Assembly: GCA_051251855.1 (NCBI GenBank)
Contig: JBPOGI010000001.1
Coordinates: forward strand, 1,536,001-1,600,000
Length of the DNA: 64,000 bases
Origin: Roseibacillus sp.
Lineage (GTDB): Bacteria; Verrucomicrobiota; Verrucomicrobiia; Verrucomicrobiales; Akkermansiaceae
Direction: 5' to 3'
The notes under the pieces were generated by a model. The model saw only the letters and a program-made list of their open reading frames with translations. It made no database searches and was not told the DNA's origin. The translations under genes were made by a program, and so were the position numbers. Within the stretch, counting starts at the first letter, position 1; each line of letters starts with the position of its first letter. This document shows positions 1-64,000 of the stretch, piece by piece.

Positions 1-75
1 GATCTTTGAATCTTCATTTTGTTTTCGGATTCGAGAGTAAAGAGAAGTAAGTTCCGTGGGGCTTGGATTGATTAA

Positions 76-107
76 GAGGTGGCCCAGTATGGAAACCAGA
101 CCACCTC
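76..107 (-). terminator. Hairpin downstream of the 690-aa surface protein gene, possible intrinsic terminator
   Basis: Minus strand GAGGTGGTCTGG-tttccata-CTGGGCCACCTC forms a 12-bp stem with G-U pairs; the T tail is weak (TTAAT). Confidence 0.4.
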
Positions 108-129
108 GTGGATTGCCCGGAAAGGATAA

Positions 130-2202
130 CTAGGGACGCTCGACGCGGTAGAAACGCTTAGTTTGGCCAACTGCACTAGCATCAGTAAAGGTCAGGGTAG
201 TGGAAGCACCAGTTCCTGGTCCAGAAGTCACCAAATTGGCGGAGAATGGGTCCCCGTCCAAATCGCTGGAAGCACGCACCTCGTAGCTCACCGCATCTTC
301 AGAGTTGAAGGTGATAGAACCAGCCCCAGTAGTTGGGTCAAAGGAACAATCTGTGATAACAATTTCATCGGAAGGAACCACCACTTCGGTATCCAGAATC
401 GAGCCATTGATAACAACTTCGTCCACCCAAGAGGCAGGCGCATTGTTGAAGGCGGCACTGAAACCGATTTCAGCCAACTTTTCGTTGCCACCGGTCGGTG
501 CACCTACTCGCCAGAGCGAGAATGGCTCGGAAGTAGCCACGGTAGCTCCGATATCATCTTGAATTTCAAGAACAGTGCTCGGATAGGGAGTGCCCCACCC
601 TTTTCCTGTTATCTTCAGCTTGTGAACAATTCTAGTATCACCGGCTTCAAAGATGCCATTTCCATTCACATCAGTAGAAGCGGCCAAGGCCCCTCCCATC
701 TGTGCATCACTGAGAACATTGTCCCAGGTGAAACCTGCTTCATTACCATTTCGTGCCTGCCAGTTTCCACCTTGGTAGCGGAGGTTCAATCGCTGGGAAA
801 CTACGCCCTCGGAATCAACACTAGAGAGAATCACGCTGAAAAGACGCTGCCCAGCTGTGCCTTCGGAAATCGCAAAGTCACAATTGACTTCAAAGTTGCT
901 CAACTGCGTGGGCAAGTCCGCACTCATGTCGGAACCAGCTGACCCACCCGGATTGTTGGGGTTGTCAGTGATGCCTCCGGCTACTCCCTGCAAGAAGGCT
1001 GCGGTAGTGCTTCCCGCCAGTAGACCGGGCACATCCATCACCTCTGCCGCCGCTGCGAAGTCGTCATCGACCTCATCCCAGTCCGCGAACGTATCCAAGT
1101 CATCTCCCGGGCTCGTGCCGGGAGTTTCGAAGTCTCCGTTGACGAGCACATCACTCGCCGTCGAAATCGGCACTCCGCCCGCTACCACGACATCGAAGGT
1201 GGCATTATCAGGGTCATTGCTGGAGATGGTTAAAGTTCCTTCTTCGTAGTCTCCGCCAGCAGTGCTGTCCCAGGAGACCGTGATTGTTTCTTGCGCTCCC
1301 GGCGCGACCGAAAATGCTCCTGCGGGAGAAGTCACTGAAAATCCAGTTCCGGCAACAGCGATTCCGCTCACCTCAAGGTTGTTGACCTCGGCATCATTGC
1401 TGATGACGAAGGTGGTCGTACCAGTTGTTGCAGGACTCTCGGGGCAAATGAAATCCGGATTCTCATCAACAACGATGGTAGGAACGTTGTCTACGATTGG
1501 GGCATCATCGATGGTCACCACAATGGCATCAATTCGCGGGAAAAGACTAGCCCCGTCCCCCTGAACAAACTGAAAGCCGAAATAGAGAGTCTTCCCAATA
1601 TCGTCGGCCGTTATCTCATAGAGATTCTCGACGTTTCGGATCGTCCATTGCCCATCGTTGGCTCGGTCAACCTCGTAGTCATCTTGGCCGAGAATCGTAG
1701 TCTCACTTCGGACCAGAATTTCATCAACAGGAACTTGGGAACCCAAATCTTCGATAGTCTCGAAGATAAAGGTCTGCATGACCTCGTCTCCGTCCCAATT
1801 TGCTGCTCCACCGCCGGCACCGAAATCATAGCTCACCTTGAATACTTGGCCCACATCCCCTGCCACGACAGTGTGACCGACATCATTGGCTGCAAAGCGA
1901 TTATTGAAAGGCATCGCTGCAACTACGGGAGGATGAGCTGGATCCGTTGAACCATTACTTGCAGTACTAAAAGTAAAAAACTGGGAAGACTCATCGCTTC
2001 CATCAGCACTGCCCGTGATGAAAAACCAATTGGGAGTATCCGTGTAATTCGCTCGGTCCGAGTTTGTCGAGTTGGACAAATCAGAAGCGTTAAAATTCGC
2101 ATTGCCGACGGTACCGCCAATGACGGTAGTTTGACCGACTGCGACTGCAGATAGCGACATCAGGAATGCTCCTGCCAATAATCGAGTTTTCGTATATTTC
2201 AT
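130..2202 (-). CDS. Secreted acidic surface protein with a choice-of-anchor D/ASH-like Ig domain, lectin-like domains and a Verrucomicrobia-type C-terminal domain
   Basis: Signal peptide MKYTKTRLLAGAFLMSLSAVAVG; 'FVISND...FSVAPGAQETITVSW...GTLTISSNDPD' pattern; 'NGDFE' CBM-like start; ends YEVRASSDL...KRFYRVERP. Confidence 0.75.
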   Translation of the reverse strand: MKYTKTRLLAGAFLMSLSAVAVGQTTVIGGTVGNANFNASDLSNSTNSDRANYTDTPNWFFITGSADGSDESSQFFTFSTASNGSTDPAHPPVVAAMPFNNRFAANDVGHTVVAGDVGQVFKVSYDFGAGGGAANWDGDEVMQTFIFETIEDLGSQVPVDEILVRSETTILGQDDYEVDRANDGQWTIRNVENLYEITADDIGKTLYFGFQFVQGDGASLFPRIDAIVVTIDDAPIVDNVPTIVVDENPDFICPESPATTGTTTFVISNDAEVNNLEVSGIAVAGTGFSVTSPAGAFSVAPGAQETITVSWDSTAGGDYEEGTLTISSNDPDNATFDVVVAGGVPISTASDVLVNGDFETPGTSPGDDLDTFADWDEVDDDFAAAAEVMDVPGLLAGSTTAAFLQGVAGGITDNPNNPGGSAGSDMSADLPTQLSNFEVNCDFAISEGTAGQRLFSVILSSVDSEGVVSQRLNLRYQGGNWQARNGNEAGFTWDNVLSDAQMGGALAASTDVNGNGIFEAGDTRIVHKLKITGKGWGTPYPSTVLEIQDDIGATVATSEPFSLWRVGAPTGGNEKLAEIGFSAAFNNAPASWVDEVVINGSILDTEVVVPSDEIVITDCSFDPTTGAGSITFNSEDAVSYEVRASSDLDGDPFSANLVTSGPGTGASTTLTFTDASAVGQTKRFYRVERP

Positions 2203-2651
2203 GGTTTCTAGGTTCAGCTTAGTTCTATGCGGTAATTTTCCCTGAGGATTGGCACATCATCACAAAAACATTGCGAATCGTAGTGGAGGCAGCCCTTCTT
2301 GCTGATTTTAGCAACTTGGAAAACCTCACTGCAGATGGATATAACGTGCAAAGACACCACTTAGTAACTCCACTACCGATGCAAACCTAACGCAATCCGG
2401 GCCAATTTTTACAACGGAGGATGAAATTCGTAAGATTACCATAGTTGGAGGAACGGAATGTCCAACTTTCGAGGGATACACGCGAGATAAGAGTGAAGAA
2501 AGAGAGCGTCCCCCACTCCGACTTTTCCCTCACCCCCCTCTTCTCTACCCGTATTCGAGACCCAAAAGGAGAAACCATTGGCCCCAGGAAGTCCTCGCTT
2601 GGCACCGGCTCCTTTTAGCAATATGACTAAGCTGAACCGCCAGTCTCCTTC

Positions 2652-3572
2652 ATGTCTCTTGTCACCTCTCGCGAAATATTTCCTGATCGTTCTGTCCCCG
2701 TGGCAGTGGATTCAGTGACCGAGCGCCGCCAGATTCAGAGCAACCTTCATCGTCACGAATACCTCGAACTCCTCTTTGTTTATCGCGGGTCCCTCGTCAA
2801 CAAGTTCGTGAATAGTGAAATTTCCCTCGCTGCAGGCGATTTGGTTCTACTGAAGCCCTACGTCCGACACTTTCTTGAACTTGAAAACAATCAGGCACCC
2901 ATGCTCGCCTACTGTTGCAGCTTCCTCCCCGAAATCGTCGATTCTGGCATTCGCTCACTTTCGGAGGCCTCGGGAGCCAATCCCGGCCATCGCTACCTTT
3001 TTCAACCCTTTCTCGCCCTAACTGACGAGAACACCTCAGCGGTACAAATTCAACTGTCCAAAGCCGAACGAGAGGAAGTTTGCGAGCGACTTTCAATTCT
3101 CAGCGAATTATCGAAGAATCCCGATGCCAGCGCGAGTGCTCAAATCCGCTGTCGTTTCCAAAGTCTCCTAGCCTACATCTCCGACTATTGCACCCGTTCC
3201 GGCCAGACTCCCGATCAGATTCAGGCCGGCTCCGCAGGCACCAACGCTCGCTTCCGACCAAAATTACAAAAGACGCTGAACTACATTCATGATCACGCGG
3301 ACGAATCGCTGGCACTCAAAGAGATGGCCTCCATGTCCGGCACCTCCCCCACCTATTTTTGCCAGCTTTTCAAGCACGAAACAGGAATGACTTTCCTGCA
3401 ATACCTTAACGACTTGCGGATCCAGAATGCTTGCACCCTGCTCCGCGAGTCAGGAGACAGCATCACCGAAATTTGCTACCGGGTAGGCTTCAATGATTAC
3501 TCGCACTTTAGTCGCCTCTTCAAAAAGCACGTTGGCCAATCAGCAGCTGAATTTCGGAAAAAGGGGGCTTAA
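2652..3572 (+). CDS. AraC/XylS family transcriptional regulator with N-terminal cupin domain
   Basis: N-terminal HRHEYLEL cupin motif; C-terminal HTH signature 'ITEICYRVGFNDYSHFSRLFKK'. Confidence 0.93.
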   Translation: MSLVTSREIFPDRSVPVAVDSVTERRQIQSNLHRHEYLELLFVYRGSLVNKFVNSEISLAAGDLVLLKPYVRHFLELENNQAPMLAYCCSFLPEIVDSGIRSLSEASGANPGHRYLFQPFLALTDENTSAVQIQLSKAEREEVCERLSILSELSKNPDASASAQIRCRFQSLLAYISDYCTRSGQTPDQIQAGSAGTNARFRPKLQKTLNYIHDHADESLALKEMASMSGTSPTYFCQLFKHETGMTFLQYLNDLRIQNACTLLRESGDSITEICYRVGFNDYSHFSRLFKKHVGQSAAEFRKKGA

Positions 3573-3590
3573 TCCACTTTCTTGCAGCGC

Positions 3591-3630
3591 TCCAGAGATT
3601 AGCAATGCCAATTGCAAAATGTGCAATGTC
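3591..3630 (+). promoter_or_regulatory. Putative AraC-family tandem operator upstream of the anhydrogalactose operon
   Basis: GCAATGCC at 3602 and GCAATGTC at 3623 are direct repeats exactly 21 bp apart. Confidence 0.4.
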
Positions 3631-3690
3631 CCCCCATTCATTGTCCGCTAGTTTTCAAATGTCGTCTAGCAGACCCAACGCGCGCCTAAC

Positions 3691-4857
3691 ATGACTATCA
3701 CCTCTTCCAAAATCACGGCCATTCGAACCTATCGTCTGCAGCACGAACTGGAGGAACCTTTTGGCTTTTCGCAATGGTTCTACGACAAGCGAAATGCACT
3801 CTTGGTTGAGATTGAAGACAGCGATGGAAACGTTGGCTGGGGTGAATGCTATGGTCCCTCAGAGGTAACCCAATCCGGTCTCCACTCTTTCTATGCCCCC
3901 TTGCTCATTGGCTGGGACCCTTTGCAGAATGAGGCCGCATGGCAACACTGCTGGCGCGCCTCTCTAGACTTTGCCCGCAAAGGAGTGATGATGGGAGCAA
4001 TATCTGGCATAGATATGGCGCTGTTAGACCTCAAGGGCAAAATTCTGGGCGTCTCCGCTTCTGAACTCATGGGTGGCCGCGTTCGCGACTCCATCGATTG
4101 CTACGCCACTGGAATGTATTTCAAGAACGCCTCTGAGTCCGAATTGTTAGATACCATTCTCAAAGAGGCCGCTGGCTACGTCGACCTTGGTTACGGCGCC
4201 CTTAAAATTAAGGTCGGAAAGAACATGGCCTTTGATGAAAAGCAGGTCCGCGCTATGCGGGAAACATTCCCCGATATCACTCTGATGGCGGATTCCAATC
4301 ATGCCTATGACCTTCCCGAAGCCATCGCGATGGGTCGGGTGCTCGACGAATGCAGATACTCTTGGTTTGAGGAGCCGCTCTCTCCCAATCATGCCGGCCT
4401 TTTTGGCAAGCTCGCTGAAAAACTGGACATCCCCCTTGCAGCCGGCGAATGCGAGCAAACCCGATGGGGTTTTCAAGACCTGGTCAGCGCTGGTGGTATT
4501 CATATCGCCCAGCCAGACCTCGCCTACTGTGGCGGACCCACCGAGGCTCTCAAAATTCGCGCCATCACCTCCTCTCATGGAGTCAACGTTCTCCCTCACG
4601 CTTGGGGCACCATGCTCAACCTCGCTTCCGCCACCCACTTCCTCGCCAGCACCTACGTCGAGCCTGGTCGTGCCGAAGCCGCGCATCCGCTTCTCGAAGT
4701 CGATCGCACTCCCAACCCCCTGCGCGATGAAATGTATTCAACCGCTCTCGAAATCGAGAATGGCGTAGTATCCGTACCCACCGCACCAGGCCTCGGAGTT
4801 GAACCCGACCGAAAGGCGCTCGAAAATTTCTGCGTTCAAAAAACCGAACAAAAGTAA
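3691..4857 (+). CDS. Mandelate racemase/muconate lactonizing enzyme family protein, probable 3,6-anhydrogalactonate cycloisomerase
   Basis: [25 protein letters not shown], metal ligands D(SNH)/E(EP)/GE, PH and C-terminal PGLG; context of ALDH, eda, kdgK and GH127. Confidence 0.8.
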   Translation: MTITSSKITAIRTYRLQHELEEPFGFSQWFYDKRNALLVEIEDSDGNVGWGECYGPSEVTQSGLHSFYAPLLIGWDPLQNEAAWQHCWRASLDFARKGVMMGAISGIDMALLDLKGKILGVSASELMGGRVRDSIDCYATGMYFKNASESELLDTILKEAAGYVDLGYGALKIKVGKNMAFDEKQVRAMRETFPDITLMADSNHAYDLPEAIAMGRVLDECRYSWFEEPLSPNHAGLFGKLAEKLDIPLAAGECEQTRWGFQDLVSAGGIHIAQPDLAYCGGPTEALKIRAITSSHGVNVLPHAWGTMLNLASATHFLASTYVEPGRAEAAHPLLEVDRTPNPLRDEMYSTALEIENGVVSVPTAPGLGVEPDRKALENFCVQKTEQK

Positions 4858-4866
4858 CCCGTCGCT

Positions 4867-6261
4867 ATGCAAACAATTCCCATGCTGATTGACGGAAAAG
4901 CCGTCACCACCGATGCTATTCTCGATGTCGTCAATCCGGCAAACGGCGAAGTCTTCGCTCAAGTCCCCGACATGACCGAGGCCCAGGCTCAAGACGCGCT
5001 TACCGCCGCAGATAATGGCTTCAAGGTCTGGTCTGCGATGTCTCCCGGCGAACGTCGCTCCCTCATTCTCAACTATGCCGATGTTCTTGAAGCCGAAAGC
5101 GAGCGCCTCATCGCTCTTTTGATTGAAGAAACCGGCAAACCCCAAGACAACGCGGAGTATGACTTCGGAATGCTCGTCACTTGCCTGCGCTACTTCGTGG
5201 AAGAAGTGGAGCGTCTCGACCAGCCTGTCCTCCACGATCCCGATGGTCGCTTTCTTCACTACCTGCAACGGCAACCTTTGGGTGTGGTGGTTGGCTTCCT
5301 CGCCTGGAACTTTCCCCTGCTCAATGTGGGCTACAAAATCGGACCCGCCTTGGCTGCCGGTTGTAGCATCATCCTCAAGCCCGCCACTCTCACTCCGGTG
5401 GCTTCGCTCGAAGTGGCTCATCTCGCAAAGAAAGCAGGGATTCCCGACGGAGTCATCAATGTCGTTACCTGCGGCAACCATGAAGTCCCCAAGGCTCTCG
5501 TCGAAAGCGAGATTCCCGAGCTGGTCACTATGATTGGTTCCACTCGCGGAGGGCTGGAAGTGATGAACAACTCGCTGACCACCGTGAAACACTTCTCTGT
5601 CGAGCTTGGAGGCAATGCTCCCGTCCTCGTCTACCCTGATGCCGATGTTGAAATGGCGGCCAACAAAACCGTGGACCTGAAATTTGCCAACAGCGGCCAA
5701 GTCTGTGTCTCACCTAACCGCTGCTTTGTGCATGAGGACGTCTACGACGAATTCATTGCCGCTGCCAAAAAGCGCGCTGCTGAAGTCGAGATCGGACCTC
5801 TGATATCGGACAAAGAACGCCAACGCATTATCGAAGTGGTCGAACAAGCCAAGTCTTCTGGTGCGGAAGTGGTCTGCGGTGGCAACGCTGTTGATGGCGC
5901 AGGCTACTACATGGAGCCTACTATCCTCAGCAATGTCAGTCGTGCCATGCGAACCAGCTGCGAGGAAATCTTCGGACCCGTCCTTCCCATTCTCAAGTTC
6001 AGCGATGCCGACGACGAGATCGCGCTCGCCAACGCCACGGAGTTCGGGCTCGCGGCTTACATTTTTACCACCAACCTCTCCACCGGACTGCGCGCAGCCC
6101 GCGACATCAAGTCCGGCAGCGTGTGCGTGAACGAGCCCCACTATTCGGTACAACTTCCTCACGGCGGCCTCAAACAAAGCGGCATCGGAAAAGACTGCTC
6201 CAAATACAGCCTCGAGGAGTATCTCACTCTCAAACGAATTTCCGTTCTCATCGAAAACTAA
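4867..6261 (+). CDS. NAD(P)-dependent aldehyde dehydrogenase, probable 3,6-anhydrogalactose dehydrogenase
   Basis: WNFP, ELGGNAP, catalytic GQVCVSPNR, EEIFGPV; operon context. Confidence 0.82.
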   Translation: MQTIPMLIDGKAVTTDAILDVVNPANGEVFAQVPDMTEAQAQDALTAADNGFKVWSAMSPGERRSLILNYADVLEAESERLIALLIEETGKPQDNAEYDFGMLVTCLRYFVEEVERLDQPVLHDPDGRFLHYLQRQPLGVVVGFLAWNFPLLNVGYKIGPALAAGCSIILKPATLTPVASLEVAHLAKKAGIPDGVINVVTCGNHEVPKALVESEIPELVTMIGSTRGGLEVMNNSLTTVKHFSVELGGNAPVLVYPDADVEMAANKTVDLKFANSGQVCVSPNRCFVHEDVYDEFIAAAKKRAAEVEIGPLISDKERQRIIEVVEQAKSSGAEVVCGGNAVDGAGYYMEPTILSNVSRAMRTSCEEIFGPVLPILKFSDADDEIALANATEFGLAAYIFTTNLSTGLRAARDIKSGSVCVNEPHYSVQLPHGGLKQSGIGKDCSKYSLEEYLTLKRISVLIEN

Positions 6262-6265
6262 CATC

Positions 6266-6904
6266 ATGTTTCCCGAAGATATCATCACCCGCTTAGAGAA
6301 GACCCGCATCGTAGCCGGATTTTCCATCGACAACGTCGAGCACGCTGTGCCGCTGGCAAAAGCCCTGCTCGCTGGTGGCATCGAAGTCATCGAGCTCACT
6401 CTGCGCACCCCTCAAGGCATCGATGCCGTGCGCGCCATCGCCTCCGAGGTGCCAGAAATCCTCATCGGAGTCGGCACCATCCTCACTCCCGAGCAAGCGC
6501 AAGAGGTCAAAAATGCAGGCGGCCACTTTGGAGTCGCTCCGGGCATGAACCCCAAAATCATCAAAGCGGCCAAGCAGGTCGGCCTCCCCTTCGCGCCAGG
6601 CATTGCGACTCCTTCCGACCTCGAAGCAGCCATCGAGCTTGGTTGCCGTTTCGTGAAGTTCTTTCCCGCCGACGCCCTCGGCGGAATCCCCTACCTGCGT
6701 GCTATGAGCGCTCCCTACAAGCACCTTGGCATTCAGTATTTCCCTCTTGGCGGCGTCAATGCCTCTAACATGAAGGAGTATCTCGCCGAACCAAATATCC
6801 CCACCATCGGCGGCTCTTGGATTGTGCAAGGAAGCCTCGTTGCCTCCGAAGACTGGGCCGGGATCACCGCACGTGCGGAAGAAGTCACCAACGCTTTAAA
6901 ATAA
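6266..6904 (+). CDS. eda: KDPG/KHG-type aldolase
   Basis: IELTLRT, GVGT, TPSD, KFFPA and PLGGV motifs. Confidence 0.9.
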   Translation: MFPEDIITRLEKTRIVAGFSIDNVEHAVPLAKALLAGGIEVIELTLRTPQGIDAVRAIASEVPEILIGVGTILTPEQAQEVKNAGGHFGVAPGMNPKIIKAAKQVGLPFAPGIATPSDLEAAIELGCRFVKFFPADALGGIPYLRAMSAPYKHLGIQYFPLGGVNASNMKEYLAEPNIPTIGGSWIVQGSLVASEDWAGITARAEEVTNALK

Positions 6905-6913
6905 CATCTCACC

Positions 6914-8005
6914 ATGAGCAATATCGTCGTCACTTTTGGAGAAATCATGGCCCGCATGGCCGCGCCGGATAACATGCGCCTTCGCCAAACCCGAACCATT
7001 GATGTCACCTACGCAGGTGCGGAGGCAAGCGTCTCAGCCTCTATTTGCAACTTTGGTGGTCAGGCCCGTTACGTCACTGCCCTTCCCAAGCATGCCTTGG
7101 CTGAAGCAACCGTCGACTCCGTTCGTGCCGTCGGAGTAGACACCAACTCCATCCTTCGCACCGACCAAGGTCGCCTCGGTGTCTACTTCCTCGAAACGGG
7201 AGCAAACCAACGACCCAGCAACGTCATCTACGACCGCGCGGACTCCGCCATCGCGATCACTCCTCCCGACCAATACGATTGGGAAAGCATTTTCCAAGGC
7301 GCGAGCTGGCTCCACCTTAGCGGGATCACCCCCGCTCTTTCGGAAAACGCCGCCGAAGCGACTCTCGTCGCCGCGCAAAAGGCCAAGGCCGCCGGAGCCG
7401 AGGTCTCCATCGACCTCAACTTCCGAGGCAAGCTGTGGGCTTGGAGTGAAGGAAAGAGCAATCGTGAACTTGCCCAAGAAACGATGCGCAAAATCCTCCC
7501 CTTCATCGATGTTGTCATCGCAAACGAGGAAGATTGCCACGACGTTCTTGGTATTCGCGCAGGTGATACCGATGTACATGCTGGAGCACTCGATACCTCC
7601 CGCTACCCCGATGTCGCCCGTCAGGTGGTCGCTCAATTTCCGAACGTCAGCAAAGTCGCTATCACTCTTCGCGAGAGCTACTCCGCCTCCCACAATAACT
7701 GGGGTGCCATGCTCTACGATGCCCAATCCGATGCGGCTTCATTCGCCCCCCTCGACAGCGACGGAAACTATCAGTCCTACGAAATCAAGAACATCGTCGA
7801 TCGCGTCGGTGGCGGCGATTCGTTTGCAGGCGGATTGATTTTCGCGCTCACCACCCCCGAACTCAGCGAGCCCCAAACTGCCGTCAAATACGCGGTGGCC
7901 GCATCCTGTCTAAAGCATTCTATCAAAGGAGACTTCAACTTCAGCACCCGCTCCGAGGTCGAAGCCCTCATGGGCGGCTCGGCGTCCGGTCGCGTGGTGC
8001 GATAG
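6914..8005 (+). CDS. kdgK: PfkB family 2-keto-3-deoxy-sugar-acid kinase
   Basis: FGEIM, AGAEA, DLNFR, ANEED and DRVGGGDSF motifs. Confidence 0.88.
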   Translation: MSNIVVTFGEIMARMAAPDNMRLRQTRTIDVTYAGAEASVSASICNFGGQARYVTALPKHALAEATVDSVRAVGVDTNSILRTDQGRLGVYFLETGANQRPSNVIYDRADSAIAITPPDQYDWESIFQGASWLHLSGITPALSENAAEATLVAAQKAKAAGAEVSIDLNFRGKLWAWSEGKSNRELAQETMRKILPFIDVVIANEEDCHDVLGIRAGDTDVHAGALDTSRYPDVARQVVAQFPNVSKVAITLRESYSASHNNWGAMLYDAQSDAASFAPLDSDGNYQSYEIKNIVDRVGGGDSFAGGLIFALTTPELSEPQTAVKYAVAASCLKHSIKGDFNFSTRSEVEALMGGSASGRVVR

Positions 8006-8040
8006 TCAGACATCGTTTTCGGAAAAGCTTCTCCCTCCCA

Positions 8041-8070
8041 ACGGTGCCTACAAATCGGGCACCGTTTTTT
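8041..8070 (+). terminator. Rho-independent terminator of the catabolic operon
   Basis: ACGGTGCC-loop-GGCACCGT followed by a T run. Confidence 0.8.
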
Positions 8071-8087
8071 ATTCCCACCACTTCACT

Positions 8088-9476
8088 ATGAAATCACTTC
8101 TCCTCAGCATTCTCTCCGTCGCTCTCGCCTCTGCAAACGACGCACCGCCCAACATTGTCCTCCTCTTTGCCGACGATGCTGGCTATGGCGACTTTGGCTT
8201 TCACGGCAGTACGCATTTCCAAACTCCTCACCTCGACAAGCTAGCTCAATCAGGAGTGCTCCTTTCACAATTCTACGTCACTGGGGCCACCTGTGGACCC
8301 TCCCGTGCCGGTATGCTCTCTGGAATCTATCAACAGCGCTTTGGCTTTGAGGAAATCAACGTTCCCGGCATCATGAGCGACCGCAGCAAGCTCCTCGGCG
8401 ACGAGATGGGCCTTCCCACTGACCTCAAAACGATGGGCGACTATCTCCAAGACCTCGGCTATTACACGGGAATCTTTGGAAAGTGGCACATGGGAATCGC
8501 CGAGCGCTACCACCCCCTCAAGCGTGGATTTAATGAATTCTATGGCTTCCGTGGCGGAGCCCGCAGCTTCTTTCCTTACCCAAACCCCAAGAAGGCCGAC
8601 CCCGCCAACCTCATGGAGCGTAACTTCGAGGAGTTCCAAGAGCACGAAGGCTACCTCACCACGGTTTTAGGTGAAGAAACTTGTCAGTTTATCGAGAGGA
8701 ATAAGGACAAACCCTTCTTCGCCTATGTTTCTTTTACCGCAGTTCACACTCCCATGGAGGCAGACCCCCAAGACGAGGACCAATTCCCCCAACTCAAAGG
8801 AGACCGCCGCACCGCCGCTCAGATGACTCTCTCCATGGACCGAGCTTGTGGGCAGATTATCGATAAACTGGATGAGCTGGGCTTGCGTGAGAACACCATC
8901 ATCGTCTTCACCAACGACAATGGCGGCCCCATGGATAAGAACGGTTCCAGCAATTTTCCCTTTGCAGGAGTGAAAGGCACTCAACTTGAAGGCGGCCTCC
9001 GCGTGCCCGGCCTCATTTCATGGCCAGCCCAACTTCCACAAGGGAAAGTCTACCAAGAAGTCAGCAGCACCCTCGACCTAATTCCGACCTTCGTCGAAGC
9101 TGGCGGTGGAAACCCAGGCGAAGTAGCAGATCTCGATGGCGTGAACCTCTTGCCCTATCTCCGAGGCGAGAATCAGGAATCTCCGCACTCCATCCTCCAC
9201 TGGAAAATGGAAACCAGAGGAGCCATGCGTGAAGGCGATTGGAAATTCATTCGCTACCCTGACCGACCAGCAGAACTCTTTAACCTCGCCAACGATCCCG
9301 GCGAGCAAACCAACCTCGCCATCTCCGAGCGGGCGCGTCTCGAAGAGATGTTCAAAAAGCACTTCCAATGGGAGATGACCCTCGAACGCCCCCTCTTTCT
9401 TCTGCGCCGTCAAGAAGAGGGCTGGTCCTCCCGCCGGGCTAATCAGTTCCGCCAACCTCCTGCCGAGGACTACTAG
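8088..9476 (+). CDS. Secreted family S1 Cys-type sulfatase resembling S1_19 carrageenan G4S sulfatases
   Basis: Signal peptide; DD; CGPSRAG; GKWH; DNGG; 'QQRFGFEEINVPG' segment recalled from S1_19 enzymes (subfamily not verified). Confidence 0.85.
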   Translation: MKSLLLSILSVALASANDAPPNIVLLFADDAGYGDFGFHGSTHFQTPHLDKLAQSGVLLSQFYVTGATCGPSRAGMLSGIYQQRFGFEEINVPGIMSDRSKLLGDEMGLPTDLKTMGDYLQDLGYYTGIFGKWHMGIAERYHPLKRGFNEFYGFRGGARSFFPYPNPKKADPANLMERNFEEFQEHEGYLTTVLGEETCQFIERNKDKPFFAYVSFTAVHTPMEADPQDEDQFPQLKGDRRTAAQMTLSMDRACGQIIDKLDELGLRENTIIVFTNDNGGPMDKNGSSNFPFAGVKGTQLEGGLRVPGLISWPAQLPQGKVYQEVSSTLDLIPTFVEAGGGNPGEVADLDGVNLLPYLRGENQESPHSILHWKMETRGAMREGDWKFIRYPDRPAELFNLANDPGEQTNLAISERARLEEMFKKHFQWEMTLERPLFLLRRQEEGWSSRRANQFRQPPAEDY

Positions 9477-9510
9477 AAAAAAGGCCGTCCCCGTTGAAAA
9501 GGGACAGCCT
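9477..9510 (-). terminator. Intrinsic terminator between the convergent sulfatase and GH16 genes
   Basis: Minus strand AGGCTGTCCC-loop-GGGACGGCCT followed by a T run. Confidence 0.75.
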
Positions 9511-9537
9511 GAAAAATCAAGTTCTCAAAAAAAGAGC

Positions 9538-10968
9538 TTAGCCCTCTTTCTTCACAATCTGGATATCGTCGAGGAAGAGAGCTCCATCACCCTCCTTGAC
9601 CTTATCCTTCTTGATTCGAATGCGAAGCCGGTCGAACTCACCCGATGCAGCATCGCGCTTGAAAGTCTGCTTGAGCTTCACCCATTTGCCTTTTTCAACT
9701 CCATCTAACTTGATGGGATCCAAGTGAATTTCAGGATCAGCGAGGCTCAAATTGAGAGCTTGCACCCCGCAGCTTTCTTCTAACTTCACGTTCAGTGACA
9801 ATTCGAACTCGCCCGCGGGAATCACTACTGCCTTCACAGGCGTGACGATGGAGACATTGGAAAGCATCCCCTTCGGCATGAACTTCAAACTCTTGATACC
9901 CTTCATCGCTTCGTCCTTGGTGATGGTGAAGCGCTCCATCTCATGCTCACCAAACTGCCAGAACTTCTGGTATTCATTTGGCTCCGCACTTTCGGGCACG
10001 AGGTCGAGAGGGATGGCGTTGTCATCAAACAGAATCGGCCCCTCGAACCCAAACAACTGGGGTGCGACCAAGTTCTGAGTCGGTTTCTGCCAAACACGGC
10101 AGTAGTCGATCTGATAGTCCACCGGCAACTCCTCTTTGTGAGGAAGCCCCAACCAAACGAAAATCTCGGAGTCGAACCAAATCTCAAGCGGATTATTCAA
10201 AACCCAGTTCTTACCCTCTTTCTCCTGACTTGTCTCATAGACCAACTCGCCATCGAGATACATCTTGAGGTAGTCTTCGCCCCACTCCGCTCCATAGACA
10301 TGAAACTCGTCTGCAACTCGGAAGGGCAGCTTTTGCTTGTGCCCAAAGCGCCGGGTCGGACGTTTTGCTGGTGGGGACCAATCGTGGATCGAGGACTTCC
10401 ACATGTCTTCTTGGATGTCATTCTTCCCGTTTTTGGGATTTCCAATCTGCTCGTAAATATCGAGTTCGGACTCATAACCGATGGTCCAAAATGAACTCGT
10501 CATCGACGCATTACCCGCCTTGGTCCGCACCTCCATGTAGCCATTTAGAAAGCGCTTTCGTGAGATAATTGCTCCGGTCGTAATGGGCATCGGCTTGCCT
10601 TCCCAGACTCCATAAGTGTCATTGCGGGCGCCGTCGGCATAGCTCTCTTGGGCGAATTCGAAATCTGGCTCCCATTGGCTGCGAATCTTCAGCATGCCAT
10701 CCTCTTGGAGAACATTGTGCTCTGCAAACTGAGAAGGAGCGCGCCCTTTCCAAATGTAGTAGTCACCACCGTTCTCGCCTTGAACAAACCACTTTTTGCG
10801 ATCGACGCTTTCAGTATTGAACTCATCGCTCACCTCGGGATTCAAGACCCAACCCGCTTTATTCTCGGGATCCGAGGCCGGAAAATGCTTCTCTTCTGCG
10901 GAAAGCGCGCCCGTCGCACAGACGGTCATCAGGGTAGCCGTCGCCCGGCGTGTCACTTCAGTTCTCAT
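9538..10968 (-). CDS. GH16 glycoside hydrolase (galactanase; resembles GH16_13 carrageenan/furcellaran enzymes) with C-terminal CBM-like domain
   Basis: SDEFN, catalytic ELDIYE, FHVYGAEW, YQIDYCRVWQ; N-terminal signal; C-terminal beta-sandwich ending FLDDI. Confidence 0.85.
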   Translation of the reverse strand: MRTEVTRRATATLMTVCATGALSAEEKHFPASDPENKAGWVLNPEVSDEFNTESVDRKKWFVQGENGGDYYIWKGRAPSQFAEHNVLQEDGMLKIRSQWEPDFEFAQESYADGARNDTYGVWEGKPMPITTGAIISRKRFLNGYMEVRTKAGNASMTSSFWTIGYESELDIYEQIGNPKNGKNDIQEDMWKSSIHDWSPPAKRPTRRFGHKQKLPFRVADEFHVYGAEWGEDYLKMYLDGELVYETSQEKEGKNWVLNNPLEIWFDSEIFVWLGLPHKEELPVDYQIDYCRVWQKPTQNLVAPQLFGFEGPILFDDNAIPLDLVPESAEPNEYQKFWQFGEHEMERFTITKDEAMKGIKSLKFMPKGMLSNVSIVTPVKAVVIPAGEFELSLNVKLEESCGVQALNLSLADPEIHLDPIKLDGVEKGKWVKLKQTFKRDAASGEFDRLRIRIKKDKVKEGDGALFLDDIQIVKKEG

Positions 10969-11020
10969 AGTATGATTGTAGTTGAATAATTCAGTTTCTA
11001 AAATTAGGTCCTTAACCTGA

Positions 11021-13012
11021 TTAGGCAGAAGCGTTGCCCCAGAGGACAGGTAGAAAAACAGTCATCTCACTGTCTCCCCGATTGCTCCAAGCGTAATATG
11101 GCACGAACTGGGAGGCACAGGATTTCCAGCTCGGTTTCTTAAGGGTGCGATACATCCCCTCGCCTTTATCCTGGCGGATTTTCAGCTCTGCGGTAATTGC
11201 CGGAACCCCCGCCAAAGTAGCTGACTCTTGCACGAAACAAAGCTCGCTCTCTCCGTCCAAATAGACATCCAGGATACTCGTCTCCTCAGGTAAGTCTGGT
11301 GACTCCACACAGTAGACGATGGGCCCCCGCTTCACCGCGACTTGATTGCGCACCTCCTCAATGCGGGGATGACCTTCAATCAGGTTAATTGGCATCGGCA
11401 TGTTCAACTCGATGACATCTCCCGCCTGCCATACCCGCTCCAACTTGGCAAACTGGCCCGGAGTCACTTCGCTCACCTCGTCCCCGTTCACACTGAGACG
11501 ACTTCCTTCAGCCCACTCGGGAATTCGGAGCGCAATCTCAAAGGCCTCGGTCTTGCATTCTTCAACCGTAATCGAGACGACTCCATCCCAAGGAAAGTTG
11601 GTCACTTGCGAGAGCTTGAGCTCACTCCCATCCCGCATCGTGGTGGTCAACTTATTGCCACCGTAAAGATTCACAAAAACTCCGTTCTCAGAAAGGCTGT
11701 AGGCCCAGCCCGAAACCTTGGCAATGGTGCGCACCAAATTGGGAGGACAGCAAAAACAATAGAGATAGGGTTCCCGATCCGGTGACTCAGTGTTCATCTG
11801 CGAGTAGTCCCGCGAGCCATGAATTTTTCGCAGAGGATTGGCGTAGTAGTATTTTTTGCCGCAAAGACTAATTCCCGAGAGGCTGCTGTTGTGCAGGACC
11901 AACTCCATGACATCGGCGTACTTGGACTCACCCTTGATACCCAGCATACGGTGACTGAACATGGCGTTGCAAATATTGGCGCAGGTCTCGTTATATGCCG
12001 TCATGTTGGGCATCATGTATTCGTCGATGAACCCTTCCTCAATGGTGTCGCGTCGAGAAGAAGCCCCGTGATGGGTCTGCCCCACCGCTCCGGTGGCATA
12101 CATTTTCTTCTGCGTGACATTCTCCCAAAGCCTATCCAAGGCTTCTAACAAATCCTTCTCCCCCGTCTCGGCATAGACGTCAGCCGCACCGGCATAGTAA
12201 TAGAGCGCCAAAACCGCGTGACCGACCGCTTCAGTCTCATCGCGCAGCGCAATCCTCTCCTGAACCATGTCCCCGATGGGATACCCGATGGTCGTAGAAT
12301 CATGGACCATCTCGGACTGGCCCCGATTGTTGATAAAAATCTCAGCCAGCGACAAATAGCGCTGCTCGCGTGTGAGGCGGTAAAGCTCCACCAGCCCCAT
12401 AATCTGAGTCTGATTGAAGCCAAAGCGCTTCTTGTCAGGCGGACAAGGATTGAAAGTTTGGCAAAGGAGTTCGGCATTCTTGAGCGCAATCTCAAGAAAG
12501 TTACTCTTCCCCGTCATGCGATGGTGAATGCAAGCAGCGGTGTAGAGATGACCGCAATTATACATCTCGTGATACTTCCGATTCGAGAAGTGCTCGATAC
12601 CCTGAATCTGAATGTAGGCATGCAAATAACCATCGTCTTCCTGGGCCTGCGCAATGATTTCAATAATTTCATCCAGCTCAGCGAGAATCTTTTCATCGCC
12701 ATTCATCCCATAGACGTAGCAAGCCGACTCCATCCACTTGAAGAAGTCCGCATCATGCCAAAACTCGCCTTGGTGCTCACTCTTCTTTAGCCCGGCCGCA
12801 ATCTTGAAGTTGTTTAAGCCATGCCCGATGTCTCCCTTCATGAGGGAGCCCATGTAGGGCACCATCACCTCTTCGCAGAGCTTGCTTTTCTCAGCCCAAA
12901 AGCCCTCGGTCCAGCGGCAGTCGCCGATATTGATGGACGTGAGTTTGACGTGGGGACTGGATGAAGTATCGATTTCGGCTCGGGAGCGAGCTTCGGTTGG
13001 CAAGGCGGACAT
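11021..13012 (-). CDS. GH127 glycoside hydrolase, probable alpha-3,6-anhydro-D-galactosidase
   Basis: HEMYNCGH, GHAV, YNETCA, CFCCPPN Zn/Cys motif, RGPIVYC and PYYAWSNR; no signal peptide. Confidence 0.88.
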   Translation of the reverse strand: MSALPTEARSRAEIDTSSSPHVKLTSINIGDCRWTEGFWAEKSKLCEEVMVPYMGSLMKGDIGHGLNNFKIAAGLKKSEHQGEFWHDADFFKWMESACYVYGMNGDEKILAELDEIIEIIAQAQEDDGYLHAYIQIQGIEHFSNRKYHEMYNCGHLYTAACIHHRMTGKSNFLEIALKNAELLCQTFNPCPPDKKRFGFNQTQIMGLVELYRLTREQRYLSLAEIFINNRGQSEMVHDSTTIGYPIGDMVQERIALRDETEAVGHAVLALYYYAGAADVYAETGEKDLLEALDRLWENVTQKKMYATGAVGQTHHGASSRRDTIEEGFIDEYMMPNMTAYNETCANICNAMFSHRMLGIKGESKYADVMELVLHNSSLSGISLCGKKYYYANPLRKIHGSRDYSQMNTESPDREPYLYCFCCPPNLVRTIAKVSGWAYSLSENGVFVNLYGGNKLTTTMRDGSELKLSQVTNFPWDGVVSITVEECKTEAFEIALRIPEWAEGSRLSVNGDEVSEVTPGQFAKLERVWQAGDVIELNMPMPINLIEGHPRIEEVRNQVAVKRGPIVYCVESPDLPEETSILDVYLDGESELCFVQESATLAGVPAITAELKIRQDKGEGMYRTLKKPSWKSCASQFVPYYAWSNRGDSEMTVFLPVLWGNASA

Positions 13013-13034
13013 ATTCTAACAGAAAGAGTGAAGT

Positions 13035-14624
13035 TTACTTGGAGCGGAGCTTAGCCTCGATGGCCTCAATGCTCATGTTTTTGGTCTCAATCAGCGTGAA
13101 GAACAAGACAACGAGTCCGATCGCAACGACCACGCCATAGGTCAGGAAGATGGAACTCATGCCCATATTCTCAAGTTGCCAAGGGAAGAACTGCTGCACC
13201 ACGTAATTCACCAAACTACTGATGATAGCGAACAAGGGAATGGCAAGACCACGCACCGAGATTGGAAAAATTTCGGAAAAGAGAACCCACATCAGAGGCC
13301 CGATGGAGATATGGAAAGCCGCTACCACGCTCAAGATACAAACCAGAACAAGGGTCGCATTCATCTTGAGCGATTTCTCTACCACCATATTTTGGTGCTT
13401 CTCAGCATCAACCTTTCCAAGAGCTCCCTTGAGCGCATTCTTGAATTCGACATCGCTCCCATGCTCTACCCCCACCAAACTCTGCAGACGCTCGACTCCT
13501 TCGAATTCCAAATCACCATTCGCAATACTCTGGGTGATTTCGCTAAAGGAATCTTCCCCCAAGGTGTATCGCGCTTGCTTGAAAGCGAAGGAACTGATTC
13601 CCAGGCTCGCCACAATCCAAATCAGTCCCCCAATGATGAGCGGACGGCGTCCCAGTTTGTCCACTAACAGAAGACCAAGAATGGTGAACACCAATGCGGT
13701 CAGGCCCACCCAAACCGCCTGCGAAAAGGCGGCATCATCCCCCCCTCCTAACTGCTGAAAGACAGTAGGAGCATAGACCAGAATGGCATTGATTCCGGTC
13801 GCTTGCTGAGCAATCGCAATCGTGAAGGCAATAATCAGAGTCAATCGCATCGGACTGCTGAAGATTTCTTTGAACTGCTCCACGATGCCCGAACCCACAG
13901 AGCTGCTTTCAAGACTCCTCTTCATGTTCGCCACATGGTCATCGACCGCATCGTCCGGCAGAATCTTCCGAAGGATCGCTTTGGCCTCATCCAGACGGTC
14001 ACGAATCACCAGCCAGTAGGGACTTTCCGGAATGAGGAAGAGAAGGAAAAACCAGAGAAGCGCAAAAGGAATCTCCGCTCCTAACATCCATCGCCAGGTT
14101 TCGGTATCGAGCGCATACTCGCTCACCCAACCAGCGTCCGACTTCGCCAACTTGAGAATATAGTAGTTCACGAAGTAAGCTCCCGAAAGCCCCACCACGA
14201 TATTGATTTGGGTCATTGAAACGAGCTTTCCGCGCCAGGCGGGAGGAGCAATTTCGCCGATATACATCGAGGCCAGAGTAATGGAGCTGAAAGCTAGCCC
14301 ACCCAGAAAGCGAGCCGCTACCAGAAACTCAAAACTAGGAGCGAAGGCCGATCCCAAAGCGGAGACCAAATAGAGAATGGCCACAATCAGAATGGCTTTC
14401 TTACGGCCAAATCGGTCGCTGATAAATCCCGCGAACGGCAATGCCACCAAGACACCCAAAGCAGGAGCGCTGGCCGCAGTTCCCACCTCAATGGCGCTCA
14501 ACGCAAACTTTTCCTTGAGAAAGTCGAGAGTGCCGGAAATGAGCACTGCATCGAGACCGAACAGAAAGCCTCCCATGGCGACAATCGTTGCGTAGAGAAA
14601 GGCACTTTTGTTTTTCTTATCCAT
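13035..14624 (-). CDS. MFS sugar porter family transporter
   Basis: GGFLFGLD, DRFGRK, YIGEIAP, PESP, QQATGINAI, DKLGRRP, SEIFP and ETK motifs. Confidence 0.93.
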   Translation of the reverse strand: MDKKNKSAFLYATIVAMGGFLFGLDAVLISGTLDFLKEKFALSAIEVGTAASAPALGVLVALPFAGFISDRFGRKKAILIVAILYLVSALGSAFAPSFEFLVAARFLGGLAFSSITLASMYIGEIAPPAWRGKLVSMTQINIVVGLSGAYFVNYYILKLAKSDAGWVSEYALDTETWRWMLGAEIPFALLWFFLLFLIPESPYWLVIRDRLDEAKAILRKILPDDAVDDHVANMKRSLESSSVGSGIVEQFKEIFSSPMRLTLIIAFTIAIAQQATGINAILVYAPTVFQQLGGGDDAAFSQAVWVGLTALVFTILGLLLVDKLGRRPLIIGGLIWIVASLGISSFAFKQARYTLGEDSFSEITQSIANGDLEFEGVERLQSLVGVEHGSDVEFKNALKGALGKVDAEKHQNMVVEKSLKMNATLVLVCILSVVAAFHISIGPLMWVLFSEIFPISVRGLAIPLFAIISSLVNYVVQQFFPWQLENMGMSSIFLTYGVVVAIGLVVLFFTLIETKNMSIEAIEAKLRSK

Positions 14625-15082
14625 CTGATTTTAATCCTGCGTTAAAGACTGCCTGTGTGAGCGCGATTCTAACTCCAAAAAGAAGCTAGCAACTCGGCAG
14701 TCTGAGAATCCTGCGCTAAATCCCCCCTCGTCGCCCAGTGAATATCACATTCTACCTTGCGGATTCTTCTCTCGAGACGACGCGGTGTTGACTTTCAGCC
14801 ATCCCAGAAAAACGAGAACAGAAACTGCCAACTTGGGAACCCACCCCCTTCGGTGGGGCGAGACTCTAGCCCGTGAGAAATGCAGGCTAGTGACTGATTG
14901 AACCAGATAATGTCAAATCTTGAAGCCGGCAAAACGGAGAGAATGCGAAAAATCCACAATGTTTTTCGGAAGTAAGGCTCATTTACAGAAGCGACCGGTT
15001 CGAACTATTCTCGGGTTTATGGGTGTAGGATCTTCTACGTTTCTCCCTTAAAAAAATCATCACAAAACCCATACTTGCAATT

Positions 15083-15793
15083 ATGAAAGCCACTTGTTTG
15101 CCACTAGCAGCAGCTCTTTTCTCCATTTCACCCTCCATTCAAGGTGCGGTCATTTACTCCGAAAATGCCGATGGTTTAACCGCGGGGAGCAGCACATTGG
15201 GTGATTCCTCCGCCGATTGGGGTGCTCCCGCCGGGGACTACGGAGTGGTCGCAGGCGGCTCGGTCTTTGCAACCAATCACTTTACTATCTCTGCTCCTGA
15301 CGCGAACTTCAACTTCGCGAACTGGGTTGACGGGGTCACCACCCGTTCCCTCGTAACGGTTTCACTCGATGTGGCCGACACTGGTGGCGGCGGCACGAAT
15401 GCTGATGCAGGACTTCGTCTTGCTCATCGCCGAAGCACGGGAAGTGCGTTTGCCACCATTATTTCCACCGCTCTCACAGACAACACCATTTTCCATTACG
15501 ATTTCATTATCAATACTGGAGCCTCCGCTGCTCTCTACGAGGACGGGGTCACTTCAATTGCGGCAAATACCATCGAGGTTTGGATTGATGGAGTCCTGGC
15601 CTCCAGTGGCACAGCGGGTGGTTCTGGAGACACGATCGGTGTTGGCCTCTGGTCCCGTCGTCCCGACAATGCCATCCTAGGAGACAATATCGTGATTCGC
15701 GACACCGCCTTCTTCGCTCCAGTTCCAGAGCCAAGCAGCTTTGCTCTACTGGGTCTTGGTGGCCTTGGCCTCCTTGTGAGACGCCGCCGATAG
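15083..15793 (+). CDS. PEP-CTERM sorting domain protein
   Basis: Signal peptide; C-terminus VPEPSSFALLGLGGLGLLVRRRR. Confidence 0.92.
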   Translation: MKATCLPLAAALFSISPSIQGAVIYSENADGLTAGSSTLGDSSADWGAPAGDYGVVAGGSVFATNHFTISAPDANFNFANWVDGVTTRSLVTVSLDVADTGGGGTNADAGLRLAHRRSTGSAFATIISTALTDNTIFHYDFIINTGASAALYEDGVTSIAANTIEVWIDGVLASSGTAGGSGDTIGVGLWSRRPDNAILGDNIVIRDTAFFAPVPEPSSFALLGLGGLGLLVRRRR

Positions 15794-15824
15794 GGTCTCG
15801 ACGAGACACGAACGTCTCACGACA

Positions 15825-17711
15825 TTAGAACTTTCCGGCTGTATAGGCTTTGTTGAGATCACTGATGGTGAGCGGTAACACTTCACCATTGCTCCACCTC
15901 ACAGACGCGCTTTCGACTCCCTCCAACTGACCCAATCCGATGTGAAGGTGGTTGTTGAGACTGTGGGAAAATCCGCCGTAAGACGAACCAACGGTTCTTC
16001 TCATTGTGTGCTCCCCTGCCTTTAGGCTCAAAACCGCACCTTGGGCCGTGGCTTTTCCGGTGGGTGAGCTTCCTACTTTGATGGTGAGGTAATTCCCCTG
16101 TTCCGCTCCCAGCGAGTTGTTGGTGAAAAGGTGCCATCGCCCCCGCTCATTGCAAAAAATGAGGTCGAGGTCTCCGTCTTCATCATAGTCCAGAGCTTCA
16201 GCTCCGCTCCCCACTGAGCCCAACTCCTGTGAAATAATGCCATGATTCTCTATGCGGGTGAACTTGCCACCCTCATTGAGGAGAAGGATTTGCTCGCTTG
16301 CTGAGGCAGAATTGCCGTAGCAAACCACGAACAAATCCAACCAACCATTGTTGTCGAAGTCACCTACGGCTGACCCCGTGGTCTGCTCCGCAACCCCTAT
16401 TCCTGCCGCCTCCGTTACATCATGAAACCTTCCCTCCCGATTCTCGAAGAGCCGGGACGGCATGGCCTTGAGTATACTGGCAGCGGGTAACTCCTTCATA
16501 TTATGGATCACTCCTGCCGTTGGCGACTTGGACTCCCCTCCAACTCGCCAAGTTTCCTCACCCAGAAATCCAATGTAGAGCCCGTTGGCATCAATGTTCT
16601 CAGGCCAACCCTCGGCTTCTGCAGGGGTCAAGGTGAAGTCCTTGTGCCCATGGCGCTCGACCTCGAACTCTAACAAGCGTTTGTCCCTTCCCACAAAAAC
16701 ATCGAAGTCAGGGTAAGCCATCTGAAGGTTCTCGAACTGAAAGTCCCCCTCAACTTTCAGATTATCATAGAGGAACCTCTGCCGACGGGCAAAAAATGCG
16801 AAACGACTTGCCTCTTCATCGACAAAGGTCTTCTCAGCAAACGGGTGATCGGCCCGAGTGACGAACAAATCTTCGTCGCCATCATTGTCAAAATCGATTT
16901 CCACCACGCTGGTGGCAAAAGTGGTCTTGCTCAGTTCGCCCAGCACTTTTCCGGTCACATTCTGAAAGCTCATTCCCTCTCCGCCTTCCGCGATCACAAT
17001 GTTTTTGCCGCCAAAGAAGAGCACATCAGGGTCACCGTCCTTGTTATAATCCGTCACCTGTGAGCGAAAGCCCATCCATTGCGCGAAGGGAAGGCGCGAA
17101 TGATATTCAAAGTTCCCCGCGCCCTTGTTTGCAAAGAGTAAGTTAGCTCCTTCCTTCTGCTGAGCGGGCAGCGGAAAACCAGTAAGCACTAGGTCCAGGA
17201 GACCATCTTGATCGGCGTCAATCATCTTGGTCGCCCGCCCCCGAGCACGCTCAAAGTCTTCAAACACCACCTTGGGACCAAAAGTCCGATCCTTGTTCAC
17301 CTCGAACATGATGGGGTTCTTGGGATTCGCGCCATCGCCACCGCCGGGATAGAAAATGAGCTCTATCTTGCCATCCAAATCGTAGTCCGCTGCCACTACC
17401 CCGTGAGTATCCCCTCCCACGATTTTTTGCGGTTCAGAAAAAGTGCCCCCTTCATTCCAATGCACACAAGCACGGAAAGCATGATCCGTGGTGACAATAT
17501 CGAGATGCCCGTCCTGATCGAGATCCACAATGAGAGGGCTGTCCCACTTCCGTCGCGAACGCTCTTCAAAAGGAATGACGCCTGCTTTTTCAGAGAAAAA
17601 AGGAGTCGAAGTCTTCTCCGATTTTTCTTCTTTGGCAAAAATTGTGAAGAAGGTGGCAGCACACATAGTAGTGAGGACAAGAGTCCAGGTGGTAGAGGGA
17701 GAAATCTTCAT
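15825..17711 (-). CDS. ASPIC/UnbV (CRTAC1-like) FG-GAP repeat protein, secreted
   Basis: Repeated DxDxDGxxD motifs; C-terminal 'LHIGLG...VRWSNG'. Start taken at ATG 17711 (MKISPST signal) rather than 17813. Confidence 0.85.
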   Translation of the reverse strand: MKISPSTTWTLVLTTMCAATFFTIFAKEEKSEKTSTPFFSEKAGVIPFEERSRRKWDSPLIVDLDQDGHLDIVTTDHAFRACVHWNEGGTFSEPQKIVGGDTHGVVAADYDLDGKIELIFYPGGGDGANPKNPIMFEVNKDRTFGPKVVFEDFERARGRATKMIDADQDGLLDLVLTGFPLPAQQKEGANLLFANKGAGNFEYHSRLPFAQWMGFRSQVTDYNKDGDPDVLFFGGKNIVIAEGGEGMSFQNVTGKVLGELSKTTFATSVVEIDFDNDGDEDLFVTRADHPFAEKTFVDEEASRFAFFARRQRFLYDNLKVEGDFQFENLQMAYPDFDVFVGRDKRLLEFEVERHGHKDFTLTPAEAEGWPENIDANGLYIGFLGEETWRVGGESKSPTAGVIHNMKELPAASILKAMPSRLFENREGRFHDVTEAAGIGVAEQTTGSAVGDFDNNGWLDLFVVCYGNSASASEQILLLNEGGKFTRIENHGIISQELGSVGSGAEALDYDEDGDLDLIFCNERGRWHLFTNNSLGAEQGNYLTIKVGSSPTGKATAQGAVLSLKAGEHTMRRTVGSSYGGFSHSLNNHLHIGLGQLEGVESASVRWSNGEVLPLTISDLNKAYTAGKF

Positions 17712-17857
17712 TTGTTTGTGGCTAAAACCCCTCAGCACCCTTCGCAAGGAGAAAGAAGCCTCGACGCCTCCCAGAGACAAATCGACAATGCAAAACGCAG
17801 GAATCGCAATCACTTGCAGAAGTGAGCGGCGTATCGTGTCCCATCTCGATTCATCTC

Positions 17858-19507
17858 ATGCACCGAAAACCACTCCTTTCCCTCAGCCTGCGCCTTTTGG
17901 TTGCACTGACTTTCGCCACTCTTCCCGTTTCGACCTTGCAAGCAGATGATTCTAACCGACCCAATATTCTCTTCATCGCGGTAGATGACCTTCGCCCCGA
18001 ACTCGGATGCTATGGTTCCGAGATTGCGATTACCCCAAACATCGACAAGCTGGCGCAGAACGGAGTCCTTTTCGAAAGAGCCTATTGCCAACAGCCGATT
18101 TGCGCCCCCTCCCGCGCCAGTCTCATGTGCGGCGCGCGCACCGACACTCTCAAGCTTGCCAAGAACGCGGATTACTTTCGCGACCTCAATCCCGAAGTCG
18201 TTACTCTTTCACAGCACTTGATCGCCAATGGCTACGACGCCGTGCAAGTCGGTAAAATTTACCACAACGACGCCCACTCCGATAACGAGAAGTCGTGGAA
18301 CCGCCAGCCTGCCAAAATAACTTTACCCAAAGCAGTCACATACGCCCTCCCCGAGAACCGTGCTATTCAGGCCAAGAACAAAGAAATTCTGGAAGCGAAA
18401 TATGGCGTCGGGATTGGTCGCACTGGGCTTGTACAAGGCCCAGCCTACGAGATGGCCGACGTGCCCGATACCACTTACCGCGACGGCCGCAATGCCCAAG
18501 TTGCCATTGAGACTCTCAAGGAACTTAAGGAGGACGGCAAACCCTTCTTCCTTGGCATGGGCTTCTACAAACCCCACCTCGACTTCATTGCTCCAAAAAA
18601 ATACTGGGACCTCTACGATCCGGCGAAAATCCCCGCCGCACCCAATCCCGTGCCACCCGAAGGTTCTGCTGCAATGGGGCTCCACGCTTCCTTCGAATTG
18701 CGGGTGCGAGACGGCATCCCCAAGAAGGGCAACATCGGTCCCGAGCTTGCGACCACCCTCAAGCACGCCTACCTCGCCTGCGCCAGCTACATCGACGCCC
18801 AAATCGGAATGGTGATGAACGCTCTCGACGAGTCGGGATTGCGCGACAACACCATCGTCGTGTTCTGGGGTGACCACGGCTGGCATCTCGGCGAAATGGG
18901 TATCTGGGGCAAAGCGACCAACTACGAGATTTCGGCTCGCGTCCCCCTCATCATCTCCCTTCCCGACAAGTTCAAAGGAGCGAAAGGCAAGAACACGGAT
19001 GCCCTCACCGAGCTCGTCGACCTCTACCCTACCCTCTGCGACTTCGCCGAAATCGAGACCCCCGCGCACGTGGAAGGCACCAGCCTCAAGCCCGTCCTGC
19101 TCGACCCCACCCATCCTTGGAAGAAAGCGGCCTTCACTCAATTCCCCAACCCTGCACTGCGCGAGTGGGCAGCAGCACCGCTCTCTCCTGGAATGCGCGA
19201 GACCTTCTTCGGTCCTCTCATCGAAGAAGTGGAGGCCAAAATTACTGCGCAGCAAGGTGAAAACTGGGACCGCGAACTCTATGAGAACCATCTCATGGGC
19301 TACTCCATGCGCACCGACCAACATCGGCTGGTGCTTTGGCAAGACATGCGCAAACCCGAATCCGACCCTGTCTTCGTCGAACTTTATCACTACGCCGATT
19401 CCACCCACGAAACCAAAAACATCGCGGACGAAAACCCTGAACTTGTAGCCAAGCTTCTCAAGCAATTCCGTTCCGGCTGGAAAGGTTCTCTTCCTTCAAA
19501 AAAATAA
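17858..19507 (+). CDS. Secreted S1 sulfatase, iduronate-2-sulfatase-like (S1_7-like)
   Basis: VDDLRPELGCYG, CAPSRAS, GKIYH, KPHL and DHGWHLGE motifs; start at ATG 17858. Confidence 0.88.
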   Translation: MHRKPLLSLSLRLLVALTFATLPVSTLQADDSNRPNILFIAVDDLRPELGCYGSEIAITPNIDKLAQNGVLFERAYCQQPICAPSRASLMCGARTDTLKLAKNADYFRDLNPEVVTLSQHLIANGYDAVQVGKIYHNDAHSDNEKSWNRQPAKITLPKAVTYALPENRAIQAKNKEILEAKYGVGIGRTGLVQGPAYEMADVPDTTYRDGRNAQVAIETLKELKEDGKPFFLGMGFYKPHLDFIAPKKYWDLYDPAKIPAAPNPVPPEGSAAMGLHASFELRVRDGIPKKGNIGPELATTLKHAYLACASYIDAQIGMVMNALDESGLRDNTIVVFWGDHGWHLGEMGIWGKATNYEISARVPLIISLPDKFKGAKGKNTDALTELVDLYPTLCDFAEIETPAHVEGTSLKPVLLDPTHPWKKAAFTQFPNPALREWAAAPLSPGMRETFFGPLIEEVEAKITAQQGENWDRELYENHLMGYSMRTDQHRLVLWQDMRKPESDPVFVELYHYADSTHETKNIADENPELVAKLLKQFRSGWKGSLPSKK

Positions 19508-19528
19508 CTATCTCGACCACCAATTTTC

Positions 19529-21022
19529 ATGAAAATCAATCTCAGCTCCAGAATCTCCCTCGTCAGCGGGCTCCTTCTTTCTTTTATTCACCTTGCGCAG
19601 GCCGAAGCTCCCCGCCCGAACATCATCGTCATCATGTGCGACGATCTGGGCTATGCCGACGTGGGATTCAATGGCTCACAGGACATCCGCACCCCCCATC
19701 TCGATGCTCTCGCCAAGGATGGAGTGGTCTGCACCTCGGGCTACGTGGCCCATCCCTTCTGCGGCCCCAGCCGGATGGCAATGATGACCGGTCGCTACCC
19801 CCACACCTTTGGAGGCCCATTCAACCTTCCTGCTGCCAGCGCCGGCATTGAAAAATACAACAGCCAGGGCATCGACCCGAAACAGAAACTGATGAGCACT
19901 GTTCTGCAAGAGAGCGGCTACCACACTGGAATCATTGGCAAGTGGCACCTCGGAATCACCGCAGAGCACCATCCCAACGCCCGAGGCTTTGATGACTTCT
20001 ACGGTTTTCTCGCGGGCGGCCATGACTACTTCCCGGAGAAATTTCAGCCCAAGTACGAAGCCGCAGTGGCTCGGGGAGCTAAGAACATTTGGGACTACAT
20101 CCTTCCTCTCGAACACAATGGTAAAGACGTGAAGGAGACGGAATATCTCACCGACGGACTTTCCCGCGAAGCTTGTCGTTTCATCGAAGACTCAAAGAAG
20201 GCCGAGAAACCCTTCTTTCTCTTCCTCTCCTACAACGCTCCGCACACCCCAATGGAGGCAAAAGAGGAGGACATGGCCGAATTTGTTGAAATCGAAAACA
20301 AGCAGCGACGCATCGTGGCCGGAATGGTCTATGCCGTTGACCGCGGAGTCGGCAAAGTGGTCGAGACTCTCCAGAAAACCGAGACCGCCGAAAACACCCT
20401 TATCGTTTTCCTCAGCGACAACGGCGGACGCACCGATCAGGGCAACCTCAACACTCCCCTACGGGGTTCCAAAGGCGACACTTGGGAAGGCGGCATACGG
20501 GTTCCGATGCTCTTCCACTGGCCTGCAGTGATCAAGAAAGGCCGCACTCATCAACATCCGGTGAGCACCATTGACTTCTACCCCACTTTTGCTGCTTTGG
20601 CTGGTGCAAAGATTCCCGAAGGAAAAAAGCTTGATGGCAAAAACCTGACTCAGTCCATCCAGTCCGGTGTATGCGCTCGCCCGGGAGAAATGCTCTACAC
20701 CATCCGCCACCGCATGTCCAAAAACGACACCCCGCATCATCAGGTTGGCGGTCGTCGCGACCAGTGGAAGATCTATCGCGGCATGCGTGACTGGCAGCTC
20801 TTTGACGCCAATTCCGACCCCGGCGAAACCAGCAACCTCGCTGCCAAGCATCCTGAGATTTTGAAGGAGATGGTCTCCGAGATGGCCGATTGGGCCAAAA
20901 CTCACACTCAACCCCTCTGGTTTGACGATCTCGCACAAGAGAAGCGTTGGCTCGAAGGTAAACTCCCCTACTACGAAGAAACCTTCTCCTTCACCCCCCT
21001 TCCTTTTCTGCAAAAGAAGTAG
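19529..21022 (+). CDS. Secreted S1 sulfatase resembling S1_19 exo-acting carrageenan sulfatases
   Basis: DDLGYAD, AHPFCGPSR, GKWHLG, YNAPHTP and DNGG motifs (subfamily not verified). Confidence 0.87.
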   Translation: MKINLSSRISLVSGLLLSFIHLAQAEAPRPNIIVIMCDDLGYADVGFNGSQDIRTPHLDALAKDGVVCTSGYVAHPFCGPSRMAMMTGRYPHTFGGPFNLPAASAGIEKYNSQGIDPKQKLMSTVLQESGYHTGIIGKWHLGITAEHHPNARGFDDFYGFLAGGHDYFPEKFQPKYEAAVARGAKNIWDYILPLEHNGKDVKETEYLTDGLSREACRFIEDSKKAEKPFFLFLSYNAPHTPMEAKEEDMAEFVEIENKQRRIVAGMVYAVDRGVGKVVETLQKTETAENTLIVFLSDNGGRTDQGNLNTPLRGSKGDTWEGGIRVPMLFHWPAVIKKGRTHQHPVSTIDFYPTFAALAGAKIPEGKKLDGKNLTQSIQSGVCARPGEMLYTIRHRMSKNDTPHHQVGGRRDQWKIYRGMRDWQLFDANSDPGETSNLAAKHPEILKEMVSEMADWAKTHTQPLWFDDLAQEKRWLEGKLPYYEETFSFTPLPFLQKK

Positions 21023-21033
21023 TATTCAGGTTT

Positions 21034-21102
21034 GGTAGGGACGTCTCACCGAGGCGTCTGCGATTGGAACCTTTGCGGATGCCTCGGCGAGGCATCCCTA
21101 CC
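21034..21102. repeat. REP-like inverted doublet (GTAG class)
   Basis: GGTAGGGACGTCTCACCGAGGCGTCTGC ... GCGGATGCCTCGGCGAGGCATCCCTACC: about 28-nt inverted arms, each with an internal hairpin. Confidence 0.75.
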
Positions 21103-21213
21103 CTCTCCCACATCATCTCCTTAAAATCCGCACTATTTTTTGAATCATGCTCGGCTTGCCGAGACGACACGCGGGATTAGCTTATTAGCAATACGGCAGT
21201 AAAACGAGCATCC

Positions 21214-24200
21214 ATGAATTCCTCAAAACTATCCCTCCCACTTCTAGCTTTTCTGAGCCTGGCCAAAATCGCTACCGCCGAAATCGTCTATGAAGACGAC
21301 TTCACGGGTGCCGCACTCTCTTCGGATTGGAACATCACCATCGGAACTCCGGTCACTTTGGATGATCCCAATGACCAAGCAGACTACGACCATGTCGCAG
21401 GCACTTCCCGGCGCTTCCTCAACTACAACGATCTCCTTGTCAGCAAGACCGGCTACTTCAAGGCTGAGATTTCCAACCTCGTAGGTGCTTCGGTTTGGAT
21501 CGGATTCGTCAACAATTCCCATGGCAACAACGCCAACTACGCACAGACTCTGGTCAACGCGAACGGAACCTATGAAATGTTTTTCAACAACACCACCGGC
21601 TCACTTCCCTTCGACAACGGAGCAGGATGGACGGGCACTCTGGCAGCCGGCGCCGGAACTTGGACCACCGACGGCGGAACCACTGAAGCAGCATTGATTG
21701 TCGGTGGCAGCTTCCCCAACGACAGCAACATCTTCGGTTTCGGTTTTGCCAACTTCGGGAACGGCGGCGTTTTCCCCTCTTCCTCTTTCAGCATCGACTC
21801 CGTCAACGCTGGGGATTCCCTCACCGTGGTGCCCAGCGGCAACACCGCTCCCACAGTCAATGTCACCGCGCCCGCCGATTCTACCACGGTCGCGATTGGA
21901 AGCACCGTCAACTTCACCGCCACCGCAAACGATACCGATGATGGCGACCTCGGTGCCAGCGTGACTTGGACCTCAGATCTCGACGGTAACTTGGGAACGG
22001 GAGCGAGCATCAGTGCCAGCTCACTCTCTCTAGGAACCCACACCATCACCGCCAGCGTGACCGACAGCGGCTCTCTTTCGGGCGACGACTCCATCACCAT
22101 CACGGTCAACGACCCCTCTAACACCCCTCCCACCGTCACCATCACAAGTCCAACCACCGGGACCGAGATTGACACTGGAACTCTTCTCAGTTTCTCCGGA
22201 ACCGCGAGCGATGTTCAAGATGGCAACCTTACCGCCAGTCTTTCGTGGACTTCCAGCATTGATGGCAATATTGGAACCGGAGCAAGCTTCAGCACTTCCG
22301 CCCTCTCCACCGGCACCCATCTCATCACCGCTTCTACAGTTGATAGCGGCACCCTTGCTGGTGACGACTCCATTACAATCGTCGTCAGCTTCAATGGAGC
22401 AACACGCCCCAACATCATCGTCATCATCTGCGACGATGCCGGTTATGCCGACTTTGAATTCATGAACGGACTCAGCGGCGAAACATCCGAGGTTCCCACT
22501 CCTCACCTCAATGCTCTCGCCGACCGCGGAGTGACTTTCTCCCGCGCCTACGTGGCCGCCAACTGCCAGCCCACCCGAGCCGCAATGGTCACCGGAGCCT
22601 ACCAAGCACGGATCGGTAACGAAAACGTCGGAAACAACAACTTTCTCTCCAACCAAATTTTCGAAGGAGTTCCTGTGGAAACAGACACCGTCTGGGACCG
22701 CATGAAAGCCCTCGGCTATTCCACCGGAGCAATTGGCAAGTGGCACCTCGGCTCCATCGCCGACACCCCCACCCAACTCGGCAATCGCCCCGAGAATCAG
22801 GGCATCGACGAGTTCTATGGCTTCTGGCACGGATCCAGGAACTTCTTAGCGGGAAGTTACAACGAGCAAAGCGACCCCACCAACCCGCTGCAACTGCGCT
22901 ACATTCGCGAAGCCATTGTCCATCCCGATGGCAGCAAGACCGACACTGTCGTTGAGTATTCCAAATACGCGGATGTCCCCAGCGCACCGCAATACATCAC
23001 CAACATTCTCGGTGACTACGCCGAACAATTTGTCGCTGACCACCACGCCGACCCCGATCCTTTTTTCCTCTACGTCGCTCACCCCGCTCCCCACAAGCCC
23101 TGGACCAATGAGTCTCCGGACTACAACGATCCTCGCATCACATCATTGGCTCCTGTGGAACGACGCCAAGTGGCTTCCATGATGATCACCATGGACAAGG
23201 AAATTGGCGATTTGATGGACCAGTTGGAAGACCCTAACGAAGACGGTGACACTTCCGACAGCATCGTGGACAACACCCTTGTCATCTTCATCAACGACAA
23301 CGGCGGCGTCTCGGGCGGCGGCACCGACAACGGCATTCTCAATGGCGTCAAAGGCTCTCCCCACGACGGCGGAATCTGCGTCCCCATGATTATGGCCGGC
23401 GCCGGAATCGATCCCAGTCTCATTGACACTGTCTTTGATAAGCCCGTCCATGGCATCGACATCCTCCCCACTTCTGTCGCTCTCGGTGGCGGCACCATCG
23501 ACCCCGTCGCCGACAAGGTGGACGGCGTCAATCTCATCCCCTTTATCAACGGCGAGAACACCAACGACCCGCACGACGTGCTCGTCCACCGCTGGCGCGG
23601 AACCTTCTCAGTCATCGATGGCGACTGGAAGTTAGTCAACACCCACAATACTGATGCCGGCCCCGACCGCTATCGTCTCTACAACCTCGCGACCGACCGA
23701 GGCGAAACCAACAGCATTATTTCCGACCCCACCCATGCCAACCGCGTGGAAGCAATGAAGCGTGATCTCACCGACCATGAAGCCACTTGGGACAAACCAA
23801 GATACCCCATCCTCGCCCGCACCCTCGAAACCGAGCCCCTCAATATCTTCGACCACTTCGTTTTCCGCCCGGGCCTGAGCACTGAGTGGGATGGCGGCGC
23901 TGCCTATTCGGGCTCGACCTACACTGGCGGCGTCGACAACTGGTTCCGAGCCGGCACCACCGAAGCCCACCAAATGTATTGGTCGGACTCCTTCACTGGA
24001 GCAGTCCTCGAGTTTCCTGTTCACAATGCCGACTACACCGCCAATAACGACATGCGGCGCAAAACTGGAATGGAGTTCATGCTCAACAAAATCATTCTCA
24101 GCGGCGATTTTTCGGAATCCACCGACCACACTGCCACCATGGGAGGAAACGACATCCTCTTCACCAACACTCTCGCGGGTGTGGCCCCCGAGATTTCTAA

Positions 24201-24999
24201 CGAAACTCTCCAAAGCGGAACCAATCAGTTCACCTACGACCTCGACCTCAACATCCAGATGTATCACGACCTCACTCTCTCCGGTGATGGCCCTGCCCAA
24301 GTCAACCTCAACGGCGAACTCACCCAACACTTCGCTGACCGAGGCTTGAAGAAAACCGGAACCAGCTCCGCCGCGGTCACCGGCACCCGCACCTACGCCG
24401 GAGACACCACCGTCGAAGGCGGAACCCTAAGCTTCGGTCAAGCCAACCCCAACGACGAAGCAGCCACCGTCACCATTGCGCAGGCAGGAGCTACCTTGGA
24501 ACTCCTGTTCTCCGGCACCGACACCGTGGACAAACTCTTCATCGGAGGCGTGCAGCAACCTGCAGGGGTCTATGAAGCAGTAGGCAATCCCGGTTCTGGC
24601 ATTGAAATCCCCCAAATCACCGGCTCCGGAACCTTGACCGTCGTCGACTCTCCGGAGGGTTACTCGCAGTGGGCCGGTGAAAATGCTCCCGGCCAAGCCA
24701 TCACCGAAGATCACGACAATGATGGCACTCCCAACGGCATCGAATACTTCATGGGAGAATCAGGCTCCTCCTTCACTCCAAATGCAACCTTGGATGCGAG
24801 TCTGGTCATTTCCTGGCCCATGGGAACCAACTACTTGGGAGACTATTCCAATGACTACTATGTCGAAACCTCTCCCAACCTGATTGATTGGACACCGGTA
24901 TCCAATCTCGACGTCACTATCAATCCCGGCCTCTCTGTCAGCTATTCCTTGCCTTCTAGTTTAGATACTCTCTTTGCGAGACTAGCAGTCATTCGCTAG
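21214..24999 (+). CDS. Large modular sulfatase: signal peptide, lectin-like domain, two Ig-like repeats, S1 sulfatase, autotransporter-associated beta-strand repeat, Verrucomicrobia-type C-terminal domain
   Basis: NTAPTV/NTPPTV repeats 93 aa apart; DDAGY, CQPTR, GKWHLG; 'GLKKTGT..VTGTRTYAGDTTVEGGTL'; DHDNDG..IEYFMG...LFARL. Confidence 0.85.
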   Translation: MNSSKLSLPLLAFLSLAKIATAEIVYEDDFTGAALSSDWNITIGTPVTLDDPNDQADYDHVAGTSRRFLNYNDLLVSKTGYFKAEISNLVGASVWIGFVNNSHGNNANYAQTLVNANGTYEMFFNNTTGSLPFDNGAGWTGTLAAGAGTWTTDGGTTEAALIVGGSFPNDSNIFGFGFANFGNGGVFPSSSFSIDSVNAGDSLTVVPSGNTAPTVNVTAPADSTTVAIGSTVNFTATANDTDDGDLGASVTWTSDLDGNLGTGASISASSLSLGTHTITASVTDSGSLSGDDSITITVNDPSNTPPTVTITSPTTGTEIDTGTLLSFSGTASDVQDGNLTASLSWTSSIDGNIGTGASFSTSALSTGTHLITASTVDSGTLAGDDSITIVVSFNGATRPNIIVIICDDAGYADFEFMNGLSGETSEVPTPHLNALADRGVTFSRAYVAANCQPTRAAMVTGAYQARIGNENVGNNNFLSNQIFEGVPVETDTVWDRMKALGYSTGAIGKWHLGSIADTPTQLGNRPENQGIDEFYGFWHGSRNFLAGSYNEQSDPTNPLQLRYIREAIVHPDGSKTDTVVEYSKYADVPSAPQYITNILGDYAEQFVADHHADPDPFFLYVAHPAPHKPWTNESPDYNDPRITSLAPVERRQVASMMITMDKEIGDLMDQLEDPNEDGDTSDSIVDNTLVIFINDNGGVSGGGTDNGILNGVKGSPHDGGICVPMIMAGAGIDPSLIDTVFDKPVHGIDILPTSVALGGGTIDPVADKVDGVNLIPFINGENTNDPHDVLVHRWRGTFSVIDGDWKLVNTHNTDAGPDRYRLYNLATDRGETNSIISDPTHANRVEAMKRDLTDHEATWDKPRYPILARTLETEPLNIFDHFVFRPGLSTEWDGGAAYSGSTYTGGVDNWFRAGTTEAHQMYWSDSFTGAVLEFPVHNADYTANNDMRRKTGMEFMLNKIILSGDFSESTDHTATMGGNDILFTNTLAGVAPEISNETLQSGTNQFTYDLDLNIQMYHDLTLSGDGPAQVNLNGELTQHFADRGLKKTGTSSAAVTGTRTYAGDTTVEGGTLSFGQANPNDEAATVTIAQAGATLELLFSGTDTVDKLFIGGVQQPAGVYEAVGNPGSGIEIPQITGSGTLTVVDSPEGYSQWAGENAPGQAITEDHDNDGTPNGIEYFMGESGSSFTPNATLDASLVISWPMGTNYLGDYSNDYYVETSPNLIDWTPVSNLDVTINPGLSVSYSLPSSLDTLFARLAVIR

Positions 25000-25100
25000 C
25001 GCTCGGCTTGCGAACGTTAGATATGAAGCTGGCAGGCAGTGTTAATTATGCGTCCTGACACTGCATCGCAACAACTTGAGGCGCTCCGACCAAAGCCATT

Positions 25101-25820
25101 ATGATTCCTCACCACTCCCTCCTCGCCCTTCTGTTTTTCCTGTCTTTCCTAGCTTTTTCACAAGGGCAGGAACAAACGGTGAAGACAGAAATCTTAACGC
25201 TGAGCTTCGGTAAGAGCCTGCCAGAATGCTATATTCTCAACGGCAACAAGACGGAGAAAATTTCCATCATTCCCCAGCGACTGAGCGTTCCCCTAAAATA
25301 CAGCGGTTCGTCCAAGCTCCACTTCTTTGCAAGTGAAGAAGAAGCTAAGGCTTCCAGACTGGCAAATAGCACCAGCGAACCTCTCGCCACTTTCGACATT
25401 CCGAGTTCAGGCGATCAAACACTTCTCGTTCTTGATTTTTCCAACAAAGAAGTGAAAACAGAAGGAGAAGAAGAGGTGCCAGTGCCCGTGGCGAAAGCCT
25501 TTCCCATTTCCAACAAGGATTTTAAAGTTGGTGATTATCTCGTTTTCAATTTCTCCGAGAAAGACGTCCACCTTTATCTGGGCGAGTTGGAACTCGAGTT
25601 GGCCGGCGGCGAAAATGGGACCATCAGTGATGCTACCCTTCGCAAAGAAAGCTCTGACCTTACCGTACGTCTTCAAACTGAGGTCATGGAAGAAGCACGT
25701 GACGTCTACTCGTCTATATGGGGGCACCGAAACATTCAGCGTAACTTTCTCTTCATTCTTGATCGGGACGATAAATTTCGCCCTCTCAACCTCCGCAAAT
25801 ACAGCGACGTCCCCTCCTAA
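25101..25820 (+). CDS. Hypothetical exported protein
   Basis: 239-aa ORF with a signal peptide; no recognisable catalytic motif. Confidence 0.7.
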   Translation: MIPHHSLLALLFFLSFLAFSQGQEQTVKTEILTLSFGKSLPECYILNGNKTEKISIIPQRLSVPLKYSGSSKLHFFASEEEAKASRLANSTSEPLATFDIPSSGDQTLLVLDFSNKEVKTEGEEEVPVPVAKAFPISNKDFKVGDYLVFNFSEKDVHLYLGELELELAGGENGTISDATLRKESSDLTVRLQTEVMEEARDVYSSIWGHRNIQRNFLFILDRDDKFRPLNLRKYSDVPS

Positions 25821-26033
25821 ACTGGTTATCGCTGACTTCAGCCAGCTATCAGGAGATTGACCGAAACAACAACCCCGATGAAGGAACGACTCAAATCACG
25901 ATTCAATTAAGCGAGGCTATCGGCGATCAGAGTCAACAATTTTACCGAGCCAGCTGGCAGTTAGAATAACCGCAGTTCGCCCACCCCCCTACCGAGTGAG
26001 GGCGCGAGAATTTTTGGCCTCAAAGAGAAGAAA

Positions 26034-27917
26034 TTACATCTCAACTTGATAGACTCTGTTCGTCTCCTCAACTTCCGCTGTAAAAACCTCACCATTACTG
26101 AGTTTCACTTTCACCGTGACGGGCCCTTTGTGTTTGCCCAGACCAAAATGAAGATAGCGATTGAAGCTTCGCGAATAAGGTGCTCCTCCAGTTCCACAAC
26201 GTTTAGTTTGAGTGCTCTCGCCCGCTTTGACCGAGACGAGTGCTCCGAGGCGAGTCGCCTCCCCCGCCACCGGATTGCCCAAATCTACCAGCAGATAGGA
26301 TCCCTTTGCGAGTCGTTGGTTGCGGAAAAGATGCCACTTACCCCGCTCGTTGCCAAGAATGGCATCAACTTTACCATCTAGATTGTAATCCAAGGGTTCG
26401 ACCCCCATGCCAATTGCAGCGAGTTCAGGGGCCACAATACCATGATTCTTCGACCGTCGGAAAGAACCGTCACCATTGTTTAACCAAAGAACAGACTCGT
26501 TAGACGTAACGAGGTCACCCCGGCAGGCAACAAGAATATCTTCAAAGCCGTTGTTGTCGAAATCCGCCACCGCCGCGCCAGTGGAGTGCTCCTCGCTCAC
26601 GATACCAGCAGACTGAGTAACATCCACGAAGCGACCCTCTTGGTTTTCCAACAAGATATCACGAGGACCACGTTTCTTCTCGTTCACGGAGGGATTCTTG
26701 ACCCCTTTCACCACCGCAGTCATTGGACTCCAGCTTTCCCCTTGAAGTCGCCATTTCTGATTTCCGACATAGCCGATGTAGAGACCCTTCTCAATTTGAG
26801 TATCAGGCCAACCGAGAGTGTCGCTGTTCACGAAACGAATATCCTTCCCCGAATGAGTCTCACCAGGAAAGGAATAAGAGAGACCTGGCTCTCCGGTAAA
26901 GACCTTCATATCCGGCCAAGGGGTGAGAAAGTTCTCCATTTCAAGGACCTCACCCACTTCCAGGTCTTCAGAGCGCCACCTCTGCCGTTTGTTGAAAAAG
27001 CCCCAAGTTTCACTAGATGGATCGTAGAAGGTGTCGCCCGCCTCCATCTCCTCCCCGCGGCTCAAAAAGAGATCGAAGTCGCCATCATTGTCATAGTCGA
27101 GTTCGACCGCCCCAGTGACCCCCTCGATAGAACCGGGAAAGATGGCCTTACCCACTTCTCTAAAAGTGACATCTCCCTGACCGGCGAATGCTCGCAATGC
27201 CCCGTGACCATACATCACGATGTCTTCAGTTCCATCATTCTGAAAATCGGTCACGAGCACCTTTTGCCCGTCCTTATACGAGAGCGGAAGAGGAGTATGG
27301 GGAGTGAGGGTGCCGCTCGCATTGAGGCGAACGTAGTTCTCACTTTGACCCCGCCGCTCTGCAGAAGGAAAGGCCAGATTGAGAAGATCCAGATCACCGT
27401 CATTGTCACCGTCGAAAAAGGTAACCGTCCGACCTCGCATTCCTTCCAAGGGAACATCCAACTCAGGCAAGCGGGTAAAACTGCGATCTTTGCCCACCCG
27501 ATAAATCATCGCATTCCGTGCGTTCGCTCCTGCCCCGCCACCGCGAGAAACAACTACCTCGTGCAGCCCGTCCTGATCGTAGTCGCCGATTGTGATCCCA
27601 TGCAGATCACCCATAACGAGATCCCACGGCTCAGCGAATCGACCCTTGTTATTCCACATAATCTGGATGGCATAACCATGCTCATTGATAATGAGGTCCG
27701 GCCAACCGTCTTGGTCCAAATCTGCTACGTTCGGACCCTCCCATTTTCTCAGGTTCTTATCCACGCGAGGAAAATCCCTCGAGCTGACTCCAACAAATCC
27801 CGAGGGTTCCCCGGAAGCATTTTCATTCAACTTTGAATAGACTGTCACCGCAGTGAAAATGCCGCAGGAACACGCGAGGATCAAAGGGAGGGAAACAAAT
27901 TTCATAAGGTCGTTCAT
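26034..27917 (-). CDS. ASPIC/UnbV (CRTAC1-like) FG-GAP repeat protein, paralogue of 15825-17711
   Basis: DLDQDG, DYDNDGD and DFDNNG repeats; 'LHFGLG'. Start uncertain (27917 or 27905). Confidence 0.85.
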   Translation of the reverse strand: MNDLMKFVSLPLILACSCGIFTAVTVYSKLNENASGEPSGFVGVSSRDFPRVDKNLRKWEGPNVADLDQDGWPDLIINEHGYAIQIMWNNKGRFAEPWDLVMGDLHGITIGDYDQDGLHEVVVSRGGGAGANARNAMIYRVGKDRSFTRLPELDVPLEGMRGRTVTFFDGDNDGDLDLLNLAFPSAERRGQSENYVRLNASGTLTPHTPLPLSYKDGQKVLVTDFQNDGTEDIVMYGHGALRAFAGQGDVTFREVGKAIFPGSIEGVTGAVELDYDNDGDFDLFLSRGEEMEAGDTFYDPSSETWGFFNKRQRWRSEDLEVGEVLEMENFLTPWPDMKVFTGEPGLSYSFPGETHSGKDIRFVNSDTLGWPDTQIEKGLYIGYVGNQKWRLQGESWSPMTAVVKGVKNPSVNEKKRGPRDILLENQEGRFVDVTQSAGIVSEEHSTGAAVADFDNNGFEDILVACRGDLVTSNESVLWLNNGDGSFRRSKNHGIVAPELAAIGMGVEPLDYNLDGKVDAILGNERGKWHLFRNQRLAKGSYLLVDLGNPVAGEATRLGALVSVKAGESTQTKRCGTGGAPYSRSFNRYLHFGLGKHKGPVTVKVKLSNGEVFTAEVEETNRVYQVEM

Positions 27918-28109
27918 TCTCGCGGAAGAAACTCTCACGCCCTCTCACACAAGATCGACGTGAGGCAAGACCGCCTTCTACCCAATACTGCCACCTAGCG
28001 GCCCATTCTAACTTGAATAGCCCAAAGAGACCCCAGCTTTTAACCTTAAGCGTTAGGAACCCAAACACTCGGCAGTCTTTCATCCGAGGCAGTTGTGGTT
28101 TCAAGGGAT

Positions 28110-28504
28110 TTGTCGATCTCATCCCCAAGCCGGTGATCGATTCCGATTTGGAACGGCTTCCATGGCCCGAGCGATCAGCTGAAGTGGTTCGTCACGCTCT
28201 CCTGAGCGCCGAATACTGGCTCAGCCGCAGTGGCTGGCTCCGTGAATGGATTCGATTCAACCTGTGGCTGGCCGTTGTCCTAATCGTCAGCGCCGTCCTG
28301 ATCGTCCCACCCGTGACGGCCCTGCTAGAGGGCGTCAGGGATTGGAGCGGGCTGGTCAGCGTGACCTTAGTCAATGTGAATACTGCGGTCGCAGGGTTAC
28401 CCCCAATCGTCTTGGCACTCGTCACTGCCTTCTTGGTAGTGAAGCTGTTCAAACGATACTTCGAAAACCGTCACCCCCAACGCCACCACCCCTACAACAA
28501 CTAA
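28110..28504 (+). pseudogene. Probable 5'-truncated membrane protein gene remnant
   Basis: Protein-like sequence from IPKPVIDSD to the stop, with two hydrophobic segments, no convincing start codon and a terminator downstream. Confidence 0.4.
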
Positions 28505-28519
28505 GAGAGAATCCCCAAG

Positions 28520-28560
28520 GACCCGTCCCCGGCTTCACGGCCGGGGGCTGGTCTTTTTTT
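28520..28560 (+). terminator. Rho-independent terminator
   Basis: CCCCGGC-ttcacg-GCCGGGG stem, extended by GACC/GGTC, then T7. Confidence 0.7.
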
Positions 28561-29113
28561 AGCTATCAGTGAGTCAGATTAGTTTGCAGCGATTTCCTGT
28601 AATTATACACTTTGCTGGGGTGCCTGTCTCAGCAGTAGCTCGACCTTTCCGAATTGGGATCGTCGACCCTCTTCCAGAATATGTACAGCCTGGGGAAGTA
28701 TTTCAGAGGTCAAATCCCACCGTAGTCTTGACGCAATCTCGACCAGTTAGTTTTATTTACCTACCTAAGGCAACTTGTAACAAACACAATAAAAGCGACT
28801 TGAGATCACATCAAGACCCGGCGCGTCAGCCAGTCAAACCAGATTACCAAAATTTTCTAAAAACAGAAAAATGGGGGCTGTTAATCTCAACGGCCACCGG
28901 GGTCACAGACACTGCGTGAAACTGGTAGCTGCCGCACTGTGAGAAATACCTCGTTCAAGCTCCGCATCAACATGCAGGAGGACAAGGGAGAATCTGGTTG
29001 AAGGACATCTCGAGCACCCAAAATTCATGCCCGTTTGTTTGAAAAGTGTTTGAATCACCACAAAGGGAATCAGGGTAACATCACAACTCACTGAAAACAA
29101 GTGATTTGAAAAA

Positions 29114-29469
29114 GTGGAGGCGAGGGGGATCGAACCCCTGTCCTAGATGCCTTTCTTGCAAGCGTCTACATGTGTAGCGTGACGTTTCTGTTTTAAGAAA
29201 TCCGAGCCTCATCGCGCCCGTTCGGAAATCCGATGTTCCTGTTGTGTCTCACTGTTTTGTCCGGAACCCCGACGCTACAGCCAGTCTGCTAAGTAGTCGC
29301 CCCGCACCCTAACAGACATCAGGATTGGGACGTTGCCGTCAATTAAGCAGCAAGTGCGAGCTCGTTAGAGTCTGCAATTATGTTTTTGGGCGGCTTTTTA
29401 AGAGGCCAACCGACCAACCTCTACATGCAGCCAGCGATTCCAACATCCAGTCGAAGCCATGGCGCCCCC
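29114..29469 (-). ncRNA. ssrA: tmRNA (transfer-messenger RNA), encoded tag ADSNELALAA
   Basis: 5' GGGGGCGCCATGGCTTCGAC; 3' AGGGGTTCGATCCCCCTCGCCTCCA with a G3-U Ala acceptor stem; internal frame 29375-29343 GCA GAC TCT AAC GAG CTC GCA CTT GCT GCT TAA; CCA not fully encoded. Confidence 0.96.
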
Positions 29470-29505
29470 TATTTGGGTTACCCATAGGATGCACTACAAC
29501 GGATT

Positions 29506-30669
29506 TTATTCAAGCGAATCCGCATAAACTGCGCGAACCAGTCCCAGACCCCTTTCACCCGGAAAAAGCCCCAGCTCCATCTGGTTCATGGTGTAGGCAA
29601 AAGAAAGCCCCGTCACCGGATCACAAAAGGCATGGCTTCCCCCCGCGCCCGGATGACCGAATGCCTCTGGGTTGGGACCAAAAAGCTGGCGCAACTTTTG
29701 TCCATCGTTCCCCACAGGATCGAACATCATTCCAGCTCCAAAAGATGTTTCCAACTGCAACACTTGGTCTGGCCCTTGCAATAAACGCTCCCTCAAAATC
29801 TCTCGTATCTCAAGAGGAAGAACCTCCTGCTCAGTCTCCCCCAGCACAGCCTGATAAAAGTGTGCTAAGGCCTGGGCTGTCCCCACTCCGCCAAAGGCCG
29901 GATATCCGCCCGCCCATGCCGCGGAATCATTCATCTCACTCGCCGACTGATACCCCTTCAAAGATCCAAACGCGCGCCGCGCCAAACTCCCCTCGGTCTG
30001 CATCGCCTCGTAGAACGCCTTCTCTTCCTTCCGAATCACATAACGTCCCGGATATAATGTCGCAACCCGATCAAACTCTTCCTGGGGTAAACCAATCCAA
30101 AAATCCAGTCCCAGCGGTTCCGCAATCCACGTCCGCCAGCATTCCCCCAGTCGCCTCTCCAACAAACGTTCACAAAGCTCATCCAACAGGAATCCAATCG
30201 AACGTGCGTGATAGCCGTGCTCCATCCCCGGCTCCCAAAATGGTTCCGTCGCCACCAAAGCACGAACCACTTCTTTCCGCTCTGCAACATCGACCACTCC
30301 AGCCACCCCTGGCAAACCTGCTCGATGCGACAGCAACTCCACAAAAGTGAGATCCCCCACTTTCAATTCAGGCCAAACCCGCCGCACCAGGTCATCTGAC
30401 GTCAGCCCAGCCTCTCGCAGCACCAGCAGGAACGTCGCCGCCGCTAGCCCCTTGGACACGGAATAGACCGGTACTAAAGTATCCTTGGTCCAAGGACGCA
30501 CCTCATCCCTCTCACACCACCCTCGCGAAAAACTCGCCACTTCACGCCCGTTCTGCCAGACCGAAACCGAAGCCCCCATCTCACCTCGCTCGGTAAAATT
30601 ACGGTCAAAAGCTTCTTTTAAACGCGCGCTCAACATACCTTCGGAATACTCCCCGCCTCCACGTTCCAC
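29506..30669 (-). CDS. Serine hydrolase, beta-lactamase class C/esterase (EstB-like) family
   Basis: SxxK (YSVSK), LLSHRAGL, GYH and FGHPGAGGS motifs; start may be ATG 30636. Confidence 0.88.
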   Translation of the reverse strand: MERGGGEYSEGMLSARLKEAFDRNFTERGEMGASVSVWQNGREVASFSRGWCERDEVRPWTKDTLVPVYSVSKGLAAATFLLVLREAGLTSDDLVRRVWPELKVGDLTFVELLSHRAGLPGVAGVVDVAERKEVVRALVATEPFWEPGMEHGYHARSIGFLLDELCERLLERRLGECWRTWIAEPLGLDFWIGLPQEEFDRVATLYPGRYVIRKEEKAFYEAMQTEGSLARRAFGSLKGYQSASEMNDSAAWAGGYPAFGGVGTAQALAHFYQAVLGETEQEVLPLEIREILRERLLQGPDQVLQLETSFGAGMMFDPVGNDGQKLRQLFGPNPEAFGHPGAGGSHAFCDPVTGLSFAYTMNQMELGLFPGERGLGLVRAVYADSLE

Positions 30670-30814
30670 AAAGGGAAAAGAGCGACAGGCGACAGGTTTC
30701 TAGAATCTGGGCAAATCTCAACCAGCTTCGCAAGCTTCCCAGTCAATTCCTTGGAGCACTATTCTGTCCCATAAAAGTCTGGTCTCCCGATTCTGGATTC
30801 GGGACTCTCTTTCT

Positions 30815-31501
30815 ATGCCCACCGTTCTGCTCATCGAAGACGAGCCCGCAATCGCGGACACCATCCTCTACGCCCTGAGAACCGAAGGCTTCGATACCCA
30901 CTATGCCCAGACCGGACTCGACGGCATCGAGTGGCTTCAGCAGAACCCCTGCGATTTTCTCGTTCTCGACATCGGTCTACCCGATATTCTCGGCTTTGAC
31001 GTCTGTCGCCAGGTGCGCGAGTTCTCGCAAGTCCCCGTCCTTTTCCTCACCGCCCGCGCCTCCGAAATCGACCAAGTCCTCGGTCTTGAGCTCGGAGCCG
31101 ACGACTACGTTACAAAGCCCTTTTCCCCTCGTGCAGTCGTCGCTCGCATCCGAGCAATTCTGCGCCGGTCCAGCAGCGCCACAACCGCTCTTCAGGCTCC
31201 AGATGAACCCACAGGATTTCTCGAGCATGATGAGTCGGCAATGTCTATCCACTGCCTCGGAAAGCCTCTGAACCTAACCGCTCACGAATACAAAATCCTA
31301 GCTCTCTTTCTCCAACAACCTGGCCGCACCTTCACCCGTGATCAGATTCTCATGCAAGCTTGGGAAGACCCTGGCTCAGCGATGGACCGCACCATCGATG
31401 CTCACATCAAAACTCTCCGAGCAAAAATCCGCCAAGCCGCCCCAGACCAAGACGACCCTATCCAAACGCGTCGCGGCCTCGGCTATTGCTATGTCCATTA
31501 G
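30815..31501 (+). CDS. creB: OmpR family response regulator CreB
   Basis: EDEPAIADT, LDIGLPD, GADDYVTKPFSPR and CreB-like DRTIDAHIKTLRAK. Confidence 0.85.
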   Translation: MPTVLLIEDEPAIADTILYALRTEGFDTHYAQTGLDGIEWLQQNPCDFLVLDIGLPDILGFDVCRQVREFSQVPVLFLTARASEIDQVLGLELGADDYVTKPFSPRAVVARIRAILRRSSSATTALQAPDEPTGFLEHDESAMSIHCLGKPLNLTAHEYKILALFLQQPGRTFTRDQILMQAWEDPGSAMDRTIDAHIKTLRAKIRQAAPDQDDPIQTRRGLGYCYVH

Positions 31502-32142
31502 CTCGCGAGAGACTCCTTGAGTTCCTGAACAATCTCCGATGCATCCTCGGTCAGCTTTTCGCGCTCCCGTTCGTCCACTTTCTTATCGGACTTTGCCTTC
31601 TCCTCAGCTGTCAGAAGTGCCGACTGCTTGCGCGTAATCGTCGACCGCTTTCCTTGACTGATTTTGTCCGAGACAATTCCGAACCAGAGCAACTCTTGAG
31701 CGTCAACCTGTTGACGATTCACTTGCAGAGTGGCCGTCGCCGCATCTAACACTCCATCAGCAGCAGCCATCGCTTTGGTCCGGAGACTCTCTAACTCACT
31801 CGCAACGCTGGCAGCACCTTGCTTCTGCCCCTTGAGAACGAGTTTGATATACTCTTGCCCAAAGTCCGCAAAATCCTTGTCTGACAGCCGCTCCTCTTGA
31901 GCAGCCAAAACGAGAAACTGATAAAAATCTCGCGAAGCCCCCTCAGCACCATTCTCGCCGGGTATCTTGAGCGCACCCGACTCCAAGACCACCTTCTTCC
32001 AAGCGTCAAACTCTCCTTTGACACTCTGAAACTCTCTTTCCGCAGCCCTATCGCCTCCGCGGCCACCACCCTTGCGCTGTGCTGAAGTGGTTGTGAGACT
32101 TACCAAGAGGAGAAACGCCGTCGTTTGAAAAACCTTTTTCAT
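31498..32142 (-). CDS. Hypothetical exported, charged alpha-helical protein
   Basis: Signal peptide MKKVFQTTAFLLLVSLTTTSA; convergent stop overlap with creB. Confidence 0.7.
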   Translation of the reverse strand: MKKVFQTTAFLLLVSLTTTSAQRKGGGRGGDRAAEREFQSVKGEFDAWKKVVLESGALKIPGENGAEGASRDFYQFLVLAAQEERLSDKDFADFGQEYIKLVLKGQKQGAASVASELESLRTKAMAAADGVLDAATATLQVNRQQVDAQELLWFGIVSDKISQGKRSTITRKQSALLTAEEKAKSDKKVDEREREKLTEDASEIVQELKESLAS

Positions 32143-32266
32143 ATCTCTCACTAAAACCCATCAAGCCACCATAAGTTGCAAAAAACCAAAACAGTTCTCC
32201 CTTTCGACATGCGACAAGGAAGCCACTGTCTTTTTTTCCTGTTTCAGTCCAAACTCGCACTCTGCC

Positions 32267-33712
32267 ATGCGCTTGACCCGCCTCACCCTTATTCTCATCG
32301 CCGGGATTCTCACCCTTGGGTTCTTTCGCTTGTGCAGCTACCTCCTCGATGACCTCGAGTTCCAAACCTTTCAGGCCTCAGAGGAAGCCATGGTCGATGC
32401 TGCCCATCTTTTTGCCTCCGCAGCAGAAGCCCATCTGACAGACGGAGAGTTTTCACCTGAGCTCATTACCGCATTTACAAACACTTTTAAGAACGCTCAC
32501 CGCCGCGACTTCGAAGCCAATATCTTCGTCAAGAAGAAGACCTACGTTTCCATCGACTGCTACCTCACCGACAAAGAAGGAGTCGTCATCTTCGACTCCC
32601 TAGAAGAACGTTTGGGGCAAGACCTCTCCGTCTTTCATGACGTCCTCCTGACCAAGCAAGGCAAATACGGAGCCCGCTCCAGCCGTATCAGCGAGAATGA
32701 CGCCACCTCTTCCGTGATGTATGTCGGGGCCCCCATTCGTTATGAAGGAGAAATCATTGGCGTCGCCACCGCCTACAAGCCGCAGAAAGAACTCCTCCCC
32801 TTCGTCAACAAGCGGCGCGGCCAAATCCTCAAGCCAACCATTGCCATCGCCCTTGCCATTCTCTTTCTCATCTGGTCTGTCCTTTTCTGGCTCTATCGCC
32901 CGATTGGACGACTTGCCGAATACGCGCGCCACATCACCGCTGGGGAGCGCCCCAAATTCCCACTCTTAGGAAAAGGCCAAGAGGTCAACTCCCTTGGAAA
33001 GGCCCTCCGCGATATGCGCGAAACTCTCGAAGGTCGTTCCTACGTCGAGAACTACACTCAAACCCTTACTCACGAACTCAAGTCTCCCCTCGCGGCTATC
33101 CGGGGATCGGCCGAACTGTTAGACGAAGAGATGCCTCTGGAAGACCGTAGCCACTTCCTCTCCAATATTCGCAACGAAGTCGATCGCTCGGAACGACTCA
33201 TCAATCGGCTCCTTCACCTATCGACTTTGGAGGGAAAGACCGAACTTCAAAAGCGTGAACCCATTGACCTGAAGACACTGTTAGACGAATCAACGCGACT
33301 TCTCAGTTCCCAAGCCAACCTCAAGAACATCGAACTCAAAGTCATCACCCCTCCCAAGAAGATCGTCTTTGAGGGAGACTACTACATCCTAAGAGCAGCG
33401 CTCGAGAACCTCCTTCAGAACGCCCTCGATTTCAGCCCTGAGAACTCAGCCATCGAAGTCTACCTCGCCACCTTCGGGAAAGAAATCACCCTCTCCGTGC
33501 GCGACCATGGCCCAGGCTTCCCCCACTATGCTTTGGAAAAAGCCTTTGATCGCTTCTACTCCCACCGGCCCGAGAACTCCGGAACCAAGGGCTCCGGACT
33601 CGGCCTTACCTTCGTCAAGGAGGCAGCTCAACTCCACGGCGGCAGCGCCACTATCGAGAACAGCCCTGAGGGGGGAGCGATTGTTTCCATCCGACTCCCC
33701 CTCAACAACTAA
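32267..33712 (+). CDS. creC: Two-component sensor histidine kinase CreC
   Basis: Two TM segments; GKYGARSS, SVMYVGAPI; H-box THELKSPLAAIRGSAELL; NALDFSP; GSGLGL. Confidence 0.88.
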   Translation: MRLTRLTLILIAGILTLGFFRLCSYLLDDLEFQTFQASEEAMVDAAHLFASAAEAHLTDGEFSPELITAFTNTFKNAHRRDFEANIFVKKKTYVSIDCYLTDKEGVVIFDSLEERLGQDLSVFHDVLLTKQGKYGARSSRISENDATSSVMYVGAPIRYEGEIIGVATAYKPQKELLPFVNKRRGQILKPTIAIALAILFLIWSVLFWLYRPIGRLAEYARHITAGERPKFPLLGKGQEVNSLGKALRDMRETLEGRSYVENYTQTLTHELKSPLAAIRGSAELLDEEMPLEDRSHFLSNIRNEVDRSERLINRLLHLSTLEGKTELQKREPIDLKTLLDESTRLLSSQANLKNIELKVITPPKKIVFEGDYYILRAALENLLQNALDFSPENSAIEVYLATFGKEITLSVRDHGPGFPHYALEKAFDRFYSHRPENSGTKGSGLGLTFVKEAAQLHGGSATIENSPEGGAIVSIRLPLNN

Positions 33713-33731
33713 CCGAGCATTTGCCCCTGCC

Positions 33732-33788
33732 GGAGTGAAGGCTTCAGCCGTCATAGGATTGCCGCTGGACCACTAAAGTCGCCCCTCC
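33732..33788. repeat. Degenerate REP-like inverted doublet (GGAG class)
   Basis: GGAGTGAAGGCTTCAGCCG on plus and GGAGGGGCGACTTTAGTGG on minus, between convergent creC and pyrC. Confidence 0.4.
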
Positions 33789-35068
33789 TACCTCTCCAAC
33801 AAAACCTGTTTACCTAAAACGACCACATCAACACTCCCCTTGAGAGTCTGTCCATAGAAGGGCGTATTAACACTCTTCGACTTCATAAACTCCCGCGAGA
33901 AAGTCGTCTCTCCATTGGGGTCAAAGACCAGCACCTCCGCCGCCTTTCCTTCCTCAATAGGCACCGGCTCTAAACTCATCATGCGACGTGGCTCTGCGGA
34001 ATAAGTCTTCACGATCACATTCCAGGACAAACTGCCCTTCGATACAAAGCGGTCGTATAACGAAACCAAAGCCGTCTCCAGACCGTTCAACCCATTGGGC
34101 GCACTCACAAAGTCCTGCGACTTTTCAAACTCGGTATGCGGGGCATGATCGGTCGCAATCAAATCAAAAACACCATCCTTCAATCCCTGCAGAAGAGCCT
34201 CGTTGTCCGAAGCTAAGCGCAGCGGTGGATTCATCTTATAGTTGGTGTCGAAATCCCCAATATCCTCTTCGTTGAATAGCAAATGGTGTGGCGCCACCTC
34301 GCAGGTCACCTTCGCGCCCATTTCTTTCCACCATCGAATGGTCTCCATCCCCAGTCGGGAAGAGACGTGCTGAATGTGCACGTGAGCTCCCGCTGCGTGC
34401 GCGAGTCGAATATCGCGGTCAATAAACAACTCCTCAGCACAAGCCGGCGTGCCGTCGATTCCCAGCTCATAACTCTTCTTCCCCTGATTCATCGCCCGCG
34501 GTCCCGCCAAGGCAGGGTCTTCACAATGGCTGGCAAAGAACATTCCAAACTCCTTGGCATAGCGCATCGCCTGGAGGAGTAGATTGGAATCCGGCACCGC
34601 GTCCCCATCATCGGTCAACATCAGCACCCCCAACTCCCTCATGCCATCAATCGCCGCCAGTTCCTTGCCTTCCCGACCCTTCGTAATACATCCCGAGGTA
34701 TAGACCGGAATCCGAGAGACCGCTTTCGCCTTATCCAAGACCATCTTCACCACCGCCGCCGAATCGATGGCAGGGCTCGTATTTGGCATCATCACGATTC
34801 CGGTAATACCACCGTTAATCGCGGCCTCAGTTCCGGCTGCGATATCTTCCTTGTGGGTCTGGCCTGGCTCGCGAAAATGCACGTGAGTATCAAACATCGT
34901 CGGCATCACCACCTTACCCGAGCAATCAATCACCCGCGCTCCCTCAGGGACAGACAAGCCGACCCCAACCGCTTTTACCACCCCGTCCTCGATCCAGACG
35001 TCCCCCTTCACCAAGGGGCCCTCTTCCGCGGCAATCTCGCCTCCTTGTAAAAACAACGCTTCGCTCAT
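33788..35068 (-). CDS. pyrC: Dihydroorotase
   Basis: DTHVHFREPG, MPNT, HCED, HVS, KMNPPLR and ATDHAPH motifs. Confidence 0.92.
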   Translation of the reverse strand: MSEALFLQGGEIAAEEGPLVKGDVWIEDGVVKAVGVGLSVPEGARVIDCSGKVVMPTMFDTHVHFREPGQTHKEDIAAGTEAAINGGITGIVMMPNTSPAIDSAAVVKMVLDKAKAVSRIPVYTSGCITKGREGKELAAIDGMRELGVLMLTDDGDAVPDSNLLLQAMRYAKEFGMFFASHCEDPALAGPRAMNQGKKSYELGIDGTPACAEELFIDRDIRLAHAAGAHVHIQHVSSRLGMETIRWWKEMGAKVTCEVAPHHLLFNEEDIGDFDTNYKMNPPLRLASDNEALLQGLKDGVFDLIATDHAPHTEFEKSQDFVSAPNGLNGLETALVSLYDRFVSKGSLSWNVIVKTYSAEPRRMMSLEPVPIEEGKAAEVLVFDPNGETTFSREFMKSKSVNTPFYGQTLKGSVDVVVLGKQVLLER

Positions 35069-35334
35069 CGGCGGTATTCAAGGCCACATCGCCCTCGCAT
35101 TGAAGCCTCAATGCAAGTCATCCTCACATGTTTTCCATTTGCCAAAAATCCGCCCCACTCGGCAACCATGCCTATGGCGTGAGAGTAGTAGCTAGAACGG
35201 CACAACCAAAGCCGGTCTCACCCATGGTAGAATCAGGATCGCAGTCGCGTCAGTAGATCTCGACCAAGCCACCCACTTTCTGGGCATAGTAAACGAAGGC
35301 CTCACCAACGGGCCATCTACAAAATGACCTTCCC

Positions 35335-36573
35335 CTAGAACGTAAAGAGCGTCCCTAACTGCCTCTTCAATGCTTCGTAGCCATAATGCTTCTTCCCGAG
35401 TTCGTAATTAGTATGAGTCATTTCTCGGCGATAGTTCTCATCGGCCAAAAGCAGCTGAGTGCGCTTAACCACCTCTTGAGTGACATAACCACTCATGGCC
35501 ACGGTCTCAAAACCCTTCGGTTCGATATCCTGCACAAAGATCGAATAGCGATTTACCACCACCGGCTTTCGGAAGTAAAAGGTCTCAATCAACGCATTTC
35601 CAAAACCTTCGTAGAGACTAGGATACGTTACTAAGTCCGCATGAGGGTAAAGGTCCCACAAAGTGTAGACTTTACGACCCTTCTTATCCCGCTGGCGCTG
35701 CTCACCGATACGATCGCCCACGAGCAATAACTCCACCCCCTCATCTTTGGCCAAACGTTGGAGCATTTCCAAATACTCGAACCCCTCGTCACCAGCCTCG
35801 TGAGAAATCACCAGCTTACATCGAGGATCCTCCAATCGAGCCACCAACTGAATCGCCATCTCAATACCCTTCCTCGGAACAATGCGCGTAGGCTGAAGGA
35901 TAAAAACATCATCCTCAGCTAGTCCCAGTTCTTCCCTGACATCCGCCGAATAATCGTCGATTCCTGGCGGCTCTTTTTCAAATTGGAACACATTAGGCAC
36001 CAAAATCGAGCTCACCCCTTTGCGCCGTGCTAGTTGGTCCCCCGCCTGCCGATTGATTACGCCATGTCGTAAGTTCGGCAAGCGCGGCGGAAACGACATA
36101 TCTAAAAAGTCAGGGACTGCGTTCATCGAGAACCGATCCCTCTCCCAGTAAAAATCATGATGATGCGCCACCGCCTTCATGTTCGTCTCGGCCAAGAATT
36201 CTGTGATCGCCACCCCCAGAGGCAAGTGAACTGGAATCGTAAGCGCGTTTTCGGGCACCAAGACATCGATTTGAAATCGATTCACAAAACGCCGCAGCAT
36301 TTCCTTTAAATAGCCCGCCACATCTTGAATCCGCTCAGTCACCGTCGGATCACGCTGAGTGCAGCCCCACATCCGCTTCGCAAGCCACTGATTCTCTGGA
36401 TGTCCAAAGAAAGCCTCCGGTACGCACATCGAAACCTCTCCGGGGCGATCACTGAGACCGCTAAACCAAAAAACCTCGTGCCCCATCTCCTCGAGGACTT
36501 CCGCCCACTTCAGAGCCTCTAATGACACCCCGTCAGTGCCCGCAAACCGTGTTGAAACAAATCCCAATCTCAT
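35335..36573 (-). CDS. GT4-like glycosyltransferase resembling mannosylglucosylglycerate synthase
   Basis: GTDGVSLE..KW N-terminus, HHHDFYWER, QPTRIVPRKGIE and YPSLYEGFGN motifs; gpgS nearby; start at ATG 36573. Confidence 0.78.
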   Translation of the reverse strand: MRLGFVSTRFAGTDGVSLEALKWAEVLEEMGHEVFWFSGLSDRPGEVSMCVPEAFFGHPENQWLAKRMWGCTQRDPTVTERIQDVAGYLKEMLRRFVNRFQIDVLVPENALTIPVHLPLGVAITEFLAETNMKAVAHHHDFYWERDRFSMNAVPDFLDMSFPPRLPNLRHGVINRQAGDQLARRKGVSSILVPNVFQFEKEPPGIDDYSADVREELGLAEDDVFILQPTRIVPRKGIEMAIQLVARLEDPRCKLVISHEAGDEGFEYLEMLQRLAKDEGVELLLVGDRIGEQRQRDKKGRKVYTLWDLYPHADLVTYPSLYEGFGNALIETFYFRKPVVVNRYSIFVQDIEPKGFETVAMSGYVTQEVVKRTQLLLADENYRREMTHTNYELGKKHYGYEALKRQLGTLFTF

Positions 36574-36731
36574 CTTCTTACAGAAACGGCACGCATCATG
36601 CGTTCCACTTTTCAAAAAACCAATTCATACAACCTCTTCAACCTCAAAACCCCGCTAGTCTCAACCCTTTCTCACGGAAATAACTTTTCGCAGGCAACAT
36701 AAAAGCCGACTCTAAACTCATCCAACGACCC

Positions 36732-37880
36732 ATGCCGACACCCACCGAACTTCGCGACCAACTTCAAGCTCATCAAGAACTCATTCTCGCCAACGCTCTC
36801 ATGTTGGGCGAATTCCCTTCTCCTTCCGGCGGAGAAAAGGACCGCATCAACTTTCTTGCCGAGCGCCTTTCGTCCCTTCAAGACGTCTCCATCGACGAGC
36901 AAGGCAACCTACAGGCAATTATTCCTGGCAAGAATCCGGAGTTCAACGTTCTCATCGCCGCTCACGCCGACACCTTACTCACTCAAAAGCCGGAACAGCG
37001 CAACACCATCAATGTCGGCCCCGAAGGCATCACCGGCCCCGGCATGGCCGACAATACCGTTGGTCTTGCTGCCTTAGCTGCTATTCCTGACCTTCTGGAG
37101 CGGCTCGGAATCCAACCGGAAGCCAACATCATTCTCCTCGCCCACACCAAGTCGCAAAACAGCCACGACCTCGCCGGACTTCGCTTCTTCCTCGAAAACT
37201 TTAAGCGCCCCATCCACGCCGGCCTGGTCCTCGAAGGCATCACTCTAGGTCGCCTCAACCACAGCTGTCTCGGTATGGTGCAGGCCGACGTCATCTGTCG
37301 TGTTCATCAGGAGCCCGGCACCCGCTGGGAAGCCGCCGAGAACTCCATGATCATCATGCACCGCATCATTCGGCGCATCCTAGAAATCCCCATTCCCCAA
37401 GAGCCGCGCACCTCCGTTATCCTCGGCTCCCTGCGCGCAGGAAAGACCTTCAACCGTCCTCCTGAGCTCGCCCGCCTCAAGCTCGAGATTCGTTCCGAGG
37501 AACCCGGCAAGGCGCGAGAAATCCGCCACCAAATCGCCGATATCCTCGACGAAATCTCTTCCGAGACCGCCTCCGACTGCTCGATCACCTTCCCCGCCCT
37601 TCGAAAACCCGGTGGCATCCCCTTCAACCATCCCCTTGTCGCTGCTGCTCGCGAAGTCCAAGAGCAGCTCGGCGTCAAAACTACCACCGGACCCAGCTAC
37701 TCCGACCTATCCATCCTCATCGAGCACAACATTCCCGCCCTCACCCTCGGCCTCACCACCGCCACCAACCTCAACGAAGCCGACGAAACCGTCGCCCTCG
37801 CCCCCCTCTTCACTGGCCTGGCACAAGTCTTTGGCATCATCCAAAAAATTGACACCCTCGAACCCGTCCTCACCGTTTAG
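36732..37880 (+). CDS. M20/M25/M40 peptidase-fold protein with a degenerate metal site
   Basis: AHADT and GPGMADN present, dimerisation domain present; the EE and C-terminal His motifs appear absent. Confidence 0.75.
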   Translation: MPTPTELRDQLQAHQELILANALMLGEFPSPSGGEKDRINFLAERLSSLQDVSIDEQGNLQAIIPGKNPEFNVLIAAHADTLLTQKPEQRNTINVGPEGITGPGMADNTVGLAALAAIPDLLERLGIQPEANIILLAHTKSQNSHDLAGLRFFLENFKRPIHAGLVLEGITLGRLNHSCLGMVQADVICRVHQEPGTRWEAAENSMIIMHRIIRRILEIPIPQEPRTSVILGSLRAGKTFNRPPELARLKLEIRSEEPGKAREIRHQIADILDEISSETASDCSITFPALRKPGGIPFNHPLVAAAREVQEQLGVKTTTGPSYSDLSILIEHNIPALTLGLTTATNLNEADETVALAPLFTGLAQVFGIIQKIDTLEPVLTV

Positions 37881-37913
37881 CTGACAGCTTGCTTCAATCA
37901 GCTTCATCAAGTC

Positions 37914-38186
37914 ATGGCCACCATTGTCAAACTTCGAGACTCTCATCACCACGCTATTCTATTAGGGACGGGCTACGGCATGTATCACTCTTCACGCGGC
38001 TCAGCGCTTTTTGGCGATTGGGCCCCTTCCGTAAAGGAGGGTGAATCACATCTTGCCTGTGTCGCGGCAGCCGACGGCACGATCCTTTGGTGGCCCACCC
38101 AAGACTTCGAAGTCATTTCAATCGACGAACAAACTCCTGCCGAAATACTCGCTCCCTTTCTCAACAAAACTCCTTCCAACTCATAA
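37914..38186 (+). CDS. Small hypothetical protein
   Basis: 90-aa ORF filling the gap in an apparent operon. Confidence 0.65.
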   Translation: MATIVKLRDSHHHAILLGTGYGMYHSSRGSALFGDWAPSVKEGESHLACVAAADGTILWWPTQDFEVISIDEQTPAEILAPFLNKTPSNS

Positions 38187-38210
38187 CCCTTCACAAGTAA
38201 CACTTCTTCC

Positions 38211-39185
38211 ATGTCCTGGCTCAAATCCAATACCTACCACCACTCTGACTTTGCTGACCTCGAAGCTCTTTGCAAAAAGAAGAAAGAAAGCGGCCTCAAA
38301 ATCTCTCTCTGCATCCCCACGCTCAACGAGGAAGCCACTATCGGCAAGGTGGTTGTCATTCTCAAGAGTGAGCTCATGGATCGCTTCCCTCTCATCGACG
38401 AAATTGCCGTCATCGACTCCGGTTCCACCGACAAAACCGGTGAAGTGGCCAAGTCCTTTGGCGCCGAATTCTACTACTCAGGCGACATCATGTCCTCCAC
38501 TGGATTCAAACGTGGCAAAGGCGAAAATCTCTGGAAAGCCATTCACCAACTCAAAGGCGACATCATTGCCTACGTCGACGCCGACATCGCCAACATTCAC
38601 CCGCGCTTCGTCTACGGCCTCATTGGCCCACTGTTAGAAAAACCTGAGGTCAGCTACGTCAAAGCCTTCTACGAACGTCCTCTCGCCTTCTCACAAGGCA
38701 TTCGACCCACCGGCGGCGGCCGAGTCACAGAAATCCTCGTACGCCCTCTTTTCAGCCTCTTCTACCCAGAGCTCACCCAACTTTTCCAACCTCTCTCTGG
38801 CGAGTATGCCGTCCGACGCGAGACCCTCGAAAAAATCCCATTCCCCATCGGCTACGGGGTCGAAACCTCACACCTCCTCGACGTCTACAAAGACGACGGC
38901 ATGAAAGCCTTCGCCCAAGTCGACCTCGACCAGCGTGTTCACCGCAACCAAGACACCAATGCCCTCGGCAAAATGTCTTTCGGCATCCTCCAAAGCTTCT
39001 TGGGGCGCCTCAAAGACCACGGCAAAGTCACCGACCTCACCGAACTCTCTTCCGTCTACCGCTCACTTCAAGCCACCGGCACCGAGTATGAGCAAATCGA
39101 GAAAGAGATCCTCGAGGAAGAACGTCCTCCCATCAACACCATCCCCGAATACCTGGAAAAATTCCCGGGTGCGACCAAAGGATAA
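38211..39185 (+). CDS. gpgS: Glucosyl-3-phosphoglycerate synthase (GT81)
   Basis: PTLNEE, DSGSTD, GKGENLW, DAD, GGGRVTE, QPLSGEYA, GYGVE and RVHRNQ motifs. Confidence 0.9.
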   Translation: MSWLKSNTYHHSDFADLEALCKKKKESGLKISLCIPTLNEEATIGKVVVILKSELMDRFPLIDEIAVIDSGSTDKTGEVAKSFGAEFYYSGDIMSSTGFKRGKGENLWKAIHQLKGDIIAYVDADIANIHPRFVYGLIGPLLEKPEVSYVKAFYERPLAFSQGIRPTGGGRVTEILVRPLFSLFYPELTQLFQPLSGEYAVRRETLEKIPFPIGYGVETSHLLDVYKDDGMKAFAQVDLDQRVHRNQDTNALGKMSFGILQSFLGRLKDHGKVTDLTELSSVYRSLQATGTEYEQIEKEILEEERPPINTIPEYLEKFPGATKG

Positions 39186-39197
39186 TTTGCAGTTAGG

Positions 39198-40721
39198 CTA
39201 CCACACAAAAGTCGCCATACTGTGGCCAGGGATTTCGTAGCCGAACCCCTGCTCACCATCAGCAACGCGGAAGCTACGCCCGTCGCCATTACGATTGAAC
39301 ACCACAAGCGACGCTCGATCTTTAGGTAGCAAGAACGCAATCGTATCAAGTCCTCCACTACCCGAACCACTGGCGGATACTCCGACTCGTTGCGCTCCTG
39401 GCAAAGCGGCCCTCGAGAGCTGCGCCATCGCAAAAAACTCTCTTTCATAAGCGATGTCCTTCTTCTCGGTATTGTAGGTTAAGAGACCATATCCTCGTGA
39501 ATCATCTCGCGGGCTCGGCCCCCAATTTTGATCCAAAACTAAGTTCCACTGCAACGCCGCTGCACTCCCCTCCAATTGCGGCCGAAGCCAGACGTGCGCC
39601 ATTCCCCACTCAATATCACTCCACCAGTCACCACGAACATCTCCCCATGCCGTGGCCTCCGTCGTTAAGATCATCTTCTTAGGGAGTTTCTCATTGAGTG
39701 CCCGATAGACCCTTTCCATCTCAGTCGCGTCACCCGAATAACAATGCCACGCACTCCCTGCAATCGCATCTTTAACGGTCGGGTCCGCAAAAATCTCAAG
39801 GACGCTTTCAAGCGGATCCTTTTTCACATCGCCTCCCATCACTCGATAGTCATTGGCATGCAGAGTCCAATTATGGTCATGCACGAAAAGCTGGGTCTTG
39901 AACCCTTCCGTTTCCAACCTCGGTGCGAGGAACTTTACCAATTGGATTTGGTCAGCGGCATCCATTCTCATACACGGATATTCCGAAAGGTCATTCTGAG
40001 GTTCGTTCTGCAGCGTGAGCCCGTAAATCTCAATTCCCTCAGCCTGGTAGCTTTGCAGGAACTTGATAAAGTAGTCAGCATAGGCCGAAAAAGAATCCCG
40101 TTTCAGGCGCGCAAAAACCCCAGCCTCCTTCTCCTCTTCACTCACCCCTCCAAGGCTTCCGTTTTCCTTCATCCATGCCGGCGCACTCCATGGCGTGCCA
40201 ATGAGGCGCAAGTCGGGCGCAATCTCCAAAATATCTTTCAGAACAGGAATGACTGCCGCTTGATCGCGGGCAATCGAAAAGCCTTCTAAGTCTGGCGAAG
40301 GCTCATCGCAATACGTCCAATAGTCCTCAGTCGCGACATAATCAGAAGCACCAACCGCCAAACGTAAAACCCGAAATCCCGCCCCCTTCTCAATCGAGAA
40401 CAAGCGCTCAAGCACGGCGCGATACCGAGCCTCGTCGTCCGAGCGCAGATTCAACAAGAGAACAGCCGCGCTATCGGTCAAAGCAGCCCCATAGCCCAAC
40501 ATCAACTGAAACACCTGCGAGCGATCAATCGAGATGATCGCGCCATCCCCGGCCCCCTTGCTATCTAGTTCCAAAGAACTCTGCTGAGCCAACCGAGCGT
40601 CGTCTGTATCGATGGTTGATAACAACACCTCGACTTCGGCACTGAGTGCGAGCGTCGAACCGACGAAGACGAAAGCAAGATACGTCTGAGCTAATTTTCT
40701 AATCATCAGGAAAGTGACCAT
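39198..40721 (-). CDS. GH30 glycoside hydrolase (glucosylceramidase/beta-1,6-glucanase-like), secreted
   Basis: GYGAALTD, PWSAPAWMK, QNEP (acid/base), DHNW, WHCYSG and TE (nucleophile) motifs. Confidence 0.88.
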   Translation of the reverse strand: MVTFLMIRKLAQTYLAFVFVGSTLALSAEVEVLLSTIDTDDARLAQQSSLELDSKGAGDGAIISIDRSQVFQLMLGYGAALTDSAAVLLLNLRSDDEARYRAVLERLFSIEKGAGFRVLRLAVGASDYVATEDYWTYCDEPSPDLEGFSIARDQAAVIPVLKDILEIAPDLRLIGTPWSAPAWMKENGSLGGVSEEEKEAGVFARLKRDSFSAYADYFIKFLQSYQAEGIEIYGLTLQNEPQNDLSEYPCMRMDAADQIQLVKFLAPRLETEGFKTQLFVHDHNWTLHANDYRVMGGDVKKDPLESVLEIFADPTVKDAIAGSAWHCYSGDATEMERVYRALNEKLPKKMILTTEATAWGDVRGDWWSDIEWGMAHVWLRPQLEGSAAALQWNLVLDQNWGPSPRDDSRGYGLLTYNTEKKDIAYEREFFAMAQLSRAALPGAQRVGVSASGSGSGGLDTIAFLLPKDRASLVVFNRNGDGRSFRVADGEQGFGYEIPGHSMATFVW

Positions 40722-40805
40722 ACCTTGCCCCTTCCAGAGTCTCTGCCAAAATACAAATCTCAGAAAAGAATCATTGCCGACGCCTTCCCACGATAGGCAG
40801 TCACC

Positions 40806-40867
40806 GGAGGGGCGGCCTTTATTGCCGCCCTTTTTGCCACTCCGGCGGCAGTAAATGCCGCCGCTCC
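40806..40867. repeat. REP-like inverted doublet (GGAG class)
   Basis: GGAGGGGCGGCCTTTATTGCCGCC ... GGCGGCAGTAAATGCCGCCGCTCC: 24-nt inverted arms, each self-hairpinning. Confidence 0.72.
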
Positions 40868-40876
40868 ATTTCTTTG

Positions 40877-42622
40877 CTAATCTCTCTTCTTGCGGAAGTT
40901 CTTCTTACCACCCGTCCCGCCGTTAATCCCTCCAGGGGCACCAGGATTCTTATCGAAGTCCAAGCGAAACGGCTTCCCTTTCAGCTTCGCATCCTTCGCC
41001 ACCGCAATGGCATCATCGGCGACATCGCTTTGCACTTCCACGAGACAATGCTTGGGGAACATGTGAATACGACCCACAGCTCCGCGCGGAAGGTTCGCCT
41101 CATTGTAGAGGAGACCCGCAATATCCTTGGGCTGCAGGTGCATGGCCTTACCCATATTCAAGAAGAGTCGGGTCATCCCTTGCTCAGCTTCTCCACTATC
41201 ATCGCGGCTGCGACGAGGTCCACGCTCATTGCGCTCGCGACGATCACCACCCATCTCACCACCGCGATCACGGGGTTCGCGCTCGCGGCGACGGCCGGGG
41301 CGGTCCTCATCAATCTCCTGACCTTCGCGATTTTCTTTCTCGGACAGCATATTGAACAATACCGAAGCGATGTCCGTTCCCGTATGTCCTTGGTCTAGGA
41401 GACGGTCGATCTGCTCGGAGTAATCTTTCCATTCTCCCGCCTCTAACTTTTCACGCACACTTTCAAAGAGCTGGTCAGCAAGTTTCCCCCCGACTTCTTC
41501 CAAGGAAGGAATCCGAGCCCGCGGAATACTCTGCTTAATGTAGCGCTCCACATTCTGGAGCCTGTAAATATCACGCCCATAAACAAACGTCACCGCACGC
41601 CCCTTGCGCCCCGCTCGGCCAGTCCGACCAATACGGTGAACATAATCCTCAGGGTCTTGCGGTAAATCATAGTTCGCCACCAGGTCAATTTCATCGATAT
41701 CGATGCCGCGAGCTGCCACATCCGTCGCCACCAAAATCTCCACAGTGCTCTTACGGAAGCGCGCCAAAGTCCGTTCGCGCTGGTCTTGCGAAATATCACC
41801 ATGAAGGCGATCCGCTGAATAACCCCGCGCATTCAAAGTTTCACAAACTTCATCCACCACTCGGCGCGTGTTACAAAAGACAATCGCCAAACGCGGCTCA
41901 TCCATATCGAGAATCCGCGAAAGCACTTCCACCCGAGAGCGGTTGCGCACTTCATAGGAAACCTGTTCAATCGCCTCTACCGTCAGCGTCTTGCGCTCAA
42001 TCTCGATGGTGCGGGGATTATTGCCGAACTTCCGAATGAGTCCACCAACGCCCTTGTTCATGGTCGCAGAGAAAAACAAGGTTTGGTGCTCATCCGGCAT
42101 CACCGAGAGCAATTCCTCCATTTCCTCGCGGAAACCCATGTCCAACATCCGGTCCGCCTCATCGAGAACAACCGTCTTAATCTTCTTCGGATCAAAAGTG
42201 CCCCGACGCAAATGATCCTGCAGTCGACCAGGCGTTCCTACAATGACATGAACACCCTTCCGCAACTGACGCAACTGGCGGTCAATAGGAGCTCCTCCGT
42301 AAACCGGAATCGCCCGAAAGCCTTTCAAATATTTCCCCAAGACATGAATCTCCTCACAAACCTGATTCGCCAGCTCACGGGTCGGACAAACCACTAGGAC
42401 CTGAGGCGAAGCATCGTCCAAATCAATATTAGAAAGGAAAGGCAAGCCAAAGGCTGCGGTCTTGCCCGAGCCTGTCTGTGACAGTCCAATAATGTCCTCA
42501 CCCGACATCGCTGCCGGAATGGCCGCCGCCTGAATAGCTGACGGATTCTCAAAACCCAGCTCTTTCACCGCCCGCAGAAGCTCTTCCGGCAGGCCCAACT
42601 CATCAAAACTCAATTCACTCAT
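40877..42622 (-). CDS. deaD: DEAD-box RNA helicase DeaD/CsdA with DbpA RNA-binding domain
   Basis: Q motif, TGSGKT, PTRELA, DEAD, SAT and [11 protein letters not shown]-terminal '[10 protein letters not shown]' domain; start at ATG 42622. Confidence 0.9.
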
Positions 42623-42831
42623 GGTCAATAACCCACGATGACTTGACGGTTCATAAATGCTCTTCAATGAGAGCGTTCAAGACGCTGCGGGGGCGAGGGC
42701 CTTAGCAGGGGGAATTCAGAAAAGAAATAGAAATCGAGATTATTAGTAAATACGTCACGATTTTGTCACCTTTTTTGCTTTCTAACTTGGCCCGAAGCCT
42801 GCTGACTTTATTTTGTCCCAATTATCAAATC

Positions 42832-43479
42832 ATGAAATTCCACACTCTCCTTGCTCTAACGACCTTCACAGCTGCCTCGGGTAGCTATGGTTCCCTAATA
42901 TTCACAGGCGTTGTCGACGGCACCCAAACTGGGGGAATTCCCAAAGCCATCGAAATTATGTCCACAGTCGACGGAACCGAGCTTTCAGATTTCTTTATTC
43001 TCCGTGATACGAACGGAACCTCTGGTGGACCATTTACGGTTTCCAGCGACTTTCAGCTTCCAGCAGGAACATTGGACGCTGGAGAATTCTATTACATCTA
43101 TGGTGGCACTTCTTCTGAGACAATCATGGAAGGTTTTGGAATTGGAAACACTGATACGAATGCAGTGGTCGATGGAATCGCCAACCAGAATGGTGACGAT
43201 ATCCTAGCTATCTCAACTTCGTTACTCCCAGCGGACGTCGTCGATGGTTTTGGTCTTCTAGGTCAGGGCGACACTGACTTCTACGCAAATAGTGTTTCCT
43301 ATCGCCAAGCGGGCACCGATGCGAATCCTACCGGTGTTGCTGATGGAGGAAACTTTGATATCTCAGCCTATAGCGACGCTAGTCTTCAAGCAACTTTTGG
43401 AACTTACGTTATCCCTGAACCTACCACAGCTCTTCTGGGTGGCCTCGGCTTCTTGGCCCTCCTTCGTCGCCGTCGCTAA
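42832..43479 (+). CDS. PEP-CTERM protein with lamin-tail-like domain
   Basis: Signal peptide from ATG 42832; 'GVVDG..TGGIPKAIE...NGDD'; IPEPTTALLGGLGFLALLRRRR. Confidence 0.9.
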   Translation: MKFHTLLALTTFTAASGSYGSLIFTGVVDGTQTGGIPKAIEIMSTVDGTELSDFFILRDTNGTSGGPFTVSSDFQLPAGTLDAGEFYYIYGGTSSETIMEGFGIGNTDTNAVVDGIANQNGDDILAISTSLLPADVVDGFGLLGQGDTDFYANSVSYRQAGTDANPTGVADGGNFDISAYSDASLQATFGTYVIPEPTTALLGGLGFLALLRRRR

Positions 43480-43504
43480 TCTCTTTTATTTGTTTAAACT
43501 TTCT

Positions 43505-43538
43505 AAAAAGCAGTCTCATTGCGAGGCTGCTTTTTTTT
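43505..43538 (+). terminator. Rho-independent terminator
   Basis: AAAAAGCAGTCTC-attgc-GAGGCTGC-T8. Confidence 0.85.
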
Positions 43539-43575
43539 GTGGCCTGCCCCCTCACCTGTCCCTTGTAATCGTCAA

Positions 43576-44994
43576 ATGACCCAACTCCTCCTCACCTTCT
43601 TATTCTGCGGAACCCTTTTCGCTGAGAAACCCAACATCCTCATGATTCTCGCCGACGACATGGGATACAGCGACTTGGGATGCACTGGCTCGACCACCAT
43701 CAAGACCCCCCACATCGACGGACTCGCCGAGCGCGGTATTCTTTGCAAGCAGGGCTATGTCCCCTCCTCAGTCTGCTCCCCGTCCCGCGCCGGCATTCTC
43801 ACCGGTCGCGATCCTCGGCGCTTTGGCTACGAAGGGAACCTCAACAAGGGCGGCGACTCCTATCCCACCCGCCACGACCTCCAGGGCCTCCCCGTCTCCG
43901 AGCACACCCTTGCCGATCATCTCAAAGCTGTCGGCTACGCCACTGCCCTAGTTGGAAAATGGCATCAAGGTACCACCGCTCCATTCCACCCCAACGTGCG
44001 AGGCTTTGACCATTTTTACGGCATGCTTAACGGAGGCCACGACTACTTCCCCACTGCTGAGAAAAACAACCTCCAAGAAAATGGCCAACCTCTCACTGAG
44101 TTTTCCTCCTCCTACATCACCGACCTCTTCACCGACGAGGCCATCAAGTGGATCGGCTCTCAGGAAAAGGAAACCCCTTGGTTTCTCTTCGCTTCCTACA
44201 ATGCGCCGCACACTCCGATGCAGGCCACCGAGAAAGACCTCGCCCTCTACTCTCATATTCAAAACAAAACCCGTCGCACCTACGCCGCCATGATGCATGC
44301 CCTCGATCGTGGAGTGGGCAGGCTCGTATCACACCTCGAAGAATCAGGAGAATTGGAAAACACCCTCATCGTCTTCTTCTCCGACAACGGCGGCGCGACC
44401 AACAATGGCTCATGGAACGGACCATTCGCCGGTCGCAAAGGTTCCCTGCGCGAAGGCGGCACTCGAGTTCCCTTCCTCATCAGTTGGCCCGCCATGTTGC
44501 CCCAAGGCCAAACCTATCAAAAAGCGATCTCCGCCCTCGACCTTCTTCCCACCTTCATGGCCGCAGCAAATTCCGAGCCCCTACCTTTAAAAGCAGCGCC
44601 ATCCCACGAAGATGCCCGCAACCGAAGAAGAGCCAGCCAGCGCTATGGAGACTACGATGGCCAAAACCTACTTCCCAAATTTCTCACCAACGACGACGAC
44701 TCCGAAGAACGCCTCCTCTTCTGGCGTCTCCAAGGCCAAAGCGCGGTTCTCTCCGGAGACCGAAAATTAGTCAAACTCTCCCACCGCCCCGCCCAGCTCT
44801 TTGCGCCCGCAACCGACTTAGGCGAACGCGATGACCTCGCCAACGAAGAGACCGAAGTAATGGCCGAGCTCTTCCGACTTCTCGGCGAGTGGGAATCCTC
44901 CCTCGCCACCGTTCCCCTTTGGGACTCATCACCCCATTGGAACGCCGACTCCGCTAGAATCTACGACACTCCTCCTTCCGAAGAGCCCAAATAG
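43576..44994 (+). CDS. Secreted S1 Cys-type sulfatase
   Basis: DDMGYSD, CSPSRAG, GKWH, YNAPHTP and DNGG motifs; start at ATG 43576. Confidence 0.9.
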   Translation: MTQLLLTFLFCGTLFAEKPNILMILADDMGYSDLGCTGSTTIKTPHIDGLAERGILCKQGYVPSSVCSPSRAGILTGRDPRRFGYEGNLNKGGDSYPTRHDLQGLPVSEHTLADHLKAVGYATALVGKWHQGTTAPFHPNVRGFDHFYGMLNGGHDYFPTAEKNNLQENGQPLTEFSSSYITDLFTDEAIKWIGSQEKETPWFLFASYNAPHTPMQATEKDLALYSHIQNKTRRTYAAMMHALDRGVGRLVSHLEESGELENTLIVFFSDNGGATNNGSWNGPFAGRKGSLREGGTRVPFLISWPAMLPQGQTYQKAISALDLLPTFMAAANSEPLPLKAAPSHEDARNRRRASQRYGDYDGQNLLPKFLTNDDDSEERLLFWRLQGQSAVLSGDRKLVKLSHRPAQLFAPATDLGERDDLANEETEVMAELFRLLGEWESSLATVPLWDSSPHWNADSARIYDTPPSEEPK

Positions 44995-45047
44995 AAAACA
45001 CTCAGGGCTAAACCTAGCGCTGTGCTAGAACTGAGGTATCATCACCT

Positions 45048-46043
45048 ATGAATCAGTTTTTCCAACAGGCCTACCTGGGCTCTCTCGTCGCTGATGCCCT
45101 CGCAATGCCCGGCCACTGGTACTACGATCGCGAAGCTCTTGAACGCGACTACGGCAAGCTCGACCACTACCAAACACCGCGCAATCCTCACGCTGATAGT
45201 ATTCTCTTCCGCTCCAAATACACTCCTCTCAACGAACAGGGTGAAATCCTTCACGACCAAGCACAATACTGGGGAAAACACGGCATCCACTATCACCAAT
45301 TTCTAACAGAAGGCGAAAACACTCTCAACCTTCAACTCGCCATCTTGCTGAACAAGCTCACCTTGGCTACCGGACATTACGACGCTGGTCTCTGGATCGA
45401 CTTTTACACTCAGTTCATGCTGACCCCCGGCAACCACCGCGACACCTACTTGGAAGAATATCACCGCGGCTTTTTTACCAACTTTTCCAAAGGCAAGGAC
45501 AAGCGCAAATGCGGCATCAAAGATGAGCATATTGGCGGTCTTTCCCAAGTCCCCGCCCTCCTTGCCGCGCTGCCAGAGGACGCCGATTGGCGCACCACAG
45601 TGAAAGAGCATGTCGCTCTCACTCACCGTCACTCCAACGTCCTTCGCGCCGCCGATTGCTTCGCCCGCATTCTGCACGCGATGGAAAACGGCGTCAGCCT
45701 CCGCGAAGCCATCGCCAAAGCCGCCGGAGATTGGTTCTCCACCCGTAAAGCGCAGAAGTGGTCTCTTCGTTCCGACCAAACGATTATTGGACGAGTTCTC
45801 AGCCCCGCCTGCTACATCGACCAAGCCTTTCCCGCCGCCCTCTACCTCGCTTGGAAGTATTACGACGACTTCGAAGCGGGCATTACTGCCAACGCTCAAG
45901 TAGGAGGCGACAGCTGTCACCGTGGCGTCGTCGTCGGAGCCCTGTTAGGTGCCAGTAATGGTGTCGACTCCCAATGGACCGACGGGCTCTACAGCCTCTC
46001 TAACAGCGCCGACCGAATCTCACTCAGTCGCTCAGGTGGGTAA
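45048..46043 (+). CDS. ADP-ribosylglycohydrolase family protein
   Basis: LGSLVADALAM, LTH and 'NAQVGGDSCHRGVVVGALLGA' motifs. Confidence 0.82.
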   Translation: MNQFFQQAYLGSLVADALAMPGHWYYDREALERDYGKLDHYQTPRNPHADSILFRSKYTPLNEQGEILHDQAQYWGKHGIHYHQFLTEGENTLNLQLAILLNKLTLATGHYDAGLWIDFYTQFMLTPGNHRDTYLEEYHRGFFTNFSKGKDKRKCGIKDEHIGGLSQVPALLAALPEDADWRTTVKEHVALTHRHSNVLRAADCFARILHAMENGVSLREAIAKAAGDWFSTRKAQKWSLRSDQTIIGRVLSPACYIDQAFPAALYLAWKYYDDFEAGITANAQVGGDSCHRGVVVGALLGASNGVDSQWTDGLYSLSNSADRISLSRSGG

Positions 46044-46393
46044 GGTTCCTTCGCGTCACTACTCCAGACCACTCCCGGCCAAGCGGGGTCATCGGGCGAA
46101 CGTCCCACCACATGAATGTGCATCTGCCGCACCTGATTCCCAATGCAAGCCACGTTCAACTTCTCCGGCTGGAAATACTCTTCGACCACCCTCGAGACCG
46201 CTCGCAGCAAAAACATGACCTCCCCATATTGTTCCGGGCTCAATTGGTGAAGGTCTTCGATTCCAGACTCCACCTCTGGGACGATAATGACCCAGGGAAA
46301 ATGCTGGTTGTTCTTCAGCAAAACCCGACAGCCATTTCGAACAACGACTTCGACTGAACTCTTGAGGAGGCGGGGATTCACTTCAAACGACAT
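45989..46393 (-). CDS. HIT family protein
   Basis: FPWVIIVP and KLNVACIGNQVRQMHIHVVGR..DDPAWPG motifs. Confidence 0.87.
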   Translation of the reverse strand: MSFEVNPRLLKSSVEVVVRNGCRVLLKNNQHFPWVIIVPEVESGIEDLHQLSPEQYGEVMFLLRAVSRVVEEYFQPEKLNVACIGNQVRQMHIHVVGRSPDDPAWPGVVWSSDAKEPYPPERLSEIRSALLERL

Positions 46394-46405
46394 GATGCAA
46401 AGGAG

Positions 46406-47647
46406 CTATTCCCCATGCTGCACTCGACGTCGAATGAGGTCCAGCACCACTTGGCTAACCTGTTCCTTGAAAGACTTTCTACCACGTGGGTAACACCTCT
46501 TAAAGACCGCCACTTCCTTCCCCTTCTCGGCGATTCCGATGAAAACCGTTCCCACCGGCTTTTCATCGCTCCCTCCATCCGGTCCCGCAATCCCCGTCAC
46601 CGAGACCGCTAGATCCGCGCCACTCGCCGCCAAGGCTCCCGCCGCCATTTCGCTACATACCTCTTCGCTCACCGCTCCAAAGTTCGCCAACGAGTCCTCA
46701 CTGACTCCTAACATCTGCGCCTTTGCCTCATTCGCATAAGTCACAAAACCATGGGTCAACACCGCACTCGCTCCCGGCACATCCGTGAGTCGGCTGGCAA
46801 TCATTCCGCCCGTGCAGCTCTCTGCCGTGGCCAGCTTCAGCCCACGATTCGTCAACTCCCGAATAACCACCGTCTCCAAGTTAGCGCCATCATCGCTCAC
46901 ATAGAATTTCTCAAAAGCCTTCTCAGCCAACGCTCGTCCCGCCCCCACCGCTTCAGAACCACCAATGAGACGTAAGTCCAACTCCCCCAAACGCGCACAG
47001 TAGCCAAATTCCAGTCCCTCGATCGCCTGCAGCTCATCATCGAGTCCTTCCGCAAACGAGCTTTCGCCAATTCCCACAAATTTTAACTCAATCGCCTCCC
47101 CCGCATCCTCAATCCCCGCCAACGCCTTCAGACGCGGCGCCACTTCAGCTTGAAACATCGGCTGAAGCTCTCTCGGCGGCCCGGGCAGCAAAAAGACCGC
47201 ACACGCCGAAACCTTACCCAAGCGCGGCGGAACATAGGTCCCTGGTGCCGTTCCATTGGGGTTCACCAAGACATCGGAACCCACTGGAACCATCGCTTGC
47301 TTCAAATTCGCCTCCGGAAAATGACCATAACCTCTCTTCTCGAAATACGCCTTCATGGTCCGAACAGCCTCCTCGTCCTGAATCAGCTCCACGCCCAAGA
47401 CTTCCCCCGTCGCCTCCCGTGTCACGTCATCGCTCGTAGGCCCCAGCCCTCCCGTCACAATCAGAGCATCGCATCGCAACAACGACTCCCGCATCGTCTC
47501 CAGAATCGCCTCTCCGTCTGGAACCGTCGTCTGACGCTGAACCCGCAAGCCCATTTTGAGCAACTCCTGCCCCATCCAATGCCCGTGAGTGTTTAACGTA
47601 GAGCCTAACAACAACTCAGTTCCCGTATTCAGAATTTCGATTCGCAC
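46406..47647 (-). CDS. cinA: CinA (MocF-like ADP-ribose pyrophosphatase domain fused to NMN deamidase PncC)
   Basis: GTELLLG, TGGLGPTSDDVT, PGPPRE, AESCTGG and TGIAGPDGG..KPVGTV motifs. Confidence 0.93.
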   Translation of the reverse strand: MRIEILNTGTELLLGSTLNTHGHWMGQELLKMGLRVQRQTTVPDGEAILETMRESLLRCDALIVTGGLGPTSDDVTREATGEVLGVELIQDEEAVRTMKAYFEKRGYGHFPEANLKQAMVPVGSDVLVNPNGTAPGTYVPPRLGKVSACAVFLLPGPPRELQPMFQAEVAPRLKALAGIEDAGEAIELKFVGIGESSFAEGLDDELQAIEGLEFGYCARLGELDLRLIGGSEAVGAGRALAEKAFEKFYVSDDGANLETVVIRELTNRGLKLATAESCTGGMIASRLTDVPGASAVLTHGFVTYANEAKAQMLGVSEDSLANFGAVSEEVCSEMAAGALAASGADLAVSVTGIAGPDGGSDEKPVGTVFIGIAEKGKEVAVFKRCYPRGRKSFKEQVSQVVLDLIRRRVQHGE

Positions 47648-47735
47648 GCAGGCAGCTTCGTCCCATTCTCGAAATGCTCAAACCCGGATTCAGAAAAATC
47701 GCGACAAGGCTCAGAACAGCCCTTATCTTTTCTCC

Positions 47736-48425
47736 ATGAAGCTTACAGCTCTTCTTACTCTGCTCAGCCTCGGCAGCCTTTCTGCCGAAGTGCGCGACTG
47801 GACCAGCGCAGACGGCACCCGCACCTTCAGTGGCGAAGTCACCGCCTACGAAAAGGCGACCAACACCGTCAAAGTCTCCGTCGATGGCCAAGAGGTCAGC
47901 TTCACCACCGACAAGCTTTCCGAAGAAGACCGCGAATACCTTTCCACTTGGACTAAAGAAGCAAAGCCCAAGATCGAAACCGACGTAGCCCAAACCATTC
48001 CTCTGCTCCTCAAATCGGATAAACTCCACCGCCTGAGCGAGAAAAAGTTCGTGGAGACCGAGCTCGAAAAGACGCCCCAATACTTCCTCCTCTACTACTC
48101 TGCCTCCTGGTGACCTCCCTGTGTCAAAAGCGCTCCACAGTTAGTGGAGAAATACAACAAGCTCATTGGTCCCAATCCACTCTTCGAAATGGTTCACATC
48201 TCGATGGACGAAGACGTCAAGTCCGCCACCCAGTGGGCCGCCAAAGAGTCTTTCCCTTGGCTCACCATTCTCCCCGAGGCCAAGCCCGAAGGCGTGATGA
48301 GCTACTACCCCGAAGAAGGCGTCCCCGAGTATATGCTCGTTGATACCGCTGGAAAAATTGTTCTCGTCGCTCCCGGAGAGCAAGTTTTCGAAAAAATGAC
48401 CGAGCTTGCCAACACCGCTAAATAA
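47736..48425 (+). CDS. Exported SHD1-domain/thioredoxin-like (nucleoredoxin/tryparedoxin type) protein with in-frame TGA; probable selenoprotein (UxxC)
   Basis: ORFs 47589-48113 and 48144-48425 are in the same frame. Read-through gives YYSASW-U-PPC, then FEMVHISMD, FPWL and GVPEYMLVD. N-terminal signal peptide plus 'RDWTSADG...KLSEEDREYL' SHD1. Confidence 0.8.
48133..48149 (+). promoter_or_regulatory. Candidate bacterial SECIS apical hairpin
   Basis: CTCCAC-AGTTA-GTGGAG perfect 6-bp stem; 25 nt separate the TGA (48111-48113) from the loop; G at loop position 2. Confidence 0.6.
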
Positions 48426-48432
48426 CCTCGGA

Positions 48433-48864
48433 TCAAGCCAAAACCTTCCCTCGCAAACTTGCTGGGGGAAGCTGGCACTCTTCGCTCGCTCCGAACCACT
48501 GTCGGCGATTGCGTGCAATCAGGTCGTAGAACCAGTCGCGAATCGACCTTGGAAAAAGACCTCCCACAACTGAAAGGAAGGCCCAAAACCCTCCCAACTC
48601 CCTCAACAGGGACAGCGCCCCACTGCTTTTAAAGGTCACCTCCTTCCTTTCTCGATCCCAATAGACAAAAGTCTCCGCCCCCTCCCCAGCCTCGGGCAAG
48701 CCTAACTCCTCCCGATACTGCGACGCAAACTCGCTCTCAAGGGCCGCGAACCATATCTCCCCCCGCCGGTCCCTCCTGTGTGTCCACTGAACCGCCGCAG
48801 AACAGAGCAAACACCCCCCGTCAAAAAACACAATCTTACGCGCCTGCTCCATCTTCCGAAACAT
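48433..48864 (-). CDS. DCC1/DUF393 family thiol-disulfide oxidoreductase
   Basis: FFDGGCLLC (DxxCxxC) and RDWFYDLIARNRRQWFG..C motifs; start probably 48864 or 48852, not 49020. Confidence 0.88.
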   Translation of the reverse strand: MFRKMEQARKIVFFDGGCLLCSAAVQWTHRRDRRGEIWFAALESEFASQYREELGLPEAGEGAETFVYWDRERKEVTFKSSGALSLLRELGGFWAFLSVVGGLFPRSIRDWFYDLIARNRRQWFGASEECQLPPASLRGKVLA

Positions 48865-49114
48865 AGCAGAGCCCTTTCGATTTGCGAATCGAACTTCTGG
48901 AGTGAACAGTGGTTTTGCCCTTTGCGCCGCGAGTGAGAAACCAGTCATCTCGGCGGGATAGAAAAAGAACCAGCCCAAACGACCGGCACAGCCTTCGAGC
49001 GACAAAGGCACCTGCCACACTTCAGAAATAGTTTAACTGACAACCATGAGATTGCTTCGCGACAGAATCCCCTTTTTCCGATAGTAGATAAGGCAAGAAC
49101 ACTTAGAATTTCTC

Positions 49115-50410
49115 ATGCACAACTTCACCTCCCGTCGCCAAGTCCTCAAAACTACTACTGCTGCTGGAACCCTAGCAGCCATCGGAATGCCTCACATCGC
49201 AAAAGCACAGGCTGGTAACAACGAAACAATCAAAGTGGGCATCATTGGATGCGGAGGACGTGGAACAGGCGCCGTTGGCCAAGCCCTCAAGGCAGATCCT
49301 AATGTCAAACTCTGGGCTGCCGGCGACGCCTTCCAAGCCCCCATGGACCGCTGCCTTCAGAACATTTCCTCTTTTGGCGAACGGTCCAAAGTTCCTGCAG
49401 AGCGTCAGTTCACTGGCATCGACTGCTACCAAGACGTCATTGCCTCCGGCGTCGACCTTGTCATTCTCACCGCAGCCCCAGGCTTCCGCCCCCGTCATAT
49501 CGCGGCTGCGGTTGAAGCTGGAATTCACATGTTTGTCGAAAAGCCGATGGCTGTAGACCCAGCAGGCCTGCGCTCTGTGCTCGCCTCTGTCATGAAGGCC
49601 AAGGCCAAAGGGCTCTCAATTCAAAATGGATTCTGCTGGCGATTTCATCCCGCCGTCATTGAAGCTTATACCAAGATCACCTCTGGCGAATACGGACGCG
49701 TCAACGCCGTCTATGGCACCTACCTCGCCAGCCCTGTCCGCCCTCTCGCCAACAACGCCAAGAAGCCCGAGGGTATGGGCTCAGTCGAGTGGCAAGTCGC
49801 CAACTGGATCAACTTTGACTGGCTCTCCGGTGGCCCCCTCCTAGAGCAAGCCATCCATACCACCGACAAAGTGGCTTGGGCCATGAACGATGCCAAACCA
49901 CTCGCTGCGGTCGGAACAGGAGGCAAAGTGGCCCGCACCGATCCCGGCAACGTATACGATCACCACAACGTCACCTACGAATACGCTGACAACGTTTTCT
50001 GCCACGTTGGCCAACGGCAAATTCAAGGCGTGCACAACGAAGTCATTGACCGCGTCACCTGCGACGACGCCACTGTCGTCGGACCTGGGCGATGCTTTGC
50101 CAAGGACCACAAGGGCAAAATGATTTGGCGCTCCAAGGCCAAGCCCGGTGAAGAACAGGACATGTATCAGATCGAGCACAACCAGCTCTTTGCAGCTCTC
50201 CGTGCAGGCCAACAGGTCAACGGCGGCGAACACATGATCAACTCCACCGCTCACGCCCTCTTAGGAGCCTATGCTGCGCAAACGGGTCAGCGTGTCACTT
50301 GGGATGATCTCTGGAAATCCGACCTCGATCTCGCCCCCGAGACTCTCGCTTTCGAAGACGACTTCCAACCCGCCAGCCTTCCGATTCCCGGCCAATTCAA
50401 GCTCGCCTAA
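49115..50410 (+). CDS. Tat-exported Gfo/Idh/MocA oxidoreductase
   Basis: SRRQVLK Tat motif; GIIGCGGRG; EKP; EQAIH. Confidence 0.9.
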   Translation: MHNFTSRRQVLKTTTAAGTLAAIGMPHIAKAQAGNNETIKVGIIGCGGRGTGAVGQALKADPNVKLWAAGDAFQAPMDRCLQNISSFGERSKVPAERQFTGIDCYQDVIASGVDLVILTAAPGFRPRHIAAAVEAGIHMFVEKPMAVDPAGLRSVLASVMKAKAKGLSIQNGFCWRFHPAVIEAYTKITSGEYGRVNAVYGTYLASPVRPLANNAKKPEGMGSVEWQVANWINFDWLSGGPLLEQAIHTTDKVAWAMNDAKPLAAVGTGGKVARTDPGNVYDHHNVTYEYADNVFCHVGQRQIQGVHNEVIDRVTCDDATVVGPGRCFAKDHKGKMIWRSKAKPGEEQDMYQIEHNQLFAALRAGQQVNGGEHMINSTAHALLGAYAAQTGQRVTWDDLWKSDLDLAPETLAFEDDFQPASLPIPGQFKLA

Positions 50411-50419
50411 TCCCGCAGC

Positions 50420-51553
50420 GTGAAACTCTCTTATTTTTGGCTCCCCAGTCTTGTTCTGACCCTCGCTTTTGAGGCGAAGGAAACTACCATCCTTCCCCAA
50501 ATACCAGAGAAACTCCCAGCGCTAGAACAGCTCGAACTCACAAAAAAACTACACGCCTTCATCACTGAACAGGCCAAGCAGGAAGGACACCTAGACTACG
50601 AACAAAAGGTTCCCAAAGCGGACAACCTCCCACTCCAGCTCATCGCCATATCCGGAGGCGACTTTCAATTCGGCGATGCCACAGCCGAACAGCGTCAAAT
50701 CAAGCTCTCCCCTTTCTGGATTTCCGCTACCGAAATCACTTGGGCACTCTACGATCCCTTTTGGCAAAACGACCCAGAATTCAATAACCCCCGCAACAAA
50801 GACGGTAGCCGCGACCGTGACAACGATCGCTACACCGTCGAAAAACCCGACCTCGAGAACTCCACCCTCGTCGACGCAGTCTCCCAGCCGACCATTCAGT
50901 ATCACGACATGTTCATGAACGGCAGCTTCGCTCACACCCCAGAGCATCCCGCCATGGACATGACCAACCACGCCGCAGCTAAATTCTGCCAATGGCTCTC
51001 CGCTCAAACCGGATACTTCTACCGCCTGCCCACCGAAGCCGAATGGGAATACGCCTGCCGCGCCGGCACCACCACTGCCTACTCCTTTGGCGACGATGCT
51101 GAGCAACTCTCCGAACACGCCTGGTTTGTCGACAACGGCGATTTCACCTATCAAAAAGTAGCTCTCAAAAAGCCCAACCCCTGGGGCCTCTTCGATATGC
51201 ATGGCAATGTTGCTGAGTGGACCATCGACGCCCACCACCCCGATCATCTCTCCAAACTCAAGGACGGCACCACCAACCCCTGGTTTTTCCCCACCAAGCG
51301 CTACCCTCGCGTCATCCGAGGAGGCTCTTGGGACGACGATCCCGACATGCTCCGCAGCGATGCACGGCTCGCCTCCGACAAAAATCTCAAAATTCAAGAC
51401 CCTCAGACCCCCAACTCAATTTGGTATCACACCAATGCCCAACACGTCGGCTTCCGCGTAGTGCGTCCGCAGACCATCCCCTCCGTCGAAGAAATGCATC
51501 TCTTTTGGAACTCCGATTTCCTCAGCGTCGAACGGACTCAAGAAGATCTATAG
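50420..51553 (+). CDS. FGE-sulfatase (SUMF1) domain protein lacking the catalytic cysteines
   Basis: RLPTEAEWEYACRAG, PNPWGLFDMHGNVAEW, RGGSW and GFRVV motifs. Confidence 0.88.
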   Translation: MKLSYFWLPSLVLTLAFEAKETTILPQIPEKLPALEQLELTKKLHAFITEQAKQEGHLDYEQKVPKADNLPLQLIAISGGDFQFGDATAEQRQIKLSPFWISATEITWALYDPFWQNDPEFNNPRNKDGSRDRDNDRYTVEKPDLENSTLVDAVSQPTIQYHDMFMNGSFAHTPEHPAMDMTNHAAAKFCQWLSAQTGYFYRLPTEAEWEYACRAGTTTAYSFGDDAEQLSEHAWFVDNGDFTYQKVALKKPNPWGLFDMHGNVAEWTIDAHHPDHLSKLKDGTTNPWFFPTKRYPRVIRGGSWDDDPDMLRSDARLASDKNLKIQDPQTPNSIWYHTNAQHVGFRVVRPQTIPSVEEMHLFWNSDFLSVERTQEDL

Positions 51554-51626
51554 CGGAACTTCCTTAACAGACTCCTTTTTCGCTCCAATCATTGCGACTT
51601 CGTCTCAGGTCAGTTACACCGCCCTT

Positions 51627-52226
51627 GTGCAAGTCACCCAAACAACCTTCCTCACATCCTCGCCCGATTTGGCGGGATGCCCCGAGACCCCGTTGTCTGA
51701 AGTCGCCTTCATCGGTCGCTCTAATGTCGGCAAATCCTCTCTCCTCAACATGGTGACCACCCGCAAGGAGCTCGCCAAGACCTCCTCCCGCCCTGGTAAA
51801 ACAGAGCTCATCAACTACTTTTTTATCCCTCCCAAAACAGGACATCTCGTCGATCTTCCTGGCTACGGCTATGCCCGAAAGTCGAAGGAGCGCCGCGACA
51901 TGTTCGCCTCCCTCATCACCGAATACATCTCAGATCGCGAACAGCTCAAACACGTCTTTGTCCTTGTCGATTCCATGATTCCACCCCAACAGATCGATCT
52001 CGACTTCATTCTCTGGCTCGCAGACCTCGGACGCCCTCACACCATTCTTTTCACCAAAACGGACCGAATCAAGAAAACCGCCTTGGCTAAAAACATCGAG
52101 AAGTTTCGGGCAACCCTTGGCGAACACTACAACCCATTGCCAGAGATGATTCTCACCTCTTCCAAAAAGGGCACCGGCAAATCCGAAATTCTAGCGGTGG
52201 TTCGCAACTCCTTAGCCACCAAATAA
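51627..52226 (+). CDS. engB: Ribosome biogenesis GTPase EngB/YihA/YsxC
   Basis: GRSNVGKSS, PGKT, DLPGYGYA and TKTD motifs. Confidence 0.95.
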   Translation: MQVTQTTFLTSSPDLAGCPETPLSEVAFIGRSNVGKSSLLNMVTTRKELAKTSSRPGKTELINYFFIPPKTGHLVDLPGYGYARKSKERRDMFASLITEYISDREQLKHVFVLVDSMIPPQQIDLDFILWLADLGRPHTILFTKTDRIKKTALAKNIEKFRATLGEHYNPLPEMILTSSKKGTGKSEILAVVRNSLATK

Positions 52227-52231
52227 ACTCC

Positions 52232-52519
52232 CTAAACACCCGCAATAAGAGCTAACTTCTGCTTCCTAGTAAGAGATTTGATCCGAAGTTCCTCTTTGCA
52301 GGCCTCTGAGCGATTTCCAATCTCCCTTTGATAAACCAATGTGAGGGGCTGCTTACCACGGGTATACTTCGCCCCCTTGGGACCTTGAGACCCGTGTTCC
52401 TCGAATCTTCTCGCTACATCGGTCGCTATTCCGGTGTAGAGAGAATCATCACCACAACGAATCAGGTAGACAGACCATCGTATCACCGCCACTGCCTCCT
52501 CGCTTTTCTTCCCCTTCAT
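52232..52519 (-). CDS. GIY-YIG nuclease family protein (YhbQ/UPF0213-like)
   Basis: VYLIRC.DDSLYTGIATD..RRF..H..GAKYTRG motif; start uncertain. Confidence 0.88.
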   Translation of the reverse strand: MKGKKSEEAVAVIRWSVYLIRCGDDSLYTGIATDVARRFEEHGSQGPKGAKYTRGKQPLTLVYQREIGNRSEACKEELRIKSLTRKQKLALIAGV

Positions 52520-52711
52520 CGTGCTCCATCGCAGTGTTGCAGTAACCGTCACCATTCCAAGTGAGAAGAATCGTTTTTCTATTCAGGCTTGGAGACCAAT
52601 GCAGCCACTCCAAACTACCGCAGACCAAGAGCTGGCTATCATCAGACCATTAGAAAAACCTTGTTCTTTGACTCTCAGAGCCTTAATGTCCCTTCGTTCA
52701 CCCTATAACTT

Positions 52712-53230
52712 ATGAAGAAGTTCCTCATCTGTCCCCTTGCCTTGTTCGCTTCCCTCTCATCTCTGAGCGCGTTTTCCTTGGATTTCACTGGTTTTTACGA
52801 AAGCCTCGGTGCTGAACCTGACTATTCTTTCAGTGAAGGTGATAGCGGTGCTATCGCGGTCGACGACTATGGATTCTTGACCTTCATTATCCCCTCTGAG
52901 AATCCAAGCATTGTCCCTCTCTCTGACACCTATGGCGATGCCGCTCTTGAGTTCACCGACGGCCAGTCCATTCTCGTGCAATTTGTTCAGAATGCGGAAG
53001 TTACAGGCACCCCTACCAATGTGAGCCTGAACTCGATTGGTGATGGTGGCACTGGAACCTACAGCATCTTCTCAAGCAACCCAGGCGAGCCAGTCATCGG
53101 ACAGATCACTTGGGCCGGTGCTAATGGTGGAGTTGAATCAATTAGCTTTGATACCGCAGTCATTCCTGAACCTTCTGTTTCCCTGCTGGGAGGAGTTGGA
53201 ATGCTCGCCCTTCTTCGCCGTCGTCGCTAG
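52712..53230 (+). CDS. PEP-CTERM sorting domain protein
   Basis: Signal peptide; IPEPSVSLLGGVGMLALLRRRR. Confidence 0.92.
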   Translation: MKKFLICPLALFASLSSLSAFSLDFTGFYESLGAEPDYSFSEGDSGAIAVDDYGFLTFIIPSENPSIVPLSDTYGDAALEFTDGQSILVQFVQNAEVTGTPTNVSLNSIGDGGTGTYSIFSSNPGEPVIGQITWAGANGGVESISFDTAVIPEPSVSLLGGVGMLALLRRRR

Positions 53231-53261
53231 ACCGCAGGCCAATTCGCTTAACTTTTTGAAG

Positions 53262-53287
53262 AAGCCCTCGAGACCGAGGGCTTTTTT
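53262..53287 (+). terminator. Rho-independent terminator
   Basis: AAGCCCTCG-agac-CGAGGGCTT followed by a T run. Confidence 0.85.
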
Positions 53288-53373
53288 GTGTCTTTCTCTT
53301 GGCCAAATCATATTCCAACGATTGCGCCTCTGCCAATTGAGCGTAAAACTCTCCTTTGTCTCTCCGTAAGATT

Positions 53374-54894
53374 ATGATGCTTCGCCGCTTCCTCTCCCTC
53401 TTCTTTCTCACCTCCATTCTATCGAACTCAGCCGAGACTAAGCCTAACGTTATCCTCATCTTTGCCGACGACCTCGGACCGGGCATGCTGGGCTGCTACG
53501 GGCAGAAACTCGTAAAAACACCTCACATAGACCAATTGGCTCACGAGGGCATCAAGTTCTCCAACTACTACGGAGGAGTCTACTGTGCTCCTTCTCGCTG
53601 GACGCTCCTCACCGGTCTCCATGATGGCCGCATCGGAGGCTGGTCCCAAACTCGGGCTGGACTCCCCATTCAGCGCGATGCTGAAAGAATCACTGAACAA
53701 GTTTATCAGGAACGCCTCGCCGAACTAAAAGCAAAGGCCCACCCCATTGCCGAAAACGAAGTCTTCCTCGCCCAAGTTGCACAAAAAGCCGGCTACCGCA
53801 CCGCCCAATTTGGAAAGCTAGACCGAGGTTTTCTCACATGGCATGAACGTGTGAAGCGATTTGGCTGGGACTTCTACGAAGGCTATTACGATCATCAGCG
53901 CTGCCATGGCTTCTACCCCGCCTATCTTTGGCGCAATGGAGAAAAGTTCGAACTCCCAGGCAACCACGATCCCGCTTGCGGAGTGAGAAGCGAAAAGGGA
54001 GACGAGCCCGTGGGATCTGGAGGCCAAACCTACTCCCAGAATGTTTTCATCAGAGGTATTCTCAAGTTCATCCGCGAAAACAAGGACAGGCCTTTCTTCC
54101 TCTACCACCCCACTCAACTCCCCCATGGACCTGTTGCCATTCCCCAACTTCATCCCGACTTTGCCGACCACCCCACTCTTTCCTTGGCAGAAAAAAAATA
54201 TGCTTCCATGGTCAAAATGCTCGACGACCACGTCGGTCTCATCATGGCCGAATTAAAAGAACAAGGTATCGACGATAACACCATTGTCATCTTCACCTCC
54301 GACAATGGACACGAACTTTATTACGGACCTAAACCTGAATTCAAACAACAACTCCTCCCCGACGGCCAGAAAGCGAACCTCACTAACCGTAAATGGCGCA
54401 CCTCCGAGGCTGGCGACGTCTTTGATGGCGCAGGTGGCCGCGCGGGACTTAAGCGCAGTGGCTATCAAGGAGGAATGCAATGCCCCCTCATCGCTCGCTG
54501 GCCCGGGAAAATTTCACCCAATACCGAGAGCAGCCTCCTCTCCGCGCACTATGACTTCATGGCTACCCTAGCAGAAATTTGCGGAAACAAGGCCCCCTCT
54601 GGCAAAGACAGCATCTCCTATCTCCCTACCCTTCTTGGCCTCCCACAAGAGGAAAAACACGACTATCTCATCATCAACAATAAGTTCGCACGCATGGCAT
54701 CCAGCGCCCTCATTGCGCAAGACGGGATGAAAGTGGTGGAAGCAAACCGGAAAGAGAAGCGCTATCAGCTCTACAATATCCTCACCGACAATGAAGAGCG
54801 CCACGAACTCTCAAAAGAGCATCCCCAGCGTCTCAAAGACCTCCGCAAAACCCTCCAAAGCGAACTCAACTCCAAGCGTCCCGACTTACCGTAA
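53374..54894 (+). CDS. Secreted S1 Cys-type sulfatase (arylsulfatase-like)
   Basis: DDLG, CAPSR, GKLD, QLPHGP and SDNGH motifs. Confidence 0.9.
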   Translation: MMLRRFLSLFFLTSILSNSAETKPNVILIFADDLGPGMLGCYGQKLVKTPHIDQLAHEGIKFSNYYGGVYCAPSRWTLLTGLHDGRIGGWSQTRAGLPIQRDAERITEQVYQERLAELKAKAHPIAENEVFLAQVAQKAGYRTAQFGKLDRGFLTWHERVKRFGWDFYEGYYDHQRCHGFYPAYLWRNGEKFELPGNHDPACGVRSEKGDEPVGSGGQTYSQNVFIRGILKFIRENKDRPFFLYHPTQLPHGPVAIPQLHPDFADHPTLSLAEKKYASMVKMLDDHVGLIMAELKEQGIDDNTIVIFTSDNGHELYYGPKPEFKQQLLPDGQKANLTNRKWRTSEAGDVFDGAGGRAGLKRSGYQGGMQCPLIARWPGKISPNTESSLLSAHYDFMATLAEICGNKAPSGKDSISYLPTLLGLPQEEKHDYLIINNKFARMASSALIAQDGMKVVEANRKEKRYQLYNILTDNEERHELSKEHPQRLKDLRKTLQSELNSKRPDLP

Positions 54895-54920
54895 GGCTCG
54901 AGTCTCTCTAAAGATTTCCT

Positions 54921-57332
54921 TCAGTCGCTTTCTTCAAAATCGAGCTCCACTTTGAAGAAGGCTTTTTCGTTTCCTTCATGAGTGCGAAAACTCATCCAAC
55001 GGTAACTTTCGTTGAGTGCCGGCAAGCCCGTAGGATTGGGAATCACTGAAATCGCTTCTCCCCATTCTTGTAAATCGAAAGAAGAACGAATCTGATAGTT
55101 CATTCCACCAACTTGATAGGAACTCCCTTCACCTTGGCCTCCAGCGAGGACAGGGACGCTGAAAAACTTCATTCCATTGTCGTCTTCTTCACTCTGGAAT
55201 AGAAAAGGACCACACGCACCAGAGAAGAGATTCGGATTCAAGCCAAAGGCAAATTCCTTGAGAGACTGAGACTCAAAGCTATTCGCAAAATAATCGATCC
55301 CAGCCTGCTGAAGCGCCAAAGCCTCAGCTCCCGCGGTTATCTCGAATTCAATCCAGTTGAGATTCGTTCCGTCTCCAGTCGTTTCGATGCGCAGAACTTG
55401 CTCTCCCGAAAACGGAATCACGATTCCCTCCAATTCAGACGATTCCCACGAATTGAAAGCCCCCGTATCAGGGACTACGAATAGCCCTAATTCCTGTCCA
55501 CTCATGAGCAACCTCAGCGGTGCGGGATTGTCTAGGCCACTCGCCGTTCTTACTATCACCCTGTATATTCCGGGAGTGACGTTGACCGTGTATTCCACCC
55601 ACTCGTTGGAGTCAAAATAGCCAAGACCGAAACTCCCATCCACGTCGCCCGAAGGCTCAATATCGACTCCCTCATCCCGATAGCTCCCTGTGATGTTAAA
55701 GTCCTCGTTATCTTGATACCCAATTCCTTGCCCACCGGTATCGAAATTTTCCGCCTCAACTCGATCTGGAATATTAGCGAGATTCCCGTCGAAAGGAGCT
55801 TGGCCTTCATTGTCTTGTGCGGTCTCAAAACGAACCCAATCGAGCGCAAAGCCACCGCCCTCAAATTCCAATCTCAAAGTGACCTCTCCCGATGTTTGTA
55901 GGCTCAGATCACTCAACTCCAGAGTCCTCCATCCTGATTCCCCGCCATCAGCAAAGACCGCGCGTCGCCCCACTTCCTCGCCATCAATCAAAACTCGGAT
56001 AGAACTGGCCAAGAAAGGCGCTCCCGCCACACGAGCTAAGAAATTGTAATCTCCAGAGCTCAAATCAACGGTGTACTCCAGCCATTCCCCATCCTCAATT
56101 TGAGTGACGACATAACCACCGTCAGATTCAGTAGAAGGCAATAAATCGACCCCTTCATCGCGATAATCGTCGCCTAAGTTCTCCGCATCTCTGTCGAAAT
56201 ACGCGACCTCTCTTCCCCCTTGATCGAAATCCTCCGCCTCAATCGAACCCGGAATTGAAAGCTCCTCGTTAAAGACAGCTTGTTCCGGATAAATGATCGT
56301 TTCCGCTATCAATTCGAGGTTCGTCAGGCTCCCTCGCACAGTATCGGTGCTGTAAACGGTTGCTAAACCGCTTCTACTCGCGTCAGTAGAGGTGGCGCTG
56401 AGTGTCGCGGTATCAAATTCTGACAGGGAAAGAATCTCTGGCAGCTGATCTGATTGAAAAACGGTTCCTGATGAATCTTCAAAGAGAAATTGAAAGGTCG
56501 TCCCACTGGATGTTCCTGATCGGTAATCAACCTGATAGGCACGATAGTAGAGCGAAAGGCTGTCTTCAACCGAAGCCGCTGGTGTTTCGAAATCTGACTC
56601 CGTGAAATCATTTTTCACAGTCGCAGTTAGCCTTGCGAAGGAATTCGAACTGTTGAACCACGTCGACTGGTTTCCAAGCTTTGCTGACTGATAATAAATA
56701 CCATATCTAGCATCTCCAGTATCTTTCAGACCATCGAATTGGCCTAACGAAGGATCCAACGGCTGAGAATCAGAGAAGGAGCGATTTAGAGTGAACCTTC
56801 CAGCCGTCAGGTCACCAGTGAAGATCTGCCCGCTTCCTCCACTAACACCAGGAGGTCCGTTGCTTACCCTGCCCGAAGATTCTCTACTGTCTATCGTCTG
56901 CTCGAACGAATAGTGCTGAATATGCAACACCTCAGAAGAGGTCGGAATTGAAATAGAGGACCACTCGTTATAAATATCCTCATCAGAGGTAATGATATTA
57001 AAACGGTGAGAACCGCTAACAAGGTTCTCCTTGATTGGAATCTCGATCCAAAACGAAAGACTCCCTTCAGAGAAGGTGTAGTCCACTTCCCTTGGAAAAT
57101 CGAAGGAACTCAAGCTCGCAGGGTCATCTAGTGAGAGGCTGAAATTTATATCTCGAGGAGCAGGAATGAATTCAATCACTCCAGACTCCCTTAAGCGGAC
57201 TTCTATTTTAACCACCCCATCCCGCTGATTGAAATATGAGTCAAAACTCAAAAATGTGAGAGCCTGAAGTTGGCAGAGAGCTCCGGAAAACAGGAACGTC
57301 CAAAACAAAGCTGTGGTCTTGTGAAAAATCAT
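54921..57332 (-). CDS. Secreted protein with two CBM6-like modules and a Verrucomicrobia-type C-terminal domain
   Basis: Tandem 'IEAEDFDQGG...YRDEGVD...GEWLEYTV' and 'VEAENFDTGG...YRDEGVD...EWVEYTV' modules; no catalytic domain recognised. Confidence 0.8.
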   Translation of the reverse strand: MIFHKTTALFWTFLFSGALCQLQALTFLSFDSYFNQRDGVVKIEVRLRESGVIEFIPAPRDINFSLSLDDPASLSSFDFPREVDYTFSEGSLSFWIEIPIKENLVSGSHRFNIITSDEDIYNEWSSISIPTSSEVLHIQHYSFEQTIDSRESSGRVSNGPPGVSGGSGQIFTGDLTAGRFTLNRSFSDSQPLDPSLGQFDGLKDTGDARYGIYYQSAKLGNQSTWFNSSNSFARLTATVKNDFTESDFETPAASVEDSLSLYYRAYQVDYRSGTSSGTTFQFLFEDSSGTVFQSDQLPEILSLSEFDTATLSATSTDASRSGLATVYSTDTVRGSLTNLELIAETIIYPEQAVFNEELSIPGSIEAEDFDQGGREVAYFDRDAENLGDDYRDEGVDLLPSTESDGGYVVTQIEDGEWLEYTVDLSSGDYNFLARVAGAPFLASSIRVLIDGEEVGRRAVFADGGESGWRTLELSDLSLQTSGEVTLRLEFEGGGFALDWVRFETAQDNEGQAPFDGNLANIPDRVEAENFDTGGQGIGYQDNEDFNITGSYRDEGVDIEPSGDVDGSFGLGYFDSNEWVEYTVNVTPGIYRVIVRTASGLDNPAPLRLLMSGQELGLFVVPDTGAFNSWESSELEGIVIPFSGEQVLRIETTGDGTNLNWIEFEITAGAEALALQQAGIDYFANSFESQSLKEFAFGLNPNLFSGACGPFLFQSEEDDNGMKFFSVPVLAGGQGEGSSYQVGGMNYQIRSSFDLQEWGEAISVIPNPTGLPALNESYRWMSFRTHEGNEKAFFKVELDFEESD

Positions 57333-57558
57333 TGCCTTTGAGGGTTAATTCTCAGCCAAAGATCAATTTTCTCGGTTGAGATTAAGGACACCTAACAAAT
57401 ACACCTATAAGTAGCGACTAATTTTTTTAAACCCAGGCAATAGGCACCCACAACCAACGACTTAGGAATAGTTGAAATTGAGTTCAATTTGCTCTTTAAA
57501 AATAGATCTTCGGCAATACTTCAGGACCCTCCCCATCCTTGCAGCTGGTTAGAAACGC

Positions 57559-57592
57559 AAAAAATCCGGATACCTCTTTCGAGATATCCGGA
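57559..57592 (-). terminator. Rho-independent terminator of rpoBC
   Basis: Minus strand TCCGGATATCTC-GAAA-GAGGTATCCGGA-TTTTTT. Confidence 0.88.
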
Positions 57593-57630
57593 CTTAAAAC
57601 TAATTGAGCGACTCTTAGGTCGCCTTGCTG

Positions 57631-60600
57631 TTAGGCGCTTTCCTTGATGTCTTCGTCGGAATCCATCTCGGGTTCCGCTGCTGGCTCAGGAGAGACTTCA
57701 GCGACAGTATCCTCAGCTACTTCGCCTTCAGCAATTGCTGAAATGGCTTCGATTGCTTCGTCAGCTTCAACTTCGGCAGCAGTAGGTGCTTCCACGAGGG
57801 ACTCTTCGCCTTCAGGGACTTCTGAATCAGAAGCTTCCACAATGGGCTCGGGCTCTTCAACGGTCAGCTCGATGTCGACTGAACGGTGAGTATGGAAACC
57901 GGTTCCGGCAGGAATCAGATGACCCATGATGACGTTCTCTTTGAATCCAGTGAGACGGTCAATCTTGCCCATGGTCGCGGCCTCGGTGAGGACACGAGTG
58001 GTGTCCTGGAAGGACGCGGCAGAGATGAAGGACTCAGTCTCAAGAGAAGCCTTGGTGATACCCAAGAGAACAGGCTCAGCTTCAGCGGGCTTACCACCCT
58101 GCTCAGCGAGTTCCTCGTTCACCTTCTTGAAGGTCACCCGCTCCACTTGGTCACCCCAAAGGAAATCAGAGTCACCAGGCTCAGTGATACGCACTTTGCG
58201 CAGCATCTGGCGAATGACGACTTCGATGTGCTTGTCGTTAATCTCCACACCCTGGGCGCGGTAGACGGACTGAACTTCGGAGACGAGGTGCTCTTGGAGA
58301 GCTTGAGTTCCGCACGCTTCGAGCAAATCTTCGGGAGCCACAGGGCCCTCGGTGATTTGGTCACCACGCTTGAGAAGGTCACCCTCGGTCACGATAATCT
58401 GACGGCCCATAGGGACGAGGTGGTCAACGGACTCGCCGCTTTCCACGTCGGTCACGATGACCTTCTTCTTACCACGAACGGTTCCGCCAAAGGAAACGTC
58501 ACCGTCAATCTTGGCGATAACACAAGCGTCTTTCGGACGACGGGACTCGAAGAGTTCCGCAACCCGTGGTAGACCACCGGTAATATCCTTCGTCTTGGCA
58601 ACCTTACGAGGCGTCCGCGCAACCTGCGTTCCACCGGCGACTTTGGCACCTTCTTTAACAGAAAGGTGAGCGCCGACAGGAATGGAGTAGTTGGCGAGAA
58701 CTTCCTTGGACTTGGGGTCGACGACGACCACCTGTGGGTGAAGGTCTTCCTTGTGCTCGGTGACGGTCATTCCCTTCTTACCGGTCTCCTTATCGGTCTC
58801 GGTTTGAACGGTAATTCCGACAATCATATCGCGGAATTCAACCTTACCAGCCTTCTCGGAAATAATCGGCACGGAGTGAGGATCCCAAGTGAGAATCTGA
58901 GCTCCTTTTTTCACCTCGGCGCCATCGGCCGCCTTAATGACGGAACCAATCACAACCTTGTGAGATTCAAGCTCGAGACCATCTTTGTCGCGAATGGAAA
59001 CCTTACCGTTCTTGTTGAGAACAACGAAGTTGCCATCGACATCCTCTACCGCACGCAAGTCAATAAAGGTGATGAAACCTTTGTTCTTGGCAGTAATGAA
59101 GGGCTGTTTGGTGGCACCAAAGGCAACACCACCGGAGTGGAATGTGCGCATGGTCAACTGTGTTCCAGGCTCACCAATGGACTGTGCCGCGATGATACCC
59201 ACTGCTTGACCAATCTGAGCAAGCTCGTTGGTCGCAAGGTTGAGGCCATAACACTTCACACAACATCCACGGTCTGACTCACAAGTGAGAGCAGAACGGA
59301 CGCGGAGTTGTTCGAGGCCAACATTCTCGACGGCAAGAGAAGTCTTCTCGTCGATGTGCTGTCCTGGCTTGAGGATGACTTTGCCGGTTACGGGGTCAGT
59401 CACCTTCTCCAAAGAAGTTCGGCCATAGATGCGGGATGCCAAGGAAGTGGACTCCTCGTCACCACTATAAATGGTGTGCATGGTGAGTCCGTTGACAGTT
59501 TCGCAGTCAGGGATGGTCACGATGACGTCCTGAGAAACATCGACCAACTTACGGGTCATGTATCCGGAGTCAGCGGTCTTCAGTGCGGTATCGGCAAGAC
59601 CCTTACGCGCACCGTGAGTGGAGATGAAGAACTCCAACACCGAAAGACCTTCACGGAAGTTCGAAGTAATGGGGCGTTCGATAATCTCACCAGATGGCTT
59701 GGCCATGAGACCACGCATACCGGAGAGCTGCTTAATCTGGTTCTTGTTACCACGAGCACCAGAGTCGACCATCATGAAGAGTGGGTTGGCGATGACTTTG
59801 CCATCGTTGTGCTCAATCTTACGATAGAGCGCACTCGCGATGTGATCGGTGGCACGGGTCCAAATATCGACCACCTTCTGGTAGCGCTCGCCGTTGGTGA
59901 TAATACCATTGCGGTAGTGCTTGGTGACGGTTTCGATTTCGGCGTAGGCCTTAGCCACTTCGACCTTCTTCTCCTCGGGGACGACCATGTCGACGATACC
60001 GATGGAGATTCCAGAACGAGACGCTTCTTTGAAACCGAGCTCTTTGAGCAAGTCGAGAGACTCAACTGTCGGTCCTCGTCCGGCGGCCTGATAGGAACGC
60101 CAGATGATGTTTCCGATCTGCTTCTTACCGACGGTCTCGTTGACGAAACCAAGACCTTGCGGCCAAATCTCGTTGAAACGAACACGACCCGGAGTGGTGA
60201 TGATGTGGCGTGACTCTTTGTCACCCAAAATGGTTTCCTTACCGAAGTCAGGGTTCTTGATGCGAATCCATTGGTGATAGTTCACTCCACGCTGGGAAAT
60301 GGCATACTCGACCTCGTTAGTGTCTGAGAACGAAGGCAGGCTCACGTCAGTGGCTGGCTTCACCGCAGAACGCACGTAGGTGAGGTAGTAAATTCCAAGA
60401 ATGATGTCCTGAGAAGGAGTCGTGATGGGCTGACCACTTGCTGGTGAGAACAAGTTGTTAGGCGCCAACATGAGCTGACGACACTCCATCTGCGCTTCCA
60501 CGGAAAGTGGAACGTGCACCGCCATTTGGTCACCATCGAAGTCGGCGTTGTAGGCCGAACAAGTCAATGCGTGCAAACGAATGGCAGAACCCTCAATCAA

Positions 60601-61932
60601 GACGGGCTCGAAAGCCTGAATGGACAAACGGTGAAGAGTAGGAGCGCGGTTCAACATCACAGGGTGACCTTTGGTCACTTCTGCGAGGATGTCCCAGACC
60701 TCGGTGGTCTTGCGGTCGATCATCTTCTTAGCGGAACGGACGGTGTGGCAATAGCCAAGCTCCTTAAGGCGACGGATGATGAAGGGCTCAAACAAAGTGA
60801 GAGCCATCTTCTTCGGCAATCCGCACTGGTGAAGCTTGAGGTCAGGACCAATCACGATCACGGAACGACCGGAATAGTCGACACGCTTACCGAGAAGGTT
60901 CTGACGGAAGCGACCACCCTTACCCTTGAGCATGTCAGAGAGGGATTTGAGAGGACGGTTACCCGCACCGGTGACTGCACGGCCGTGACGACCGTTGTCG
61001 AACAAGGCGTCGACCGCTTCCTGGAGCATGCGCTTCTCGTTTCGAATGATGACCTCGGGGGTCTTCAACTGGAGAAGGTTGCGGAGACGGTTGTTGCGGT
61101 TGATGACACGACGGTAGAGGTCGTTGAGGTCAGAAGTCGCAAAGCGGCCCCCTTCCAAAGGAACCAAAGGACGAAGATCGGGAGGAATGACCGGAAGGGT
61201 ATTCATCACCATCCACTCAGGGCGAGTGTTGGAACCGTGGAAGCCCTGAGCGAGCTTGAGTCGCTTGGCGAGCTTCTTGCGGTTCTGCTTGGAGCGAGTG
61301 GCATCCATGGCCTCTTCGAGCTCGACGATCAATTTGGGTAGATCGACTTGCTTGAGGGATTCTTGGAGGGCTTCAGCACCCATTGCGGCGCGGAAGGCGT
61401 CTTCGCCGTAGTCGTCCTCGGCGTCGCGGAGCTCGACTTCCGTCAAAAGCTGACCGAGTTCGAGAGGCGTGTTGCCGGGATCGATGACCATGTAGTCCTC
61501 GTAGTAAATCACGCGCTCGAGTTGGCGAGCAGCCATATCAAGGACCAAGCCGATGCGGCTGGGCATACATTTGTAGAACCAGATGTGGCTGACAGGAACT
61601 GCCAACTCGATGTGGCCCATACGCTCGCGACGGACACGGGAGAGGGTGACCTCTACTCCACAACGGTCGCAGATGACGCCCTTGTGCTTGATTCGCTTGT
61701 ATTTTCCGCAAGCACACTCCCAGTCCCGAGTAGGACCAAAGATTCGCTCACAAAAGAGACCACCCTTCTCGGGCTTGAAAGTCCGGTAGTTGATGGTTTC
61801 AGGATTCTTGACCTCACCGTGACTCCAGCTCCGAATGGTTTCGGGATGGGCAACAGTGATGGCGACGTGGTCAAAAGCTTCAGGCTTTTCGTCTACCCCG
61901 TAAAGGTCACGTAAATTGGTTTCAACGCTCAT
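57631..61932 (-). CDS. rpoC: DNA-directed RNA polymerase subunit beta'
   Basis: Zn ribbon, catalytic NADFDGD, bridge helix [18 protein letters not shown] and QLTMRTFH. Confidence 0.99.
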
Positions 61933-61969
61933 AAATCGTATTTAGTAAATAGGTTGGTTATCGGGGAAA

Positions 61970-64000
61970 TTAGATAGTGAGATCGTCCAAGGAGAAGTCG
62001 TCGGAGAGTCCCACCCCTTCGCCAGCTTCTTTTGCTGCAAGTCCGCGGCCTGGCTTGACGTCCAGTCCGAGAGATTGCATTTCCTTGATCAATACGTTGA
62101 ATGATTCGGGAGTTCCCGCTTCGAGGGTGTTATCCCCTTTCACGATGGACTCATAGATTCGGGTCCGTCCTTGCACGTCATCCGACTTCACAGTCAAAAG
62201 CTCCTGCAAGGTGTAGGCCGCGCCATAGGCTTCGAGGGCCCAGACTTCCATCTCTCCGAAACGCTGACCACCGTATTGGGCTTTACCACCCAAGGGTTGC
62301 TGCGTAACGAGCGAGTAAGGTCCCACCGCACGAGCGTGGATCTTATCGGCAATGAGGTGACCGAGCTTGAGCATGTAGATTTGACCGACAACGACAGGCT
62401 GGTGAATCGGGTCACCAGTCCGGCCATCATAGAGCATGCTCTTACCGGCGACGGAACCGTCTTTGCCATCACCAATCCAGTCAAAACCAGGAACGGCCTT
62501 GGCCTCTGACATGTATTCCCAAATCTTGTCCTCGTGGATACCGTCGAAAATCGGGGTCGCCACTTTGAATCCGAGGGCTTTGGCAGCGACACCGAGGTGT
62601 GTTTCCAAAACCTGTCCCACGTTCATCCGAGAAGGAACGCCGAGTGGGTTCAAGCAGATGTCGATAGGAGTTCCATCGGAGAGGAACGGCATGTCGGCCT
62701 CGGGAACGATAATGGCGACAACACCTTTGTTTCCGTGACGTCCCGCCATCTTGTCACCGACAGAAAGCTTACGCTTCTTGGCGACAAAGACCTTCACTTC
62801 CTTAATCACGCCGGGGTCGACTTCGTCTCCGCTCTCGATTTGGTCGAGGCGACGTTCGCGGTCGGTATCGAGCTCGCCGAAGCGGGACTCGAAGCTCTGG
62901 ATGATTTCGAGAATCTTGTTCCGAATCGGGCTCGGGTCGATTTCGATGTGGTCATGGGCACTCGCGAGCTTGCGAAGAAGAGTCTTCGTAATCTTGCGGT
63001 TGGCCGGGATGATGATTTCGCCGGTTTGGGCGTTGACGACATCGAGAGGAATTTTCTCTCCCAAAAGAATGTCGGAAAGCTTCTCAGTGAGGTCGTCAGT
63101 GAGCTTGTCTTTCTTCTTCTTGTAGTCGTCGTTGATCTTCTTGAGCTGCTTCTTGGCTTCGGCGGTATTCACCTCTTCGTTGCGCACGCGGGCAACTCCA
63201 TGGGAAGACATCCGAATCTCTTGCACGATACCAATTGTTCCAGAAGGAACGCGCAAGGAAGTGTCCTTCACGTCCGCTGCTTTCTCACCGAAAATGGCGC
63301 GCAAGAGGCGCTCTTCCGGTGCAAGTTCGGTTTCGCTCTTGGGAGTGATTTTACCAACAAGGATATCTCCGGGATGCACTTCGGCACCGACGCGGACGAT
63401 TCCGTCGTGGTCGAGGTTCTTGAGAGCCTCTTCCCCTACGTTTGGAATATCGCGTGTAATTTCCTCTGGTCCCAGCTTGGTGTCACGGGCAGCGACATCG
63501 AACTCGGAGATGTGGATGGAAGTGTAAACGTCATCTTTCACGATGCGCTCGGAAATCACGATGGCATCCTCAAAGTTATATCCGTTCCAAGGCATGAACG
63601 CGACGAGCACGTTACGTCCAAGGGCCAGTTCGCCTTGCTCGGTGTTCGGTCCGTCCGCGAGAACGTCGCCGACTTTGATCTTCTTCCCTTTCGCCACGAT
63701 GGGCTTCTGGTTGATGCAAGAACCGGAGTTCGAACGCATGAACTTGCGGAGAGGATAAACGTAGATGCCTTTATCAGGGACGGTCTTGAGAACCTCGGGG
63801 GTGCTCAGGAACTTTTCGTCCGAGATAGGAAGCTCGCCGTCCTTGGTGGTGACGATGAATTCAGCAGTCGCGGCAGCGACAACGCCGTCCGCTTCGGAGA
63901 CGATGACTGCGCGTGAGTCGCGGGCCGCTTTGCCTTCCAAACCAGTTCCCACGAAGGGAGACTCGGAAACCAAAAGTGGCACCCCTTGACGCTGCATGTT
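61970..64000 (-). CDS. rpoB: DNA-directed RNA polymerase subunit beta (5' part outside the window)
   Basis: [33 protein letters not shown] and GGQRFGEME motifs. Confidence 0.99.

Follow-up and report, generated by a model that had tools for sequence, protein, structure and literature searches.

The gene described here lies in the window, i.e., the whole 64,000-nt stretch of Roseibacillus sp. DNA that was analysed. Its frame runs from an ATG at 47736 through 125 residues to an in-frame TGA, and continues for another 103 codons to a TAA at 48423-48425, giving 229 amino acids when the TGA is read through. The TGA (48111-48113, codon 126) is part of TGG TGA CCT CCC TGT (48108-48122), in the protein context YYSASW-U-PPC. 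An earlier note on this DNA had placed the TGA, as codon 126, at the first Cys of a SASWCPPC-type motif, with the frame open for 103 codons beyond it and a total of 229 residues; re-reading of 48108-48122 and translation of the frame both agree. The features of the locus, with the basis of each assignment in parentheses, are the following:

47736..48425, plus strand: whole gene, 229 codons and TAA, with one in-frame TGA read through (frame translation; homologues start at the equivalent Met)
47736..47786, plus strand: predicted cleavable signal peptide, residues 1-17, with MK, a hydrophobic core and small residues (sequence; pattern in homologues; low pLDDT over residues 1-14)
47787..47960, plus strand: SHD1-like domain, residues about 18-75 (family profile; model alignment to 2hbp)
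47985..48422, plus strand: tryparedoxin/nucleoredoxin-type thioredoxin domain, residues about 84-229 (Pfam Thioredoxin_8; tryparedoxin PDB and Foldseek matches)
48111..48113, plus strand: UGA, codon 126, putative selenocysteine (Sec) at the first position of W-U-P-P-C (TGA/Cys column in 102 distinct copies; sel genes in the genome)
48120..48122, plus strand: Cys129, second, putatively resolving, residue of UxxC (invariant in a 29-sequence alignment; Cys in 63/63 TGA copies)
48133..48149, plus strand: candidate SECIS hairpin with a 6-bp stem and the 5-nt loop AGUUA (conservation, codon constraint and published bacterial constraints)
48324..48326, plus strand: Pro197 of V-P-E-Y (invariant in the 29-sequence alignment; aligns with I-P-T of tryparedoxin)

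An upstream in-frame GTG at 47589 was dropped as a possible start because the homologues begin at the MK, and no promoter or terminator of note was seen on the plus strand around the gene. In RefSeq the genes of three cultured relatives, Roseibacillus persicicus, R. ishigakijimensis, and Persicirhabdus sediminis, are recorded as hypothetical proteins of 128-133 aa that end at the TGA (WP_189570370.1, WP_200391158.1, and WP_200309920.1). In a word-based protein search, nine of the 11 matches (our own sequence included) were N-terminal halves ending at SASW. A comparison of 59 loci found no widely shared gene and no conserved gene neighbourhood that would point to a redox partner, and the eight ORFs of at least 110 aa around the gene had no partner in the other loci except for one sulfatase-like ORF. 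The flanking cinA-like and DCC1-like genes were rejected as parts of a system, since this neighbourhood is not shared across loci. The convergent neighbour on the minus strand (48433-48843) encodes a DCC1-like thiol-disulfide oxidoreductase, and its adjacency is not conserved in the loci compared.

The letter at 48113 is corroborated by two matching contigs. One, from a possible source run (depth about 4300), matches the TGA site with zero differing letters; the other, a 161-nt contig of another study, also matches without a differing letter, its TGA lying only 22 nt from the contig end. Two other runs (X6 and X8) have no coverage of the codon, and the 10 runs listed include no RNA run with the sequence. 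The host genome further contains a paralogue (C11:42056-42760) that is 47% identical and has the same TGA and an identical 17-nt hairpin. With the contigs in agreement and the TGA and hairpin shared by the paralogue, the TGA is not an assembly error. In our tree the paralogue is the copy nearest to the genus-wide orthologues, and the copy in the window is more divergent.

In the AlphaFold2 model (mean pLDDT 87), a disordered N-terminus precedes a small beta domain, which a linker joins to the thioredoxin domain. A signal-peptide-like N-terminus was found by a simple rule in 59 of the 65 homologues scored, with seven more left out because they have no nearby Met, and judging from its N-terminus the chain is predicted, with high probability, to be exported and its signal peptide to be cut. 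The thioredoxin domain exceeds the cut-off of Pfam Thioredoxin_8 (PF13905; 41.1 bits, cut-off 27), which matches 29/29 aligned members, and tryparedoxin is the best match both among PDB sequences (E 2.6e-10) and in Foldseek, in line with the nucleoredoxin/tryparedoxin-type motif recognised earlier. TlpA/ResA/CcmG-like chains tie with tryparedoxins in a wide fold search, and the protein is also over the cut-offs for PF00085 and PF13098 and just under that for PF08534. The NCBIfam equivalogs of that group stay far from their cut-offs (ResA 28.1 vs 170, DsbE 26.3 vs 123, TlpA 14.4 vs 230 bits). None of the eight NCBIfam families that match at E <= 0.1 is a selenoprotein-specific model, and none reaches its cut-off; the same library recognised VPGUxxT in another gene of the host genome. 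Pro197 occupies what we take to be the place of the cis-proline of the thioredoxin fold. Compared with tryparedoxin (Crithidia TXN-I, 1ewx/1qk8) and nucleoredoxin, the protein has the same SASWCPPC region, but with Sec for the first Cys, predicted export, and an N-terminal SHD1 domain. Its likeness to tryparedoxin proper is in motif and fold only, and trypanothione as the reductant cannot be assumed.

The SHD1 domain of the earlier note was upheld by family profile and fold, but not by Pfam on the protein alone, where SHD1 (PF03983) scores 13.1 bits, below the cut-off of 23.7. Among the 29 aligned members, six match the Pfam model at E <= 0.01 (best 8.1e-6). A profile built from 52 homologous domains retrieves the SHD1 domain of yeast Sla1 (2hbp) first (E 2e-4), and the small domain, modelled by itself, superposes on 2hbp with Z 8.5 and an rmsd of 1.8 A over 55 residues, the next chain reaching Z 5.8; 2hbp ranked top in each of three comparisons. 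Despite this similarity in fold and profile, the domain differs from that of Sla1 in being bacterial, in lying behind a signal peptide, and in being one of 19 SHD1-like domains that occur in the host genome on unrelated catalytic partners. Seven of the 16 other SHD1-like ORFs scanned have Pfam matches (three hydrolases, a cytochrome c, GH115-C, DUF6288, and LRR). In several Sec copies there is no SHD1, only a signal or lipoprotein-like peptide, so that, given its many occurrences in the genome, SHD1 looks like a portable accessory module. As it is free of cysteine and is found on many proteins predicted to be secreted, SHD1 is likely an attachment or localisation module rather than a catalytic one.

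Across relatives, the column of codon 126 holds either TGA or Cys. Among 102 distinct copies, which combine those inspected from a search of 61 related genomes with 79 loci from named genome records, 63 have TGA and 39 have Cys (31 TGC, 8 TGT), with no other codon; the patterns used for the named records favoured Sec-type and Cys-type copies separately, and the ratio is therefore not a frequency. The TGA is shared by copies down to about 35% identity. In the named records it is found in Verrucomicrobiales, including Roseibacillus, Persicirhabdus, and Oceaniferula (one record bears no label beyond Bacterium), and copies from Akkermansia, Planctomycetota, and Lentisphaera have Cys; Cys homologues that share the full-length architecture are common. 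In a phylum-wide sample of 151 genomes, 16 match at E <= 1e-30; none outside the host genome has a TGA copy, and one match carries TAG. The Sec form was thus not found outside Verrucomicrobiales among the genomes searched. The frame continues for 97-110 codons past the TGA in 62/63 copies, the exception sitting at a contig end, and over 28 pairs of copies dN/dS is 0.10 after the TGA and 0.08 before it. Instead of the decay that the earlier note had asked about, these values indicate purifying selection on the 3' half.

Among the matches listed from the 61 genomes (33 weak matches lay outside them), internal-TGA copies occur in 18, comprising all nine of the genus and nine others. Both selA and selB are present in one set of 30/61 genomes, which include all 18 with a listed TGA copy, and the 31 genomes without them have no TGA copy among the matches listed; related genomes are not independent samples. 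Of the 35 copies inspected from this search, 23 have TGA and 12 Cys. Nine of the 12 genomes with an inspected Cys copy lack selA/selB and three have them (G019, G057, and G060), and in these three the hairpin is lost or missing. Sec is therefore dispensable for the family. A quick, midpoint-rooted tree was built from 98 thioredoxin domains, with the Sec column and the residues encoded by the hairpin masked and four rows omitted because they were short or contained N. It places all 61 Sec rows, together with 11 Cys rows, in one 72-row group (SH-aLRT 97), and at least four Sec/Cys changes are needed, two of them forced by strong branches. With that rooting, the tree fits a single gain of Sec with reversions to Cys. 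Variants of the motif among Sec copies include U-GPC, U-GGC, U-APC, and T-U-GPC. Tandem pairs of Sec copies were seen at six loci (L024, L027, L032, L033, L094, and L121), the second copy sometimes without SHD1.

The hairpin is formed by CTCCAC (48133-48138), the loop AGTTA (48139-48143), and GTGGAG (48144-48149). It had been described as lying 25 nt downstream of the UGA with G at loop position 2: the position of the G holds, and the distance is true of the loop, but the stem begins after 19 nt. In a 60-nt window around it the hairpin is not beyond chance on its own (z -0.55, 61/200 shuffles as good), and it stands out only when the window is trimmed to fit it (z -4.29); its folding energy is -7.9 to -9.2 kcal/mol. 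Published limits for bacterial SECIS elements, as given in PMC13188914, are a loop of 3-9 nt, a stem of 4-16 bp, a distance of 16-37 nt from the UGA, G in loop position 1-2, and an energy of at most -7.5 kcal/mol, and the hairpin, with its 5-nt loop, 6 bp, 25 nt, and energy, satisfies these constraints as listed there.

When copies are compared, the hairpin is far beyond chance. The loop pattern AG.T at +25 is present in 63/63 TGA copies vs 6/39 Cys copies, and at least five of the six stem pairs form in the same register in 63/63 distinct TGA copies vs 3/39 Cys copies (all six in 42/63 TGA copies, with one mismatch in the remaining 21/63). The hairpin proposed as a SECIS element thus turned out to be conserved among homologues as well as to lie within published limits. 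Its codons are frozen in the TGA copies: Gln is CAG in 62/62 (same-gene background 52%), Leu is TTR in 61/61 (12%), Val is GTG in 60/60 (22%), and GCT is used in 60/62 (19%). Over 28 pairs of copies that are 70-97% alike, the flanking sequence shows a synonymous difference of 0.58-0.59, and the hairpin one of 0.025. Two-sided changes occur in 4/6 stem pairs (0/500 shuffles) and derive from three sequences only, and in a control the partner slid by -1 scored higher on covariation (0.056 vs 0.045). RNAalifold on the 63 aligned hairpin regions gave zero consensus pairs, and the case for the hairpin therefore rests on the pair counts and the codon constraint, which point to its selection as RNA.

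The host genome (95% complete) encodes the machinery for Sec insertion, and all four genes that the earlier note proposed to look for lie over curated cut-offs: selA (455.6 bits, cut-off 267.9), selB (331.1 bits, cut-off 242.25), selD (375.9 bits, cut-off 125), which itself carries one TGA, and tRNA-Sec (selC; score 63.9, cut-off 47). They sit at four separate places, and the tRNA-Sec combines a UCA anticodon with a long variable arm and a G as its discriminator base. TGA otherwise serves as a normal stop codon in this genome, where it ends 387/1921 long coding ORFs and prfB is present; the coding score over the 20 codons past ordinary TGA stops averages -5.4, and past the TGA of codon 126 it is +7.7. 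Elsewhere in the genome, 10 tRNA genes are arrayed compactly at C10:114076-115599, and several of them duplicate anticodons found at other places.

The machinery, the TGA/Cys column, the hairpin, and the intact 3' half together support the reading that UGA is recoded in a gene for an exported-type selenoprotein, and the gene very likely encodes one selenoprotein of 229 residues. We propose, with considerable confidence in the explanation as a whole, that this is a tryparedoxin-type selenoprotein, predicted to be exported, and likely a periplasmic disulfide reductase. As in established bacterial Sec decoding, SelB on the hairpin would bring Sec-tRNA(Sec) to the UGA, and by this analogy SelB- and hairpin-dependent insertion of Sec is very likely. 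The exported chain, to judge from its N-terminus, would lose its signal peptide. Following thioredoxin chemistry, the selenolate of Sec126 would then attack a disulfide or oxidised cysteine of the substrate, and Cys129 would resolve the mixed bond; the motif makes this assignment of nucleophile and resolving residue quite probable.

The host DsbD may re-reduce the selenoprotein in the periplasm. The DsbD of this genome has three domains and all six cysteines; DsbD-N domains occur in 57/61 relatives, so the presence of DsbD is not specific. In Caulobacter crescentus, electrons pass from ScsB to TlpA and on to the envelope peroxiredoxin PprX (PMC3322552). As far as that path is described in PMC3322552, the host likewise encodes a DsbD-class membrane conduit, together with a thioredoxin-like protein and a PrxQ-type peroxiredoxin that are both predicted to be exported. 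Unlike in Caulobacter, both the thioredoxin and the peroxiredoxin of the host have Sec codons, the link between them is by analogy only, and the present protein scores far below the cut-offs of the TlpA/ResA/DsbE models. On genome content and this comparison we lean, by a small degree, towards re-reduction by DsbD. The PrxQ-type gene of the host is lipoprotein-like and has TGA at the peroxidatic position, and a TGA-bearing Sec peroxiredoxin occurs in 11/18 Sec-form genomes among the matches listed (E <= 1e-25); weak peroxiredoxin matches with TGA in G038 and G051 are outside this count. Candidate electron acceptors would include this lipoprotein-type Sec peroxiredoxin, an assignment by analogy that we regard as tentative and rather unlikely.

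A different role for the selenoprotein, as an oxidase or isomerase of exported proteins or as an enzyme recycled by a small thiol in the manner of tryparedoxin, seems doubtful, although it has some points in its favour. DsbB was not found in the 95%-complete host genome and another route to disulfide formation may exist, and oxidases, too, can have V-P at the cis-Pro loop. Tryparedoxins, the closest solved relatives, use a low-molecular-weight dithiol. Proteins with W-C-[PG]-P-C and the TlpA/ResA/CcmG-like proteins, on the other hand, are reductases in characterised cases, and both the motif type and the fold neighbours of the present protein argue against an oxidase or isomerase, as the complete DsbD argues against either alternative role. 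A periplasmic reductase fed by DsbD is, by analogy, most likely.

It is very improbable that the TGA is read as another amino acid, i.e., as Trp by code reassignment or as Cys by a suppressor tRNA. Reassignment of UGA to Trp has been reported for some Verrucomicrobiota (abstract of PMC13462651), and a weak 87-nt tRNA-like call with a CCA anticodon was obtained at C1:686953-687039, but this is poorly paired, has no CCA end, and is probably a false call. TGA is a working stop in the genome and prfB is present, the column is Cys in 39/39 non-TGA copies and never Trp, listed TGA copies occur only in genomes with selA/selB, and no tRNA with a UCA anticodon was found other than the one that scores as tRNA-Sec and has discriminator G. 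A nonsense pseudogene, a sequencing error, or two genes (one for a secreted SHD1 protein, the other for a small thioredoxin fragment) can practically be dismissed: gene callers and RefSeq do stop the protein at the TGA, and GTG 48144 could open an ORF of 93 codons, but the same TGA recurs in 63 distinct and partly distant copies, selection is purifying past it and synonymous changes are constrained in the hairpin, the downstream ORF would be without the active-site motif, full-length Cys homologues of the same architecture are common, and the contigs agree on the letter.

With the full machinery, recoding of UGA through SelB is standard and textbook, and the surprise for a selenium specialist is therefore modest. 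UxxC proteins with a thioredoxin fold are the commonest known type of selenoprotein (PMC13188914, PMC2398784). Known families include Trx (PF00085), thiol:disulfide interchange protein (PF13098), thiol-disulfide isomerase-like (cd02966), and the redoxin family (PF08534) (Table 1, PMC13188914), through which the families of Haft and Tolstoy (2025) are also covered, as well as a "Trx-like 1" UxxC family and other Trx-like UxxC families and fusions in the GOS survey (PMC2398784). Thiol-disulfide isomerase-like thioredoxin candidates in a planctomycete are listed in PMC4807772. The present protein shares with these Sec at the first position of CxxC, the Trx fold, and SelB/SECIS decoding, and differs in its best match, Thioredoxin_8, and in its SHD1 domain and signal peptide. 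The available text of PMC13188914, a 2026 catalogue of 119 families, mentions none of tryparedoxin, nucleoredoxin, SHD1, or Verrucomicrobia, and the main text of the GOS survey (PMC2398784) mentions none of tryparedoxin, nucleoredoxin, or Verrucomicrobia. A search of the accessible literature gave no description of a Sec family combining SHD1 with a tryparedoxin-type domain, which BSepDB may hold, and NCBIfam has no model for it. As the subfamily is set apart from the families in the available part of the catalogue by names only, the catalogue could file it under one of them. On these sources, it is very likely a member of the known UxxC thioredoxin class with standard decoding, and an unlisted variant in both architecture and sequence.

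A heuristic scan of the host genome yielded at least 18 candidate selenoprotein genes, 13/18 with a signal-like peptide by eye. They are the gene at 47736..48425, its paralogue, SelD, an FdhA-like protein (motif only), the PrxQ-type protein, a VPGUxxT type 2 protein adjoining selA, a WAxxUGC-like protein, a WGG-U-GGC redoxin, MsrA, ArsC, a lipoprotein thioredoxin, a deiodinase-like protein, a double-TGA protein, a Trx-SHD1 fusion, MiaB, and three FG-GAP genes. The gene for the tRNA methylthiotransferase MiaB (C11:191993, minus strand; TIGR01574 over cut-off) has TGA at the first Cys of TYG-C-QMN, followed by a hairpin, and the TGA is present in 12/59 genomes with a match, all 12 of which have selA/selB. 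Sec MiaB is absent from the 119-family table in the available text of PMC13188914, and a search of the accessible literature gave no report of it. Three neighbouring large FG-GAP + ASPIC/UnbV genes (C6:415249-426857) each have one TGA, in DL-U-SVYWR, and a hairpin; one TGA occurs in 68/68 listed matches from 13/61 genomes, all 13 with selA/selB, with up to 14 copies per genome among the matches listed. FG-GAP/UnbV-type candidates of the same description appear in Table S9 of PMC4807772, and are absent from the 119-family table as available.

SHD1-like domains recur at two other candidate loci. One (C7:209450-210106, minus strand) has a signal peptide, a TT-U-GPC domain, and a C-terminal SHD1-like domain, i.e., the reverse order, and no Pfam or NCBIfam match. 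In the other (C11:155881, minus strand), an ORF with a signal peptide and SHD1-like domain ends at a TGA in GGG-x-GGG, with 45 open codons and a small hairpin beyond; if this candidate is true, 4/19 SHD1-like ORFs of the host genome would be selenoproteins. The double-TGA protein (C6:711740-712336), small and with a signal peptide but without a Pfam or NCBIfam match, has two in-frame TGAs with a similar hairpin after each. At C1:1073661 (minus strand), a frame of 463 codons has a TGA within Gly/Gln-rich sequence; a hairpin is present, and coding scores are high to either side of the TGA. This frame has no family match and no redox motif.

A more far-reaching reading, which we put forward as speculative and improbable, would make this the first Sec version of the tryparedoxin/nucleoredoxin branch, the result of a single gain in marine Verrucomicrobiales, positioned in the envelope by SHD1, and acting as the middle link of a periplasmic selenium relay within a largely exported selenoproteome that is uncatalogued. 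If true, the relay would lead from DsbD to the Sec-tryparedoxin-like protein, and from there to the Sec-peroxiredoxin and other exported selenoproteins. The finding adds an unlisted subfamily to the inventory of bacterial selenoproteins and corrects a systematic annotation error, as the RefSeq genes are cut at the TGA. Cultured strains and natural Sec/Cys pairs, with Cys forms in Akkermansia, offer a ready test of the benefit of selenium to an exported thioredoxin, and the Sec/SHD1 family gives a handle on the role of bacterial SHD1 domains. More striking than the single gene is the wider, mostly exported selenoproteome to which it belongs.
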